Shown here one piece after another: positions 1 to 64,000 of a DNA stretch of 64,000 bases. The stretch lies in NCBI GenBank assembly GCA_001179505.1, contig CDMY01000964.1:62001-126000 (forward strand), in the 5' to 3' direction. The DNA comes from Vitrella brassicaformis CCMP3155. Its lineage: Eukaryota; Protista; Chromerida. The notes beneath the pieces are model-generated. The model searched no databases. It was not told where the DNA came from and saw only the letters and a list, made by a program, of their open reading frames with translations. The stretch's first letter is position 1. The number at the start of each line of letters is the position of its first letter. The position numbers and the translations under genes are program-made.

Positions 1-3000
1 TATTATACATACCATCAACGTTGCAGTAAAAGCCTGCGGGACAGCCGAGACACTCACCCAGGCCCTGTCAGCAGATATAAAGTTGGCAGAGACACCGTTG
101 ACTGACACGATTAGCTCCCTCTTCGACTTACTCACCTCGGCGTCGCTATACGTGGGCGCAACGCACAAGAGCTCGGTGAGAGTGCCCGCTGGGCAATAGT
201 AGCCAAAAGGACAGATAATGCCCTGCACCGGGGGAGAGGGAATGTTGACTGTCGGCGTGGGGGTCTCCGATCTATTGTAGCACACGAAGCCCATGTCGCA
301 GGGGATGGGGGTGCCCGTCGACGAACAGAAGAACCCCGCCGGACAGTCGCCGCAGTCCCCAGGGACACTGGACCCTGATGAGGGCACACACCAACCCTCA
401 ACAGACACTCACAAGAAAATGGTCTCACTCCCTCCCTCTTCTCACCTTCTGGTGAGCCAGTGGTGCCCGGTGGGCATGGCAAGGGAGCCGCCGAGCCTGC
501 AGGACAGTACATGCCCGAGGGACACTCGCGACCAGGGATGCACGAGACGTTGGCCGCGCCGGCCGCTGTGGGTGGCGGGCAATATGTTGGCGCGGGTGTG
601 GCCGTGTCGGATCCCCATCGGCAGTAGTATCCCGCGTCGCAGTCGGGTCCAGGGGATGTCAGGCGTGGCGCACTGCAGTACTTGCCCGGAGAGCTGATGT
701 CAATGAATGCGATCGACGTACGAACAATGCAGCAATGTGGGAACGCCTCTCTGTCGCTCGCTTACCATTCTGCACACTCAGAGCTGTTTGTGAGGTGCTC
801 CAGGGCGCCGTATGTGCCGACAGGGCAGTCGAGCGGTGTGTCGGTGCTGCCCTCGCAATATTGGCCCTGGGGGCAGGCGACGGGAGCTGTCAAGCCATCG
901 GTGGCGCACACGAAGCCCGGCGGGCATGTTTTGCAGCTCAGCTGTCCGACCCAGTCCTGGTACTCCCTGCATACCCATGGATACACAGGCAGGAGGTATG
1001 TCAAGTCGGTGGCGTGTGCGTATGGCATGTATGGGTAGGTGATCTAGTACTGGGGGCTGCATGGGTCGGGAAAGGCGTTGTTGCCCGCACAGCTGTGGCC
1101 CGCATAGCAGAGGAACTGTGTCGATGACTGCACAACGTACACACACAAAGAGACAGAGAGAGACATGCCTCATCCCGTCTCGAATGGCTGCATGACATTG
1201 GCTTGCCTTGGATCCCGCTGGGCAGAAGAAGCCCGCCTCGCAGTCCCCCGTGATGGCCGTCTGCGCCGTTCCCCAGCAGTACTGGGCCTCGTCACACTCA
1301 GTGCAATCAAGGACGCCCGTCGCCTGCTCGGTGTCTCTATAACGACCTGCTGGGCAGCGGACGGGATCGGATGTGCCCTCCTCGCAGTAGTGGCCGACAG
1401 GGCACTCCCCGTACGCGCGAACGGGGGGGCCAGTGGTGTTGTCTGACGGACACTGGTTCACGTCGATCGTCCCTCCAGGGTTGTTCTGCTCCGCCAGCTG
1501 CTTGCACACATAGCCGGCGCTGCACGTGCCGAGAGGCGTCCCACTGCCGTTGCAGAACACCCCGTTTGGGCAGGGGGTCGGCTGCGTGGATCCCTCGGGG
1601 CACGTGTAGGCGTTTGTGCACTGGAAGCCGTTCTCGGCTGCTGAGGTGGGAGTGCTTGATGTGGTGCCGCCCTCGCAGTAGTAGCCCTCTGTGCAGTCAT
1701 CCACGGGGTAGGCCAGGGCAGTCGCGTCACAGTACTTGCCTATATTGAAATGCAGCCACCACCACAAAACACAGACGCTGGGTGGTGGGTGCACGTCGAT
1801 TGTGTACCTGGCGGGCAGTCTACGCACTGGGAGACTTCCCACCTCGCCGTGAAGTTGTTGTAGGTCCCTATGGGGCACTCAGCTCCCGTCGCATTGGGTG
1901 TCCGCACCGGACAATAGTAACCCTGCACACAGACAAAACACACGAGACACGATGCCCATGACATTCATTACCCGGCTGACCCCTTGGCACTCAAAGGCGT
2001 CTGTGCCGTTGCAGGTGAATCCCTGTGGGCAGTCGATGCATGTGCTCTGCCCCTTGAAGGGCTGGTATTCGCCGTTAGTGCACGGCACTGCCGCCGGGGA
2101 GGCCTCGGGGCAGGCGTGCCCCTCCGGACACTCCCCTCCACTCGGTTGATGCCATGTCGAGTTTTCAAGGCAGAAGAAGCCAGCCGTGCAGTTGCCTGTC
2201 GGCTCCGTCAACCCTCGATCAGCACAATACCTGGCCCAGACACACACACACACACACACACAGACCGAGAGGAAGCAAAAGAAAGTGAAATCAGCAACCT
2301 TCTGCATTTTGTCCTGTGTTGAAGATCACTCACTCGCCCGCGGGGCAGTTGTCACAGTCGGATAGCTCCTCGTTCCTGGTGTCATTGGAGAAGCTACCCG
2401 GTGGGCAGAGGACCTCTCGCCCGCTGCCTTCAGGGCAGTATGCGCCAGGGGGGCAGTCGTTCTCGTTGTTGAAAATCGCGCCGCCATCGCAGTAGTAGCC
2501 CGCTAAGCACGGGCCGTCTGGCGCATCCAGGCCGTTAGTGGCACAGTATTGTCCTGAAAGAAAGACAGAGAGAGAGAGAGAGAGAGGGTTGGTGGGGTAT
2601 GGTCGTGTGTACATATATGGCAGAGTGAGATGTGCTGACCGTAGTCGCAGATGTACGGCCCGGTCGACCCTGTGGGGCAGTAAGTGCTCGCCACGCACTC
2701 GGCCCCTCCCTCGGTCACAACATCGGTGGGCGCGCTGCCAGTCGCCCCGCCCACGCAGTAGTGACCCTGCTGGCAGGGGCCTTGGACAGAGTCACTGCAC
2801 ACGAGGCAAGGATAGTCACTATGAGTGGGCGGGGCTTGCGAGGGAGGGTGATGTGGCTGGCTGGCTAACTGACGGACCTGCCAGCACTGTCGCAGAAGTT
2901 TCCTGGGTCGCAAGGGACGCATCCGACGATGGACTTGGTCTGGTTCTGGCTGTTGTACGTGCCGATGGGACATGCGTACTGGTTGGACAGCTGTGTGCCT

Positions 3001-6000
3001 GACGTACCATAGAGAAACCATGTCCACATCTCGTTCGTCATGCAATCAATCGTCGTGCATTGGTTGACGGACCCTCAGGGCAGTAGTGTCCCGCGTCGCA
3101 TTGTGAGGTGGCGTAGGTGTCCAGCCCGGCCACGCAGAAGAAGCCGCTTGGACACACCAGACAGCTCGCCGCTTCCTCGTCCGGATTGTACGTGCCTGCA
3201 CGACACATACAGCCATGCAGAGCAGACAGTCCCTCCCTCCCTCCCTGCCACTTTCCCTTTGTGTCTAAGTCACCGGCAGGACAGTCTTCCTCAGCTGCGC
3301 TTCCGAGTGGGCACCGCTTGCCCGTCCCGCACCGAAACTCTTTTGGCTGCACTTGACCGTAGGGTGATCCTGTGGGGCAGTACCAGCCCTCGGGGCACAG
3401 ACCGGCGGGCAGCGCCAAACCAATACCATAACAATAGGAGCCTTATATCATCCGAAAACAGACAGACAGACAGACAGACGACCAGACACATTGACAAATG
3501 ATCCTCCCATTTTTCGAACACGACCTCACTCACCACCAGGGCACGGCTTGCAAGCTAAGGGGGAGGTCTGCTGTGTGAGATCGAGGTACTGCCCCCGCTC
3601 GCATGGCGTTGGCGCCGTGGATCCAACTTCACATGTGAAGCCCATCGGACAGGGGCCCCCCGCCGCAGTGAGGAACGGGGGCGTGGCCGTGGCCGAGCCA
3701 CCGGTGCAGAAGTGGCCCGCCGTGCAGTCAGCGTCCACAATGGTGGCTTCTGTCATGCCCGTCCCAGCACAAAACTGACCTGAAGACACAGCACACCCAC
3801 AGCACAAGCAGCATGCCCGTGGACAGTGTGTGTCCCCCCGTGTGTGTCTTGGGACAAGAGACCCACCTGGAGGGCATTTGAGGCATTCCTCTTCGTGTGC
3901 ATAGGGCGCGACACTGGTGTTGGCATATGTGCCGGGTGGACAGGGTATCTCAGCATCGCTGCCTAGCGGACAGGCCGCGTTGTCGCTACAGTCAACGCCG
4001 TCTGTCATCCCCACTGTGTCGCACATTTTCCTGAAGACCAAAGGTGAACACATACGCACACATTCATGTGCGTCGGTCCGGTCCGGGCTGCTTGGTTATG
4101 AGTGCTCTCTCTGGCTCTGTGACCGACCGTGGTTTGCATGGTGCGCATTCGTCTCTTGCCGAAAGGGCATTGTAAGTGCCCGTGGGGCAGTCCAGCTCCG
4201 CGTCGAACCCAGACCGCGTGAAGTGCCCGGGAGAGGCCTCTATTTGAGTCGGCTTGCTCGCACTACCCGTGCAGTAGTAGCCCGGCAGACACTCACCTGA
4301 AGGCACACCACACACGATCGCAGGCTGGGTCCATTGTAGACAGACTGAACGAGTGGAGGGACGTGTGGTTGCGTGCCTGATGGCTGTGCCTCGTTGGACC
4401 CTCCGCAGTAGAAGCCGCCAGGGCAGTTGGTGCAGTTGGCTTGGCTCTCTCCGCCGGGGTCGGGGTTGTAGGTGCCCGGGTCGCAGAAGTCCTTTAGAGA
4501 CGAACCCGCCGTGCAGTAGCCGCCAGGAGTGCAGATGGTCCCGGTCACGTTGTCGGAGGGGTCGGGCTGGGAAGCGCCGCCCAAACACGTGTGCCTATAC
4601 ACACATATATACAGAGAGGGAGACATTGGCGGGGAGCCTTCTCTCTCTCTTCTGATGCGATGCGTTTGTATGGCCGCGGCTCACTCACCCAGCATCGCAG
4701 TCGCCCTCGGGCTCCCTCAGCCCGGTACTCTGGCAGTACTTGCCGGGCGTGCATGGCGTGCACATGTCTTCGTCGCGCAGGTTGGTCACATTGCCGAATT
4801 TGCCGGCTGGACAGGGTGTTACAGTAGGGCTCCCGGGAGGGCAGTAGTTGCCAGCCGTGCAGTCAGTACGGCCCGCCCCATCAGGACAGTAAAATCCCGA
4901 CAGGCACTGGCCGCAATCCGTTTGATCCTTGCCGCCATAGTAGTCCCTGCGAGCAACATAGGACACCAACCGCAGCTGTACACGTGTGTGCGTGGGCTCC
5001 TCAGACTCTTCAAGCCCCCTCACCTGTATGTGCCGGCAAGGCAGTTGTGTTCGTCAGCGACGTCGCTCCCGCCGTCGCAGTATTTGTTGGGCGCACACAA
5101 ACCGTCCGGTTCGAAGCTTCCCGCTGCGGAGACGTACTTTCCGGCGGGGGCTTGCAGACACGCCGCATTTGAGTCCTAACGAACGAGCGATCCGGGAGAG
5201 AAGGAGCCGCATGTCACGGTGGAGAGAGTCACATGGAGACAGACGCTCTTGCTACCTGTCCTGGGTATGGGTTGTATGTGCCAGCGAGGCATGGCTGTGC
5301 TGCGGTGTCGCCCTGAGAACCGACACATTGACATGGTGAAAAACAGACACACAGACTGACTGACAAAGGGCTCCTTCTTCCTCACTTGGGGACAGTAGTA
5401 TCCCCGCGGGCAGGGCCTGGTGTTGAGTGTGGGCCGGTGGTCAACACCCGTGACGTCACACAACGTGCCACCCGGACACTCAGTCCAAGCCGAGCTAGGG
5501 CCCGTCACATTTTCGGCAGGCGTTGTGTCGGAGTCGCAGTAATGGCCCAACACGCACGCCGTACCTGAACTCACTCGCCAATTCACACAAACATAAGAAA
5601 CACCATGTTTGCACGTGTCCATCGGCTTACATCCGGTCTGTCCCTCTCGCGAATAGTATCCCTTGCCGCAAGGCTGCGGCAACGGCACGCCCTCCAGGCA
5701 GTAGTATCCCGGCGGGCAGACGGCGCACTGGTTGTCGGTGTTGGGGACGTACGAGGGTGGGGCGGGATGTCTGGTGGTGAGGTCCCAGACGCCTGTGACG
5801 CCTCGGTTGATGCTGAAGGATGCCATGTTGGATGTTGCCTCGGGGCAGGGAATGGGGTACACTGTCCCTGCCAGACAGTACATGCCCTCCGGGCCTGCAC
5901 AAGGACCGACACACGTGAAGACATACACCTCTCTTTCTGGACATGGGTGTGAGTGTAGCTGTGTGTGTACAATAGTCGCAGTCCGCCTCTTGGATGAGGT

Positions 6001-9000
6001 CTGTGCGCGTGGTGTATCGGCCGCTGGGGCAGGGGTTGGCAAGGGGATCGGTCGTATTCGCAGGACAAAAGTGACCTACTCACACACACACGTAGACACA
6101 CACAGAGAGAGAGATGAAGATAAAGAGATATCTCTCCTCTCCGGCCACAGGTCACCTTTGGCGCACGGTCCGTCTGGGGCCGCCTTGCCCCCCGAACAGA
6201 AAAAGCCGGGCGGGCAGCCGAGACACTGACCGTCGTGAGTGAGGCCGGTGTAGGGAGAGTAGGTGCCAGGGTCGCAAGGGTTCTGTGTTGGGTACTCCGT
6301 GCGCAGCGGGCAGTAGTGGCCGATGGGGCAAGGCTGCGGAGGGAACGCCGGCCCGCCCGTACCCAACGCACACACTTTGCCTGTGTGTGAGAGACACACT
6401 CAGCTCATGCGGCGTTCCGCCTCGTCTATGTTCGTGTCCACGGCCATGACTTGTTGGTCTCCCTTACTTACCGGCAGGGCAATCCACACAGTCGGCGGGA
6501 TCCTCGCCGTCGATGGCATCGAGATACGTGCCGCGGGGGCAGGGGAACTCCTGGGGCCACCTGTGTCAAGACGAAGAAGACACAATGCGCTTGTCTACCA
6601 CATACGGTGGCCACTGAAGTCTCTCTCTCACACCGATGTCACTGACCTGGTGCCAGGAATGCTACCAGCGAGCGGGCAGTAATATCCCGCCGAGCAGTTG
6701 ACCGAGGCCGAGGCCATGCCGAAAAAGGGGCATGCCTTGCCGGCATCACACTGGACACAGCTTGAAGAGGGCCCTTGGCCTGAATCGGGATTGTATGTCC
6801 CAGGATCGCACGGGATCGGAGCCAGCAGCCCAACTTCCCCTGAGTTCCATTTGGGGTCAGCAGGGTCGCAGTAGTGACCCGCAGGGCAGTCGAGGAAGTG
6901 ACTCGGATCAGAAAGGCCTCCTCTCTTGCCGCTGTATTTTCCTCCTGTAGGCGCGACTGGCGAATTGTCCGCTGGCGTTGTGCCTGCACGGCAGTAGTAG
7001 CCGATGGGGCATGGCGTCATGGCATCCCGCGACGCGCCGCGGCACCAGCGGCCGGCGGGACACGCGAGGCAGTCGGTTGCCCAATTCGACTGCCAACAGA
7101 TACACACATTTGAAAAACCGATGATGAGCAATGTGGCTGCCAAATTGCCCATCGGTGTGCGTCGTCGACTCACTCACCTGTCCTGGCGTAGGATTGTATG
7201 TGCCAGCGGGACATGCCGTGCCCGCGGGGATACTACTGTCCCCACCGTCGAGTGACCCGGTGCCTGTCGGGCAGACATGGCCGCGGCGGCAGAGCAGGTC
7301 GCCATTGATTGCCCTGGTCGCCGCTGGGCACCAGTAGCCTGCCAAGCAAGCCCCACAAGCAGTGTTTGCACCACCACCGCCGGACTCGCCACTGATGACA
7401 GCACGAGACACAACCCTTGTCGACTGGATGACTGTTGATGGTGTGCGTGTATGTGGTTGTATCTTACGGCGGGCATGGGACAGCATAGCGGGGCGTGCCC
7501 GCCAGGTAACTAAACCCCAGTGGCACCAAATCTGTGTCGGGGTCGGTTGACCCGCCCTGACAGAGATACCCAGCGTTGCAATTCGCGCATCCAGTCACCG
7601 GCGTGTTGGAGTACGTCCCAGCACGGCACTGCTGCGGCTGATAGTTGGCTGACGGGCAGAAGTGGCCGTCGGGGCAGGGGGTGCACGCACTCGCCCCTCC
7701 AAGTGAGTAGTTAGGGGCTGTACACAAAGTCGCGCTCAGGGCCGTGCACGAGGAGCCGGCGGGACACGGCAGGCAGTGGGCGCTGTTTGCAGCCGAGTAC
7801 GTGCCGGTCGAACACGCCACTGTGACCGCCTGGTCGAACTCGGGACACATGGTGCCGGCTGCACAGGTGTCACAGCTCGTCTGGCCGCCCGTCGAATATC
7901 GACCTGATGGAGCAGCCAGCAACAAGACATCCCAAAAAGTCAGCCAGCCAGCACTATGTGCGTGTTCTTCGATCTCTGTTGTACCAGGCAGGCAGGGATC
8001 CGGGGGTTGAGCGGGGTCACCGCATTCATGCCCGGGGGGACACGGTCGACACGCCAGGTCACCCGGCAAAGAATAGTCAGGGGCGGAGCACGTGACTTTC
8101 GGTAATTTGGGGTCGGGGCACGCCTCTCTTGCGACGCACGGAACACACAGGGTAGCTTGGGCAGCACTCATGGTGCCTAGCGGGCACGGGATGGGCTGTG
8201 CGTCGACACGGGGGCAGAAGAAGCCTGCTGGGCACTCCGTGCAAGCGGTAGCGCGGCCGAGGGAGTAGAAGCCTGGGTTGCAAGCCGCTGGTGCCGCCGT
8301 TTTGTCAAAACACCTGCAGATATGCATCCACACACATACACGGAGAGATCACATGGGGGGTGGGGTCGGGCTGCGGTTGGCTGGCACGACTGACTGTGAT
8401 CCTGCGGGGCACGGAAGGCAGAAGGTCTTGATATTGAGGGCGTCATTGTATTCCCCGTCGGCGCAGGGCGTCGTCGTGTTGCCGCAGCTTTCGCCAGCGG
8501 GGCAATCGGCGCAGTCGGGCCCGTACTCGCCATTCGCCGTGTCGCACAGAGTCTTCACTGGACACACACAAAGAGAGAGAGACACCACATTCACAGAGGG
8601 ATCGTTGGCCGTGGTCTACCCCCTCTTACCAACTTTGACGTGCACGCGGCTGCCGGGGACGAAGTTGGCATTGAGGCCATTGAACCGTGAGTCGCTTGGA
8701 GCAACGGCGGTGAGGTCGCAAAAGACATCGACGGTCATGGGCCATCTGGTGGCGTACGGGCCCACATCTAGAGTCACTGTCTTGGCTGAAGTGTCTCCCG
8801 TCAGCCATTGGACGGAGGTGGCTGAGGGCGTCACCTCAGGAGCCGGGCAGTTCACGTTGACTGTCACAGTGCCAGAGGCAGCACCTTCCAATTCCACAGT
8901 GAACTGTGCGGCAGAGGTGGTGTCTTCCTGTGCGATGAGGGCGTTCTCGGAGACAACGATGCCCGCGGTCTTGTCGTCGAGCACACTCACGTGGAACTTG

Positions 9001-11451
9001 CCATCCGGTGGAAAGATCGGCGGAGCTCCGGTCAGCGGAGAGGTCACTGCGTGGGTGATGTCGTACTGAACTCTCTCACCGTGCGGATCTGTGTACGCGA
9101 GGGCGTTCACAGTGACGTTGACGCCGGCAGTCGACCCAGCTGAGATGGTCACCGGCGCTGGGTTGGCGGTTATTCTGGTGGGGTCGACCCCAGACACCGT
9201 CAGAGAGATAATGACGTCAGCTGGCGGCGGGGCAGTGGCGTAGATAGTGTATGTCCCGGATGTGCCCTCGATGATGGACATGGCGGGCGGCTCGATGATG
9301 ACGGCATAGGTGTCGTCGCTCAGGACATCGATGTATAGCTCGCCGCTGTTGCTGACATCGGTCAGCGCACCGCGGTACGCTCGATGGGGTCCCGGGTTTT
9401 TGTACGCGAGGTCGGCTGACGTGCTGGGATCGTGGCTGAGAGCCGCCCTGAGGGAGGTACCGCCGCTGACGCTGCCATCAACGCCTGTGACCGTCACATA
9501 CTGCCGCCGAAACCTGAGACACGCGCAGACAAGAAAGGTGGACTGCCTTTGTCTGTGCCTCCATCTCCCTCTCTCTCGTCTGTCTGTGTTCTTGTGTGTA
9601 CCATGATTCGGTGGAGAAGGTGAGCTGTGTGGGCGACACGGTCACTTCTTGCGGTGGAGTAGTGGCATTCGACGTTATGTCGATCACAACAGTGTCCGAC
9701 GGCTGAGTGCCCAGCCGCACCCAGTAGGTGGTCGAATGGCCCTCCTACCCATGCGCAACACACCAAGAGGCACAGATGCCTCACTCGCGACATGCAGGCC
9801 TCCTCTCCCCGTCTCTGTGTGACTGACTCACCATGATAGTGCTGGGCTGTGATGCGATGATGCTCGCGTTCTTGTATTCCGTGTCGAAGCTGGCCGATAG
9901 GGCCGAGGCACCACCGCAGACCGTGGTCGTGCACACCGCCCGCCATTGGTCGCCTGTGCCCGTTGCGATCATGGCCACGGTAAAGGTCGCCTCGCCATAC
10001 ATATCTGTCGTGCCGGTGAGGGTCGGCGGCCCCCCGCCGCCGTCGAGACTCATCCTGCACATCAAAAAGCCGTGTCTCTCATCCACCCAACATGTCTCTG
10101 TCCCGACTCTCTCTCTCTCTCTGTCTCTCTGTCTGTGCGGTGTGAACGTGTGGTTGGTCACTCACTGGACAGTGTATCCCTCCCCCGAGGCAGATTTTGA
10201 GTCGTAGAGAGGGTTGCCGCCCACGTCGACCAGTCGCACCTTGACTGTGGCGCTCTCGCCCACATACATCGGGTTAGGCGGCTCGATCACCCACTCGACT
10301 CCCTCTCCAAGCCCGCGCCATATGCTGAACGCCTCAGACAGGCCGGTCAGGCCACCTGGCTCTGTCGCGCGAAGCCGGTAGGTGCCTGCCTTGTCAATCG
10401 AGAGGCCCACGAAGCTAGCCTCACCCAAGGCGGCTGTCTCTACGGTGGTTCCATAAAGCGTCGCACATGAGTCCGTGGCCACTGTAAGTGTCACGTCGTC
10501 AACGAAGCCTTCGTCGGTGTTGCCGAATTGGTCCACGGCAATCACTGTCGGCTGCGAGTCGAAAGACGCCCTGGAATAGGCAGACGACGGGCTGACCGAA
10601 AACCTGACACACAAGAACGAGACAGACGTTTGCTGGGCGGGCGCGTGTGTGTGCGGATGTGTGACTGGCTCATTACTGGAGAGCGTTGGCAGCCTTGGGG
10701 ATGACATTAAAGGTATTGGAAGTAATGGGTCTGTAGCCAGAGGCATATGCAATCAACTGATACCCAGCTGCACAACACACAGAAAGAAAAGCAGACACTC
10801 CGCTTGCAGTTCCAACCGCCTTGTCTCTGCTGACTCACTTCCTGCCGTCGTAATGACGAGGTCATTAAAAGTCACCGGGTCCGCGGGAGACTGTTTGGTG
10901 GTCCCTATGAGCTCCACTGGCGAGTCGACAGTCACATGCACGTCACCTCCCTGGTCCGCACCTGACAACGCGAAAGTAATTGAGTCGCCCGCAGTGTAAG
11001 AGCCGGTCACGTCCGTCGATATGCCGAATGTATTGGGCGTAGCGTCGCTGATAGTGAAAGGATCGCTCTCGACGGACACGGCCTCGGATCCCCCTTCCAT
11101 GCCGTAAGCATAGGCAAGCATCCTGTATGTCCCGGTTGACGTAACAAAGACGTTGCTGAAGGTGGCGACTCCTGCGGCTGACGTGATTGCGACGGTGTCA
11201 CCCTTGAGCACGGCTGCCGTCGCATCGTTGAGTGTGAGTGTCACAGCCACCCCACCAAGTGGTGCTACAGGACCGCTGGCTTGCACAAAAACAGTTATTT
11301 GCGCGAGAGCCTCGAACACACGGGCGTCTGAAGGCGGGGCGGGTCCAGCGGGCTGGGCCGTGAAGCTGATGAAGTAGGGAGACGCAGCAAGGCATCGCTG
11401 GACGCCAATGATGAGCAGCAGGGCAGCGAGAGAGGCCCATGGCCTCCCCAT
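1..11451 (-). CDS. Giant secreted multi-exon protein (5' part; runs off window start): signal peptide, N-terminal Ig-like/Calx-beta-like beta-sandwich repeats, then dozens of GCC2/GCC3-type (ephrin-receptor-like) cysteine repeats
   Basis: ATG 11451 MGRPWASLAALLLIIGVQRCLAA (signal peptide-like). Exons to ~8616 encode beta-rich repeats (GTYRMLAYAYG, AGTYRLRATEPGG, VRLGTQPSDTVVIDIT..VTVSPTQLTF). From ~8590 to base 14 every exon encodes C-P-x-G-[YFH]-[YF]-C repeats (CPAGSSC, CPEGWYCPTG, CPAGRYRD). GT-AG introns carry CA/GA microsatellites. The last in-window exon (63-14, GLGECLGCPAGFYCNVD) ends at a GT donor, so the gene continues off-window. Confidence 0.9.
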
Positions 11452-11798
11452 CCTCAGGCTCTGCTGAAAGATAGGCAGGGGTAAGACGGCAGTTGCGACA
11501 AATCAGCCGCGCTTGTCACGGGAAGATGGATGATCCGCAGCAGCTGTGATTGCTGTGAGCATCAGAATCATCTGCGAGGGGACCGATTCTCGGCGGGGAA
11601 GGGAAAGAGACGTGGGGGGTGGCTGGGGGCCGAAAGACGCCGCGAGTACGGAGAGGCTAACCCCGGGCCCAAGTTGAACCTCCTCCTCCTCCAGCTGCAG
11701 CTGCATGGGGAGGCCCTTCAACCAACACGGACCAAGATGAAATGCAAGAAAGATCTGCTTGCGTCGCGCTCTCCCGTAAGTCGCAGATTCTACCGTCT

Positions 11799-11899
11799 GT
11801 TCCGTTAGCTCAGCTGGTAGAGTGTGCGACTTTTACGGAACGCGTCTCCTAATACCGAATGCAATCGCATGGTCACGGGTTCGAACCCCGTACGGAGCT
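11799..11899 (+). tRNA. tRNA-Lys(UUU) with a 28-nt canonical intron (11836-11863)
   Basis: Cloverleaf: acceptor GTTCCGT/ACGGAGC, D arm GCTC-AGCTGGTA-GAGT, anticodon stem TGCGA/TCGCA, loop CT-TTT-A|A with anticodon at 11832-11834, T arm ACGGG-TTCGAAC-CCCGT. The intron sits after position 37; C32 can pair with the intron -3 G (anticodon-intron pair). Spliced length is 73 nt. Confidence 0.93.
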
Positions 11900-12118
11900 A
11901 TTGCGGACGCGACAGAACGTCACATCCTCAGTCTTTCACCGCCTTCTGCTGGGACGCATCAGATCTCTGAGTCAGAACACCCACTCTCAGATCTCGCATC
12001 CAAACACGTACGACAGAAGGTGAGCCCAGACAGATACGAGCCATGCATCTGCCGCTCTCTCTCACCCCGTCTGTCCGTCTGTGCTTCATCTGTCAGTCAA
12101 CAACTGTTTGAGGAAGCA

Positions 12119-12583
12119 ATGTGTGTGACGTGTGAGGAGTGTGGCGCCTTCTGCAGCGCGACAGCTTGCCTGACCCTGGTTATACTGCTCCTCGCCAACT
12201 GGGGCATGGTTCTGGTCCGTGTCGACGAGATTGGCGACAGCCACAGTGCGGCGCTGAAGCTGGTGGTGGCCAACGAGGAGCTCATGTGGTCGCACATGAA
12301 GGCCGACCTGATGGACGACATGGCTAAGAACACCACGGCGATAGCTGGTGATGTGGCTGACATCGAGGCAATGGCGGGCAACATGGCGCTGCTCAAGCAT
12401 ACGCTCCACCTGCGAGGCAGCAACAAGACTGACAACCATCCCGCTGTCCCGCCTGCCGGCAACAGCAACAGCAACACCACCGACGTGATCATTGACAAGC
12501 CAACCAACAGCACGACGACCACCAACAGCGCCGAGATGATAGCTGCCCGTGCTGTGCAAACTGACCTTGCCATAACGACGTAG
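12119..12583 (+). CDS. Small intronless single-pass membrane protein, unknown function (154 aa)
   Basis: Part of ORF 11822-12583. From ATG 12119: MCVTCEECGAFCSATACLTLVILLLANWGMVLV (Cys-rich plus hydrophobic segment), then a helical segment and an N/T-rich tail with NKT, NTT and NST sequons. Codon usage is GC3-rich and coding-like. The upstream part of the ORF overlaps the tRNA and is not considered coding. Confidence 0.6.
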   Translation: MCVTCEECGAFCSATACLTLVILLLANWGMVLVRVDEIGDSHSAALKLVVANEELMWSHMKADLMDDMAKNTTAIAGDVADIEAMAGNMALLKHTLHLRGSNKTDNHPAVPPAGNSNSNTTDVIIDKPTNSTTTTNSAEMIAARAVQTDLAITT

Positions 12584-12599
12584 GTAACCTTCTTCTGCT

Positions 12600-15484
12600 G
12601 CCTGCCACAGTGAGTGATTTCACGTCATTTGTCTTTGCCTATGGGCACATAAGTAAGTGGCTTGGTGCACTGTACATGTACTGGATGCCTCGATACTGTG
12701 TGTGTTGAGAGTGCGTGCGCGCGTGTGTCTTGAGGGTGCGTGTGTGTGTGTGTGAAGGTGTGTGAGAGGGTGAAGCAGTTGTCGTCGGCTGCGTCACTTT
12801 TTCCTCGTCAGTAAGTTTTCATCTGGCCTGTCTGGCCGCCATTCTCTCCTTGAGACAGAGCGTGTTGGTGTAGTGTATTTCTACGTAGAGAGAGACTGGG
12901 CATGCTGTTCTCGACGATAGGTGGCTAGGCTCCAGTAGGTAGATGGATGGATGCCCTGAGTGTTGGTTGCGTGGAGAGAGAGAGAGAGATGCTTTGCTGT
13001 GGGGTGATGAGAACTCGACGAGACGAACAAACATGAGGAAGATGTCCACTGTTGCCCGCCGTCAGGCACTGGACATGTCACGTTCCACATTCATCTCATT
13101 CATCCACCCGCTCGTTCACGGGGGTCCCATAGTCCGCCCTCTCACAAACGGTCGCACACGCCATGCCTCCATGCATCAAGACGCCCTCACACGAACACGA
13201 ACACGACGCGACACGCAGACCGTCCTGATGGGTGGTGGGTGTGGGGATGTGTGTGTGACGAGAGACCAAACGGCGCGCCATCGTCCATCGAGCAAAATTG
13301 TGTCATCAAACGCACAAATCATGCCGACAACAGACAGACTACCGATAATGTGATGCCTCGTGTTGTGAGAGGAGGGAGGGGAGAGCGGGGGTGGGGGGGT
13401 GGAGCGGCATCACACACGGCCACGGCCGGCCCCACTCGGGCAGGACACTCACGCACAAAAAGACGGCCGGCCGGCAGCCATTGATGTGTCGCCTCCTTCT
13501 CCCCGCCAGCCGTTCTGACAGGGAGGGCGGCGCACACGTAAAGGCAGCACACACACACACCGACCGACCGACCGACCGACCGACCCACACACACACAGGC
13601 AGGCAGGCAGGCACCCAGCCATGCAGGCCGAATTCAGAGGAGCATTGCACCATCCATCCATCCTCATGTTAGGCATCTCTCTCTCTCTGTCGCAGTCAGA
13701 AATAAACACAGGCGCTCCCGCAGCAATCAATCACCTACACACGACACGGCACGACACACACGCATGCACCCATGTAGCATCGCTTAATAGAAAGAAGTTG
13801 CCCTCTCTCTCTTCCTCTTTGTCCCTCTCCCTCTCCCTGAGAAGTCAGTGGCTGTTAATCCCTACTTGATCGTACACGGGAAAATGGGCGGCCATCGGTC
13901 AGAGTCAGACCGACATGCCGCCCTGGGCGCATGGCCGGCAGACGAGTGAGGTGATCGAGATCGATCCCCCGTCTGCCTGCCGGCATCGCCGGAAAACTGA
14001 CGCTGCTGCAGAAAGGCCGGCCAGCCAAAATGGCCGGCCGATCAGCAGCAGCGTGGTACTGTCTGCAAGAGGTAGGTGGTAGAGAAACAGACATGCACAC
14101 GCACACGTGAGGCATACATACTCACACACAGAGCTTGAAACAGGCCGTGTAGCAGCTGTACAGGTGCGGGCAGGCAGGCAGGCAGGCAGGCAGGGAAAGG
14201 CCGTTGCTTTCAAGGTTTGTGGGGATGTACTCATGTAAGCAGGCGTGTGTGTGCTACTGGTGCGGGTGTCCGCAGCCATCCATCCAGCCATCCATCCATC
14301 CATGAAGGCGGCCGGTCAGGCAGACAGGCAGGCAGACAGGCAGGCAGGCGTGTATATTACAAAGAGCAGGGGCATGTTGCATGCAGGTCACATCCATCCC
14401 CCTCTCTCCCCCTCCCCGCTCAATCCATCCATCCATCACATCATGCGCTCACTCACTCGACGACCGACTCTTAGTCTACACGACAGGCAGGCACGCGGAC
14501 ACGTGCTCCTCATCTCGCAAAGGCAAATCAATCAACACGGAGAGACACCGATACCGACACAGACGCCCACTCCTCCCCAGCCCCCCTCCCCCACCGCACC
14601 GTAAAATCATCACAGAGAGACGCGACAGCGACCGACCGACACGTCATCCATCCATCCATCCGTCCAGGGTCACCATGCGTGAAAAAAGGCGAGACGCGGG
14701 GACCAAACCCTCATTGTGGTGTCTCGTATGTTCGCTTTCTACGGCAGCTGGCGGGGCTACGGTACGGGTGCGTGTGACTCGACAGACAGACAGACACACA
14801 GACAGACAGCCACGGGGGCTCGTGCTGCACGAACGTCGATGTGTGTGTGTCTCTCTCTCATCTCATTCATCCAGCCATCCGTCCAAGGCGCCCCTTCACA
14901 CTGACACACCCAGCCAGCCAGACAGACAGGTGAGGTGGACGGATGGACACGACGGCACGGCAAGCAAACAAGAATGACCGAGTGACGAGCGACATGACGA
15001 AAAAGAGTTGAGTACGGAAACACTGTTTCTTTCTAGCCTACGGCACACACTCCTCTTCTCATGTGTGTGTGTGTGTGTGTGTGAGTCAATGTCGGTTGGC
15101 CGGCTAGCTGGCTGGCGGGTACACGGGCACCACCGCGCCCTCGAGCAACCAATCTGACGGACCAGTGCGCTCACCGTCCAGCAGACGGATCACCAGATGG
15201 AGCCGTAGCCATGTACACCCAGCTGGTAGCCGAACACTGTCCAGACAGACATGAGCGTGATGACAGACAGACAACTGCCTCTCTTTCTCTCACTCAGAAG
15301 CGAGTCGAAATCGAAATTCACGTGCTACCTAGCTTAGCTAACCAACAACAGCCACGCCCCTCCCTCCCTCCCTCCCTCTCTCTGGCCAATTCGCCCATCC
15401 CTCATCCATCCATCCATCCATCAGTGGTTTGTACTACGCAAGCATCAAATCATCACACTATAGGAAGGTCGAGAAACGTACTCT
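12600..15484. repeat. Microsatellite-rich intergenic region (CA, GA, CCAT, GGCA, CCGA, GACA)
   Basis: Tandem arrays are visible directly; no convincing coding ORF. Confidence 0.7.
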
Positions 15485-15784
15485 NNNNNNNNNNNNNNNN
15501 NNNNNNNNNNNNNNNNNNNNNNNNNNNNNNNNNNNNNNNNNNNNNNNNNNNNNNNNNNNNNNNNNNNNNNNNNNNNNNNNNNNNNNNNNNNNNNNNNNNN
15601 NNNNNNNNNNNNNNNNNNNNNNNNNNNNNNNNNNNNNNNNNNNNNNNNNNNNNNNNNNNNNNNNNNNNNNNNNNNNNNNNNNNNNNNNNNNNNNNNNNNN
15701 NNNNNNNNNNNNNNNNNNNNNNNNNNNNNNNNNNNNNNNNNNNNNNNNNNNNNNNNNNNNNNNNNNNNNNNNNNNNNNNNNNNN
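15485..15784. other. Assembly gap (300 N); identical-size gaps at 21687-21986, 23313-23612, 29830-30129, 31418-31717, 35438-35737 and 61085-61384
   Basis: All seven gaps are exactly 300 N (placeholders of unknown true size); most are flanked by G/C-rich or poly-G/C runs. Confidence 0.99.
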
Positions 15785-15876
15785 GGAGGGAGGGAGGGGG
15801 AGGGGTGTTGGCTAAAGGTGGCTGCTTCTAGCCACCAAAGTGGCTCAAATCAATATATGCAAAGTCCTCATCGTGC

Positions 15877-17416
15877 TCACAGCTCTGGGCTGCCCCAGTG
15901 GCGGGATGTCCCCCTGCACACACACCACACACACACACACACACACGTGAGCAGGTCATTTCCTCCTCCCTGCCCCCGTTTCCCCCGCTCGCTCACCATG
16001 AGCAAATCTCCTCTGTCTGTTCGGGCGACTCGTAGAGCGACCACGCCCTCGGCCAGTTGGTCAGGCACAGCTCGCTGATGACAAATCGGTTCCCGGCGCC
16101 GCCTGCGTGGGACGGCGACCCGCAGGGGGACGCCTGCTGCGGCTGGTGCTGCTGGTGGTGGGGGGTGTGCTGGTGGGGCGACGGCCGCTTGCACTTGACG
16201 GATCGGCGGCGGGGCTTGTGGGCGTTGGTGCTATCCGCGCTCTGATGACATGAGATGGGATGGATGGACGGATGATTGGCTGCTGTGTCCTGTGTGTGGC
16301 TGACCTGTCTCATGAAGAGGAGGAGGTACGCACTGTGCTGCTTGACTTGGTTGGGGATGTCCCGCAGCTGGTCCCACGAACACACCGCAGCGCTCGACAT
16401 CGCCAACGGATTCGCATCGACGTCAGGGATGCCTGAACACAACCAAGCCACATAGCGGTGACGCATAAATCCCCCCCCACCCACACACACCCACCGACTC
16501 ACTCACCGAGGTGCAGGAGTGTCTCCTTGGTGGCCTTGTCGGCCTCCTTCAACAAATTGGCCCTCGTCCTGAACTTGAGCGTCACGCTGCCCCACTTCTG
16601 CAGTGCACCGTCGCCCTTCCACGCCGCCTCCCCGACGCCATTGGGACTCATCCCGCGACGCCCCTCCCTCTCGGCGTGCATCGTAGGCGCCTTCAGGGGC
16701 CGGTTGTGCACACAGGGGTAGAAGAAGCGGCAGTCGTTCATGCGCGCGAAGTGGCGGAGGGACGGCGAGACGGCCGAGAGGTTGACGATGGCGGCCGTGT
16801 CGAGGTATGAGATGAGGGAGTGGAGGAGGTCCAGGGGGAGGGGCGGGCACTGGGGGGGCGAGATGGAGGCCTGCTTGGCCAGGGTGGGGTTGACGGTCGC
16901 CATGAGGGCGCTCTTGAGGCCCTTGAACGGCTCGTAGTTGACCAACAAACGCTCTAAGGCAGCCTGATTGATTGACCGATGAACCGACACACACAGACGA
17001 AGGACGCCTCCACTGGTGCCATCAATGGGTGTGTCGCATTGCAGCGAGTGCATCGTTGTCTCACTCACCTCGACGGGCTCGTCCTTCCCCAACACGATCT
17101 CCTTCCCTGCAGCCATAACACACACACCCCACCGTATGCTTGTTTGTCTACTCCTCCCAGTCAGTGTGTTGTCCCCTCCCTCCCTCCCTCCCTCACCCTT
17201 AAGCTCTTCCAGTTCCAGGTACCTGACGCTGCCGGCCGCCATCTCCATGAATGTGCCCTTCCCGCTCGCCGCGGACACAGGCGTGACAGTGCGGCAGACC
17301 CGCCGCCGGCCGGTGAGTGAGGGGGGCGGCACGATGCCCAGGCCGGGCGTGAGGCCGCGCTGTTCTCGCGTCGACGACCAGGTGGCTTCGGAGGGGCGCG
17401 ATGACAGCATGGTCAT
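15877..17416 (-). CDS. F-box-like domain protein, multi-exon
   Basis: Joinable exons: MTMLSSRPSEAT..., GKEIVLGKDEPV..., AALERLLVNYE...PPLPLDLLHSLISYLDTAAIVNLSAVSPSLRHFA (F-box-like L-P-x-[DE]-L-L-x-x-I-x-S-Y-L pattern), GIPDVDAN..., SADST...EICSW|GTSRHWGSPEL*. The start codon is uncertain. Confidence 0.6.
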
Positions 17417-17716
17417 GGTCCTCAACCAAACACGTGCACGTGTGTAGTACGTCGCTCCGCTGCTGGCGATTTGTAGCTCTCGCGTGGTGAACACAGCGTA
17501 TCGTATCGGCGGTTGGGTGGCGAAGGACAGGGAGAGGTGAGGATGGCAACGGACCTTTTCTCGGCGAGACTGCGCGCTATTCTCTACAAGCTCGCAAGAG
17601 GGGGAGAGAAGAGAGAGAGATAATCTTGCCACAGCGTCGTGCGTAGCGCCTTCCCCGTTGCTCGCTGATCGTATCTACCCATCAGTTATCGAAATCGCCG
17701 CCTGATCATCCATTCG

Positions 17717-19095
17717 ATGGAGGACGCCAAGCTCAAGGAGCTGCAGGAGCTCAAGAAGCAGCGGCAGAAGGAGCTCGCCGAGAAGAAGAAGCTCCTCGAC
17801 GACCTCAAGAAGAAACAGCAGGACAAACTCAGACAGAATGCAGGAAAGGGCGACAAACACGCGGCCACGGCGCCGATGGACGAGCTGCTCGAGGAGATCC
17901 TCTCGGCCCCGCCGGTGTTCAAGAAGGACGAGGCGGCCGCCCTTGCGGCACCTGCCAAGGGGGACAAGGGGGCGGGCAAGGCCGGTACTGGCGCGGGCGG
18001 GGCGGCGGGCAAAGGCGGCGTCAGGCTGGGCAGGTCGCCCAACGTCGCCGAAGTGCACATACAGCCAAAGGTAACCATTCGCACACATCACACGCACACA
18101 CACACACACATACACACACACATCCCGCCATGTGTGTGTGTGTGTAGGTAGTGGATGCGTACGAGAAGGCCACGCAGGCTGACATAGAGGGGGACCACCA
18201 CCCGCGGGTGCGCGAGGGCGGGGAGGAGGAGGGCGAGGGCGAGGGACTCGACGACCTCAAACCCCCCACACACGGCGGACACGCACCCCCGCCAAAGGGC
18301 CGCGAACGCAGGAGCTCCGTCGTGTCGGTCAGCCAGTGATTTACCCAACCACCCCATTCCCCAACACACGCACACACACACGAGATGGTGTTGCTGTGTG
18401 TGATGTGTGTGTTTGCAGGCGCAGAAGTTCCGTGAGGCTCACGCCAAGGCTGGTGACAAGCACGTGCACCCCCACCCGCCGCCGTCTGGCGAGGGGGAGG
18501 AGGGCGAGGGCGACCACGCCAAAAAGGAAATCGAGAAACACGGTAAGTCTGCCGTCAGACAGACAGACAGACAGACAGTTGGTTGCGTCGCAGAGTTGCC
18601 CGATGAGGACCGTCAGAAGATCCTGACCAGCACTGACTTCGCGGACTTCTTCAACAAGACGTCTAGACTGGTCAGGGAGAGGGAGAGGGAGAGAGGCACT
18701 CACTCAACCGACACGTTCGCAATACGGGTGTGTGTGTGTGTGTCACAACCAACAGGTAGAGCGTGCGCTGGGTGCTCAGTTTGACATCTTAGTGGACTAC
18801 TCAGGCGTCGCTGCAGAGGAGGGCAACGAGTGAGTCAGCTACCAAACCAAACCAGACCCAGCCACACACACAACGCTCAACCTGCTGTCGTCATATGTAT
18901 GGTTGTGCGTGTGTATGGCTGGTCCGACTGGTCAGCATGGAGGGTGTGGAGAAGGTGAAGCGTCACGAGACCTACCGGGACGACAAGTGGACGCAGGGCA
19001 GGTGCGTCACCTCCGTCTGCAACTCGCCTAAGGTCAGTCAGTACGGTGGTGGCAACCACACGCACACACACCCTAACACACGCCCATCTCTCTCC

Positions 19096-19126
<31 letters not shown>

Positions 19127-20304
19127 TGTGCAGTTCCCCGAGTTGTTTATGGCGTCCTACGGGCAGCGTGAGAACGCCGCACCCACAGACCCCGACGGAT
19201 GTGTCCTGGTACACACACATGGACACACAGACAGACACACGCACACACGAACGAACCAACTTACTTTGCCCCATGTCACGGACACTTTGCACATGTGTTT
19301 TGTTTTGTGGAGGTATGGAGTTTGCCCATGACTCAGCGGCCGGAATACGTCTTCACCTGCCAGGTCACACACGCACAGAGAGAGAGAGAGAGAGAGCGAT
19401 GACGGCATGTGTGTCCCCATGTGTGTTGTGTGTGTGTTGCACACAGAGTGCTGTGTTGACGGCGTGTTTCGACAAGTTCCAGCCCCACCTGGTGATCGGC
19501 GGCACCTACTCGGGCAGTATCGTCCTCTGGGACACACGCGCAAAGGTAAAGGAGTTAGCACCACCCACCACACCATCTGTCCATCTGTCCATCTGTGTGT
19601 CTGTGTGTCTCTCTCTGTGTGGTCAGGCTGGGCCCATTCATCGCACGCCCCTGTCCTCCAGGGGCCACGCACACCCGGTCGGTCACTGAGGGAGGGAGGG
19701 ACGGAGCGAGGGAAGGAGGGGCAACGGTCATTCCGTCCGTCCGTCGTTGCGTGCTGCTTTTGTCACATTGCCTGCAGGTGTACTCGATGGCGTTGGTCGG
19801 CACCCAGAATGCTCACAACCTCATTAGCGTCTCCACAGGTGCGTGGGAGAGATGATGTGATGTGTGGGCTCATCTCTCGCCGTCCGCTTATCTATATCTC
19901 TCTCTCTGTGTGTGTGTGTGTGGCTGACCGTCATGGCAGATGGCCGTCTGTGCGTGTGGTCCCTGGGCATGCTCGTCCACCCACAGGCACACACACCCCC
20001 ACTCACACCCATTCATCGCCCAACCATCCCTGGGTGTTGCGCGCGCGCGCGTGTGTGTGTGTGTGCAGGAGTTTATCGATTTCAAGAAGGGCAACCGTGA
20101 CGTGTCGGTGACCTGCATGGCCTTCGAGGAGGGAGAGACCAACGTACTCATGGCAGGTCAGACCCTCACACACAGGCACACCGCACCGACAAACACACAC
20201 CTGATGCTGGGCGTGTGTTTGTGTGTGTGTGTGATGGTGTCTGCAGGTGCTGAGGACGGCAGCATAGTGCAGGCACACATACACGGCACGTACGTGACAC
20301 ACAT

Positions 20305-20339
<35 letters not shown>

Positions 20340-21534
20340 TCCGTCAATCCCTCCCCATGGGCGTGGCCATCTATGTGTGCAGCAAGGTAGGTGTGACTGA
20401 GGCGTTTGAGGGCCACGACGGGCCCATTACGGGGGTCGACTACCACCCCATCGGAGAGGCCGCATCGCACGGAGCCGACTTCTCGGGTCAGTCGCCAAGA
20501 CACAAAAGAACGAGACACAGATGGCTGGATGGCGTCTGTGTGTCAGATTTGTTGTTGTCGACATCGTTTGACTGGACGATTCGCCTGTGGAGCCCCAAGC
20601 ACCACTCGCAGTGCCTGCACTCGTTCGAGGTGTCCGAGGACTACGTATACGACGCTAAATGGTACGGCACGCCCTGACGCACACACACATGGATGGATGG
20701 ATGTGTGTGTGTGGTGGCTGCAGGCACCCACACCACCCTGCAGTGTTTGCTTCGGTTGACGGTGAGGGCAACCTCGACGTGTGGGACCTCAACAAAGACC
20801 TAGAGGTAGGTCAGGGGGTATCCATCACGTCAATCCACACCACAGGCATGGTCACCTGAAGCGCGCGCGCGCGTGTGTGCGTGCGTGTGTAGTCTCCCCA
20901 TGTACGGGTCAACTCTGGGGAGTCCGCCATGAACCACCTCTGCTGGTCACCGGACGGTCAGTCAGAACACACACCCACACACAGGCCATTAATTAGTTGA
21001 CACGCCTTCGTTGTGTGGCGTCACGTCACATCAGGCCGTCGTTTAGTGAGCGGCACGTCGGAGGGCATCATCGCCGTATGGAACGTAGACAAGGAGGTCA
21101 GTCAGTCCAGCGAGAGAGACAACAACACACATGGATGGCCATATGGTTGATAGCCATCCATGCCACCCATGCCGTGTGTCGTGTCAGTTGACGACCCCCA
21201 AGCCGGAGGACTGGGCGCGGCTGGAGGAGCAAATCATGGACCTCAAACCGTAAGGAACGGACACGCCACCATACGCACCGACACAGACACTCTCCAATGT
21301 GCGGTTTGTTGTGGTGTCGTTCGGTTGCAGTGCGGACGCCGGCGCGGGCACGGTTGGCACCGGGTGAGTGAGCGGAGGACACAGAGGGGAAGGAAATCTA
21401 TCAATCCTCTCATGGGATGTCGTGTGCTGTGGTTTGCTGTGTTGTGTTGTGTTGTCAGAGTGGGTGTGGGTGCGCCTGTGGGCGGCAAGCTGGCCATAGA
21501 TAGCAAGGCCAAGGACATTCTTGGCGAGAAGTGA
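17717..21534 (+). CDS. DYNC1I: Cytoplasmic dynein intermediate chain (WD40 repeats), multi-exon
   Basis: N-terminal coiled coil [27 protein letters not shown]40 exons: [116 protein letters not shown]. Ends KDILGEK* at 21534. Confidence 0.92.
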
Positions 21535-21986
21535 AATGAATGATGGTCGATCCGTCGTCCACGATCCACCAACCAACCACACACACACAAAGGGATGGGT
21601 AGCTGGACGGCTGGCTGCAGTGGGTTGATCGATCAACGATGCACCCACCTGTTTGGGCGGCATGGTGGCGAGGAAGGAAGGCCATANNNNNNNNNNNNNN
21701 NNNNNNNNNNNNNNNNNNNNNNNNNNNNNNNNNNNNNNNNNNNNNNNNNNNNNNNNNNNNNNNNNNNNNNNNNNNNNNNNNNNNNNNNNNNNNNNNNNNN
21801 NNNNNNNNNNNNNNNNNNNNNNNNNNNNNNNNNNNNNNNNNNNNNNNNNNNNNNNNNNNNNNNNNNNNNNNNNNNNNNNNNNNNNNNNNNNNNNNNNNNN
21901 NNNNNNNNNNNNNNNNNNNNNNNNNNNNNNNNNNNNNNNNNNNNNNNNNNNNNNNNNNNNNNNNNNNNNNNNNNNNNNNNNNNNNN

Positions 21987-22768
21987 GCAGTGTTTGCTTC
22001 GGTTGACGGTGAGGGCAACCTCGACGTGTGGGACCTCAACAAAGACCTAGAGGTAGGTGAGGGGGTATCTATCGCCTCAATCGCCCCACACCACAGGCAT
22101 GGTCACCTGGCGCGTGTGTGTGTGTGTGTAGTCTCCGCATATTCGTGTCAACTCTGGCGAGTCCGCCATAAACCACCTCTGCTGGTCACCGGACGGTCAG
22201 TCAGAACACACACCCACACACAGGCCATTAATTAGTTGACACGCCTTCGTTGTGTGGCGTCACGTCACATCAGGCCGTCGTTTAGTGAGCGGCACGTCGG
22301 AGGGCATCATCGCCGTTTGGAACGTAGACAAGGAGGTCAGTCAGTCCAGCGAGAGAGACAATAACACACATGGATGGCCATATGGTTGACAGCCATCCTT
22401 GTGTCAGTTGACGACCCCGAAGCCGGAGGACTGGGCGCGGCTGGAGGAGCAAATCATGGACCTCAAACCGTAAGTAACGGACACGCCATACACCAGACCA
22501 GACCAGAGACACGCGGACACAGACACTGTCCACTGTGCGGTTTGGTGTGCTCTTGTCCGATTTGTTTTAGTGCGGATGCCGGCGCAGGCACGGTTGGCAC
22601 CGGGTGAGCCGAGTACAGAGAGGGGAAGGAAATCAACCTTCTCGCATGGGATGTCGTGTGCTGTGCTTTGCTGTGTTGTGTTGTGTTGTCAGAGTGGGTG
22701 TGGGTGCGCCTGTGGGCGGCAAGCTGGCGATAGATAGCAAGGCCAAGGACATTCTCGGCGAGAAGTGA
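21987..22768 (+). CDS. Second copy of dynein intermediate chain 3' exons (5' part absent or hidden in gap 21687-21986)
   Basis: [22 protein letters not shown]|[22 protein letters not shown]|...|KDILGEK*. Splice sites are intact; two conservative amino-acid changes (V>I, M>I) relative to copy 1; introns have diverged. Confidence 0.75.
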
Positions 22769-23612
22769 AATGAATGATGGTCGATCCGTCGTCCACGATC
22801 CACCAACCACACACACACACACACAAAGGGATGGGTAGCTGGACGGCTAGCTGCAGTGGGTTGATCGATCAACGATGCACCCACCTGTTTGGGCGGCATG
22901 GTGGCGAGGAAGGAAGGCCATAGCTATGTGTCACCGATTGGACTGCGTGAGTGACATGGGGTGGGGTGCATGGCATGGTGGATGGACGGTTTAGTCGGCT
23001 GATTAGGCAACTGGCTGGCTGGCTGCGTGGTGTGCGTGGCCTGTGTGATGGGCTGGCTGGTCTGCAGGGGCGAGGGATGGAGGGAGGGCAGCGGAATGGA
23101 ACCCATCGATGACATATATTTGTATGTGTGTCCATATATCATACGATACGTATGTGTCACATGTATGTATGTATCTGTGTGCGTTTGTGTGTCGGTCTGT
23201 CTCATTGTGTAGCTCCTGTCTGCCTGCCTGCCTGCCCGTCTTCTCCATGACTGGGCTTTCAAACGACAGACAGACACCATGTGTGTGTGTGGGTGTGGGT
23301 GTGGAGTGTGGGNNNNNNNNNNNNNNNNNNNNNNNNNNNNNNNNNNNNNNNNNNNNNNNNNNNNNNNNNNNNNNNNNNNNNNNNNNNNNNNNNNNNNNNN
23401 NNNNNNNNNNNNNNNNNNNNNNNNNNNNNNNNNNNNNNNNNNNNNNNNNNNNNNNNNNNNNNNNNNNNNNNNNNNNNNNNNNNNNNNNNNNNNNNNNNNN
23501 NNNNNNNNNNNNNNNNNNNNNNNNNNNNNNNNNNNNNNNNNNNNNNNNNNNNNNNNNNNNNNNNNNNNNNNNNNNNNNNNNNNNNNNNNNNNNNNNNNNN
23601 NNNNNNNNNNNN

Positions 23613-24531
23613 GCCTGCACTCATTCGAGGTGTCCGAGGACTACGTATACGACGCTAAATGGTACGGCACGCCCTGACGCTCACACAGATAGATGGACGG
23701 ATGGATGGATGTGTGTGTGTGTGGTGGCTGCAGGCACCCACACCATCCTGCAGTGTTTGCTTCGGTTGACGGTGAGGGCAATCTCGACGTGTGGGACCTC
23801 AACAAAGACCTAGAGGTGGGTGAGGGGGTATCTATCGCCTCAATCCACACCACAGGCACAGTCACCTGGCGCGCGCGTGTGTGTGTGTGTGTGTGTAGTC
23901 TCCCCATGTACGGGTCAACTCTGGCGAGTCCGCCATGAACCACCTCTGCTGGTCACCGGACGGTCAGTCAGAACACACACCCACACACAGGCCATTAATT
24001 AGTTGACACGCCTTCGTTGTGTGGCGTCACGTCACATCAGGCCGTCGTTTAGTGAGCGGCACGTCGGAGGGCATCATCGCCGTTTGGAACGTAGACAAGG
24101 AGGTCAGTCAGTCCAGCGAGAGAGACAATATATAACACAGCGAGTGCTACCTGCATAAGCATAATGACTGTGTGGTTGGGTTGATATCTGTCCATTTATC
24201 GTCAGTTGACGACCCCCAAGCCGGAGGACTGGGCGCGGCTGGAGGAGCAAATCATGGACCTCAAACCGTAAGGAACGGACACGCCATACGCACCGACACA
24301 CACACTCTCCAATGTGCGCTTTGTTGTGGTGTCGTTCGGTTGCAGTGCGGACGCCGGCGCAGGCACGGTTGGCACCGGGTGAGCAGAGGACACAGAGGGG
24401 AAGGAAATCAACCTTCTCATGGGGTGTGCTGTGGTTTGCTGTGTTGTGTTGTCAGAGTGGGCGTGGGTGCGCCTGTGGGCGGCAAGCTGGCCATAGATAG
24501 CAAGGCCAAGGACATCCTTGGCGAGAAATGA
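23613..24531 (+). CDS. Third copy of dynein intermediate chain 3' exons (5' part absent or hidden in gap 23313-23612)
   Basis: [16 protein letters not shown]|HPHHPAVF...|...KDILGEK*. Splice sites are intact and the exonic changes I could read are synonymous; the intron at ~24117-24205 differs from copies 1 and 2. Confidence 0.75.
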
Positions 24532-25227
24532 ATATATGATGGTCGATCCGTCGTCCACGATCCACCACATACACACACACACAGGGATGGGTAGCTTGCC
24601 GGCTGGCTGCAGTTGGTTGATCGATCAACGATGCACCCACCTGTTTGGGCGGCATGGTGGTGAAGGAGGAAGGCCATAGTATGTATCACTGACCGATTGG
24701 ACTGCGTGGCGTGACATGGGGTGGGGTGGGGTGCATGGTGGATGGACGGTTTAGTTGGTTGATTAGGCAACTGGCTGGCTGCGTGCGTGGCGTGGCGTGG
24801 CGTGTGTGATGGGCTGACTGGTCTGTAGGGGCGATTGAGGGAAGGGCACGACGGCCACGTGCGCCTTCTTCCTCTGCGGCCGCATTGCAAAGGAGGCCAG
24901 CGACTACTCGCGGGGAACCCATTACATATATTTGTATGTGTGTCCATACATTATATACGAATGTGTCAAATGTATGTCTGTATCTCTGTGCGTCTGTCTG
25001 TATCTGTCCGTCTGTCACATTGTGTAGCTCCTGCCTGCCTGGCTGCCTTCTCCATGACTGGCCTTTCAAACGACAGACAGACACCATATGTGTGTGCGGG
25101 TGTGTGTGTACGCGGGGGTGTGAGAGTGCATCTGTGGGACTCTCGGGTATGCGGTGTGTCTGCCGGCATCATGTATTGCTCAACGCTACATGATGCCAAG
25201 CAAAGGGCAAGGATCAAAATTGATTCG

Positions 25228-25640
25228 TCAGTCAGAGTGCCATGCAAAGGTCTCAATCAGCAACACCACACTGAGTGTTGGCCGGACCCCCAGCATTTGC
25301 AGCGGATGGTGAGGCCGCCCGATGGCCTCTCTGCCTCGTCGGGAGTTTGCAAGCTGGCGCTTCAATGGGATGCCGCTCAGTGCCTTGGTGGCTATTGACC
25401 CATCGCTGAGTGAGGTGAGAGTTGTCAGCTGGGCCAGCTGCTGCAGGGCGCGGAATCGAGCGCCTGGATCACCAGCCGACGCTACCAGACAGCAGGTGTC
25501 GGCCACAGTGGCGGAGATCTCGGCCTCGAGGCTTTCCGCACCCCGTGTTGATGAGGTCGAACAAGTCGCGCGCACTCTTCAGCACTGCATCAGATGAGGC
25601 CATCGGCGGATCACCGCTGACCATCATCACATCTTCCTGA
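25228..25640 (-). pseudogene. Possible degenerate coding remnant (frameshifted, unknown family)
   Basis: Non-repetitive, coding-like stretch EDVMMVSGDPPMASSDAVLKSARDLFDLINTG, continuing after a frameshift as AESLEAEISATVADTCCLVASAGDPGARFRALQQLAQLTTL...; flanked by in-frame stops. Confidence 0.3.
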
Positions 25641-26271
25641 CACAAAGACGATCAGAGAGGAGACGGCAGCCATCCCATCCCAAGTGTCTTTGCCCTGTTT
25701 GCGGCTTCTGTATCTTGACTCACTTCTGCCTCACCTCCTGAGGCTCTTGGCCCAAGTAATGTCGTTTCGCCATCACAACGGCAACACACCACGTGCACCA
25801 CAGCTGCCCATCTTCGCCTCAATCCTGCAGGGCGGCTGACGTTGGGAGAGAGCTCTCACCCCGAGGCACCTCGACGAACCCGAGCACCAGCACCACACAG
25901 AAGCACCCAGCCGCACCTACAATCAATGCACCAGGGACACCACACAGACAGCACACAGCAGATGTGGCCGATGAAGGACGTGTCGGTTCGCTCCGCCTGC
26001 CTGACCAGCACCGCACCTGATGGGACGCAATAGGGTGGGCCTCTCAACACGCCAGCACACCGACCGACAGTGAAATAAGCCGGAAGGTGACAACACACGC
26101 ATCGAGAGCATTGTCTCGTAGATCTCGCTCGTTTAACCCTTCTCCGCTCTCGAACAGGCCTTACAGCGACGCTGGAGGCCGGTATTTGGTGTGGGAAGGA
26201 CGTCAGTGCACAGATCTGAAGAGAAAACAGACTTCATCAACTTCCAAAGCCACGGGCTGGAGCGGACGAAA

Positions 26272-26344
26272 AGCCTGATATGGGGCTCGAACCCATGACC
26301 ATTCGGTTAAGAGCCGAACACTCTACCGACTGAGCTAACCAGGC
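26272..26344 (-). tRNA. tRNA-Lys(CUU), intronless
   Basis: Reverse complement GCCTGGTTAGCTCAGTCGGTAGAGTGTTCGGCTCTTAACCGAATGGTCATGGGTTCGAGCCCCATATCAGGC-T folds into a full cloverleaf with anticodon CTT; it is followed immediately by a TTTT Pol III terminator. Confidence 0.95.
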
Positions 26345-26551
26345 GCTGCAGTCAGTGGAGCTTAACCTATCATACTCCCGTTCGTCCTAAATGAAGAATC
26401 GTGACTGCGCTTTGCTTGCCCTTTTCTCCTCGCCCAGCCGACCGAAAAAGATGTGCTTGGGTCAGGGTGGAGCTTTCACCGAGCTCTATTCATGCACCAA
26501 ACATCAGCCTCCAGACTCGCTCGTCCACAAAGAACACTCCGGCAGAACGTC

Positions 26552-26572
26552 AGGGTTTAGGGTTTAGGGTTT
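26552..26572 (+). repeat. Interstitial telomere-type repeat (AGGGTTT)x3
   Basis: The sequence agggtttagggtttagggttt is read directly; it matches the TTTAGGG telomere unit known from plants and Toxoplasma-type apicomplexans. Confidence 0.8.
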
Positions 26573-26862
26573 GGACGGATACCCTCAATTTTCGAAGCTT
26601 GAATATCACGACTGGCTGATAGTGCCGAAAAGCGAACCCTTCACCGAAAGCGGCGATTTTCATCTTGGATTCTGATATTTGTCTGCACTTGTCTGCGCGT
26701 GCTGGTCGCACACTCACACGGACCGTGACGGACGTGAACATGCAGTCTCATCCTATCGACCATCTGACTCCACGCACACAAAAAGACAGAAGCGATCCAC
26801 TTGCCACATGTACACACAATCGCATCTCTCTCTTTGCATGCCGTCCCCAGCCCGCCTTTCGT

Positions 26863-28418
26863 TCACGCCCATCTCTGCAGGCCCATTCCCCACTGCGGGA
26901 AGCCCTGCTGGGACCGCATCCCCAGGGACGCCACCGACGGCGTCTGCTGCTGCTGCTGTTGCTGCTGTTGGAGGGCACGGTGCTCAGCCTGCTCACGCAA
27001 TAATGTCTTGGTCAGCCTGTTTGAGCGGCCAACACACACAACACAGAAATGAGCTGATGTCAGCCAGGACAGGAGGGGTTCAGTACGGCGGTGTAAGTCG
27101 CTCACTGTTTGACGTTTCTGTAGGCCTGTGGCGGCATGAGGTCGATGTCCAGCGACGCCTGAGTCTCTGTTTGCTGACACAGACAGACAGACAGACAGAG
27201 AAGGAGGCACGCACCGTCACACATTTATGACGACACGCGTGACGCATCGGTTCTCTCTCCTGAAGACGTACAGTGATGAGGCACTCTGGGGCATAGATGC
27301 TGCAGAACCGTACGACCTGGCACACAGACACACAGACACAACACACACACCACCCGTCAAGTCGATCGACCCCCTTGTGCCGTGCGTGGGAGCAATGCAA
27401 CACACGCACCTTGCCCAGGTTGGTTCCGTGGAGCTTTGTGAGCCGTCTGCACAGCTTGTATCGGTCGGCCAGCGGCGCCTCGGTGCGCGAGGGACAGCTG
27501 GTGCTCTCTATCATCTCCATCACACCCTCCAAACTGACACACACACACACACGAAGCCGTGTGCGTCCTCCCTCCCTCGTCGCCTCCCGTCGTCCCCTCA
27601 CACACATGACTCACTCACTCGCTGTCGTCGTCTGCCATATTTCTGTTGTCGGGCGAGTCGTCGTCGCCCGTGGGCTTGGCGTATTTTTTCTTGGCCGTCT
27701 TCTTGGGCCTGCCCTTGCTGGTGGCGGGGGGCGGGGCGGGGAGAGGCACATAGTCGTCCGTCAACTCCTCGTGCGGCGGGTCAGGCACCACTGCACAGAC
27801 GGCACGTATGGCATGGCCGCAGAGGCAACAGAGGGGAGAGAGAGAGAGAGATGGTGGTGTGTTTCGTTGTCTGGGTGGTCCTCTGTGTACCGACCGTGCG
27901 GCAGGTGTCCTGCGTTGAGGGCGTTTTCGATTTCGCGAGTGAAGCGCTCCATCCTTTTGGACGCCTTGTGCACCGCCTGTATGTGTGTGTATGACACCAT
28001 GACACAGAGCAGTGCTCACAGACCTTCGTGTGTTGTGCCTTCGGTACTTACCGATCCCTCGGCATTGTAGAGCTGGCAGTTGCTCCAGATGAGGTAGAGG
28101 TCGCTCCACACCTCATTCGGGTCACGGTAGTGACCCTGGTGCAGCTTCTTCTGCAGGCACACCAACGAACCAACACAACACGTCACCGCCACAGTGGTTG
28201 GCGCACCCGCCCATTCATCTCTCTCCCTCTCCCTCTCTCTTCGCCAGCGACTCACTGACCGACACGGTGCCGAGATCCATGGGTTTCTTGACGATGTCAG
28301 GGTAGTTGATGAGGCCCAGCGCCTTCCAGTCGACAGGTGAGGTGAACCAGAACGCGTATTCGCATTTCTTCAGGCGGTCAACCGTCTGGGACACCAACGC
28401 AGTCCACCTCGCGTCCAT
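26863..28418 (-). CDS. Bromodomain + extra-terminal (ET/NET)-like protein (GTE/BET-like), multi-exon
   Basis: MDARWTALVSQTVDRLKKCEYAFWFTSPVDWKALGLINYPDIVKKPMDLGTV|KKLHQGHYRDPNEVWSDLYLIWSNCQLYN (bromodomain, with the conserved Y and N). Basic linker KGRPKKTAKKK. ET-like LADRYKLCRRLTKLHGTNLGKVVRFC...SLDIDLM. Poly-Q tail, stop 26863. Confidence 0.85.
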
Positions 28419-28599
28419 CACGATATCCTGCAGCACGGATCTGAGCCGGGAGAGAGAGCGGTTTCACGGAATGTCCTGCAAGCTTGAGCTCGCGATGGGC
28501 GAAGGAATTGGCGAAGGTCTCCACTCTCGCTCTCCGCACACTCTCGCTCTCGTCCCGTCGGTAATCTCCACTGGCTCTGGTACTGCGTCATTCCATATC

Positions 28600-29016
28600 A
28601 TGGATGTGTGTGACCGACTGCTCCTTTGGATGGTGTGCATTGGGTTGCTTTCCTTCGTTCTCATCCCCGCCGTGACCGAGAATGCGACCCGCATAGTCAA
28701 GGCCGCTGGTGCAGCTTTCAAGCCTCCGCCACCTCCTCGTGCTGCCAAGGATGACGCCAAGGTCTGGGCTGTCATCGAGCTGCTGACACGGACGATGGAG
28801 ATCATCGTGGCAAAGGAGATGGAGGGGACGCCGGCCGCGGCTGAGCTGGCTGACAAGTTGTCCGTGGTGAGTCATCTGGCGGAGGAGCACGGCAGCAAGG
28901 GTGGTGCTGCGGGTGGTGGTGATGGCAAGCTCCGAGGAGGGCATGGAGGCGCCGGGACAGCTGCTGATGGGGAGCCACTGCCACGCACGACGACACTCAA
29001 GCCACTCAAGCCATAG
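28600..29016 (+). CDS. Small intronless protein with N-terminal hydrophobic segment (138 aa), unknown function
   Basis: MDVCDRLLLWMVCIGLLSFVLIPAVTENA followed by a helical region and a Gly-rich tail; strongly GC3-biased codons; divergent from the bromodomain gene. Confidence 0.6.
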   Translation: MDVCDRLLLWMVCIGLLSFVLIPAVTENATRIVKAAGAAFKPPPPPRAAKDDAKVWAVIELLTRTMEIIVAKEMEGTPAAAELADKLSVVSHLAEEHGSKGGAAGGGDGKLRGGHGGAGTAADGEPLPRTTTLKPLKP

Positions 29017-30217
29017 CTGGTTGCTGTGTGCGGGAGGGCTGGGACTGGTTTATGGGTGTTGGTGTGTCTTTGTATGATACACACTGCACTGCCCTCACTG
29101 GAGACTGTGCGTTTTCTGTCGATTTTGTGCGAGGAGCTTTGTTATGTCGTCGGTTCGGTTCGGTGCGCTCTGAGTAGGTCTTCCTGGTCTGTCTGTTGGG
29201 GTGACATCACGGTGATGTGTGTGTGTGTGTGTGTGTTGTGTGGAGAGATCAACCAACGATTGGACATGACAATGACAATGCATTCATTAAGCTCGATGAT
29301 CGAAGTCTGCACGTACGCCACGGAATGTAACAAGTGCAAGTGCCCCCCCTCTAGCTACACTCTACCCCCCATCCACTCATTCCATCCACACAGCACAGCA
29401 CAGTGAAGTGACTGACGTGCACACATGCAGCGTAGCGGCTGACTCAGAGAGCAAGGCCTGGCCTGGCTAGCCTCGGAAGGTGGGCCGGTCGGTAGAGCAA
29501 TGAACCTTGGATGTATGTATGGATGGATGGATAGAGCCATCAATCGGTCTGGAAGGGTACATGGAAAAGGGTAAGGTACACGCAGCCAGCCAGCAGCAGC
29601 TACCTGCCCACCAGCCTGCCTGCCTGCCTGCCTGCCTGCCAGCTAGGAGGAGAGATCGGCACACCAACCGTAGCTAGCTAGCTAGCTAGCTAGCGACACT
29701 GATGACCACATGAGACACGCACGGCAACACACGCACCCATTGATTCCTTCCACCTCCGCCCTCCCCGCCCACCACGCGCCACGCCATCCATCGGATATAA
29801 AATGCATGGCAGCGATGCTTTCCCCCTCCNNNNNNNNNNNNNNNNNNNNNNNNNNNNNNNNNNNNNNNNNNNNNNNNNNNNNNNNNNNNNNNNNNNNNNN
29901 NNNNNNNNNNNNNNNNNNNNNNNNNNNNNNNNNNNNNNNNNNNNNNNNNNNNNNNNNNNNNNNNNNNNNNNNNNNNNNNNNNNNNNNNNNNNNNNNNNNN
30001 NNNNNNNNNNNNNNNNNNNNNNNNNNNNNNNNNNNNNNNNNNNNNNNNNNNNNNNNNNNNNNNNNNNNNNNNNNNNNNNNNNNNNNNNNNNNNNNNNNNN
30101 NNNNNNNNNNNNNNNNNNNNNNNNNNNNNCCCCCCCCCCCCGCCCTCTTGCTCGCTCATTCATTGTGTGACGGACGGTAGTCTGTCCTCTCACTCAGTCA
30201 TTGGATTAGTTTATCAG

Positions 30218-33200
30218 TTACAGGAACCAGAGCTTGGTGGCGAGCTGGTCCGACGGCACCTGGTTGTCCAGCGCCTCGGTCACTTTACGCGCACACCTGA
30301 TGGATGGACAGACACGTAAGTGACGTCCACACACAGACACACAGAGAGAGACATCCACACACACACACACGCACGAGCGGGTGGGCCGTTTGTTTGTGTC
30401 TCCTCACGTCTCGGCGTACTTCACGGGTGCCGGCACACGAATGGGGCCTGAAAGAGCCAAGGGTGTTTGCAATTGGGTGTTTGTCTGTCTGTATGCCTCC
30501 GTTTCCCTCCTTCAGTGTGTGTGTGTGTGTGTACCGCTCCAGTTTTGGTATAGTGTGCTGAGTTGCATGGTGATGCGGCAGAGGCCGTTGACGCCGAACC
30601 GCATGTCGGCATCCCAGTTGGCGGACATGCCGTAGACCTCGTACTTAGTGGGCGTCACGGTGCCTGTGCCAGTCAGGCCCACACGACAGACAGAGGGATT
30701 CAGGGGAGGGAGGGAGGGGAGACACAGAAATGCACGCACACAGAATGAAATTTCGGTGGTGAGAGTTCTCGGGTGTGTTGTGCTGTTGGTGCCCTGCCTT
30801 GTGTGACGAACTGGTGGCAGCCGTAGAAGACATACTGAGTGCTGTCCGTCACCCCTGCACAGACAGGACACACACAGCACAGCACAGAGAGAGAGATGAG
30901 CAGATCAGATGGATGCATTTGCTCAGTGCAGTGGGGGCCAATCTTGATAAGTCGATACGTCTGTCTGTCTGTTATGTGAATATGTTTGCGTGTACCTTAC
31001 CTTGGTCGAAGACGGTTAGTGGCGGCGGATTCTCGAGCGGGCCGCCGCCCGGCTTGCGCACGGCAAACCTGACCACACACACGGACACACACACACACGT
31101 CCAATCACTTGTCCATGTGGGCGCGCTGTGCGTGTGTGTGTGTGTACCTCTGGTTGACGTTTTTGTTAACGATGATGTAGACCCACTTCTCGAACCAAGG
31201 TAAGGTACACACAAACTGGTCTGTGAGGGCAGTGCAGGCACCTTACCTCGGGCTGCCACTCGTCAGTCGTCAGCTGCCTGAACCCCTCCTCAATCATGGG
31301 CAACTCAAAATCAAGAGCAGCGCGCTTCTGTCCCTCACCCAAACCACCACTGCACACACACACACACACGCACACACAGGCAACACACGAGAACTCGGTT
31401 GTCTCCGGGGTGGAGGGNNNNNNNNNNNNNNNNNNNNNNNNNNNNNNNNNNNNNNNNNNNNNNNNNNNNNNNNNNNNNNNNNNNNNNNNNNNNNNNNNNN
31501 NNNNNNNNNNNNNNNNNNNNNNNNNNNNNNNNNNNNNNNNNNNNNNNNNNNNNNNNNNNNNNNNNNNNNNNNNNNNNNNNNNNNNNNNNNNNNNNNNNNN
31601 NNNNNNNNNNNNNNNNNNNNNNNNNNNNNNNNNNNNNNNNNNNNNNNNNNNNNNNNNNNNNNNNNNNNNNNNNNNNNNNNNNNNNNNNNNNNNNNNNNNN
31701 NNNNNNNNNNNNNNNNNTGGGGAGGTGGGAGGTGACCGACCGGTAGATGATGAAGCGGCGTGGCGGCTGGCCCCTGAACCGCGGGTTCTCCAGAAACTTG
31801 GCTATGGCATCTGTCCATCCACACATCACATGAACAGAGAGAGGGAGAGAGAGGGGGGGGTGAGGCCGGGATGGATGTATGTGTGTGTGTGTGCGTACCT
31901 TCGATGAAGACGGGGAAGTTGTCGACCTGCTCTCCCTCCCCCTCCCTCACCCTCACGCTGGTGTAGTACTCGAGGAACAGGTCGTCCACCGTCGCGCTCA
32001 ACACTACCACCGACTTGCCTGCAGCCATCCATCCATCCATCCACACCTCCATCATGGTGTGTTGGTGTGTTGGTGTGCTGGTATACCTACCTCTGGCCTT
32101 TTTGCACTCCACCCCGATGACCATGGTGCTCCGCTTGACCGCCGCCTTGGTGTTCAACGCCCACGCTGCGCCGCCCAACTGCAGAGAGAAAAACAAAAAC
32201 ACATACGCTGCCTGTGGTGGGTGAGGTGGTAAGTGGGGTGGGGGCTTCTCTCTCCCTCTCTCTACATATCTCTCTGTGTCCGTGTGTGTGTTTCCCTTGG
32301 TACCTTGCACGCGATCTGGGCGACCAGTTTCGGGAGTGCCGAGTTCCACCGATTGCCCGAGACCGTCTTGGCTTGCACACCCTACAGGTCATCCAAAGAC
32401 AGACAGACAGACAGACAGACAAGTTGCGTGACAACGTGGTGTCTCTTTCCGCAGTGCGCCCACCTGTGTGAGCACCGCCTCGTTCCCACAGGTCAGCCGC
32501 TGCTTCATGGCCTGTATGACGATACACACACACACACATACCATCCATCCACCCACACCCCCCAGCCCGTTTGTTTCTCTGCCTCCCTCACCTCATAGAC
32601 CTGTTTGGCCTGGGTCTTATTCTCGGGCAGTATGAAGACCACCATGATGGGGTCGCTGGCCTGCTCTATGCGTTCGCGCAGGTCGCCCATGTGCAGCCCG
32701 TAGACGCGCTCGAAGCGGGGGTCGTTGAGGGTGCCCATGTTGAGCACGGGCGGGTAGATGAGCAACGGGTCGTCGTAGCCCATCCCGTACTCTTCACACA
32801 CACATGGACAGGGACAGAGACAAAGGTGTGTGTTGGGGTGTGCTGGGGGGCCTTTTGTGTGTGCGTACGTTCTGCCCTGGATCTTATGTCTCTGACGAGT
32901 CTGGTCTTGAGGGCCTCATGGTTCTGCCCGTAGACCACAATCCAACGCGTCAAGTTGGCCTGTCAACCACACAGGTCATATATGTCAGCCACACACAAGA
33001 TGCAGCACAACTATTGGCGCCTTCCCCCCCCTCTAGAAACACTTACCGGAGCGATGAGCGAGTTGATGTTGAAGTTGGCGTTTCTGGGCGGGCCGGGTAG
33101 GGGTGTGCCGAGCTGATGGCGCTTCTCGGCGTGCTGTTTCTCCTGCAGCATCTCCTTGTCGGGAGACCTGTCGTAGTACCGGAAGGACACGGCCTCATCC

Positions 33201-36090
33201 CCGGCACCCAGATGGCGGCCTGCACACACACATACACATACACACGCACACAGAGAGACACAAGGGGGTGTGCGCATGTGTCGGAGGGGGGGGGGCGGGG
33301 GGGGCGTGCTCTTGTGTGGTGCTTGGTTACCCTTGACCAGGTTGCCGTCCGTCTGGATGGTGATCCCATAGGTCTCCAACACCTCTGCGCACACACACAC
33401 ACACAATGTGTGTCAACACATACGGTGGTGGATTTCGTTCTCTCTGTCTCACTCACCTGCAGCCCTGTTAGGTCCGCCCCCGACGGCCGTCTGGGCCTGC
33501 AGCTTCCGTGCCAGCCCTCTGCACCTGTTCAGCCGCACGCCGGGCAGCATTCGGCACCGGTTGGCGATCTGGTTGTTCAAATCAAAGTTGCTGCGGATGG
33601 ACTCATCCATCCCTGCAAGCGAGGCAAGCCGACAGAGGCAGACTTTATTGATGGGGGGAGGGGAGGGGGGAGGGGAGAGGGGGTGAGGGTGGGGGTGCGG
33701 CTGACCGGTGAGTGTGACTGTCTGTGAGGGCAGGATGATGGTGTTGATGACCTGCTGAGTCCCGTCCGGCATGCGACGAGTCCTCTCGTACTTAACTGCA
33801 GTGCAGCCGACAACCAGTGGATGGATGGATGGATGGATGGACCATTCCTGTGCGTGTGTGCGAGTACCGAGTGCCTGTCCTTCGGCGAGGTTGATGCCGT
33901 ATGTGTTCTGGAAGTACTGGGCGTACGACACCGTCACATCTTGGCCCTGTTGCCGACGGGTGAAGGTGCCGTGGATGCCAGGCTCACCAAACAACAACTG
34001 AACCAAACGACGGGCAGAGGACAGCAAACACACACACACACACACACGCAGAGACACGCTCGTGTGGGAGGGAAAGGGGTGTGGGGGTGTGGGGGTGTGG
34101 GGTGTGCACCTCTGTTATGGCGTAGAGCTTCCTGTCTCTGTTGCCCACGGGGCCGCTCTCCTGCAAGCAAACATCCGACATGTTCAAAGGGTGGGGGCTT
34201 ATTCTGTGGCTGTCCGTCGGTCCTACGTAGATGGTGATGATGCGCCTTCCCTGGAACTCCTCGTTCATCCGCTGCACAAACGCGGCCTCAGTCCCGGTGA
34301 AACGCCGCTGCATCCCCCAACACACACACACATCCATTCCATGGGGCACACGCGTCCGTCCGTTGTCATGATGATGACCCCTTCCCATCCATGTGTGCCC
34401 AGCCCCCCACCCATCATACCCGTCTTTCGTCCAGCACGTCCCGCAGCGTGTTCATGTGGATGATGCGGTGCGTGCAGTCCACCTGACAAAGCAACCATTA
34501 CAGCCACAATGGATGGCCATAGTGAGATTGAAAGACGCAGGTGAAGGAATCGCTGAGCGGGTGGTGGTGGTGGTGGGTGACCTGTAGGTAGAGTGACGCT
34601 TCGAGCTGCTGGATGGAGGTGAAGTACCCGGGGAGAAGTTGGTAGTTGCCCACGGTGGTGGTGCCGCCCAGCTCGGGGTCGACCGGCTGAGCGGTCATCA
34701 TCCCCGTCAGGAACAGATGACGACCGATCACCTGGAACTGCACGAACACACACACATACACACACACACACACAGAGGGGGAGAGGGAGAGGGAGGGACG
34801 GAGGGAGAGGGAAAGTGGTGGATAACTGTTTGTGGCTGTGTGGGTAGGGGTGGGGGGCTGACCCTGAGTTGCCCCATGGCCCTCTTGACGGCACAGTTGA
34901 GATACTGGATGGTCTCCTGGTCCAGCGAACCATCTGTTGCAGACACATTGATGAAAGAAGGGACAGCAACAAGAGAGGACACAGACAGAGAGAAAGAGAC
35001 GTGTACCCACGTGTGTGCCTTCTGTCCCCAGTCCTCCCCCGCGTTGCCCTCCGTACGCATGTCGATGGTATGCCTGAAGATGAAGTTGATCTTCTGAGGT
35101 TCCCCCGTCTGCAGTACAAGAAACACACACAGACACACACAGACACACACAGAGTTCCTCCCATCCCCTCCAAGCCCCCCACCCCCCCACCCCCCACTAC
35201 CCCCGCACTCACGTCAGCGGCCTGTGGGAGCGTCACGGAAGCCGTGTGGTTCGGCTGTATGTTGGTGTCGACCTTGACAAACGTGTTCATGCCCTGGTAC
35301 AGCAGCGCACCCCCAAAGGCATTCAAACTCTGCAATATCTGGCGGACATAAGAAAAGAGGGAACACACACCGGGGCACAAGAGGCCCCCCGCCGGAAGGA
35401 CCATGCATCTTCTTGTGCAGAGAGATCCCCCCCCCCCNNNNNNNNNNNNNNNNNNNNNNNNNNNNNNNNNNNNNNNNNNNNNNNNNNNNNNNNNNNNNNN
35501 NNNNNNNNNNNNNNNNNNNNNNNNNNNNNNNNNNNNNNNNNNNNNNNNNNNNNNNNNNNNNNNNNNNNNNNNNNNNNNNNNNNNNNNNNNNNNNNNNNNN
35601 NNNNNNNNNNNNNNNNNNNNNNNNNNNNNNNNNNNNNNNNNNNNNNNNNNNNNNNNNNNNNNNNNNNNNNNNNNNNNNNNNNNNNNNNNNNNNNNNNNNN
35701 NNNNNNNNNNNNNNNNNNNNNNNNNNNNNNNNNNNNNCCCCCTCCCTCCCCCGTGAGCTTTCCCGTCTGGGGCCATCGTCTGTGTCGTACCTGCTGGGAG
35801 TTTCGGTAGATCAGCGCCCGCTGCGGCCCGAGGGCGTTCACGGGCGGGTCAAACTCTGCACCACAACCACCACAAATACCACACAATACGGCCCACACCA
35901 CAGATCTGGCCACATCTGTCACGCATCAGCTCCACGTACCTGTGGCGTATACCCAAACGGCGAATTTCTTCTTGAGTCCGATCTCGAACAGGTTGGTCTG
36001 GGCCTCCACCTCTACGCCTAAGCTACAGAAGAGCGGAAAGCCCTGCGGATCTGTCGGCCGGGGTGCCGGCCCCTGAACTTGTAATGCCAT
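30218..36090 (-). CDS. PIWI: Piwi-type Argonaute protein (N, PAZ, MID, PIWI), predicted slicer-inactive, many exons, spans two gaps
   Basis: ATG 36090 MALQVQG...AQTNLFEIG (Ago N-terminal TNxF). VDCTHRIIH. PAZ: VSYAQYFQNTYGINL. MID: VVFILPE..VYEAMKQRL..LTQGVQAKT..QIACKLGGAAW. PIWI: MVIGVEC, FIIYRGGLGEGQ, PPPLTVFD, GTVTPTKY, LYQNWSGPIRVPAPVKYAE. C-terminus KLWFL* (TAA at 30218). Confidence 0.92.
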
Positions 36091-36355
36091 GGATGGAGGA
36101 AAACAACGCAGACGAAGGGAGGGGAGGGGAGGGATGGGGAGGGGATAGGGTGGATGGGGGTCCCTATGGAGGGAGTTGGGCAGGCAGAAGCGGCAACCTA
36201 CAGCCTTAGGGGGAAAACTGGCGCAGAAGAGCGGCCAGGAAGCCGGATTTACAGGCGGCGAGAGTCGCGAGACTGTTATGGGTTTCTCCGCCTGCCCCAG
36301 CTCCAGTCAGCCGATGTTTCTCGTCCCCCTTCAGTCGGCATCCTTCAGAAGGCCT

Positions 36356-36393
<38 letters not shown>

Positions 36394-37024
36394 ACACACA
36401 GACACACATGAATGACATTCTCCTTGCATGGCCATGGAGAGCTGTGCATCGACTAAAAGCTTTGCGACCGTTTCATCGACGCGGTGACGTCCCAAGCCGT
36501 GTCCCCGAAAACCTCATCATCGATGCAAACATACAGATTGACGCTATGAGGCAGGCAGGCAGGCAGGCACTTCTTTGTGTGCTCATCCACGCATGGCTGT
36601 CCGGCTGCAAGAAGGAGAGGAAGAGATATGCTTAAGGTACCGGCGAGGGAGGGAGACAAGGAGAGCTGTTCGAATTCGCGTCTGTTGGTTTTGATGTCTG
36701 AATGCATGTGGATTCACGTGAAATGGACGAGTGTCTGTATGCACATACATACATGCGCACGTACGAAGGAAGTCCAACACACGACAACTGCCACTCGATA
36801 ACCTTCCCATCCCCGCACCACGCAATGGCACGGCAGGCCACCCACCCACCTCACACCGGCAAAAGTGTGTCGTCCATCCACCCCACACACGCCGATGCAG
36901 CCAGCTTGGAGGTGGGTATCAGCCCGTAGATGACAGCCAGACGGATGAACCATCCCATCACCACCCATTCAGCTGTCGACGTGCCTTGTTTCCGGCACAT
37001 ACGCCGCCCGGATCAAGTAGCCGC

Positions 37025-37345
37025 TTAAGCAGAGGCGTCCGGAATAGCCTCAGTCGACGCGCAAAATGGCTGCACAAACGAAGCACCGCAACAAGGAGGC
37101 CGCAAAACGCACCCGAGGCTGTTGTGCGGGAGGGGTGCATAAGTGCGGTCGACACCGATGACACCGGTGAGCGAGTGGCGGGCGAGGAGGGCGTCGATAC
37201 GCTCCAGCAGAAGAGCTACATTGACGATGGATGTGCCGAGGGCCCGAGAGGTGCTGTGGAGAGAGGCCGCATCGGGCAGGGGGAGGCATTCCACGACAGG
37301 CACACGCCACAGCTCCACGGGCAGGGCAGCAAATACGCCATAAAT
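37025..37345 (-). pseudogene. F-box-like gene fragment downstream of TMEM234
   Basis: VFAALPVELWRVPVVECLPLPDAASLHSTSRALGTSIVNVALLLERIDALLARHSLTGVIGVDR looks like an F-box-type N-terminus. It has no in-frame ATG of its own and ends after ~105 codons. Confidence 0.4.
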
Positions 37346-37386
37346 CGCACCAATCCAATCAATCAGCGCAGCCAACACGACGGCCG

Positions 37387-38011
37387 TCAGTTTTGCAGAC
37401 ACACGGCAGCTCCCGTGACGATCAACAATGCGCCAGCAAGACCGACTGAACACACAAGCAGTACAACACGCACATGAGCGGCTGCCCTGCCCTGCCCTGC
37501 TCTGCTCTGTGCTCTGCGGACCTACCTGGGTCAGTGAATGTCTGCAGGAGCTGTGTGTCGAGGCAGACCTCAGTGATGTACGTGAACAGAAAGGAAAGGC
37601 TGTTGGCCAGCGGCACAGCCACGGGCAACTCTGCACACGCACATACACCACACGCACACGAGTGTGATGCATGGCAGTGGAGGGACTGTCTGTGGTGCTG
37701 TGCTGACTGTAGTCTCTCAGTAGGAAGTAGTAGAGCACACTGCCCACCTGGTTCAGCAGATATGGCACGATGAACTGAATGAACAGACACACGCAGGCAC
37801 ACATACACATACACACGTACGGTTCGACAACGCCGCTCGGCTCGTTGGCCTTGTTGATGCTCTCACATCTCACCTTGGTGTTTGTGAGCAGCCTCAGCGT
37901 CCTCTTGAGGATGTGTTCTCCTTGCGGGCTGGTGTCATGTGTATCATTGCACTGCAGGAAGGGTGACGTGACGCCCCATATGGCACCCACCAGCAGGAGC
38001 GCCGCCCTCAT
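37387..38011 (-). CDS. TMEM234: TMEM234-family small membrane protein (4 exons)
   Basis: MRAALLLVGAIWGVTSPFL...LLTNTK|FIVPYLLNQVGSVLYYFLLRDY|LPVAVPLANSLSFLFTYITE|GLAGALLIVTGAAVCLQN*; the family motifs WGxTxPF, PxLLNQxGS and VPxxNSLxFxFT are present. Confidence 0.85.
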
Positions 38012-38203
38012 CCGCCTCCCTCACCAGCAGTAGGCATGGAAGCCCGATCTTTCATCAGAAGTGACTGACAATGAATCCTCTGTCATCCGGTAGACGTGTG
38101 TGCCTCAGATCAGCCCCTTTTCGCCCTCTTCAGAGAGAGAGCGGTTTCACATTTGCGAGCTTCGCGTCTGCGAGCCAAGCCTGAAGAAGGGGAGCCTCTC
38201 CCG

Positions 38204-38881
38204 ATGCAGATCCCGCTCATTCCCTTCATCAGCGTCATCTTTGCGGCAGCCCTGCACCTCTCAGGTGCATTCCTTCAACCGTCAACTCATGCATCTCTCT
38301 TCCAGCGCCGTCAGCAGCTCACATCCAGGACGAGTAGATGGTCCACAGCAACCGAAACAGCAGACACGGCTGAAACAGCAGCCGCAGAGGCACCATGGCG
38401 CAGCGCAGCATCGGTGAGTGAGCTGACCAGCGACGTACCCGTGGTGATGGACATCGAGGCCATCCGTAAGGTGCTCCCGCACCGCTACCCCTTCCTGCTT
38501 GTGGACAAAGTCATCGAGTTCGAGCCCGGCAAGCGCGCCGTGGGCGTCAAGACCATCTCGGCCAACGAGCCGCAGTTCACCGGCCACTTCCCGGAGCGAG
38601 CCATCATGCCCGGCGTGCTGCAGATCGAGGCCATGGCGCAGCTGGGCGGGCTGGTGTGCCTGCAGGAGCCGCTGAGCGACGGCAAGGGGGACTTTTTCTT
38701 TGCTGGTGTGGATGGGGTGCGGTGGAAGCGGCCGGTGGTGCCTGGCGATGTGCTTGTGATGGAGATGGAGCTGCTGTCGTGGCGGGCCAAGTTCGGGATA
38801 GCTAAGATGACGGGTGCGGGATATGTGGACGGGCAGAAGGCCGTGGAGGTCAAGGAGTTCACCTTTGCACTTGCCAAGTGA
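38204..38881 (+). CDS. fabZ: Beta-hydroxyacyl-ACP dehydratase (FASII), plastid-targeted, intronless
   Basis: [39 protein letters not shown] and PVVPGD motifs. Bipartite leader [23 protein letters not shown] followed by an S/T/R-rich transit peptide. Confidence 0.95.
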
Positions 38882-38949
38882 AGATTCTTGTGCTGGCCTG
38901 GCAAGAGCATCGAGGTCTTTTGTGTTGGTCTTTTTGCAAGCGCGAGAGA

Positions 38950-41450
38950 GATGAGACGCCTACATGGATTGCGTGTAGAGCAGGAAGGAGACTAGGTGGA
39001 GACTAGATAATGAGCTGGGAGTGTGGCTGGCCAAATGTTACTTGCAAATTGACTAAGGGATGCAACAGGTGTCAAATGAACGCCAACCACGCGTACACGC
39101 TCACCCACCCACCCACACACACACACGTACACATGGACACACGCAGTGCACACACATGCATTGCAATGCATACACACACGAGGCGCACACATGGCACGGC
39201 ACGGCACGCCGCCGTTATAAAACAACAAATAGGCGGGCGACCTGACTGTGTGGCGGCTGCACGCACTGCACTGCACTCACTGCACTTGCTGCACATCACA
39301 TGCATGCCAGTGCATGGTGCCCTCTCTCTCACCCACTCACTCACTCACCCACCCACCCACTCACTCACCCCCTCGCTCAGTCCGTACGCAATCCAATCAA
39401 CACATGTACATACACGCATAGCATACACACACGTGTACACACGGACAGCTTTGTACATACAATACATACATATTCATGTGTGTATGTATGTGTGTACGTA
39501 TGGTTATATATGGTGTGCCGGCATGGTGGGCGTGTGAGCGAGTGAATTGGCGCGGCGCCCCCTACCAGTCCCCCTAAACTACGGTATGCTTAACCTACCT
39601 ACCTACCGACCAGCAGCGCGGCAGCATTAATCGTTCATCCACTCACTTACTCACGTCACACTACATACACACATACATACATACATGCATAGACATCCAC
39701 GCGACAGAAAACTCCATGTGTGTGCGCGTTTTTTCCCACTCGCTCCTCCATGGATGGGAAGCCGCACATCACATGACATATGCAGTCAGAGACACCACGT
39801 CATGCATTTTGCTTATCAAACCTGACGTCACCTCGCCATCGACGGGCTGTCTGTCTGTCTGTCTGTCTCTGTGTCTTATTCATTCACTCACTGACTAGGG
39901 GGTGTGCGGGGGAGAGAGACTGACTCATTCACTCACTCACTCACTCATTCCCCGACCTGTGTGTAGGAAGACCGTGACTCCCTCCCTTGCCCTTCCCTTC
40001 ATCGGATGAATCAAACAACCAAGCAATGATAGATTAAATGCGATCAATCGGTGGATCGAACCATCACATGCATGTATGTACACATACAAAACATACACAC
40101 GTATACGTATGCAGTGTAAATGTACGTACGTTACACTACCTTCATATACAGCACACACACACGCATCACATGCAGCATTCATGCACGGACGGATGGACGA
40201 ACCGAGACTAGAAGGACGGATGGACGAAGTCCGTTATTGCAAAATGCCTGCGTGTCTTCCTACGTCAGCCAACCAACCAACCTTGCCAAAGTGAGCGAAT
40301 TACAACAAACCTGCACACGCCCACCACAAAATGCCCCAAATCTCCTGAAGCCCCAACGAGCCACCAAAGCAGCAAACCAACAAATCAGCCAGCTGCACGC
40401 ACCGCCAAAGACAGACAAGCGCAAACACAAACGCAAAGTTGCAAACACCGAGACCGAACCGAGGCAGGCACGTAGCACGGATCATTCAAACAGCAAAGAG
40501 TAAGAACAAAATCGAAGAGCGACACGCACGTGTAAGCGTATGTACGCATGTGTGAGCGTATGCAGTGAGTGCCATGGATGGTTGGATGAGCACCGATCCG
40601 TCCGTTCCCACGCAGCGGTCATCTAAACGTAAAGGAAACAAAAGAACTGGACGACGACAGACTCTCGTGCTGCGTCTCATTGGTCGCAAAAAAAGCATAC
40701 AGAGGTAGAGAGGGAAAAACACAAGACAGCTCACCGGCCACGGATAGATACAACGAAAAAATGAAACGTGTGTGTGTGTGAATGTCTGCCTGAAGGTCTG
40801 CCTGCCTGATCGATCCCATGGCTCCTGCATCTTTGAGGGAACTGAAATGCTGCCTTTGGATGTACACATGAATATATGGACGTGTGTGAACGTGTGTATA
40901 CGATGTGTACGTATGTGTGTGTGGAATTATCTGAATGAATAGATCGGCGTGTGCACACCGCCCAACAACACGCAGCACCAGACGGCAATCGACATTCAAA
41001 CACACCGACACACCGACACACCCCGAGCAGAAAACATGACAAAAAGAACGACAGACAGACAGTAGCAATCTGTGAGGCTCTTTCGTTAGATTATTGCCTG
41101 CTTCACGCAGGCGCGCACTCACAGATGCACGCACAGGACCCATCCACCCACCCATCCATCCATCCATCCATGCATGCACCTTCATTGGTATAGGCGAACT
41201 GACAACTGACACCCACACCACACACCACACGCATCATGCTGACATGCTGACATGCTGACATGGACGAATGAATCACAAACACCACTGTAACTGTGACAGC
41301 CACACACCCAGCCGGCCAGCCAGACAGCAACTAAGGCCCATCGCGCCACACACCAGAGGCCACACGGCAACCCAGCAGCCATGCCACAGCCAATCAAAGA
41401 CGTACCCACCTACCGATCCCACCCCACCACACAGCACCCACAACCCCCAC
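38950..41450. repeat. Microsatellite-rich, AT-richer intergenic region (CA, TACA, CACT, CCAT)
   Basis: Tandem arrays are visible directly; the ORFs here are low-complexity translations of repeats. Confidence 0.7.
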
Positions 41451-41472
41451 CCGTCTGATGTGTGTGTCTCTA

Positions 41473-44400
41473 TCAGCATATGATTTCCAACGCGCATCTC
41501 TTCTCCTTCGTCTCCCACAGAGCCACCGCATCCCCACCCCCAGCGTCCTCCATCTCCCGTTTCCGTGATTTGCGGATGGCCACGTCAAATGTGACCTCAA
41601 ATGAGTGCGCCATGCCCCGACTGAAGCACTTGTACACAATGTCCTTGTTCTTCTCGCACTTGACGGAGACGGCGGTCCGCAGCTGGTGCAGGAACTTGCC
41701 CGCCTGCGGCGCGGCTTCGTCGAGGAAGGCGCACCCCTCGATCCGCTCGCCGCGAAGCTCCGGGTAGAGGTCGCCGATGGCGTACCTCCCCTCCGGGCCC
41801 TGCACGACGGCGAAGCACTCGGGGATCTCGTCGATACCCTCTGTGGGGAGAGGGGTGGTGCTTGTGGGGAGAGGGGTGGTGCTTGTGGGGAGAGGGGTGG
41901 TGCTCGTGTCCGTGTCGCCATCATCGCCAGGGGGCTCGCCTTCAGTCGGCGTCGGTGTGGTGCTGCTCCGATCTTCGTCTCCATCCCCGGGATCCTCTGG
42001 TGCTTCTGGTGGCGTTTCTGGTGGCCCTTCTGATGGTGCTTCTGGTGGTATTTCGATGGGCTCTTGGGAGACCAGCAGCTCAAATGCCAGCAGCGCATTG
42101 ATGAGGCCATGGCCGGTCTGGATGCTGTAGCCACTTGTGGGAGGAATGGACCCCTGCCGGCTGAACCAGGCTGTTGCATTTCAGCATACACACAGATGAC
42201 ACACACATAGTATCCATCCATGCACTCTGTGTGGGCGTCGCTGGCTCCCTTACTTGGCATGCGTCGTGCGGTGTCGAATAGAGCCTGCAGGATGTCGCCG
42301 TTGGACCTGTCGGTGAACACCTCCTTCAAGAGGTGAGCTATCGCCGCCGCATTGGGGGCCGCCGCTGACGTGCCTGGGGAAGGAGGATACCACCAACACC
42401 GAGGCACATCCATCCACATACACACATCAAGTCAAGTGTGACTGACTGACCGAAGAAGTTCGGGAATCCGTCTCCTTCCGCGTCATCGCGGCAGCTTCCT
42501 TCTTCTGGACATCGAAGCGGGAAGGCCAACGTGTTGCAACCTGAGTCAACCAGACACACACATGGAACAAGCCCATCCACGTCTTCCCGCCCCCATCCAC
42601 CCATCATCTGTACACACACGCAACATACCATCCGCTGCAGTCACGCGCCGGCCCGATCGGGTGTCGGGCGAGGGCAGCCGGACCCCTTCCGGATTGAAGA
42701 GGATGGCCAGCCCTTCGCCGCCAACATAGGCCTGGGGAAGGGCCGGGATGCTGCCGAAACGCGGCGTCTCACGGTAGTCGGCGGCAGCGACCGGTACGGC
42801 ATTCGGTGCCAGGGCGTGGCCCCACGACGTCGGCCCGCCGAAGGTCTCGTCCACAAGACCGCCCGTATAGTCCTGACAGTCGCAGGAAGCAACGCATACG
42901 GCCATCCATCCATCCAGCCATGCACTCGCTCACCGACAGTGCCCATCCTCGTGTAATAATGTTGAACCGCCCGCCGTTAAACTCATCGCCCGTGGGGAAC
43001 CGCGCCACCATGACGAACACCTCAACCATCTCATCCTTGTCGTTGGTCCACACTGCCGCCTCCGCAGGGTCGCCAGCGATGTTGCTCGTGTCACTGAAGA
43101 CGAGAGGCTTCCCCTCATCGATGCCGTCTCGGTCAAATATAAGGACGGCAAAGTCGCTTGTGGCACCGGGGGACTCGGCACTTGCCGACGCGTACGTCTG
43201 CGCCCAGTGAAGGACGACACGCAGCGAACGCGAAGGGGGCAGAGCGATCCTGAAGAAGGGGCAGGCAGTCTCGCCGTCCTCCTGCCCGGGACAGTCGGTG
43301 TCTTGGAGGGGCTCATCACTGCCCTCGTTCCAATCATGGGCGCCCTCGTATTGGATGTCGAAGTTGGCCAGCAGGAAGTTGTTGATGTTCGTGGGCACGT
43401 CGGTCCTGCTGTAGCTGCCCTCTAGACCGGAATTCCCGCTGTTGCCCGCCTGCGTGTGTGGGTGAGGTGGAGTGAGGGAGTGATGTTTGTGATGTGTGTA
43501 AGAGGGTAGGTGTGGGTGGGTGCGTACCGATACGAAATAGAGCGCCCCGTCTTCGGTGACTTCCTCGATTGCCTGGGCGATGATGCCGTCCTGATACCAT
43601 GGCCTGACACACACCACACACACACGCAGATATTGTGGTCATTATTGGACCCACACCTGCCGTCGGCACTTACTCAAAGAAGTATTTGACGTCATCGACC
43701 AGTGTGTTGCAGCCAGCTTCGCGCCGCAGCCGGAGGATGCCGTTCGCGAAGTCGGCCTGGCCTGCACCACCCAGAACCACCTCCAACATACACACAGAGG
43801 CATGTCTGTGCCGTCCGTCTTTCTCTCTTCCCTCTGTCTGTCCCTTCCACTGACCCAAGACAGCGGTGTGGAAGGCGTACAAGGGCATCTCGGGCAGCAA
43901 GTCGGCAATCAGCTCTATCATGCCGGACCCCTCGTCGTTGAGGGTGGACGCGTCCCGCGACCCAAACGGCTCGCCGTCACGCAAATTGATCACACCCTGT
44001 ACCAGCATCTCGCCTTCGAAGGCGTCGTCGGGAATCTCACCGGCCTCCCGCACGCCCTTACCCTCGACAAAGTCAAATCTGATGGATCCACGCCCACCAC
44101 ACCACAGGGACACACAGAGACAGGATGGATGGGTGGGTGCAGTGTGGGTGTGCTTACGAGTCCGCGAGTACGCCGACGCAGCTGAATCCCGACTGGTCGA
44201 TGTCAAAGGATTCGAGCAGCTGGTCCATGTTGTGGACGAAGATGGCCTGGCTGGTCGCCGCGCCCCTCCCCACATTCTCAAGCTGCATCGGTGACGCGCC
44301 AGTCTTTCCGTGCTTGTACGTCTCATATTCGGACGCCATTGGGCGCATCTGCTCCCTCTCCTTCTGCGTCGCGCTGATGAGCTTGATGCCCTCGATCAGC

Positions 44401-44922
44401 CTGGCATCCTCGATGCCCTCGTAAGGCAGGAACCCCCCTATCATGTGCCGATACGACGTCAGCCGCACCATCCCCAGTCCGCGGAGCCGCCGCATGATGC
44501 CGAACATGTCGGCGTCCCTGGCAGTGCTGATGTCCACATAGATGGAGTTCTCGGTCAGCAGGCTGCCTACGACGCTGTTGATGAAGCCGATGACTGCTGT
44601 CCGGTTTCCACCCCTCTCCAGCGGCTGTTGGCCTGGCGGCCTGACCGGGACTGAGTAGATGGGTGGGACGGCTTTGGGCGAGCGGGGCGCCCTCTGGCCA
44701 TCGAACAGCCGCTGGACGTCACACAGGAGGGCGTCAAGCTTCGGAGGGCACCTAAATGACCGCTCTGCAGAAGAGGGAAAGGAAGCGTCAGTCCTGCGAT
44801 TGTTGTGGCCTTGTGGCCTTGTTTTTCTCACCTGCTTTGGGCGCCAGGTCCACCTGTGCGTGCACAATCAGCACATGGAGGGCGACCAGCGACAGAAGGG
44901 CCCTCGGCGAGAGGGCCAACAT
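41473..44922 (-). CDS. Secreted subtilase (S8-like) of bacterial type with predicted Asp-Glu-Ser triad, Pro/Thr linker and small Cys-containing C-terminal domain; multi-exon
   Basis: Signal peptide MLALSPRALLSLVALHVLIVHA; prodomain; VGVLADS|FD (Asp); NDEGSGMIELIADLLP (Glu at the His position); FHTAVLG|QADFANGI; LVDDVKYFFE|PWYQDGIIAQA; YFVS|AGNSG (oxyanion Asn); NFFG|TSAAAPNAAAIA (Ser); GHGLINA. The 3' end is uncertain. Confidence 0.85.
41843..41905 (-). repeat. Coding tandem repeat, 21 bp x3 (STTPLPT) in the subtilase linker
   Basis: gtggggagaggggtggtgctt is repeated three times (the last copy has one mismatch). Confidence 0.9.
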
Positions 44923-45629
44923 CGCTCGCTGATTCACCGCCGCAGATGACGCCCCGGCCGGCCTTCGGTTGGGTTGAAATATCACATCAGAGGGTGGCCG
45001 CCGCCTTTTGCCCTCGTCTGCACGCGCGGAAGTCGTGAAAAAAAAACGCGCATACTATTTCTGGGATCCACCGTTGGCAACAGGAATAATGGCGGCCGAC
45101 GCAACCCAAAGTGGGATGCCCTCTGTGTCTGTGTGTCAGGTGTGTCCACATGCGGTGCGCCGTGGGTGAGACAGTGTGGCTGGTGCCGCACAAGGAGGAG
45201 AGAGGCTGGTGCGTACGGACACATGTGTGTGTTATTAGTGCGTGTTTGTTTAAGCTTCTGGTAGGACACCGAGAGGCCCTCTCATTCACGGATTCAAGAT
45301 TCTATGTCTGACGTACGGGTGAATCAGTCGAGCATGCATCCATTCCATGCACCTCTACATCCGTCAGCCAGTCACAAGGTCACGAGCTAGCTGTACATGA
45401 CATGTGCCACACCAATCCAACCACACACGCTCCCTCCCGCACATCCACCCAGCCAGCCAGCCTGCCACAACACCACATTCGTGTGTCCATCCATCCATTC
45501 ATTCATCCATCCATCGATGCAGGGCCATGTATATGCAATGGCATGGATGCTTCGAGTGTGTCTACCACCGCCCCTCCCTCCCTCCCTCCCTGTCTGCTGC
45601 ACGTCTGTCTGCCCGTCATTTCTACACTA

Positions 45630-48600
45630 CTACTCCTCTTCCTCCTCCTCTCCCTCATCGGCCTCCTCGTCGTCGTCTCCCTCGTCGCCCTCCTGGCCCT
45701 CCCACTCCTCGTCGTCACCCTCACTGTCGCCCTCCCGCGCGCCGGACGAGGCAGCAGCAGCAGCTGCGGCGGCAGCAGGGCGCGTGTCGACGTCCATGGG
45801 TTTCGGCCCGTCGTCCTCGTCCTCGTGGTCCTGGACGGGCGTGTCCTCCACCTTCTTGGACTCGGTGATCTTCTCGCTCGCCTTGACCGCCGCTGACTGC
45901 ATGATCCATCCATCCATCCATCCGTCCATCCATCCATACATCCATCCACACACGCAGAAACAGACGGAGGCGAAATTTGTGTGTGTCGGTGGCGGTTGGG
46001 GTGTGGTTGGTTGTAGGGCTGACCCGTTTTGATTTGGCAGATCCGAAGAAGGCCTCGAGTGTGGGCTGGTTCTTGGGACGGTCGGCGTCCTTGCCCTTCT
46101 TGCCGCCGCCCTTGCCGCCGCTCTTCGCTTTGGCTTTGGCTTTGGACTTGGGCTTGGACTTGTCGGCCTTGGTGTTGGTCTTCTTCACCGACTTGCCGCC
46201 CTGACATTCGCACACACACACACGACAGAGAGAGAGAGGGAGAGAGAGAGATAGATATCCAAGCATAGGAAGGGTGGGTGGGTGGATGGGTGTGGCTGTG
46301 TGGCTGACCACTTCGTCCTTGCTCTTGCCCTTGCCCTTGCCGCCCTTGCTGGCCTTGGCCCTGGCCTTTGCCTTAAGGTCCTTCTTGACCTTCTTCTTGG
46401 CCTTGCCGCTGCTACCGCTAACGCTACTGGCACTCCCGTCAACATCACCATCTGCACACATACACACACACACACACAGAAGGGAGAGACAAAGATATGA
46501 GACAGCCACAATGCCTGTTGGTGTGTCATGTGGGTGGTGGTGGTGGTGGTGGCGTGTGATGTGTGTTATGTGGGATGGCATACCCTCCTCCTCCTCGTCA
46601 TCGTCATCATCGTCCATCTCGTCATCGTCATCGTCGCTGTCATCATCGTTGCCGTCGGTGTGCCGGCCCGACAGGAACTCGGCCGCACGCACACGATACA
46701 GACGCTGCAAATCTATCCTGGCAGTGGCTGCCAGACACACACACACACACACACGGAGGGAGAGAGAGAGAGAGAGAGAGATGTGTGAGGGGCGGGAGGG
46801 GGTATGGGTGTGTGAGTGTGTGGGGGTGTGGGTACCTATCTGCCATCCGCACGCGTGGCAGAGATTCTTGCAGTCGTGCTTGTGGCCGGGCTTCTTGGCG
46901 AAATGGCTGGCGGGGATCTCGACCTGGATGCCCTTCTCAGCCCGCACCCGGCGGATGTCCTCGTAAACGACGCCCGCATACACGTGCTTGCGCCACCTAC
47001 GATCACACCAACCACACACACACACACACGCACCGAGAAAGAGATACGGACACATTGAGACCCCCCCAATGATCAGTGACGTCTCTGCCTTACGTGAAGC
47101 CCCTCTTCTTTGCCTCCTGTGCTGCCTCGGGGCATCGGGGCTGCGATGGGTCGCTGGGGTCGGGCCTGTGCAGCTTCTTGCCTAGGTCGCCCAACCTCCC
47201 GCCCAGCTGGGCCAGCTCGGGGCAGTCCAAAACCGTCTCGCCCGTGTTGACGAGCGGGGCCGAGAACTCCTCGATCTCCATATTGGTCGCTGTGCCTGCA
47301 TCAATCGGTCGGCCGACACACAAACACATGGATGGATGGATGGATGATTCATGTGTGTGTGTGTGTGTGTGAGAGGGGGGGTGCTCCCTACCAAGGTTGA
47401 TGTAGTTCCCCGTCTGGCTGTCCTTGACAGTGAGGTAGATCTTGGGCTCGTTGCAGTTGGGGTTGTAGCAGCGGGCCATGACGTCGTTGCGGATGGCCGC
47501 TGCACCACACACACACACACACACGCACACAAGAGGGGCTGTGCGGGTGTGGCTATGTGTCGTGTGCTGATGGACACTGACAGATCTTGGCGTGCGTGTG
47601 GTCGCTGTTCTGCGTGAACCTGCAGCCACATCACACACCACACACACACACACACACGTGTGTGTGCGCATCTCACCCCCCACCCCCACCCCACACACAT
47701 ACCACAGCAGCCGGTTGCTCTCGGGGTAGTAGACGTCGTCGTACTTGACGCCCCTCAAATCGCCAAACGACCTGCACAGCACACAACACAACACAACACG
47801 GCACATCACACAACTCACCTTCACCCTGGCAGGCTTACATGCTAGAGGATTCGCTACTTTGGATGACAGCCGCCTTGACCTTCTTGGCCTCCTTGTCCTC
47901 CTTGTCCTTGTCGATGGTCTGCTTGACGCGAGTGAGGAAGATGATCCAGAAGGTCTCGTCGGGGTAGGGCAGGGTGTAGTTGGGGGGGTCCTCGCGCATC
48001 CGCAACTTGACTATACCAGTGCCAAACCTACAATCTGCACCACACACACACGGGGACACACACACACACATGGGAGTGAGAGTGTGTGTGTGTGTGTGAG
48101 TGCGTATGTGTGGTGGCGGGGCGGGGTGGTGTGTAGCTTAGCTTACTGTCTAGCTGTGACATGATGATCTTGGTGTTCGGCCCATATTCCTGCAACTCGC
48201 GCCAATGCTCACTGCACGCGCACACAGACACGTCTGTCTGCAAGATCCCCCCCTCCCTCCCTCCCTCTTTCTGTCTGTGTGTGTCCCCTTCTCACCCACC
48301 GGAAGAAGGTCTCCATAGCGAAGTCCCGCTGCTTGGCGTAGGTGGAGTTGTCGGTGCTCATGGCCCTCTTCTGGTCGGCCCGGCGAAGCGCCGTGAAGTC
48401 GTACTCGCACTCGACGCTCCCACCGCCACCACTGCTACTGGCCGCCGCTGCTGCTGCCTGTTGGACCAAGACACCGCACCATGGACACCATGCCACAACA
48501 ATCACATCCATCCATCCATCCATCCATCTATCCATCCATCCATGGGATCTCCCATGCATCCCTCCCCATCTCTGTCCTCTCTGTCCCTGGTGTGCATCCA

Positions 48601-48830
48601 TCCCTCCCTCCCTCCCTGCTTACCGCAGCAGCAGCAGCAGCAGGCGCCTCCTCCCGGCCTTCGTCGTTCGCCTCGCCCCCATCCCCCATCTCCTCATCAC
48701 CATCACCATCACCATCCCCCTGCAGTTGGCGGCCCTTCATGGAAGCATCGTCCTGCATCACGTCCACCTCTGCTGCGGGCGACGCCATGGGCCCGCTGTC
48801 GAGGGCGATGCCGTCCTCAGCTACGTCCAT
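45630..48830 (-). CDS. Orphan nuclear protein: Cys/His cluster, Lys-rich region, PIP-box, acidic tails; multi-exon
   Basis: MDVAEDGIALDSGP... exons join through YDFTALRRADQKRAM, FGTGIVKLRMREDPPNYTLPYPDETFWIIFLTRVKQ, ARCYNPNCNEPKIY, SHFAKKPGHKHDCKNLCHACG, a poly-D/E tract, K/G-rich repeats, KNQPTLEAFF and a final acidic exon ending EEEEEE* (45630). Confidence 0.75.
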
Positions 48831-48965
48831 CACACGCTCACCGACCTGCCTGCGGCCCTGCGGGCACCTGGGTGCCCTCCGCCTTGTCCGCCAGCGGTGA
48901 GCTCGGCTCGCCGTGAAACGCGTCACATGGGGCGAAGAAACGAAGATCCTACCCCCCTCCCGAGA

Positions 48966-49865
48966 ATGTCCTCCACTTCCAGGGATGAGCGATGCCTGCT
49001 GGCAGTTCCGAAGAAGGGAAGGCTGCACGAGCGGTGCATGAAGCTGCTTCAAGGATGTGGCCTCGAGTGCGAGCGTGCTGAGCGGCTGGACATCGCCCAC
49101 TGTGACAACATCCCCATCACCCTGGTCTTCCTGCCCGCAGCTGACATACCCAAATTTGTCGGCGAGGGGAATGTGGACATCGGCATCACAGGCCAGGACG
49201 TCATCAGGGAGGAGTCTGTCGATGTGACACAGCTGCTGGAGCTCGGCTTCGGCAAGTGTCAGCTGGCCGTGCAGGCCCCAAAGGGCCAGTACGCGTCTGC
49301 GGCTGACCTCATCGGCAAGAAGATCGTCACCTCTTTCCCCAACCTGACCGCGCAGTTCTTCAAGGAACTTGCCGCAAGCAAAGGGCGGACTGAGGACACG
49401 ACAGTGGTGGCGGTGGGGGGGTCTGTGGAGGTCAGCTGTACCATGGGCCTCGGTGACGCTGTCGTCGACTTGGTGGAGACCGGTGCGACCATGGATGCCG
49501 CCGGGCTGGAGAAGCTTGACGTCATTCTCCGCACTCAGTGTGTCCTCATCGCCAACAAGAGCTGCGGCCATCCTGCCATCGTCGACCGGCTCAAGAAGCG
49601 CATGCAGGGGTTCCTCGACGCTCAGCAGTACTCGATGGTGTCGTACAACGTGCACGCCGCCAACAAGGCCGCGGCCATCGCCATCACCCCAGGGCGGCGG
49701 TCGCCCAATGTGACGAACCTGGAGGAGGAGGGTTGGTTTGCTATCAGCGCGATGGTCAAGAAGTCCGAGCTCATGGACGTGATGGACCGATTGGCAGACT
49801 GTGGGGCTATCGATATTCTCGCCTTCGACATTAGGAGCTGTCGAGGGTCGGCCCAGTCACAATGA
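48966..49865 (+). CDS. hisG: ATP phosphoribosyltransferase, long form with C-terminal regulatory domain, intronless
   Basis: LLAVPKKGRLHERC, DIPKFVGEGNVDIGITGQDV, LGFGKCQLAVQAP, GSVEVSCTMGLGDAVVDLVETGATM, ITPGRRSPNV..GWFAISAMV; the C-terminus resembles eukaryotic HIS1 (DILAFDIRSCR). Confidence 0.95.
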   Translation: MSSTSRDERCLLAVPKKGRLHERCMKLLQGCGLECERAERLDIAHCDNIPITLVFLPAADIPKFVGEGNVDIGITGQDVIREESVDVTQLLELGFGKCQLAVQAPKGQYASAADLIGKKIVTSFPNLTAQFFKELAASKGRTEDTTVVAVGGSVEVSCTMGLGDAVVDLVETGATMDAAGLEKLDVILRTQCVLIANKSCGHPAIVDRLKKRMQGFLDAQQYSMVSYNVHAANKAAAIAITPGRRSPNVTNLEEEGWFAISAMVKKSELMDVMDRLADCGAIDILAFDIRSCRGSAQSQ

Positions 49866-50865
49866 AGATTTATTCAAATGCCTAAGCCTTTATTGGATTG
49901 CGATGATTGATAAGTGTGTTGAGCGATGATGATTGGCTGACGGGTATTGTGCGTCATTGTTTCGTGACGGTGTCGGACTTAATGCACACTTGAATCCATT
50001 CATCCTCCATTCCCCGTTCGCCCTCTGTCGCTCGATCGGTCTCTCTCCCCCTACACGTGCGGCCCTGCGGCCCCTCTATCTGTGACACACCCCTCCATCC
50101 CTCAAGGCACGTCAGTCAGTATCTGGTCAGCAACACAGTCCGTCCGCCCATCTTTTCTGTCTTCCCCACTGCAGCAGGCAGCCAGTCAGTCAGATATAGA
50201 GGTAGAGGTAGAGTCAGGCAGCCAATCCAATCCAATCCACCGCACTTGACAAATGACGGGAGCGAATACAGAAAACAGCCGTAAGAGTGTCCGTCCGTCC
50301 GTCCGTCCGTCCGTCCAGGCAGTGACAAACAAATACACACGACAACTGCAGCCCAGCCCAGCCTGCCTAGATCAGATCAGACACACACAGACCACATACA
50401 TACCTGCCCACCCTCACATGCCATGTCATGCCCCTCCCCAGCCACCCAACGCACGGCACGGTATGCCCCCAGCTGTCCGAGTTAGCCAGCCAGCCAGCCA
50501 AAGATCCTCTCCCGGAAAAATACAACGGCCTCGCCACGCCACGCCTCGCAAGCAGAGACTAACCGCAAGCAGCTCGCCGCCCCTCGACCTGACTGACGTG
50601 ACGCGACGAACATCTGAGGCAACCAACCAACACCAAGAGCGGGTGAGCATCGTGTTGTTGTGCGCCCGTCTGCCTGTCTGTCTGTCTGTCTGTCCATGGA
50701 CGCGTACGGACCGTCAAGTCAGTCAGTCAGTCAGTCAGTCACGCGACAACGGCTTTTGGCTCGCTGGGGATACCATTCTGTTGCTCGCCCTTGTCTTGTG
50801 CTGCAGTCATCACACACACACACACACACTGAGCCGTGTCACTCTGTCTTTGTGTGAGTGCGTCA

Positions 50866-51266
50866 TCACATCTGGCTGCCTCCCGTGTCGGTCGTCTCAC
50901 CGGTCGGCTGCAGCTTGCGCAGTGCCTCGAGGTGCTGCTCCAGCTGCTTCTGCCGCTCCTCCTTGGCCTTGATGAAAGAAATGACGGTTCCATGCGACTC
51001 CTCAGCCTGGCGCACCACCTCAGCCAGGTTGGTGCGCTGCTCAAATGACTCTTGACACATGACAACAGAGGGAGACAGGGGGGGAAGGATGTGTGGTGTG
51101 TTGTCTGTGGACGGGCGACTGACTGACTGACTGACCGGTTCGTTCGATCTTCTCCTCCACCTCCCTTTCAAACTCGGTCTCGTCGTGCTCGGCCACCCGC
51201 AGCAGACCGATGTAGTTCTTACACTGAATGAGAGAGTGATTGAACCACACACAACACACGACACAG

Positions 51267-51297
<31 letters not shown>

Positions 51298-51462
51298 GAC
51301 AGACAGACAGACAGGTGGGTGTGAAGGGGGACCGTCTTTGGTTGTTTCTGGCTGTCGGCTGACCTCTTTGATTTCTGCTTCGGTCTCTTGGACTGTCGTT
51401 GGCAGAGCCGGCACGGCGGCCTCTGCGGACTTCTTGGTGCAGCCTGAAGGTGTGTTGCCCAT
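50866..51462 (-). CDS. Small coiled-coil protein with predicted N-myristoylation/palmitoylation (3 exons)
   Basis: MGNTPSGCTKK (G2, S6, C8) | CKNYIGLLRVAEHDETEFEREVEEKIERT | ESFEQRTNLAEVVRQAEESHG...RQKQLEQHLEALRKLQ. An upstream in-frame ATG at ~51571 is also possible. Confidence 0.6.
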
Positions 51463-51739
51463 CGGGGGTAAGGCTCGTTGCTCAGATGAATCCGACCCTC
51501 GTGTCAGACCTGATTGGCACATGCGGCCACAGCGATGGTTGCTTTGTGTGCATCTCTTTGTTTCGGTGCATGGGTGTCGTACCACAACCAACACGACGCG
51601 CGGAACCGGATGACGCAATGTTTTGTGTCGCCCTCCCTTGAGCTTGCAAACCCTCTAGTGTCAACTCACCTGACAGCTGTGTAGCGATGCCCAATACGCT
51701 CCAGATGCTGTGGGCAAGCTGATCTATTCGTTCATCAGG

Positions 51740-54141
51740 ATGTGTGTTCGATCCTGCTGTGATGATGCTCCAACACGCACGGAGATCGTCCCTCGAGCTC
51801 TGCCCTGCCTGACCGCTCTTATCGTCAGCATCATCAGTGCATTGCTCCTCACGGCCTCGTCGGCCCCGCCTCCCTCGCGCCGCGGATCTGTATGCGCCAC
51901 TTTCCTGCCGTGCACTCGGGGCGGCGTGTTTCAAAGACGGCGGACTCTGCAATGGATGACGAGTGACGTGCAGAAAATACATCATGAGACCGAGTGCGTG
52001 TTTGCTGGCATCGACTTCGGTGAGCTAAGATGGTCTGGCCATGGACGGACACACACAAGACCCACACCACACACAATCATTATGCGGCCACACACGTGTG
52101 TGTGCATGTGTGCCGTGTCCATTCATTAAGGTACGAGTGGGTGTCGCATCAGTGTGATTGACGGGGATGAGCGTGAGCTTTTCAGCGACAGCGTCAGGTG
52201 GCACCAGCTGGCTGCCTCTGCCTCATCATCCACACCTACGCGTCAACCCCACACGGACGGTGCGCTTGCCGCCGACCCGTCTTTGTGGCTGGCGGGGCTG
52301 CACCGCCTGATGGCTGCCGTGCCGGTAGAGATGAGGCGATCCATGCGGGCGATAGCTGTCGATGGCACATCGGCCACGGTGCTCCTGGTGGACACCACCA
52401 CCGGCAAAGTCACCAGGTCGGTCAGATCAAACAAAACAAGCCCAAGAGACAGACATACCAACACGGACGCACCCATCTCTCTCTCCCGGTTTTCCCACTT
52501 GCAGAGGGTGCCGTTTGTATAATTGGAGTGCACTGGATGAGGATGAGGATGAGGCGCCAGCAGAAGGCCCGCGTGCATGGGCGATGGCCAAGGCCGTCAG
52601 CCCCCCCGGCAGCCCCGCCTGCTCCCCCACCTCGAGCTTCGTCAAGTGCCTCACATGGCTGCTGGAGAGACCGCTCGACGCCGACGAAAAGTCGGTATGA
52701 CGAAGGAATAGATAGATAAGAGAGGGAGGGAGGGAGGGAGGTCAGGGGGCCGCAAATGAGATCAATGGTGTGTTTGTTTGTGTGTTTGTGTTTTGAGCAG
52801 GATAGCTCATCAGTGTGACTTTGTCTTGGCGTATCTTCGGAGCTCTGAGGAGGGCGGGCCGATGGAGGTCGTCACGGATTGGAACAACGCCTTGAAAATC
52901 GGTGGGCTGGGCGGCTACACGGCAAGAAAGAACCAACCCAGCCAAACAGACAAGACACACACATCCTTTCTGTCTGTCTGCCTGCCGGCCGTCTTGCCAG
53001 GCTATGACTGCGAGACTCTCAGCTACCCTCCCTGGCTGAAGGGGCATCGGACAGCCGCAGATCCTTCAATGAGGGCCACACTCGAGAGCCTCTTTGATGC
53101 CCTCCCTCCTGTGGTGGCGCCGGGCGAGGTGTTGGGCCATGTGGCGGCGGGCAGAGTCGAGCAGTGGTCTCTGCCTGCCGACTGCAGGGTGGTCAGCGGC
53201 ACTACTGACAGCATCGCGGCCTTTCTTGCTGCTGGTAGGTGTGTGGGTGTCTTTGCGTGTCTTTGACTGGCAGGGAGGTGTGTTCGTGTGTGTATGTGTG
53301 CAGGGGCGAGTCGCGTTGGGGATGCGGTGACGACCCTGGGCAGCACCTTGGCCATCAAGCTGCTCACACCTGACCCTGTCGAGGACGCACAGGCCGGCGT
53401 ATACAGGTGAGTGAGGTGAGTGCGGCACACACAGACTGAATGCCGACCGTTCGTGTGTGTGTTCCAGCCACAGGATTCCCCTGTCCGTGTTGCCGCCTGG
53501 CGATAGGAGCAGCAGCGATCCAACGACCACCGATCGGTGCTTCCTGGCTGGCGGTGCGAGCAACGTGGGATGCGCTGTGTTGGTGGACGAGGGCTTTTCA
53601 GACGATGAGCTGAGACAGCTCTCTGCACAGATCGACCCCGAAACCGACTCGCCCCTCGACTACTACCCCATGAGAGGTAGTAGGTACACGGCCACACACA
53701 CAGAGGACTCCACCACAGCTCTGCTGTACGTGTCTCTGCAGGTGTTGGCGAGCGATTCCCGTTCAACGATCCCCATCGTGTGGGCCGCCTGCAGCCAAAA
53801 CCAGGCACCAGGAAGGAGTACCTCCACGGCATCCTCCAGGCAAGCAACACGTCGAACGCCACACAATAATTAAATGAACCCACCCATCCTCCATCCGCTC
53901 ACGTGTACAGGGCATTGCCTCAGTGGAAGTGGCGGGCTACGCGAAGCTGAAGAAACTGGGCGGCGCGCCAAAGGCAGCGGTGCGGCGTGTCTTCACTGCT
54001 GGCGGCGGGGCGCAGAACGACGTGTGGCGGCGGATGCGAGAGCGGATGCTGGGGGTGCCTGTGATCAGGTCGGAGCACACGGACTCTGCATATGGCGCTG
54101 CGCTTCTCGCCAAGAGGGCCCTTGACCGGCTGAGTGACTGA
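51740..54141 (+). CDS. FGGY-family carbohydrate kinase, plant/cyanobacterial D-ribulose kinase (XK-1) type, probably plastid-targeted; multi-exon
   Basis: AGIDFG|TSGCR, AIAVDGTSAT, IAHQCDF..VTDWNNALK, VVSGTTDSIAAF, VTTLGSTLAIK, LAGGASNVG, GERFPFNDP, TAGGGAQNDVW, AYGAALLA. The leader has a hydrophobic segment (LTALIVSIISALLLTASSA) plus an R/S/T-rich stretch. Confidence 0.88.
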
Positions 54142-54221
54142 CTCACTGACTGACTCACTGACTGACTCACTGAGCTGGCTGGTCGAAAGATTGATGCCCA
54201 ACCTCAGAAACGGTTGTTATC

Positions 54222-54265
54222 AGGGTTTCAGGGCTAGGGTTCCAAACCCTGGAACCCGAAACCCT
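54222..54265. repeat. Head-to-head degenerate telomere-like repeats forming an imperfect inverted repeat
   Basis: agggtttcagggctagggttcc is followed by aaaccctggaacccgaaaccct; it ends 45 bp upstream of ATG 54310. Confidence 0.6.
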
Positions 54266-54309
54266 GCTGTTACCTATTTTCCTCCTTGCTTACCGGTTTG
54301 TATGTTGAG

Positions 54310-54915
54310 ATGCTAAGTGCCTTCAAAGCCGCTTTGCGCCTCCCCACAAGGCGCCTCTCCGCCCCTCCCGTCCCTCCCTGTCCCCATCCCCACCACAGGA
54401 GACTCACCTGCTCCCTCTCCCGCCGCCTGCACAGCCCCCGCGGCAGCGACGAGCGGGGCGACGAGCAGACAGGCGTCAAGGGCGGCCGGTCGGATGATGA
54501 CCCGAGCAGGCGCGGCGGTGCGATTCTGCGGAAGATGAGTGCCGTCATCGCCACAGATCAGTCGGTGGCCGAGCGATGCGCCAAACTCATGGACAAGTCA
54601 GTGAGAGAGGCGGAGAGGCAGATCAGAGGCTTTGCACACACCGCGGTGTGGTTGTTGATTGATCTGTGGTCTGTCTGGGATGGTGTGGTGTGGTGTGGTC
54701 AGGCGCTCCCTGGAGCGTTTGTGCGAGGCGGTGCAGAACGAGTCTGCGTACGTGCCGAAGCCCTCCAACCGGCAGCTGAGCCTGGTGGCGCTGTCCTCGT
54801 GTGTGGCATTTATCGGGTTCGGTTTCTGTGACAACTTCATCATGATCATTGCCGGCGACCTGGTGAGTCGGCAGACAACTTGACCCACCCCACACACACG
54901 TCTGCAATTCTCGCA

Positions 54916-54981
<66 letters not shown>

Positions 54982-56453
54982 ATTGACACGACTCTGTGTG
55001 TGGTGTTGGGTTTGTCGACTCTTGCTGCAGCGGGCATCGGCAACACGGTGAGTGACATCCTGGGTGTGTGGATCGGGGGTTTCATCGAGGACATGGGCAA
55101 GCGGATCGGCATCCCCCAACACAACCTCAACACCAGCCAAATGAAGCGAACCATCACCACTATCTGGTGTGTAGCCGAACCAACCGCCACACCAATGGTG
55201 GCAGAATTGACACCGATGTCCCCTGTCTGTCGTTGTCTGTCACCAGGTCGAATGGCGGCAGTGCGGTCGGGGTAACCATCGGCTGTCTCGTGGGCATGTT
55301 CCCCCTTCTCATTATGGACACCGAGACCGCCGAGCGACGGCGGGTGGAGGACCAGACCCACCAGCTCTTCGACATTGTCGAGGAGGAGCTGCGCGGCGTC
55401 CTAGAGGTGGAGCAGGCCACTCTATATCTCATCTCTACCGCCCTCGAGGAGCTGCAGACCAAGTACCAGCCCCGGCTTCACCAGCCTGACCACGTGTCGG
55501 CGGCGGACACCATGGCGAGCAGCACTGGGGGCAATGGTGAGGAGGGGAGGTCGGTGTTGGCGGCTTTGTTCCCGTCGGTGTGTGGCGGGAATGGGCAGAA
55601 GGACGACGACCTCATCAGGATACAGCTGTCGGATGTCGACAGAAAGGAGGGCCTGGGGGTCGTCATCGAAAAGAAAAAGGTGAGTGAGCGACGCCACACA
55701 CACACTCACGCACAGAGGGAGACAGACACACCTCAGCCCCGCTGTGTGTGTGCGTGTGTGTCAGTTGATCAACATCGACGGCAAGAAGGCCGCCCAGTGG
55801 AAGTCCTATCCCCGCATCATGCGCAAGCAGGACATGCCCCCACCCTCCCCGCCCCCGACAGCTCCCACACCCATCCGCAGCGCCGCCGCGCCCCTCCCCG
55901 ACTCGATCGTCGAAGCCCCCAAGGAGGACAAGAAGAAAACCAAGGTGGCTGGCGAAAAGGTGGGTGAGCGCGGCGGCAAGGAGGAGGGCTCGCGGGTGCT
56001 CGCGGCGCCGAAGCAAGTCATGGCAGCACCAATCATCAGCACGACGGTCCGTGAGACAGAGAGATGGGAGATAGAGAGATGGATGGATGGATGGATGGGC
56101 TCTGGTGTCCGTGTGTCCGTGTGTGTGTGTTAAAGGGTGAGGTGATAGGTGTGATAGAGGCCATCAACAGCACACGGGGCGCCCGCTTCCGCGCGACCGA
56201 CGAGGAGATCCTGCGGTCGGTGTGCACTCAGCTGGCGGTGCCGCTGGAGGGCCAGGAGGTCCAGCACACACTCCAGCACCCCAACGCAGTGCGCAAGGCA
56301 CTCTGGTCAGCAAGCACCTCATTGACACAGACGTTTCTCTGTCTCCTTGCGCCATGTCTCTGTCTGTCTGTCTGTCTGCAGGTTGTGTCGAGGGCAGGTG
56401 TTGTGTGGGACTCAGGGTGGTGGTGTGTCGGCCCGTGCCAGGTTCCTGGCTGA
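54310..56453 (+). CDS. TMEM65-like mitochondrial membrane domain fused to a C-terminal GAF-like domain; multi-exon
   Basis: The N-terminus is R/S/L-rich and acid-free (MLSAFKAALRLPTRRLSA), like a mitochondrial presequence. TMEM65 motifs: AFIGFGFCDNFIMIIAGD, GLSTLAAAGIGNTVSD, GVTIGCLVGMFPL. GAF-like: VLEVEQATLYLI ... QVMAAPIISTT|GEVIGVIEAINS..RFRATDEEILRSVCTQLAV. The last exon is uncertain. Confidence 0.8.
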
Positions 56454-56799
56454 CCTGCCCCCTCCCAAGCAGGAGGGAAGGGTGGTCGTCTGGCTGCGGT
56501 CGCTCGCCACATGACACCACATGACACATCACATAGCGTGGTCGAACGGGTTTGTGTGATGGCCTGTCGAAAGAGGGAGAGCTGTGTTGGTGAGCTGGCT
56601 GTGGGTGTGGTGTTTCTTCCATCCGTTGTACTTCCTTGTGGGTGCTGGTGCTACTTGCTCATGCTGAGAGCTTCGTCGCCGTGGCTCAGCGTGCCCACCC
56701 ATATCGATCCTCTTGCCGGTGGGTCGGGGGGAGTTCTCTGTGCTGCGGAGACGGCGCTTGATCATGAGCCAGTGGTGAAGCACGTGTGAGTCAGATCAT

Positions 56800-59700
56800 G
56801 AGACGAGGAGTGCCTGTGGTTGGATTGGCCCTTGGGGCGTGCGGCACGTCAACGGCATCGACTCACGGGCGTGTCACCGCCCCCACCTGTCGATGCGGTG
56901 CATGTGTCATATGCCCTGAGGGTGTATCCAACACAGAGTAGGTGACGGGCGTACTCCACCACTGACCATGGTGCTTGTGATGTGAGCGTTGCGGTGATGC
57001 GATAGAGGGGTTGAAAGCCCAAGAAACAGGCAGGCAGGCATCACATGACACGAGTCCGTCCATCCATCCATCCATCAACCAGCCCACCACATCACGCCAT
57101 ACATACACACCGTTGACACACCACATGAGTCGATCGTTCAATTGAAAGCAATGCAGCAATCAGAGAGAGAGAGAGAGAGTGCTCGAGTGAGTAGTTAGTA
57201 TAAGATAAGCAAAGGCAGCCGCCTCATGTATCAGCCATCCGCCATCACACCAGCCGCAGCACAACGCACCAACGCACCAAGGCACCAACCAGTCCACCGC
57301 ACCCGAAATGACTAACCAAACCGATCAGCCCCCAGGAAGAGAGTAAGTATCCACATGTGATGTGACAGACAGACATAAGGCACACTCACGCGCACCTTGT
57401 GAGCAGACAGGCAGGCAGAAACGAGGAAGCAACCAAAGCACCCCAGCCCGGCCGCACACAAACACCAGACAGACCGGCAGAGTGGACCAAAAATGTTGGT
57501 AGGTATGTGATGTCTTGCTGTACTTAGCCGCCAAGGCAGACAGGCCAACGCAAGTAAGTGGTCTTCGCTCGTAAACCAGGCAGGCAGGCAGACAAAGAGG
57601 GAGGGAGGGAGGAAAGGGCTCACGCTATGGTACAGTGGCGTTGACAACAACAGCGCACACACAGACAGTCAGACGACAGGTGCATGGGAAAAGCATCGCA
57701 CCACACCGCTCCTCTCTCTCAACTCATCTTTCTGAGGTCCCTCGGTCGTCCCTCGAGGCGCTTCCTTCGCTTGACCCACGCCACGTCAGCCTTCCTGCCT
57801 GTTCGAAAGACACGAAGGCAACAATGACATGGCTGAAACAGAGGAAGGGCCTCGATGGACAGACAGATGACAGATCAAGGCCTCTCTCTCTTCTGTTGAC
57901 GTATGGTGTGTCTTCTGCTTCAAGCAAACGACAAGGACTGCGACTGCCCGTCTGTGCTCTTCTGGCGCACAGAGGAGCGGTCGCGCAGCCCCAGCCAGCT
58001 GGAAGAAGCAGAGACACACTCCCACGCATCAGGCACCGCTCACGAGAAGAGAAGACCGATCCCCAACACCCCCATCACACAAGACAACCCAACCGCATGG
58101 GCGACACCACCCCACACCATCTCACGGCCCCCTGACGACAAAGCAACGACATTCGAGTGTCATAAGCCCTTCCTTTATCCGCCTATCCCTCCCTCCCTCC
58201 CTCCGGAGCAACATGGTGTCTCTCCAAATTTCAAAAGCCCTTTCCAATCCCACCTCCCCATCCTCTGACTCATTCATCCAATGTCGCTATACACACCGTC
58301 ACAGGCACGCAGACAGACAGGCATGCAGGCAGGGAGTGACTCACTGACTCACTGAGTGACGTACGACTAAGGCTTTGCATCGCTCGCTCGCTGGCCAACC
58401 CGGCTGGCAGGGTGGGTGGCTGGCTGGCACGTGTGTGTGTGTGTGCGTGTGCGTCCCCTCTCTCTGTACAACCGAGGGGCAAGCGACACACACGCACAGC
58501 GCAGCACAGCACAGCGAGCTAATTCACGACAGATACAGGGGTGGGGGCACATGCGCTCTCTCGGTGTGGCACACACACACAGACAGACACACAGACAGAC
58601 AGACAGACAGACAGACCGACCGACAGAGTATCAAACACTTCTGGATAGGCGCCGCAAGAGGGCTGGCTGAAGGCATGCCAGCGCCCCCTTCGCCACTCCA
58701 GACAGGCAGACAGAGCAACGGACGAATAGACAAAGCGACACCGACTTTCACCCAGACGTCAGAGGAAGAGAAAGTAGGCAGTAGCAGACGTAGAGAGTGG
58801 ATAGACACGCACCCAAGACGTACTCACAGACCGACGAACTCAGTGAGACACACCGACAGGCAGACAGACAGAGACAGACAGACGGGGGACAGACACCTCT
58901 CCTCTGCCCTCCCCCCTCCTCTCCCCTCTCACTCTTCCTCTCTGATTCAAATCAAAAATGGCCGCGCCATCCAGCCACTTTCTCTGCTTTTGTGAGTCTA
59001 AGAGACCGTTGATGGAGAACGAGAAGGAAGGATTGTAAGAAATGAACAGTGACACTGACGCCCAACAGAGATAGAGAGAGGAGAGGGGACAAGAGGGAAA
59101 GAGAAACCAACCAACCAACCGACCGACCGCCTGCACATCCATCCACCCCATGTCTGTGTATGCATGCATGCGTTGTTGGTGGCATGCAAAACGACGCACG
59201 CGCGATGCACCCACCCCACCCCCTCATGGCTGGCTGCAGCACACCACCTTCAAAACACCATCCATCCATCCATCCATTGGTATGGTTGGCATCCATCATC
59301 AGAAACACCACACCACAGCCAGGTCAGTCAGTCAGAGCACAAACGCATCCCCGCCCCTCTTGTAAATCCACGTGTGAGTAGCTAGCTGCTTTAAACCTCC
59401 CGTGAGAATGGACCAACCTCCCGCCCGAATGATGACCGACCGCACCGCACAAAGACTTTGTTGTTGCTGGCTCGCACTAACAAATGGCTCCTCTCCTCCT
59501 CTCGCTCGGCACACACGCACGCAAGCACTATAATGGGAAGCGGGCGAAATGAGTGTTGTATGTACGGGCAAGGCACACACTCACCCTCACTCACACGACA
59601 GCTAGCACACAGAGAGATAGATACACACACATGCACGGTGTGGAATCAATCGACCACCATACCATCACAACAACCACTCGCTCTCCTCACCCCTCTCGCT

Positions 59701-62250
59701 CCTCGTCTGCTCGCTCATGCGGTCCGGTATGTGTGTGTGTGTGTGTGTGCTCTTAGCCGCGCGCGAAATGACGCAGCAGGAGAAAACTGATCCCACATGC
59801 GCTCGCTCGTGACGAGAGAGTGCATCGGGCGGAGAAAAAGAGCGGTTGGTTGTTGCTTCCACACGAGAAGGCCTGACTGGCCGACCGACCGACCGACCCG
59901 CACAGGAGAGAGGCGGGGGAAGGAGAGAGAAAAGAGGGGAGGGGAGGGGAGACAGACAGACAGACAGGCAGTCAGACGGGGGCAGGGCAGGGCTGAGCTG
60001 CTATTGGGCTATGTACAAGAGGGAGGGGTGTTGCTGTCTGGCATGCTTGAACGGCATGCTGGCTACCAGCAAGAGCGGGGCGGGGCGAAACTACCGATTT
60101 CGCGCTCTCCCTCCCAGCCCGCCTGTCTGCCTGCCTGGCTGTATCTACGCCTCCCAATTTAGCATTGCGCTTTCCTTCGCACCCACAGCTGGTGGACTCT
60201 CTGTCCCTATCCCTCTCTGCTGACCTCTCCCGCTCTCCCTCTCTCCTGTGTGTGCCGGCAAGACGGCCTCTCTCGCTCGCTGGCTCGGTTTGCACAGACA
60301 GTCGTCGACAGGTACATACATACCGACCAGCTATATAAACGATGCTCTTCTCGGCCTCTCTGCGTGTTAGAGAGGATGGAAGACGTGAAGACGGCTGACT
60401 GACGCAGCGCGTCATGTCATTCTTCGTTCGTTTGTTGTCCACCCACACACCCCACACACACAGCCACAAGACAATACACAAGAGAGACACTCATACAGAG
60501 ACATAGAGAGAGGCAGTCAGTCATTTAAGATCGGTGTCAGGTATTGGCGGGCGTGCCGGCGCGTGTGGGTGTGCGTGCGGGCAATGTGCTGTGCTGTCTC
60601 CTCTGTTTTCGCTTTGCCGGTCGTGGCCTGACTGCAACCACACACGGTCACGCTCACGCTAACGCACATTGACCCCACGCGCGGAAGACAAAAAGATGGA
60701 TGGAGGTCGGTTTGGCAGCACACATGCATGACACACATGACACACATAGGGGGCGCGGCGCGGTGCACACACACGCTGATATGACTGACTGACGGTGAGT
60801 AGCTCGCCTTCGTGTCGCCTGTCTGCAGGTAATAGGTACACAATGAACGATAGAGACATACAGACTCTTGGCCATGGTGGTGCCATGGGGTGGATCGATG
60901 GCCTCTGTTCTGCCAGACAGAAAAAGATATAAACCAGCAGTGCGGCAGTCAGGCAGTCAGTCAGTCAGTCTTTTCCATACGTCTGTGTCTCTTGTCCAAC
61001 ATTGAGAGGGGCATACAGCTACGCAGGCAGGCAGGTAGGTAGGCAGTGTGTATGGTGTGTCTGGGGGAGAGAGGAGGGGTGGGGNNNNNNNNNNNNNNNN
61101 NNNNNNNNNNNNNNNNNNNNNNNNNNNNNNNNNNNNNNNNNNNNNNNNNNNNNNNNNNNNNNNNNNNNNNNNNNNNNNNNNNNNNNNNNNNNNNNNNNNN
61201 NNNNNNNNNNNNNNNNNNNNNNNNNNNNNNNNNNNNNNNNNNNNNNNNNNNNNNNNNNNNNNNNNNNNNNNNNNNNNNNNNNNNNNNNNNNNNNNNNNNN
61301 NNNNNNNNNNNNNNNNNNNNNNNNNNNNNNNNNNNNNNNNNNNNNNNNNNNNNNNNNNNNNNNNNNNNNNNNNNNNNNNNNNNNGGAGGGGGAGGGGGAG
61401 GGGAGGGGGAGGGGGGTCCGGCCACTCAGTCACTTTTGCCACTCACTCATTCCGCCACACACACCAGCCATCACACATGGTCAGTCAGGTCACTGTCTGC
61501 CACTCACTCGCACACACACAGGGATGGATGGATAGATGAATACATGGATGGATGGAAGACTGATGAATTCTGTCTGTGTTGTGTGTGGTGCGGGTCAGTG
61601 CGGCCCGCAGCCTGTCAGTGAATCAACCCACCTCCACCCACCCACCCAAGCACCCAGCCAGCCACCGCACCAAATGCAGCCAAGATCCATCAGCCAGTCA
61701 GTCAGCACCGCACCGCTAAGCCTCCCAGCCGACGGCCAAACAGGCCGCCCGTCGGCAGGGCGAATTCCCCTCACCTCACCCATCCCATCAGCCAAACAGC
61801 CGGACAGACAGACAGACATATCACCACACGCACGCACAACGACAAATACACTCACACCACTCGCACGCTCACGCTCACGCGCTCACACACTCCATTCACA
61901 CACACACACACAAGCAATGCATTCCCAGTCAGTCAATCCGTCCGTCAGACAGTGAGCCAGTCAGCCATGCCTGACGCTATCGTCATATTAGATTGGAATA
62001 GAGTAGTTAGTACTGCTGGTCGATCGGTCGACTCACAGCCGGACTCAAACCAACCAACCAGTCACACCCCACCCCAGCACACCCGAGCACACCCAAGCAC
62101 CCAGCCAGCCACTCACACACCGGTCCATCCCACCCATCCGATGCATCTCAGTCTGATACTGACCTGCATCGATCGCATCGCGGGCGGCACCAAACACCCC
62201 CACACACACGAAGACACAATGAGCGAATGCCTGAGAAGGAAGGCTGGCTG
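56800..62250. repeat. Long microsatellite-rich intergenic region (GACA, CAGT, CCAT, GA, CA)
   Basis: Tandem arrays are visible directly; no recognisable protein motif. Confidence 0.65.
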
Positions 62251-62316
62251 ACACGTCATCCATCCCTTCGAGCTTACCGTGCCTGAGTGGGTAGATCCGA
62301 TCCGTCCATCCATCCA

Positions 62317-63487
62317 TCAGTCGTATGCCGGTGCGGGTGCGCTCCGGTGTTGGGTGGGCCTGGGCGTCCAGCTGGCGGCCAGGGCGTTCCTCAGGCGCTC
62401 GAAGGCAGTGGTCGTCCGCGCGTGATGCAATGGCAGGGGGGAGGGGGCGGGGCTTGCGGGGCGGGCAGACGACACGGCAGCGGGGGCAGACGGCCGCGGC
62501 CTCTTGTCCAACACACGGTCCAGGCCCCGCTGCTTCCGCTGCTGCTTCCGGATCGCCTGATTGCAGACAGAAGAGAAGCCCACACACATACACACACGTG
62601 ACACATCTGGTTTGTGTTGTGGTGTGGTGTGACCGGCTTGGTTCACATACCGATGAGATGAAGTGGGTGAACAGGATGCCTGCAGGGACGGCGAACCAGG
62701 CCGCCTGACACACCTTGCACTTGATCTCCTCGGGCGAACCCAACGGCTGAGCCAACTTCTTGCTCTGACATGACAATACATCACATCAGCGACAGAACGC
62801 CACACGCACCCGCGGGCACACGCGGACACAGAGCAGATGCGTGGACCGCTCTCTGATCGCCTCCACACGCCCTCCCTTCGTGTCTCACCAGGTATCGCTC
62901 CAACTTGAACCCGTGAATCGCCATCAGTGCGTCCTCTCAACCACACAACACCTGACACACCACCCACAGCACCGGACAAAGGAACGGTCATTGCCCGGCC
63001 TCGGACCTCCCCCCGCCCCTCCCCCTGCCTCCCTCCCGTCCCTCCCTGGCCGCCCTGTGACCTCCGTGCATTCCTTTGCGTCCATTTCCCCTCCCGGCGT
63101 GTGTGGCGCGCTTACCACGTCAGCTTGGCTACGTAGCGGTTAGGCGTGAACAAAACCTTACTCTGCGAGCTTCCCTCGATGTGTGTACTCCTCCTCGACT
63201 TTTCCTTTTCCTTCTCCTTGGGTGCGAGCTTAAAAGAGACGTAGAATCGTAGCTCGCAAATTCTCTTGAGACCACTTTTTCGGACCGTAGGGCCTGTGAC
63301 GGTGCAGCACTTCATTCGGGTAAGCTCAGATCTGACAAATGCCGAAACACCCCCACTGTTGGTGGTGATCTCGCCCTTCTCTCTGTGCGTGCGGTCCGTG
63401 TGGCTGGTCGGTCTGGTGCAGGCTGCCTTCCTTCTCGGTTACATTCGAGTGCTGATCATCTGAGCGCGGGGCTTGCTTCGCGCTCAT
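62317..63487 (-). CDS. Hypothetical multi-exon protein, basic C-terminus
   Basis: Coding-like segments bounded by GT/AG sites: KGEITTNSGG..MKCC..., DALMAIHGFKLERYL, SKKLAQPLGSPEEIKCKVCQAAWFAVPAGILFTHFISS, AIRKQQRKQRGLDRVLDKRPRP...YD*. The exon phases could not be fully reconciled by eye. Confidence 0.35.
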
Positions 63488-64000
63488 CGTTTTTTGACGG
63501 CCGGGTGACTGCTGTGAGATCAGCAGCAGGAGGCGCCGCCCATGTGCTGGTGGGACAGCTACGAGCGTAGCCGCTTCTCGGGGCTGGTGGACCCCAGACG
63601 AGACCCCAGACGACAGGGGGTCTAGCCGCCCCGCCCTACACTCTCTCACTCTCTTACTTCCCTAGCTACTCTCCTGAGGACTCGCTGACTGACTGGCTGA
63701 CTGACTGACTGACTGACTCGGCGTCTGTGAGTGAAGACAGTGACGTGTTGGTGTTTGTCTGTGTACGGCTATTTGTTCCAAACAAACTGGCTGGCTGGCT
63801 GGCTGAGAGGGGCGTGCCTGTGTTGTGAAGACAGTGGCGTGATTGATGGGTGTGATGGGGGTGCTCATCTGTTCGTTTTAAGAGCTCACTCTCTCTCTCT
63901 CTCTGTCTCTCTGTCTGTGTGTGCCACACACTCTCAGCCGCACTCACACTCTCACTCTCGTCACATTTTGCCTCACACACGCGCTGACCATCATCACACA

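Follow-up and report, generated by a model that had tools for sequence, protein, structure and literature searches.

An intact, transcribed PIWI-clade Argonaute gene with a non-canonical catalytic tetrad in Vitrella brassicaformis

The window analysed here, a stretch of 64,000 nucleotides from contig CDMY01000964.1, contains a PIWI-clade Argonaute gene that is intact, spliced and transcribed and whose product keeps all residues of the guide-binding pocket and carries the tetrad E-E-G-E instead of D-E-D-H, with three of the four cutting residues lost. An intact guide pocket combined with a non-canonical tetrad makes a non-slicing small-RNA effector the best reading of this gene, and such an effector, proposed already in a preliminary description, is probably what the protein is as far as sequence can tell. 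The source, which that description had taken for a relative of apicomplexans, is the chromerid Vitrella brassicaformis, so that an apicomplexan relative keeps expressed Piwi-type Argonautes while no canonical slicer was seen in the sampled chromerid clade.

Gene structure, transcript and domain order

Conceptual translation of the 28-exon model, from the ATG at 36090 to the TAA at 30220-30218, yields a product of 875 aa that is 100% identical to a deposited protein (P0001), labelled "Piwi domain-containing protein" in its V. brassicaformis entry in public databases. The deposited protein was reached with a query from exon 3 (region 171-212 of the stop-free frame 34268-35848, minus strand) and served as the query for all later searches; for the dN/dS estimates, codons were threaded through the exon model. 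All 28 exons are open, and 26 of the 27 introns have GT-AG ends, the remaining one being GC-AG (Table 1). Within the window the tblastn matches were confined to this gene, with no second Piwi copy.

Evidence for transcription came from a 1774-nt spliced contig (record 2 of X1), listed in seven pieces whose ends lie within 3 nt of exon boundaries; the record lengths between the pieces fit short unlisted exons, so that the contig covers exons 1-16. The lack of expression that the preliminary description had named as fatal to its reading is thus contradicted by a spliced transcript.

Table 1. Positions of the Piwi gene, its domains, key codons and assembly gaps (numbering of the window)
Feature	Position	Strand	Details
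Whole coding region	30218..36090	-	28 exons, 27 introns; splice-site model, tblastn blocks agree
N domain and linker 1, residues 1-228, exons 1-7	34420..36090	-	HMMER, spliced contig
PAZ, residues 224-367, exons 7-12	33548..34434	-	Pfam PF02170, 30.9 bits, cut-off 28.8
Piwi domain, residues 554-857, exons 16-28	30275..32642	-	PF02171, 154.3 bits, E = 5.9e-45, profile 2-299/302
MID 5'-phosphate pocket codons	32304..32597	-	codon map and alignment to solved Piwis
Y569 codon	32597-32595	-	MID pocket
K573 codon	32505-32503	-	MID pocket
Q586 codon	32466-32464	-	MID pocket
Q608 codon	32318-32316	-	MID pocket
K612 codon	32306-32304	-	MID pocket
First catalytic position, GAG = E636 (IGVECKK)	32107..32109	-	Asp in Piwis
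Glu finger, GAG = E671 (GEGEQVD), kept	31930..31932	-	aligned to E of qELvd in PIWIL1
Third catalytic position, GGT = G706 (IYRGGLGEGQ)	31346..31348	-	YRDG Asp in Piwis; first full codon of exon 22
Fourth catalytic position, GAG = E849 (VKYAETCARK)	30410..30412	-	His of YAHKLA in Piwis
C-terminal LWFL	30221..30232	-	aligned to LYYL/LFFL C-termini of solved Piwis
Sole GC-AG intron	30664..30797	-	GT at this donor in the paralog
Assembly gap in intron 2 (35790-35339)	35438..35737	.	no exon hidden
Assembly gap in intron 21 (31740-31350)	31418..31717	.	91 real letters in the intron

The domains follow the order N-PAZ-MID-PIWI in a single chain (Pfam, HMMER), as is characteristic of PIWI-clade Argonautes of about 800-900 aa, and two long segments align to PIWIL1 in HMMER comparisons, namely residues 23-374 (PIWIL1 116-428) and residues 541-875. 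A 66-nt intron at 34226-34161 interrupts the PAZ region; the frame followed in the preliminary description could run through it, but it is spliced out according to the length of the X1 contig, and P0001 does not contain the corresponding residues. The N domain is preceded by only about 22 residues, and a motif scan of the first 120 residues found no RG, GR or GRG, which bears out the earlier remark that RG/GRG repeats are missing from the N-terminal exons read at that stage.

Guide-binding pocket and catalytic tetrad

In solved Piwi structures the terminal carboxylate helps to hold the 5' phosphate of the guide. The five MID residues Y569, K573, Q586, Q608 and K612 pair with Y, K, Q, Q and K of the solved Piwis, and the chain ends in L875. 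The four positions Y, K, Q and K read YKQK in every odd-tetrad sequence displayed from a MAFFT alignment of 165 sequences, all of them outside the 121 DEDH rows. Alignment, codon map and Pfam together recovered everything that had initially been reported for guide binding, that is, the MID residues Y, K, Q and K, the PAZ and the C-terminal LWFL.

At the catalytic site, phmmer alignments to PIWIL1 (9s0z) and Ephydatia Piwi-A (7kx7, 7yfq) pair the Vitrella residues with the motifs GIDC, qELvd, YRDGVGDGQ and YAHKLA. E636, E671, G706 and E849 accordingly occupy the D-E-D-H columns, and the alignment does not place the catalytic residues elsewhere. The codon map places the Glu, Gly and Glu codons exactly where the preliminary description had put them, and the Glu finger (GEQVD) is retained as it had stated. 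D-E-D-H is present in 121 of the 165 aligned relatives, and neither this tetrad nor its slicer-competent variant D-E-D-D is found in the Vitrella protein. To call the tetrad "rewritten", a word that implies design, was an overstatement, however, as the tetrads of the relatives identify it as one stage of a degeneration common to the whole chromerid Piwi clade.

Relatives, selection and alternative explanations

Comparison with solved structures favors the Piwi assignment of the preliminary description, since 11 Piwi chains scored at 4e-47 to 4e-36 in a PDB phmmer search and AGO-clade chains only from 2e-21 (hAgo2); the tree was built without AGO-clade sequences and the Piwi/Ago split rests on these scores. 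All named members of the 150 best representatives were Piwi-like (30 name look-ups). The alignment and tree that had been suggested earlier uphold the Piwi affiliation and place the protein among ciliate Piwis, in a chromerid clade of Vitrella, Chromera and two environmental sequences that has 100% support and is nested among the ciliate proteins, its nearest neighbors. No member of the sampled chromerid clade has D-E-D-H, the relatives showing D-D-T-E, D-D-D-T, K-?-D-D and E-?-S-R instead. Database searches, of which the word search reaches only close kin, retrieved three named Vitrella Piwi proteins, and the name look-ups added one more named Vitrella cluster (P0020/P0169).

One of these relatives is a paralog on another contig (P0003), which is 85% identical and has the same four tetrad residues. 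Because the tetrad is identical in both paralogs despite a dS of 0.23, its changes must be older than the duplication and were retained afterwards. The dN/dS ratio between the two was 0.37 overall, 0.18 in PAZ and 0.49 in MID, and the overall and MID values point to only moderate constraint. The window copy is the slower-evolving member of the pair, with a terminal branch of 0.059 in the tree compared to 0.093 in the paralog. With its pocket kept, its tetrad lost, a dN/dS of 0.37 and a spliced transcript, the gene has the features of a non-catalytic Argonaute, its silencing activity being only predicted. The paralog adjoins an HDAC gene, while the neighbors of the window copy are a gene of 128 aa, unrelated, and one for a bromodomain protein; a conserved Piwi-HDAC module was therefore rejected, and the two paralog loci share no conserved chromatin-gene neighbor. 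Action on chromatin or as a recruiter, which the preliminary description had put forward as possible, is conjectural.

Since the third catalytic position lies next to an assembly gap, the possibility has to be considered that an exon or a different sequence concealed by gap 31418-31717 brings back YRDG, and that the Gly is the product of a false splice, as the preliminary description itself had cautioned. The gap falls just where the motif is split in two, and the lists of read and contig joints do not include a direct joint from 31741 to 31349; the read-joint table is crowded by false joints that arise at (CA/TG)n and GGAT repeats within introns, for instance 30351 to 32025. Several observations nevertheless make such an artefact extremely improbable. 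The donor TACCG/GTCGGT and the acceptor TGCAG/TGGTGG of intron 21 are in phase and give Y-R-G-G-L-G-E-G-Q, and the real letters already make up an intron of normal length, the gene's other introns measuring 61-146 nt. Moreover, the paralogous locus L001 has an ungapped 83-nt intron with the same donor, acceptor and phase (phase 2) and also reads YR-G-GLGEGQ (4960-4975), X1 depth per bin agrees with exon limits at 31741 and 31349, and the exon ends abut in the alignment to PIWIL1, leaving no room for additional residues. An intronic position of this gap is thus supported by paralog, depth and alignment, and whatever the gap holds, the tetrad departs from the canonical one at its first and fourth positions. 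The gap in intron 2 is likewise intronic because the transcript contig runs directly from exon 1 through exon 2 (65 nt) to exon 3 with nothing extra; in a partial duplicate (L004) the flanks of this gap lie about 3 nt apart.

If the tetrad is taken as it reads, it could be a symptom of decay in a recently duplicated, redundant copy that is transcribed and useless. The existence of several Vitrella Piwi copies, including a truncated fragment (P0002) that lies on the same contig at a distance of 78 kb, and the no more than moderate constraint reflected in a dN/dS of 0.37 (0.49 in MID) are compatible with this explanation. It is, however, unlikely in view of the open exons and regular introns, the spliced transcript, the complete pocket, the tetrad shared with the paralog at dS 0.23 and the slower evolution of the window copy. 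Less likely still is a re-wired site, in which E636, E671 and E849 would hold metal ions and RNA would be cleaved by a non-canonical acidic triad. Three carboxylates are left at the site, so that residual or altered metal binding is conceivable, and Asp occupies the fourth position in other Piwi relatives (D-E-D-D in 3 of 165). On the other hand, Gly, a residue without a side chain, stands in place of the YRDG Asp, whose mutation abolishes slicing in Argonaute biochemistry, and Glu at the first position has a longer side chain than Asp. In addition, sister copies have Thr at the third position and Chromera copies are without other members of the tetrad, a pattern that looks like drift and not like a new site under conservation. 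In favor of a re-wired site, slicing by an E-D-H triad was left open by the authors of a study on Paramecium Piwis (PMC3105430).

Proposed function and known systems

As a non-slicing small-RNA effector, the Vitrella protein would bind the 5'-monophosphate end of a small RNA in its MID/PIWI pocket and hold the 3' end in PAZ, and the guide would base-pair with a target RNA. Guides of PIWI-clade proteins are piRNA- or scnRNA-like and in many cases 2'-O-methylated. Slicing is not expected because the Asp that holds the catalytic metal is replaced by Gly, and loading would have to proceed without the protein's own cutting of the passenger strand. Targets might then be silenced or marked through recruited factors, as with non-catalytic Argonautes elsewhere. 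A broader scenario is possible but rather doubtful, according to which chromerids, the photosynthetic sister group of apicomplexans, inherited an alveolate Piwi, the whole expanded clade became slicer-independent before the split of Vitrella and Chromera, and the window gene functions as an effector in a small-RNA pathway, nuclear or directed at transposons, that the parasites later lost. The window gene, P0003, two further Vitrella genes and three Chromera genes provide a starting set for small-RNA silencing as it was before this loss in parasites. A literature search on chromerid Piwi or Argonaute proteins returned nothing relevant, and the "uncharacterised small-RNA pathway" of the preliminary description holds insofar as chromerid Piwis are unstudied, but non-catalytic alveolate Piwis were already known (PMC3105430). 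With non-cutting Piwis known from ciliates and worms, and the protein itself already deposited, the gene is an ordinary addition to this group and does not alone establish a new principle.

The best matches among solved structures are PIWIL1 (9s0z), Siwi (5guh), Drosophila Piwi (6kr6) and Ephydatia Piwi-A (7kx7), at about 30% identity. These animal proteins share with the Vitrella protein the domain order, the MID pocket, the motif NWxGxIRVPAP and the hydrophobic C-terminal tail, whereas at the three positions changed in Vitrella, PIWIL1 (9s0z) and Ephydatia Piwi-A (7yfq, 7kx7) have Asp, Asp and His. Animal Piwis also carry N-terminal arginine-rich motifs for Tudor docking, and these motifs, the RG/RA arginine-methylation sites typical of the animal piRNA pathway, are not present in the first 120 residues of the Vitrella protein. 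The WAGO-type Argonautes of Caenorhabditis elegans, expanded paralogs that are without catalytic residues and act via recruited factors (PMC3105430), follow the same logic but belong to a different Argonaute clade, the likeness being drawn from published descriptions.

More closely related are Chromera velia Cvel_1260, Cvel_5283 and Cvel_3726 and Vitrella CEM11784.1 / P0004, which belong to the same chromerid clade at 33-48% identity and combine the YKQK pocket with tetrads other than D-E-D-H (D-D-D-T, K-?-D-D, D-D-T-E); in the window gene and its close paralog P0003 the first Asp is changed too. A similar situation is found in ciliates, where mutated triads occur in Paramecium Ptiwi07 (I-D-Q) with its Tetrahymena ortholog Twi8 and in Ptiwi12/15 (E-D-H), and where non-catalytic Piwis with conserved residues for binding the small-RNA ends were read as non-slicing effectors (PMC3105430). 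Like the Vitrella protein these are alveolate PIWI-clade members in which the end-binding residues are kept and the catalytic triad is mutated, although they carry other substitutions than E-E-G-E and are the nearest outgroups in the trees rather than orthologs, the Vitrella protein lying in the separate chromerid clade. Small-RNA cargoes and localisation are known for the ciliate proteins, whereas the Vitrella protein is known here from its sequence. The tetrad of Tetrahymena thermophila Twi9p (P0074), which reads E-T-Q-E in the alignment, resembles that of the Vitrella gene in that it begins and ends with Glu and has a residue other than Asp in third place, but differs in the loss of the Glu finger. 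Since Twi9 lies in a different, ciliate subclade, the E...E resemblance is convergent. Within the broader, rather doubtful scenario, this recurrent pattern might reflect selection for a state without cutting and not drift.

Gene structure and assembly gaps

The Piwi gene lies on the minus strand (36090 to 30218), and its open frames and splice sites define 28 exons and 27 introns. When the stop-free frame holding exon 3 (window:34268-35848:-, residues 171-212) was used as a database query, it led to P0001, an 875-aa protein of Vitrella brassicaformis CCMP3155 listed in UniProt as "Piwi domain-containing protein" on contig CDMY01000964.1. The translation of the final exon table is exactly P0001; the exon model was joined to check phases, to thread codons for dN/dS and to test this equality, and the deposited P0001 was the query in all later database searches. 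Only one intron of the gene, at 30664-30797, has GC-AG ends; in the close paralog P0003, an 870-aa protein with 85% identity from contig CDMY01000786.1, the corresponding donor is an ordinary GT. A 66-nt stretch (34226-34161) could be read through in the frame of the exons on either side, yet it is an intron, missing from the transcript contig as well as from P0001; judged by sequence alone, it would add 22 spurious residues to PAZ. Microsatellites of the (CA/TG)n and GGAT types occur in introns throughout the gene (30350-30375, 31126-31150, 32020-32045, 33386-33408 and others), and in contig placement they gave rise to dozens of spurious joints over long distances and to spikes of high depth.

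The gene is transcribed, as seen from a spliced contig of 1774 nt in the transcript run X1. The seven listed pieces of this contig end at most 3 nt from modelled exon boundaries, the record lengths between them agree with short unlisted exons, and the spacing from exon 1 to exon 3 (65 nt) is exactly that of exon 2. The assembly gap at 35438-35737, within intron 2, is without a hidden exon, and the flanks of this gap are only about 3 nt apart in a partial copy of the gene at another place on CDMY01000964.1. The other gap (31418-31717) lies within intron 21, precisely between FIIY-R and GGLGEGQ. A joint over it is missing from the X1 read tables because repeat-driven false joints swamped them. 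Donor (TACCG/GTCGGT) and acceptor (TGCAG/TGGTGG) of intron 21 are both in phase 2 and, once joined, yield CGT (Arg); the P0003 gene, which is ungapped, splices out an 83-nt intron with this same donor, acceptor and phase to give YRGGLGEGQ. Moreover, intron 21 has 91 real letters in the window, compared with 61-146 nt for the other introns of the gene, the X1 depth per bin equals contig depth times exonic letters only with exon ends at 31741 and 31349, and no residue is missing across the joint when the protein is aligned to Piwis with phmmer. On the basis of the paralog intron, the intron length, the depth and the alignment, G706 is regarded as real.

Catalytic tetrad and guide pocket

The preliminary description had reported E-E-G-E in place of the canonical slicing tetrad D-E-D-H, and our codon map placed its three altered codons (Glu, Gly, Glu) at the same positions to the base. 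In phmmer alignments to all solved structures, the four residues correspond in PIWIL1 and Ephydatia Piwi-A to GIDC, qELvd, YRDGVGDGQ and YAHKLA, and an independent MAFFT alignment with relatives gave the same columns. Since all four are identical in P0001 and P0003, E-E-G-E is older than the duplication that separated these copies. P0001 also has the MID pocket residues (Y569, K573, Q586, Q608 and K612) and the C-terminal LWFL, a motif scan of residues 1-120 found no RG or GR, and Pfam recognized its PAZ and Piwi domains (30.9 and 154 bits, respectively). Codon-by-codon comparison with P0003 (dN 0.084, dS 0.225, dN/dS 0.37) revealed moderate constraint, with ratios of 0.18 in PAZ, 0.34 in PIWI and 0.49 in MID, and P0001 has the shorter terminal branch of the two in the tree.

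P0001 may take up a small RNA with a 5' phosphate and base-pair with targets; it would be unable to cut them, since Gly stands in for the metal-holding Asp of YRDG. It would then act via the recruitment of other factors, and its guide loading would have to occur without passenger-strand slicing. The earlier observation was confirmed and its interpretation upheld in part. Judged from its sequence, the gene appears to encode an uncharacterised new representative of an already known type, the non-slicing PIWI-clade Argonautes; its protein was already deposited, and Vitrella has several genes of this type.

Tetrad codons of the Piwi gene and annotated neighbouring genes (window positions)
Feature	Position	Strand	Remark
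First tetrad position (Asp)	GAG 32109-32107	-	E636 in IGVECKK
Glu finger	GAG 31932-31930	-	E671 in GEGEQVD
Third tetrad position (Asp)	GGT 31348-31346	-	G706 in IYRGGLGEGQ
Fourth tetrad position (His)	GAG 30412-30410	-	E849 in VKYAETCARK
Bromodomain protein, 300 aa	26863-28418	-	annotated, downstream
TMEM234	37387-38011	-	annotated, upstream
FabA-like dehydratase	38204-38881	+	annotated, upstream
Subtilase-like gene, 917 aa	41473-44922	-	annotated, upstream

Genomic neighbours and duplicates

At the paralog locus, a gene for a 1073-aa histone deacetylase (L001:6827-8913) lies downstream of P0003 (L001:950-5913) in the same orientation, while the P0001 gene has a 128-aa gene and the bromodomain gene downstream and TMEM234 upstream. 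A conserved Piwi-HDAC linkage was rejected, as the deacetylase adjoins P0003 but not the window copy, and comparison of the two loci revealed no conserved neighbour hinting at function. The bromodomain, TMEM234, FabA-like and subtilase-like neighbours have no obvious tie to RNA silencing. About 78 kb from the gene, on CDMY01000964.1 but outside the window, lie a truncated partial Piwi duplicate and a TMEM234-region copy (L004:6250-7135 and L004:9306-10454). The Piwi duplicate comprises exons 2-6 only (88-93% nucleotide identity) and is annotated as the 343-aa P0002, the second half of which is unrelated sequence; the TMEM234-region copy beside it is inverted and 81% identical to the original upstream of the real gene.

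The chromerid Piwi clade and known non-catalytic Piwis

The best solved-structure matches of P0001 (phmmer) were eleven Piwi chains (4e-47 to 4e-36), with AGO-clade structures following from 2e-21. Searched exhaustively with HMMER, 1.84 billion representatives yielded 2624 matches, headed in order by P0003, two other Vitrella fragments, Chromera velia Cvel_1260 (33% identity), and animal and ciliate Piwis. Both FastTree (157 rows) and IQ-TREE with a mixture model (45 rows) recovered a chromerid and environmental clade with 100% support, the nearest outgroups of which are ciliate Piwis from Tetrahymena, Ichthyophthirius, Stentor, Blepharisma and Paramecium. Within this clade the tetrad reads E-E-G-E in Vitrella P0001 and P0003, D-D-T-E in Vitrella P0004 and CEM11784.1, D-D-D-T in Chromera Cvel_1260 and Cvel_5283 as well as in the environmental P0005, K-?-D-D in Chromera Cvel_3726, and E-?-S-R in the environmental P0056. 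No member has D-E-D-H, compared with 121 of 165 Piwi relatives in the alignment, and Y-K-Q-K is retained in every odd-tetrad sequence printed from this 165-sequence alignment. Because D-E-D-H is absent and Y-K-Q-K kept, the clade appears to have undergone stepwise decay of the active site around a fixed guide pocket. That an entire sampled chromerid Piwi clade is without a canonical slicer site is a point of modest interest; our literature search found no paper on chromerid Piwis.

Non-catalytic Piwis are already established in alveolates (PMC3105430). Paramecium Ptiwi07, the ortholog of which is the macronuclear Twi8, carries I-D-Q, Ptiwi12 and Ptiwi15 carry E-D-H, and the non-catalytic Paramecium Piwis were likened by the authors to the non-catalytic WAGOs of worms (PMC3105430). 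A first-position Glu recurs independently among alveolate Piwis, in Twi9 together with one at the fourth position, and Ichthyophthirius P0138 reads E-T-Q-G. Tetrahymena Twi9p (P0074) reads E-T-Q-E in our alignment, a likeness to the Vitrella E-E-G-E that is convergent.
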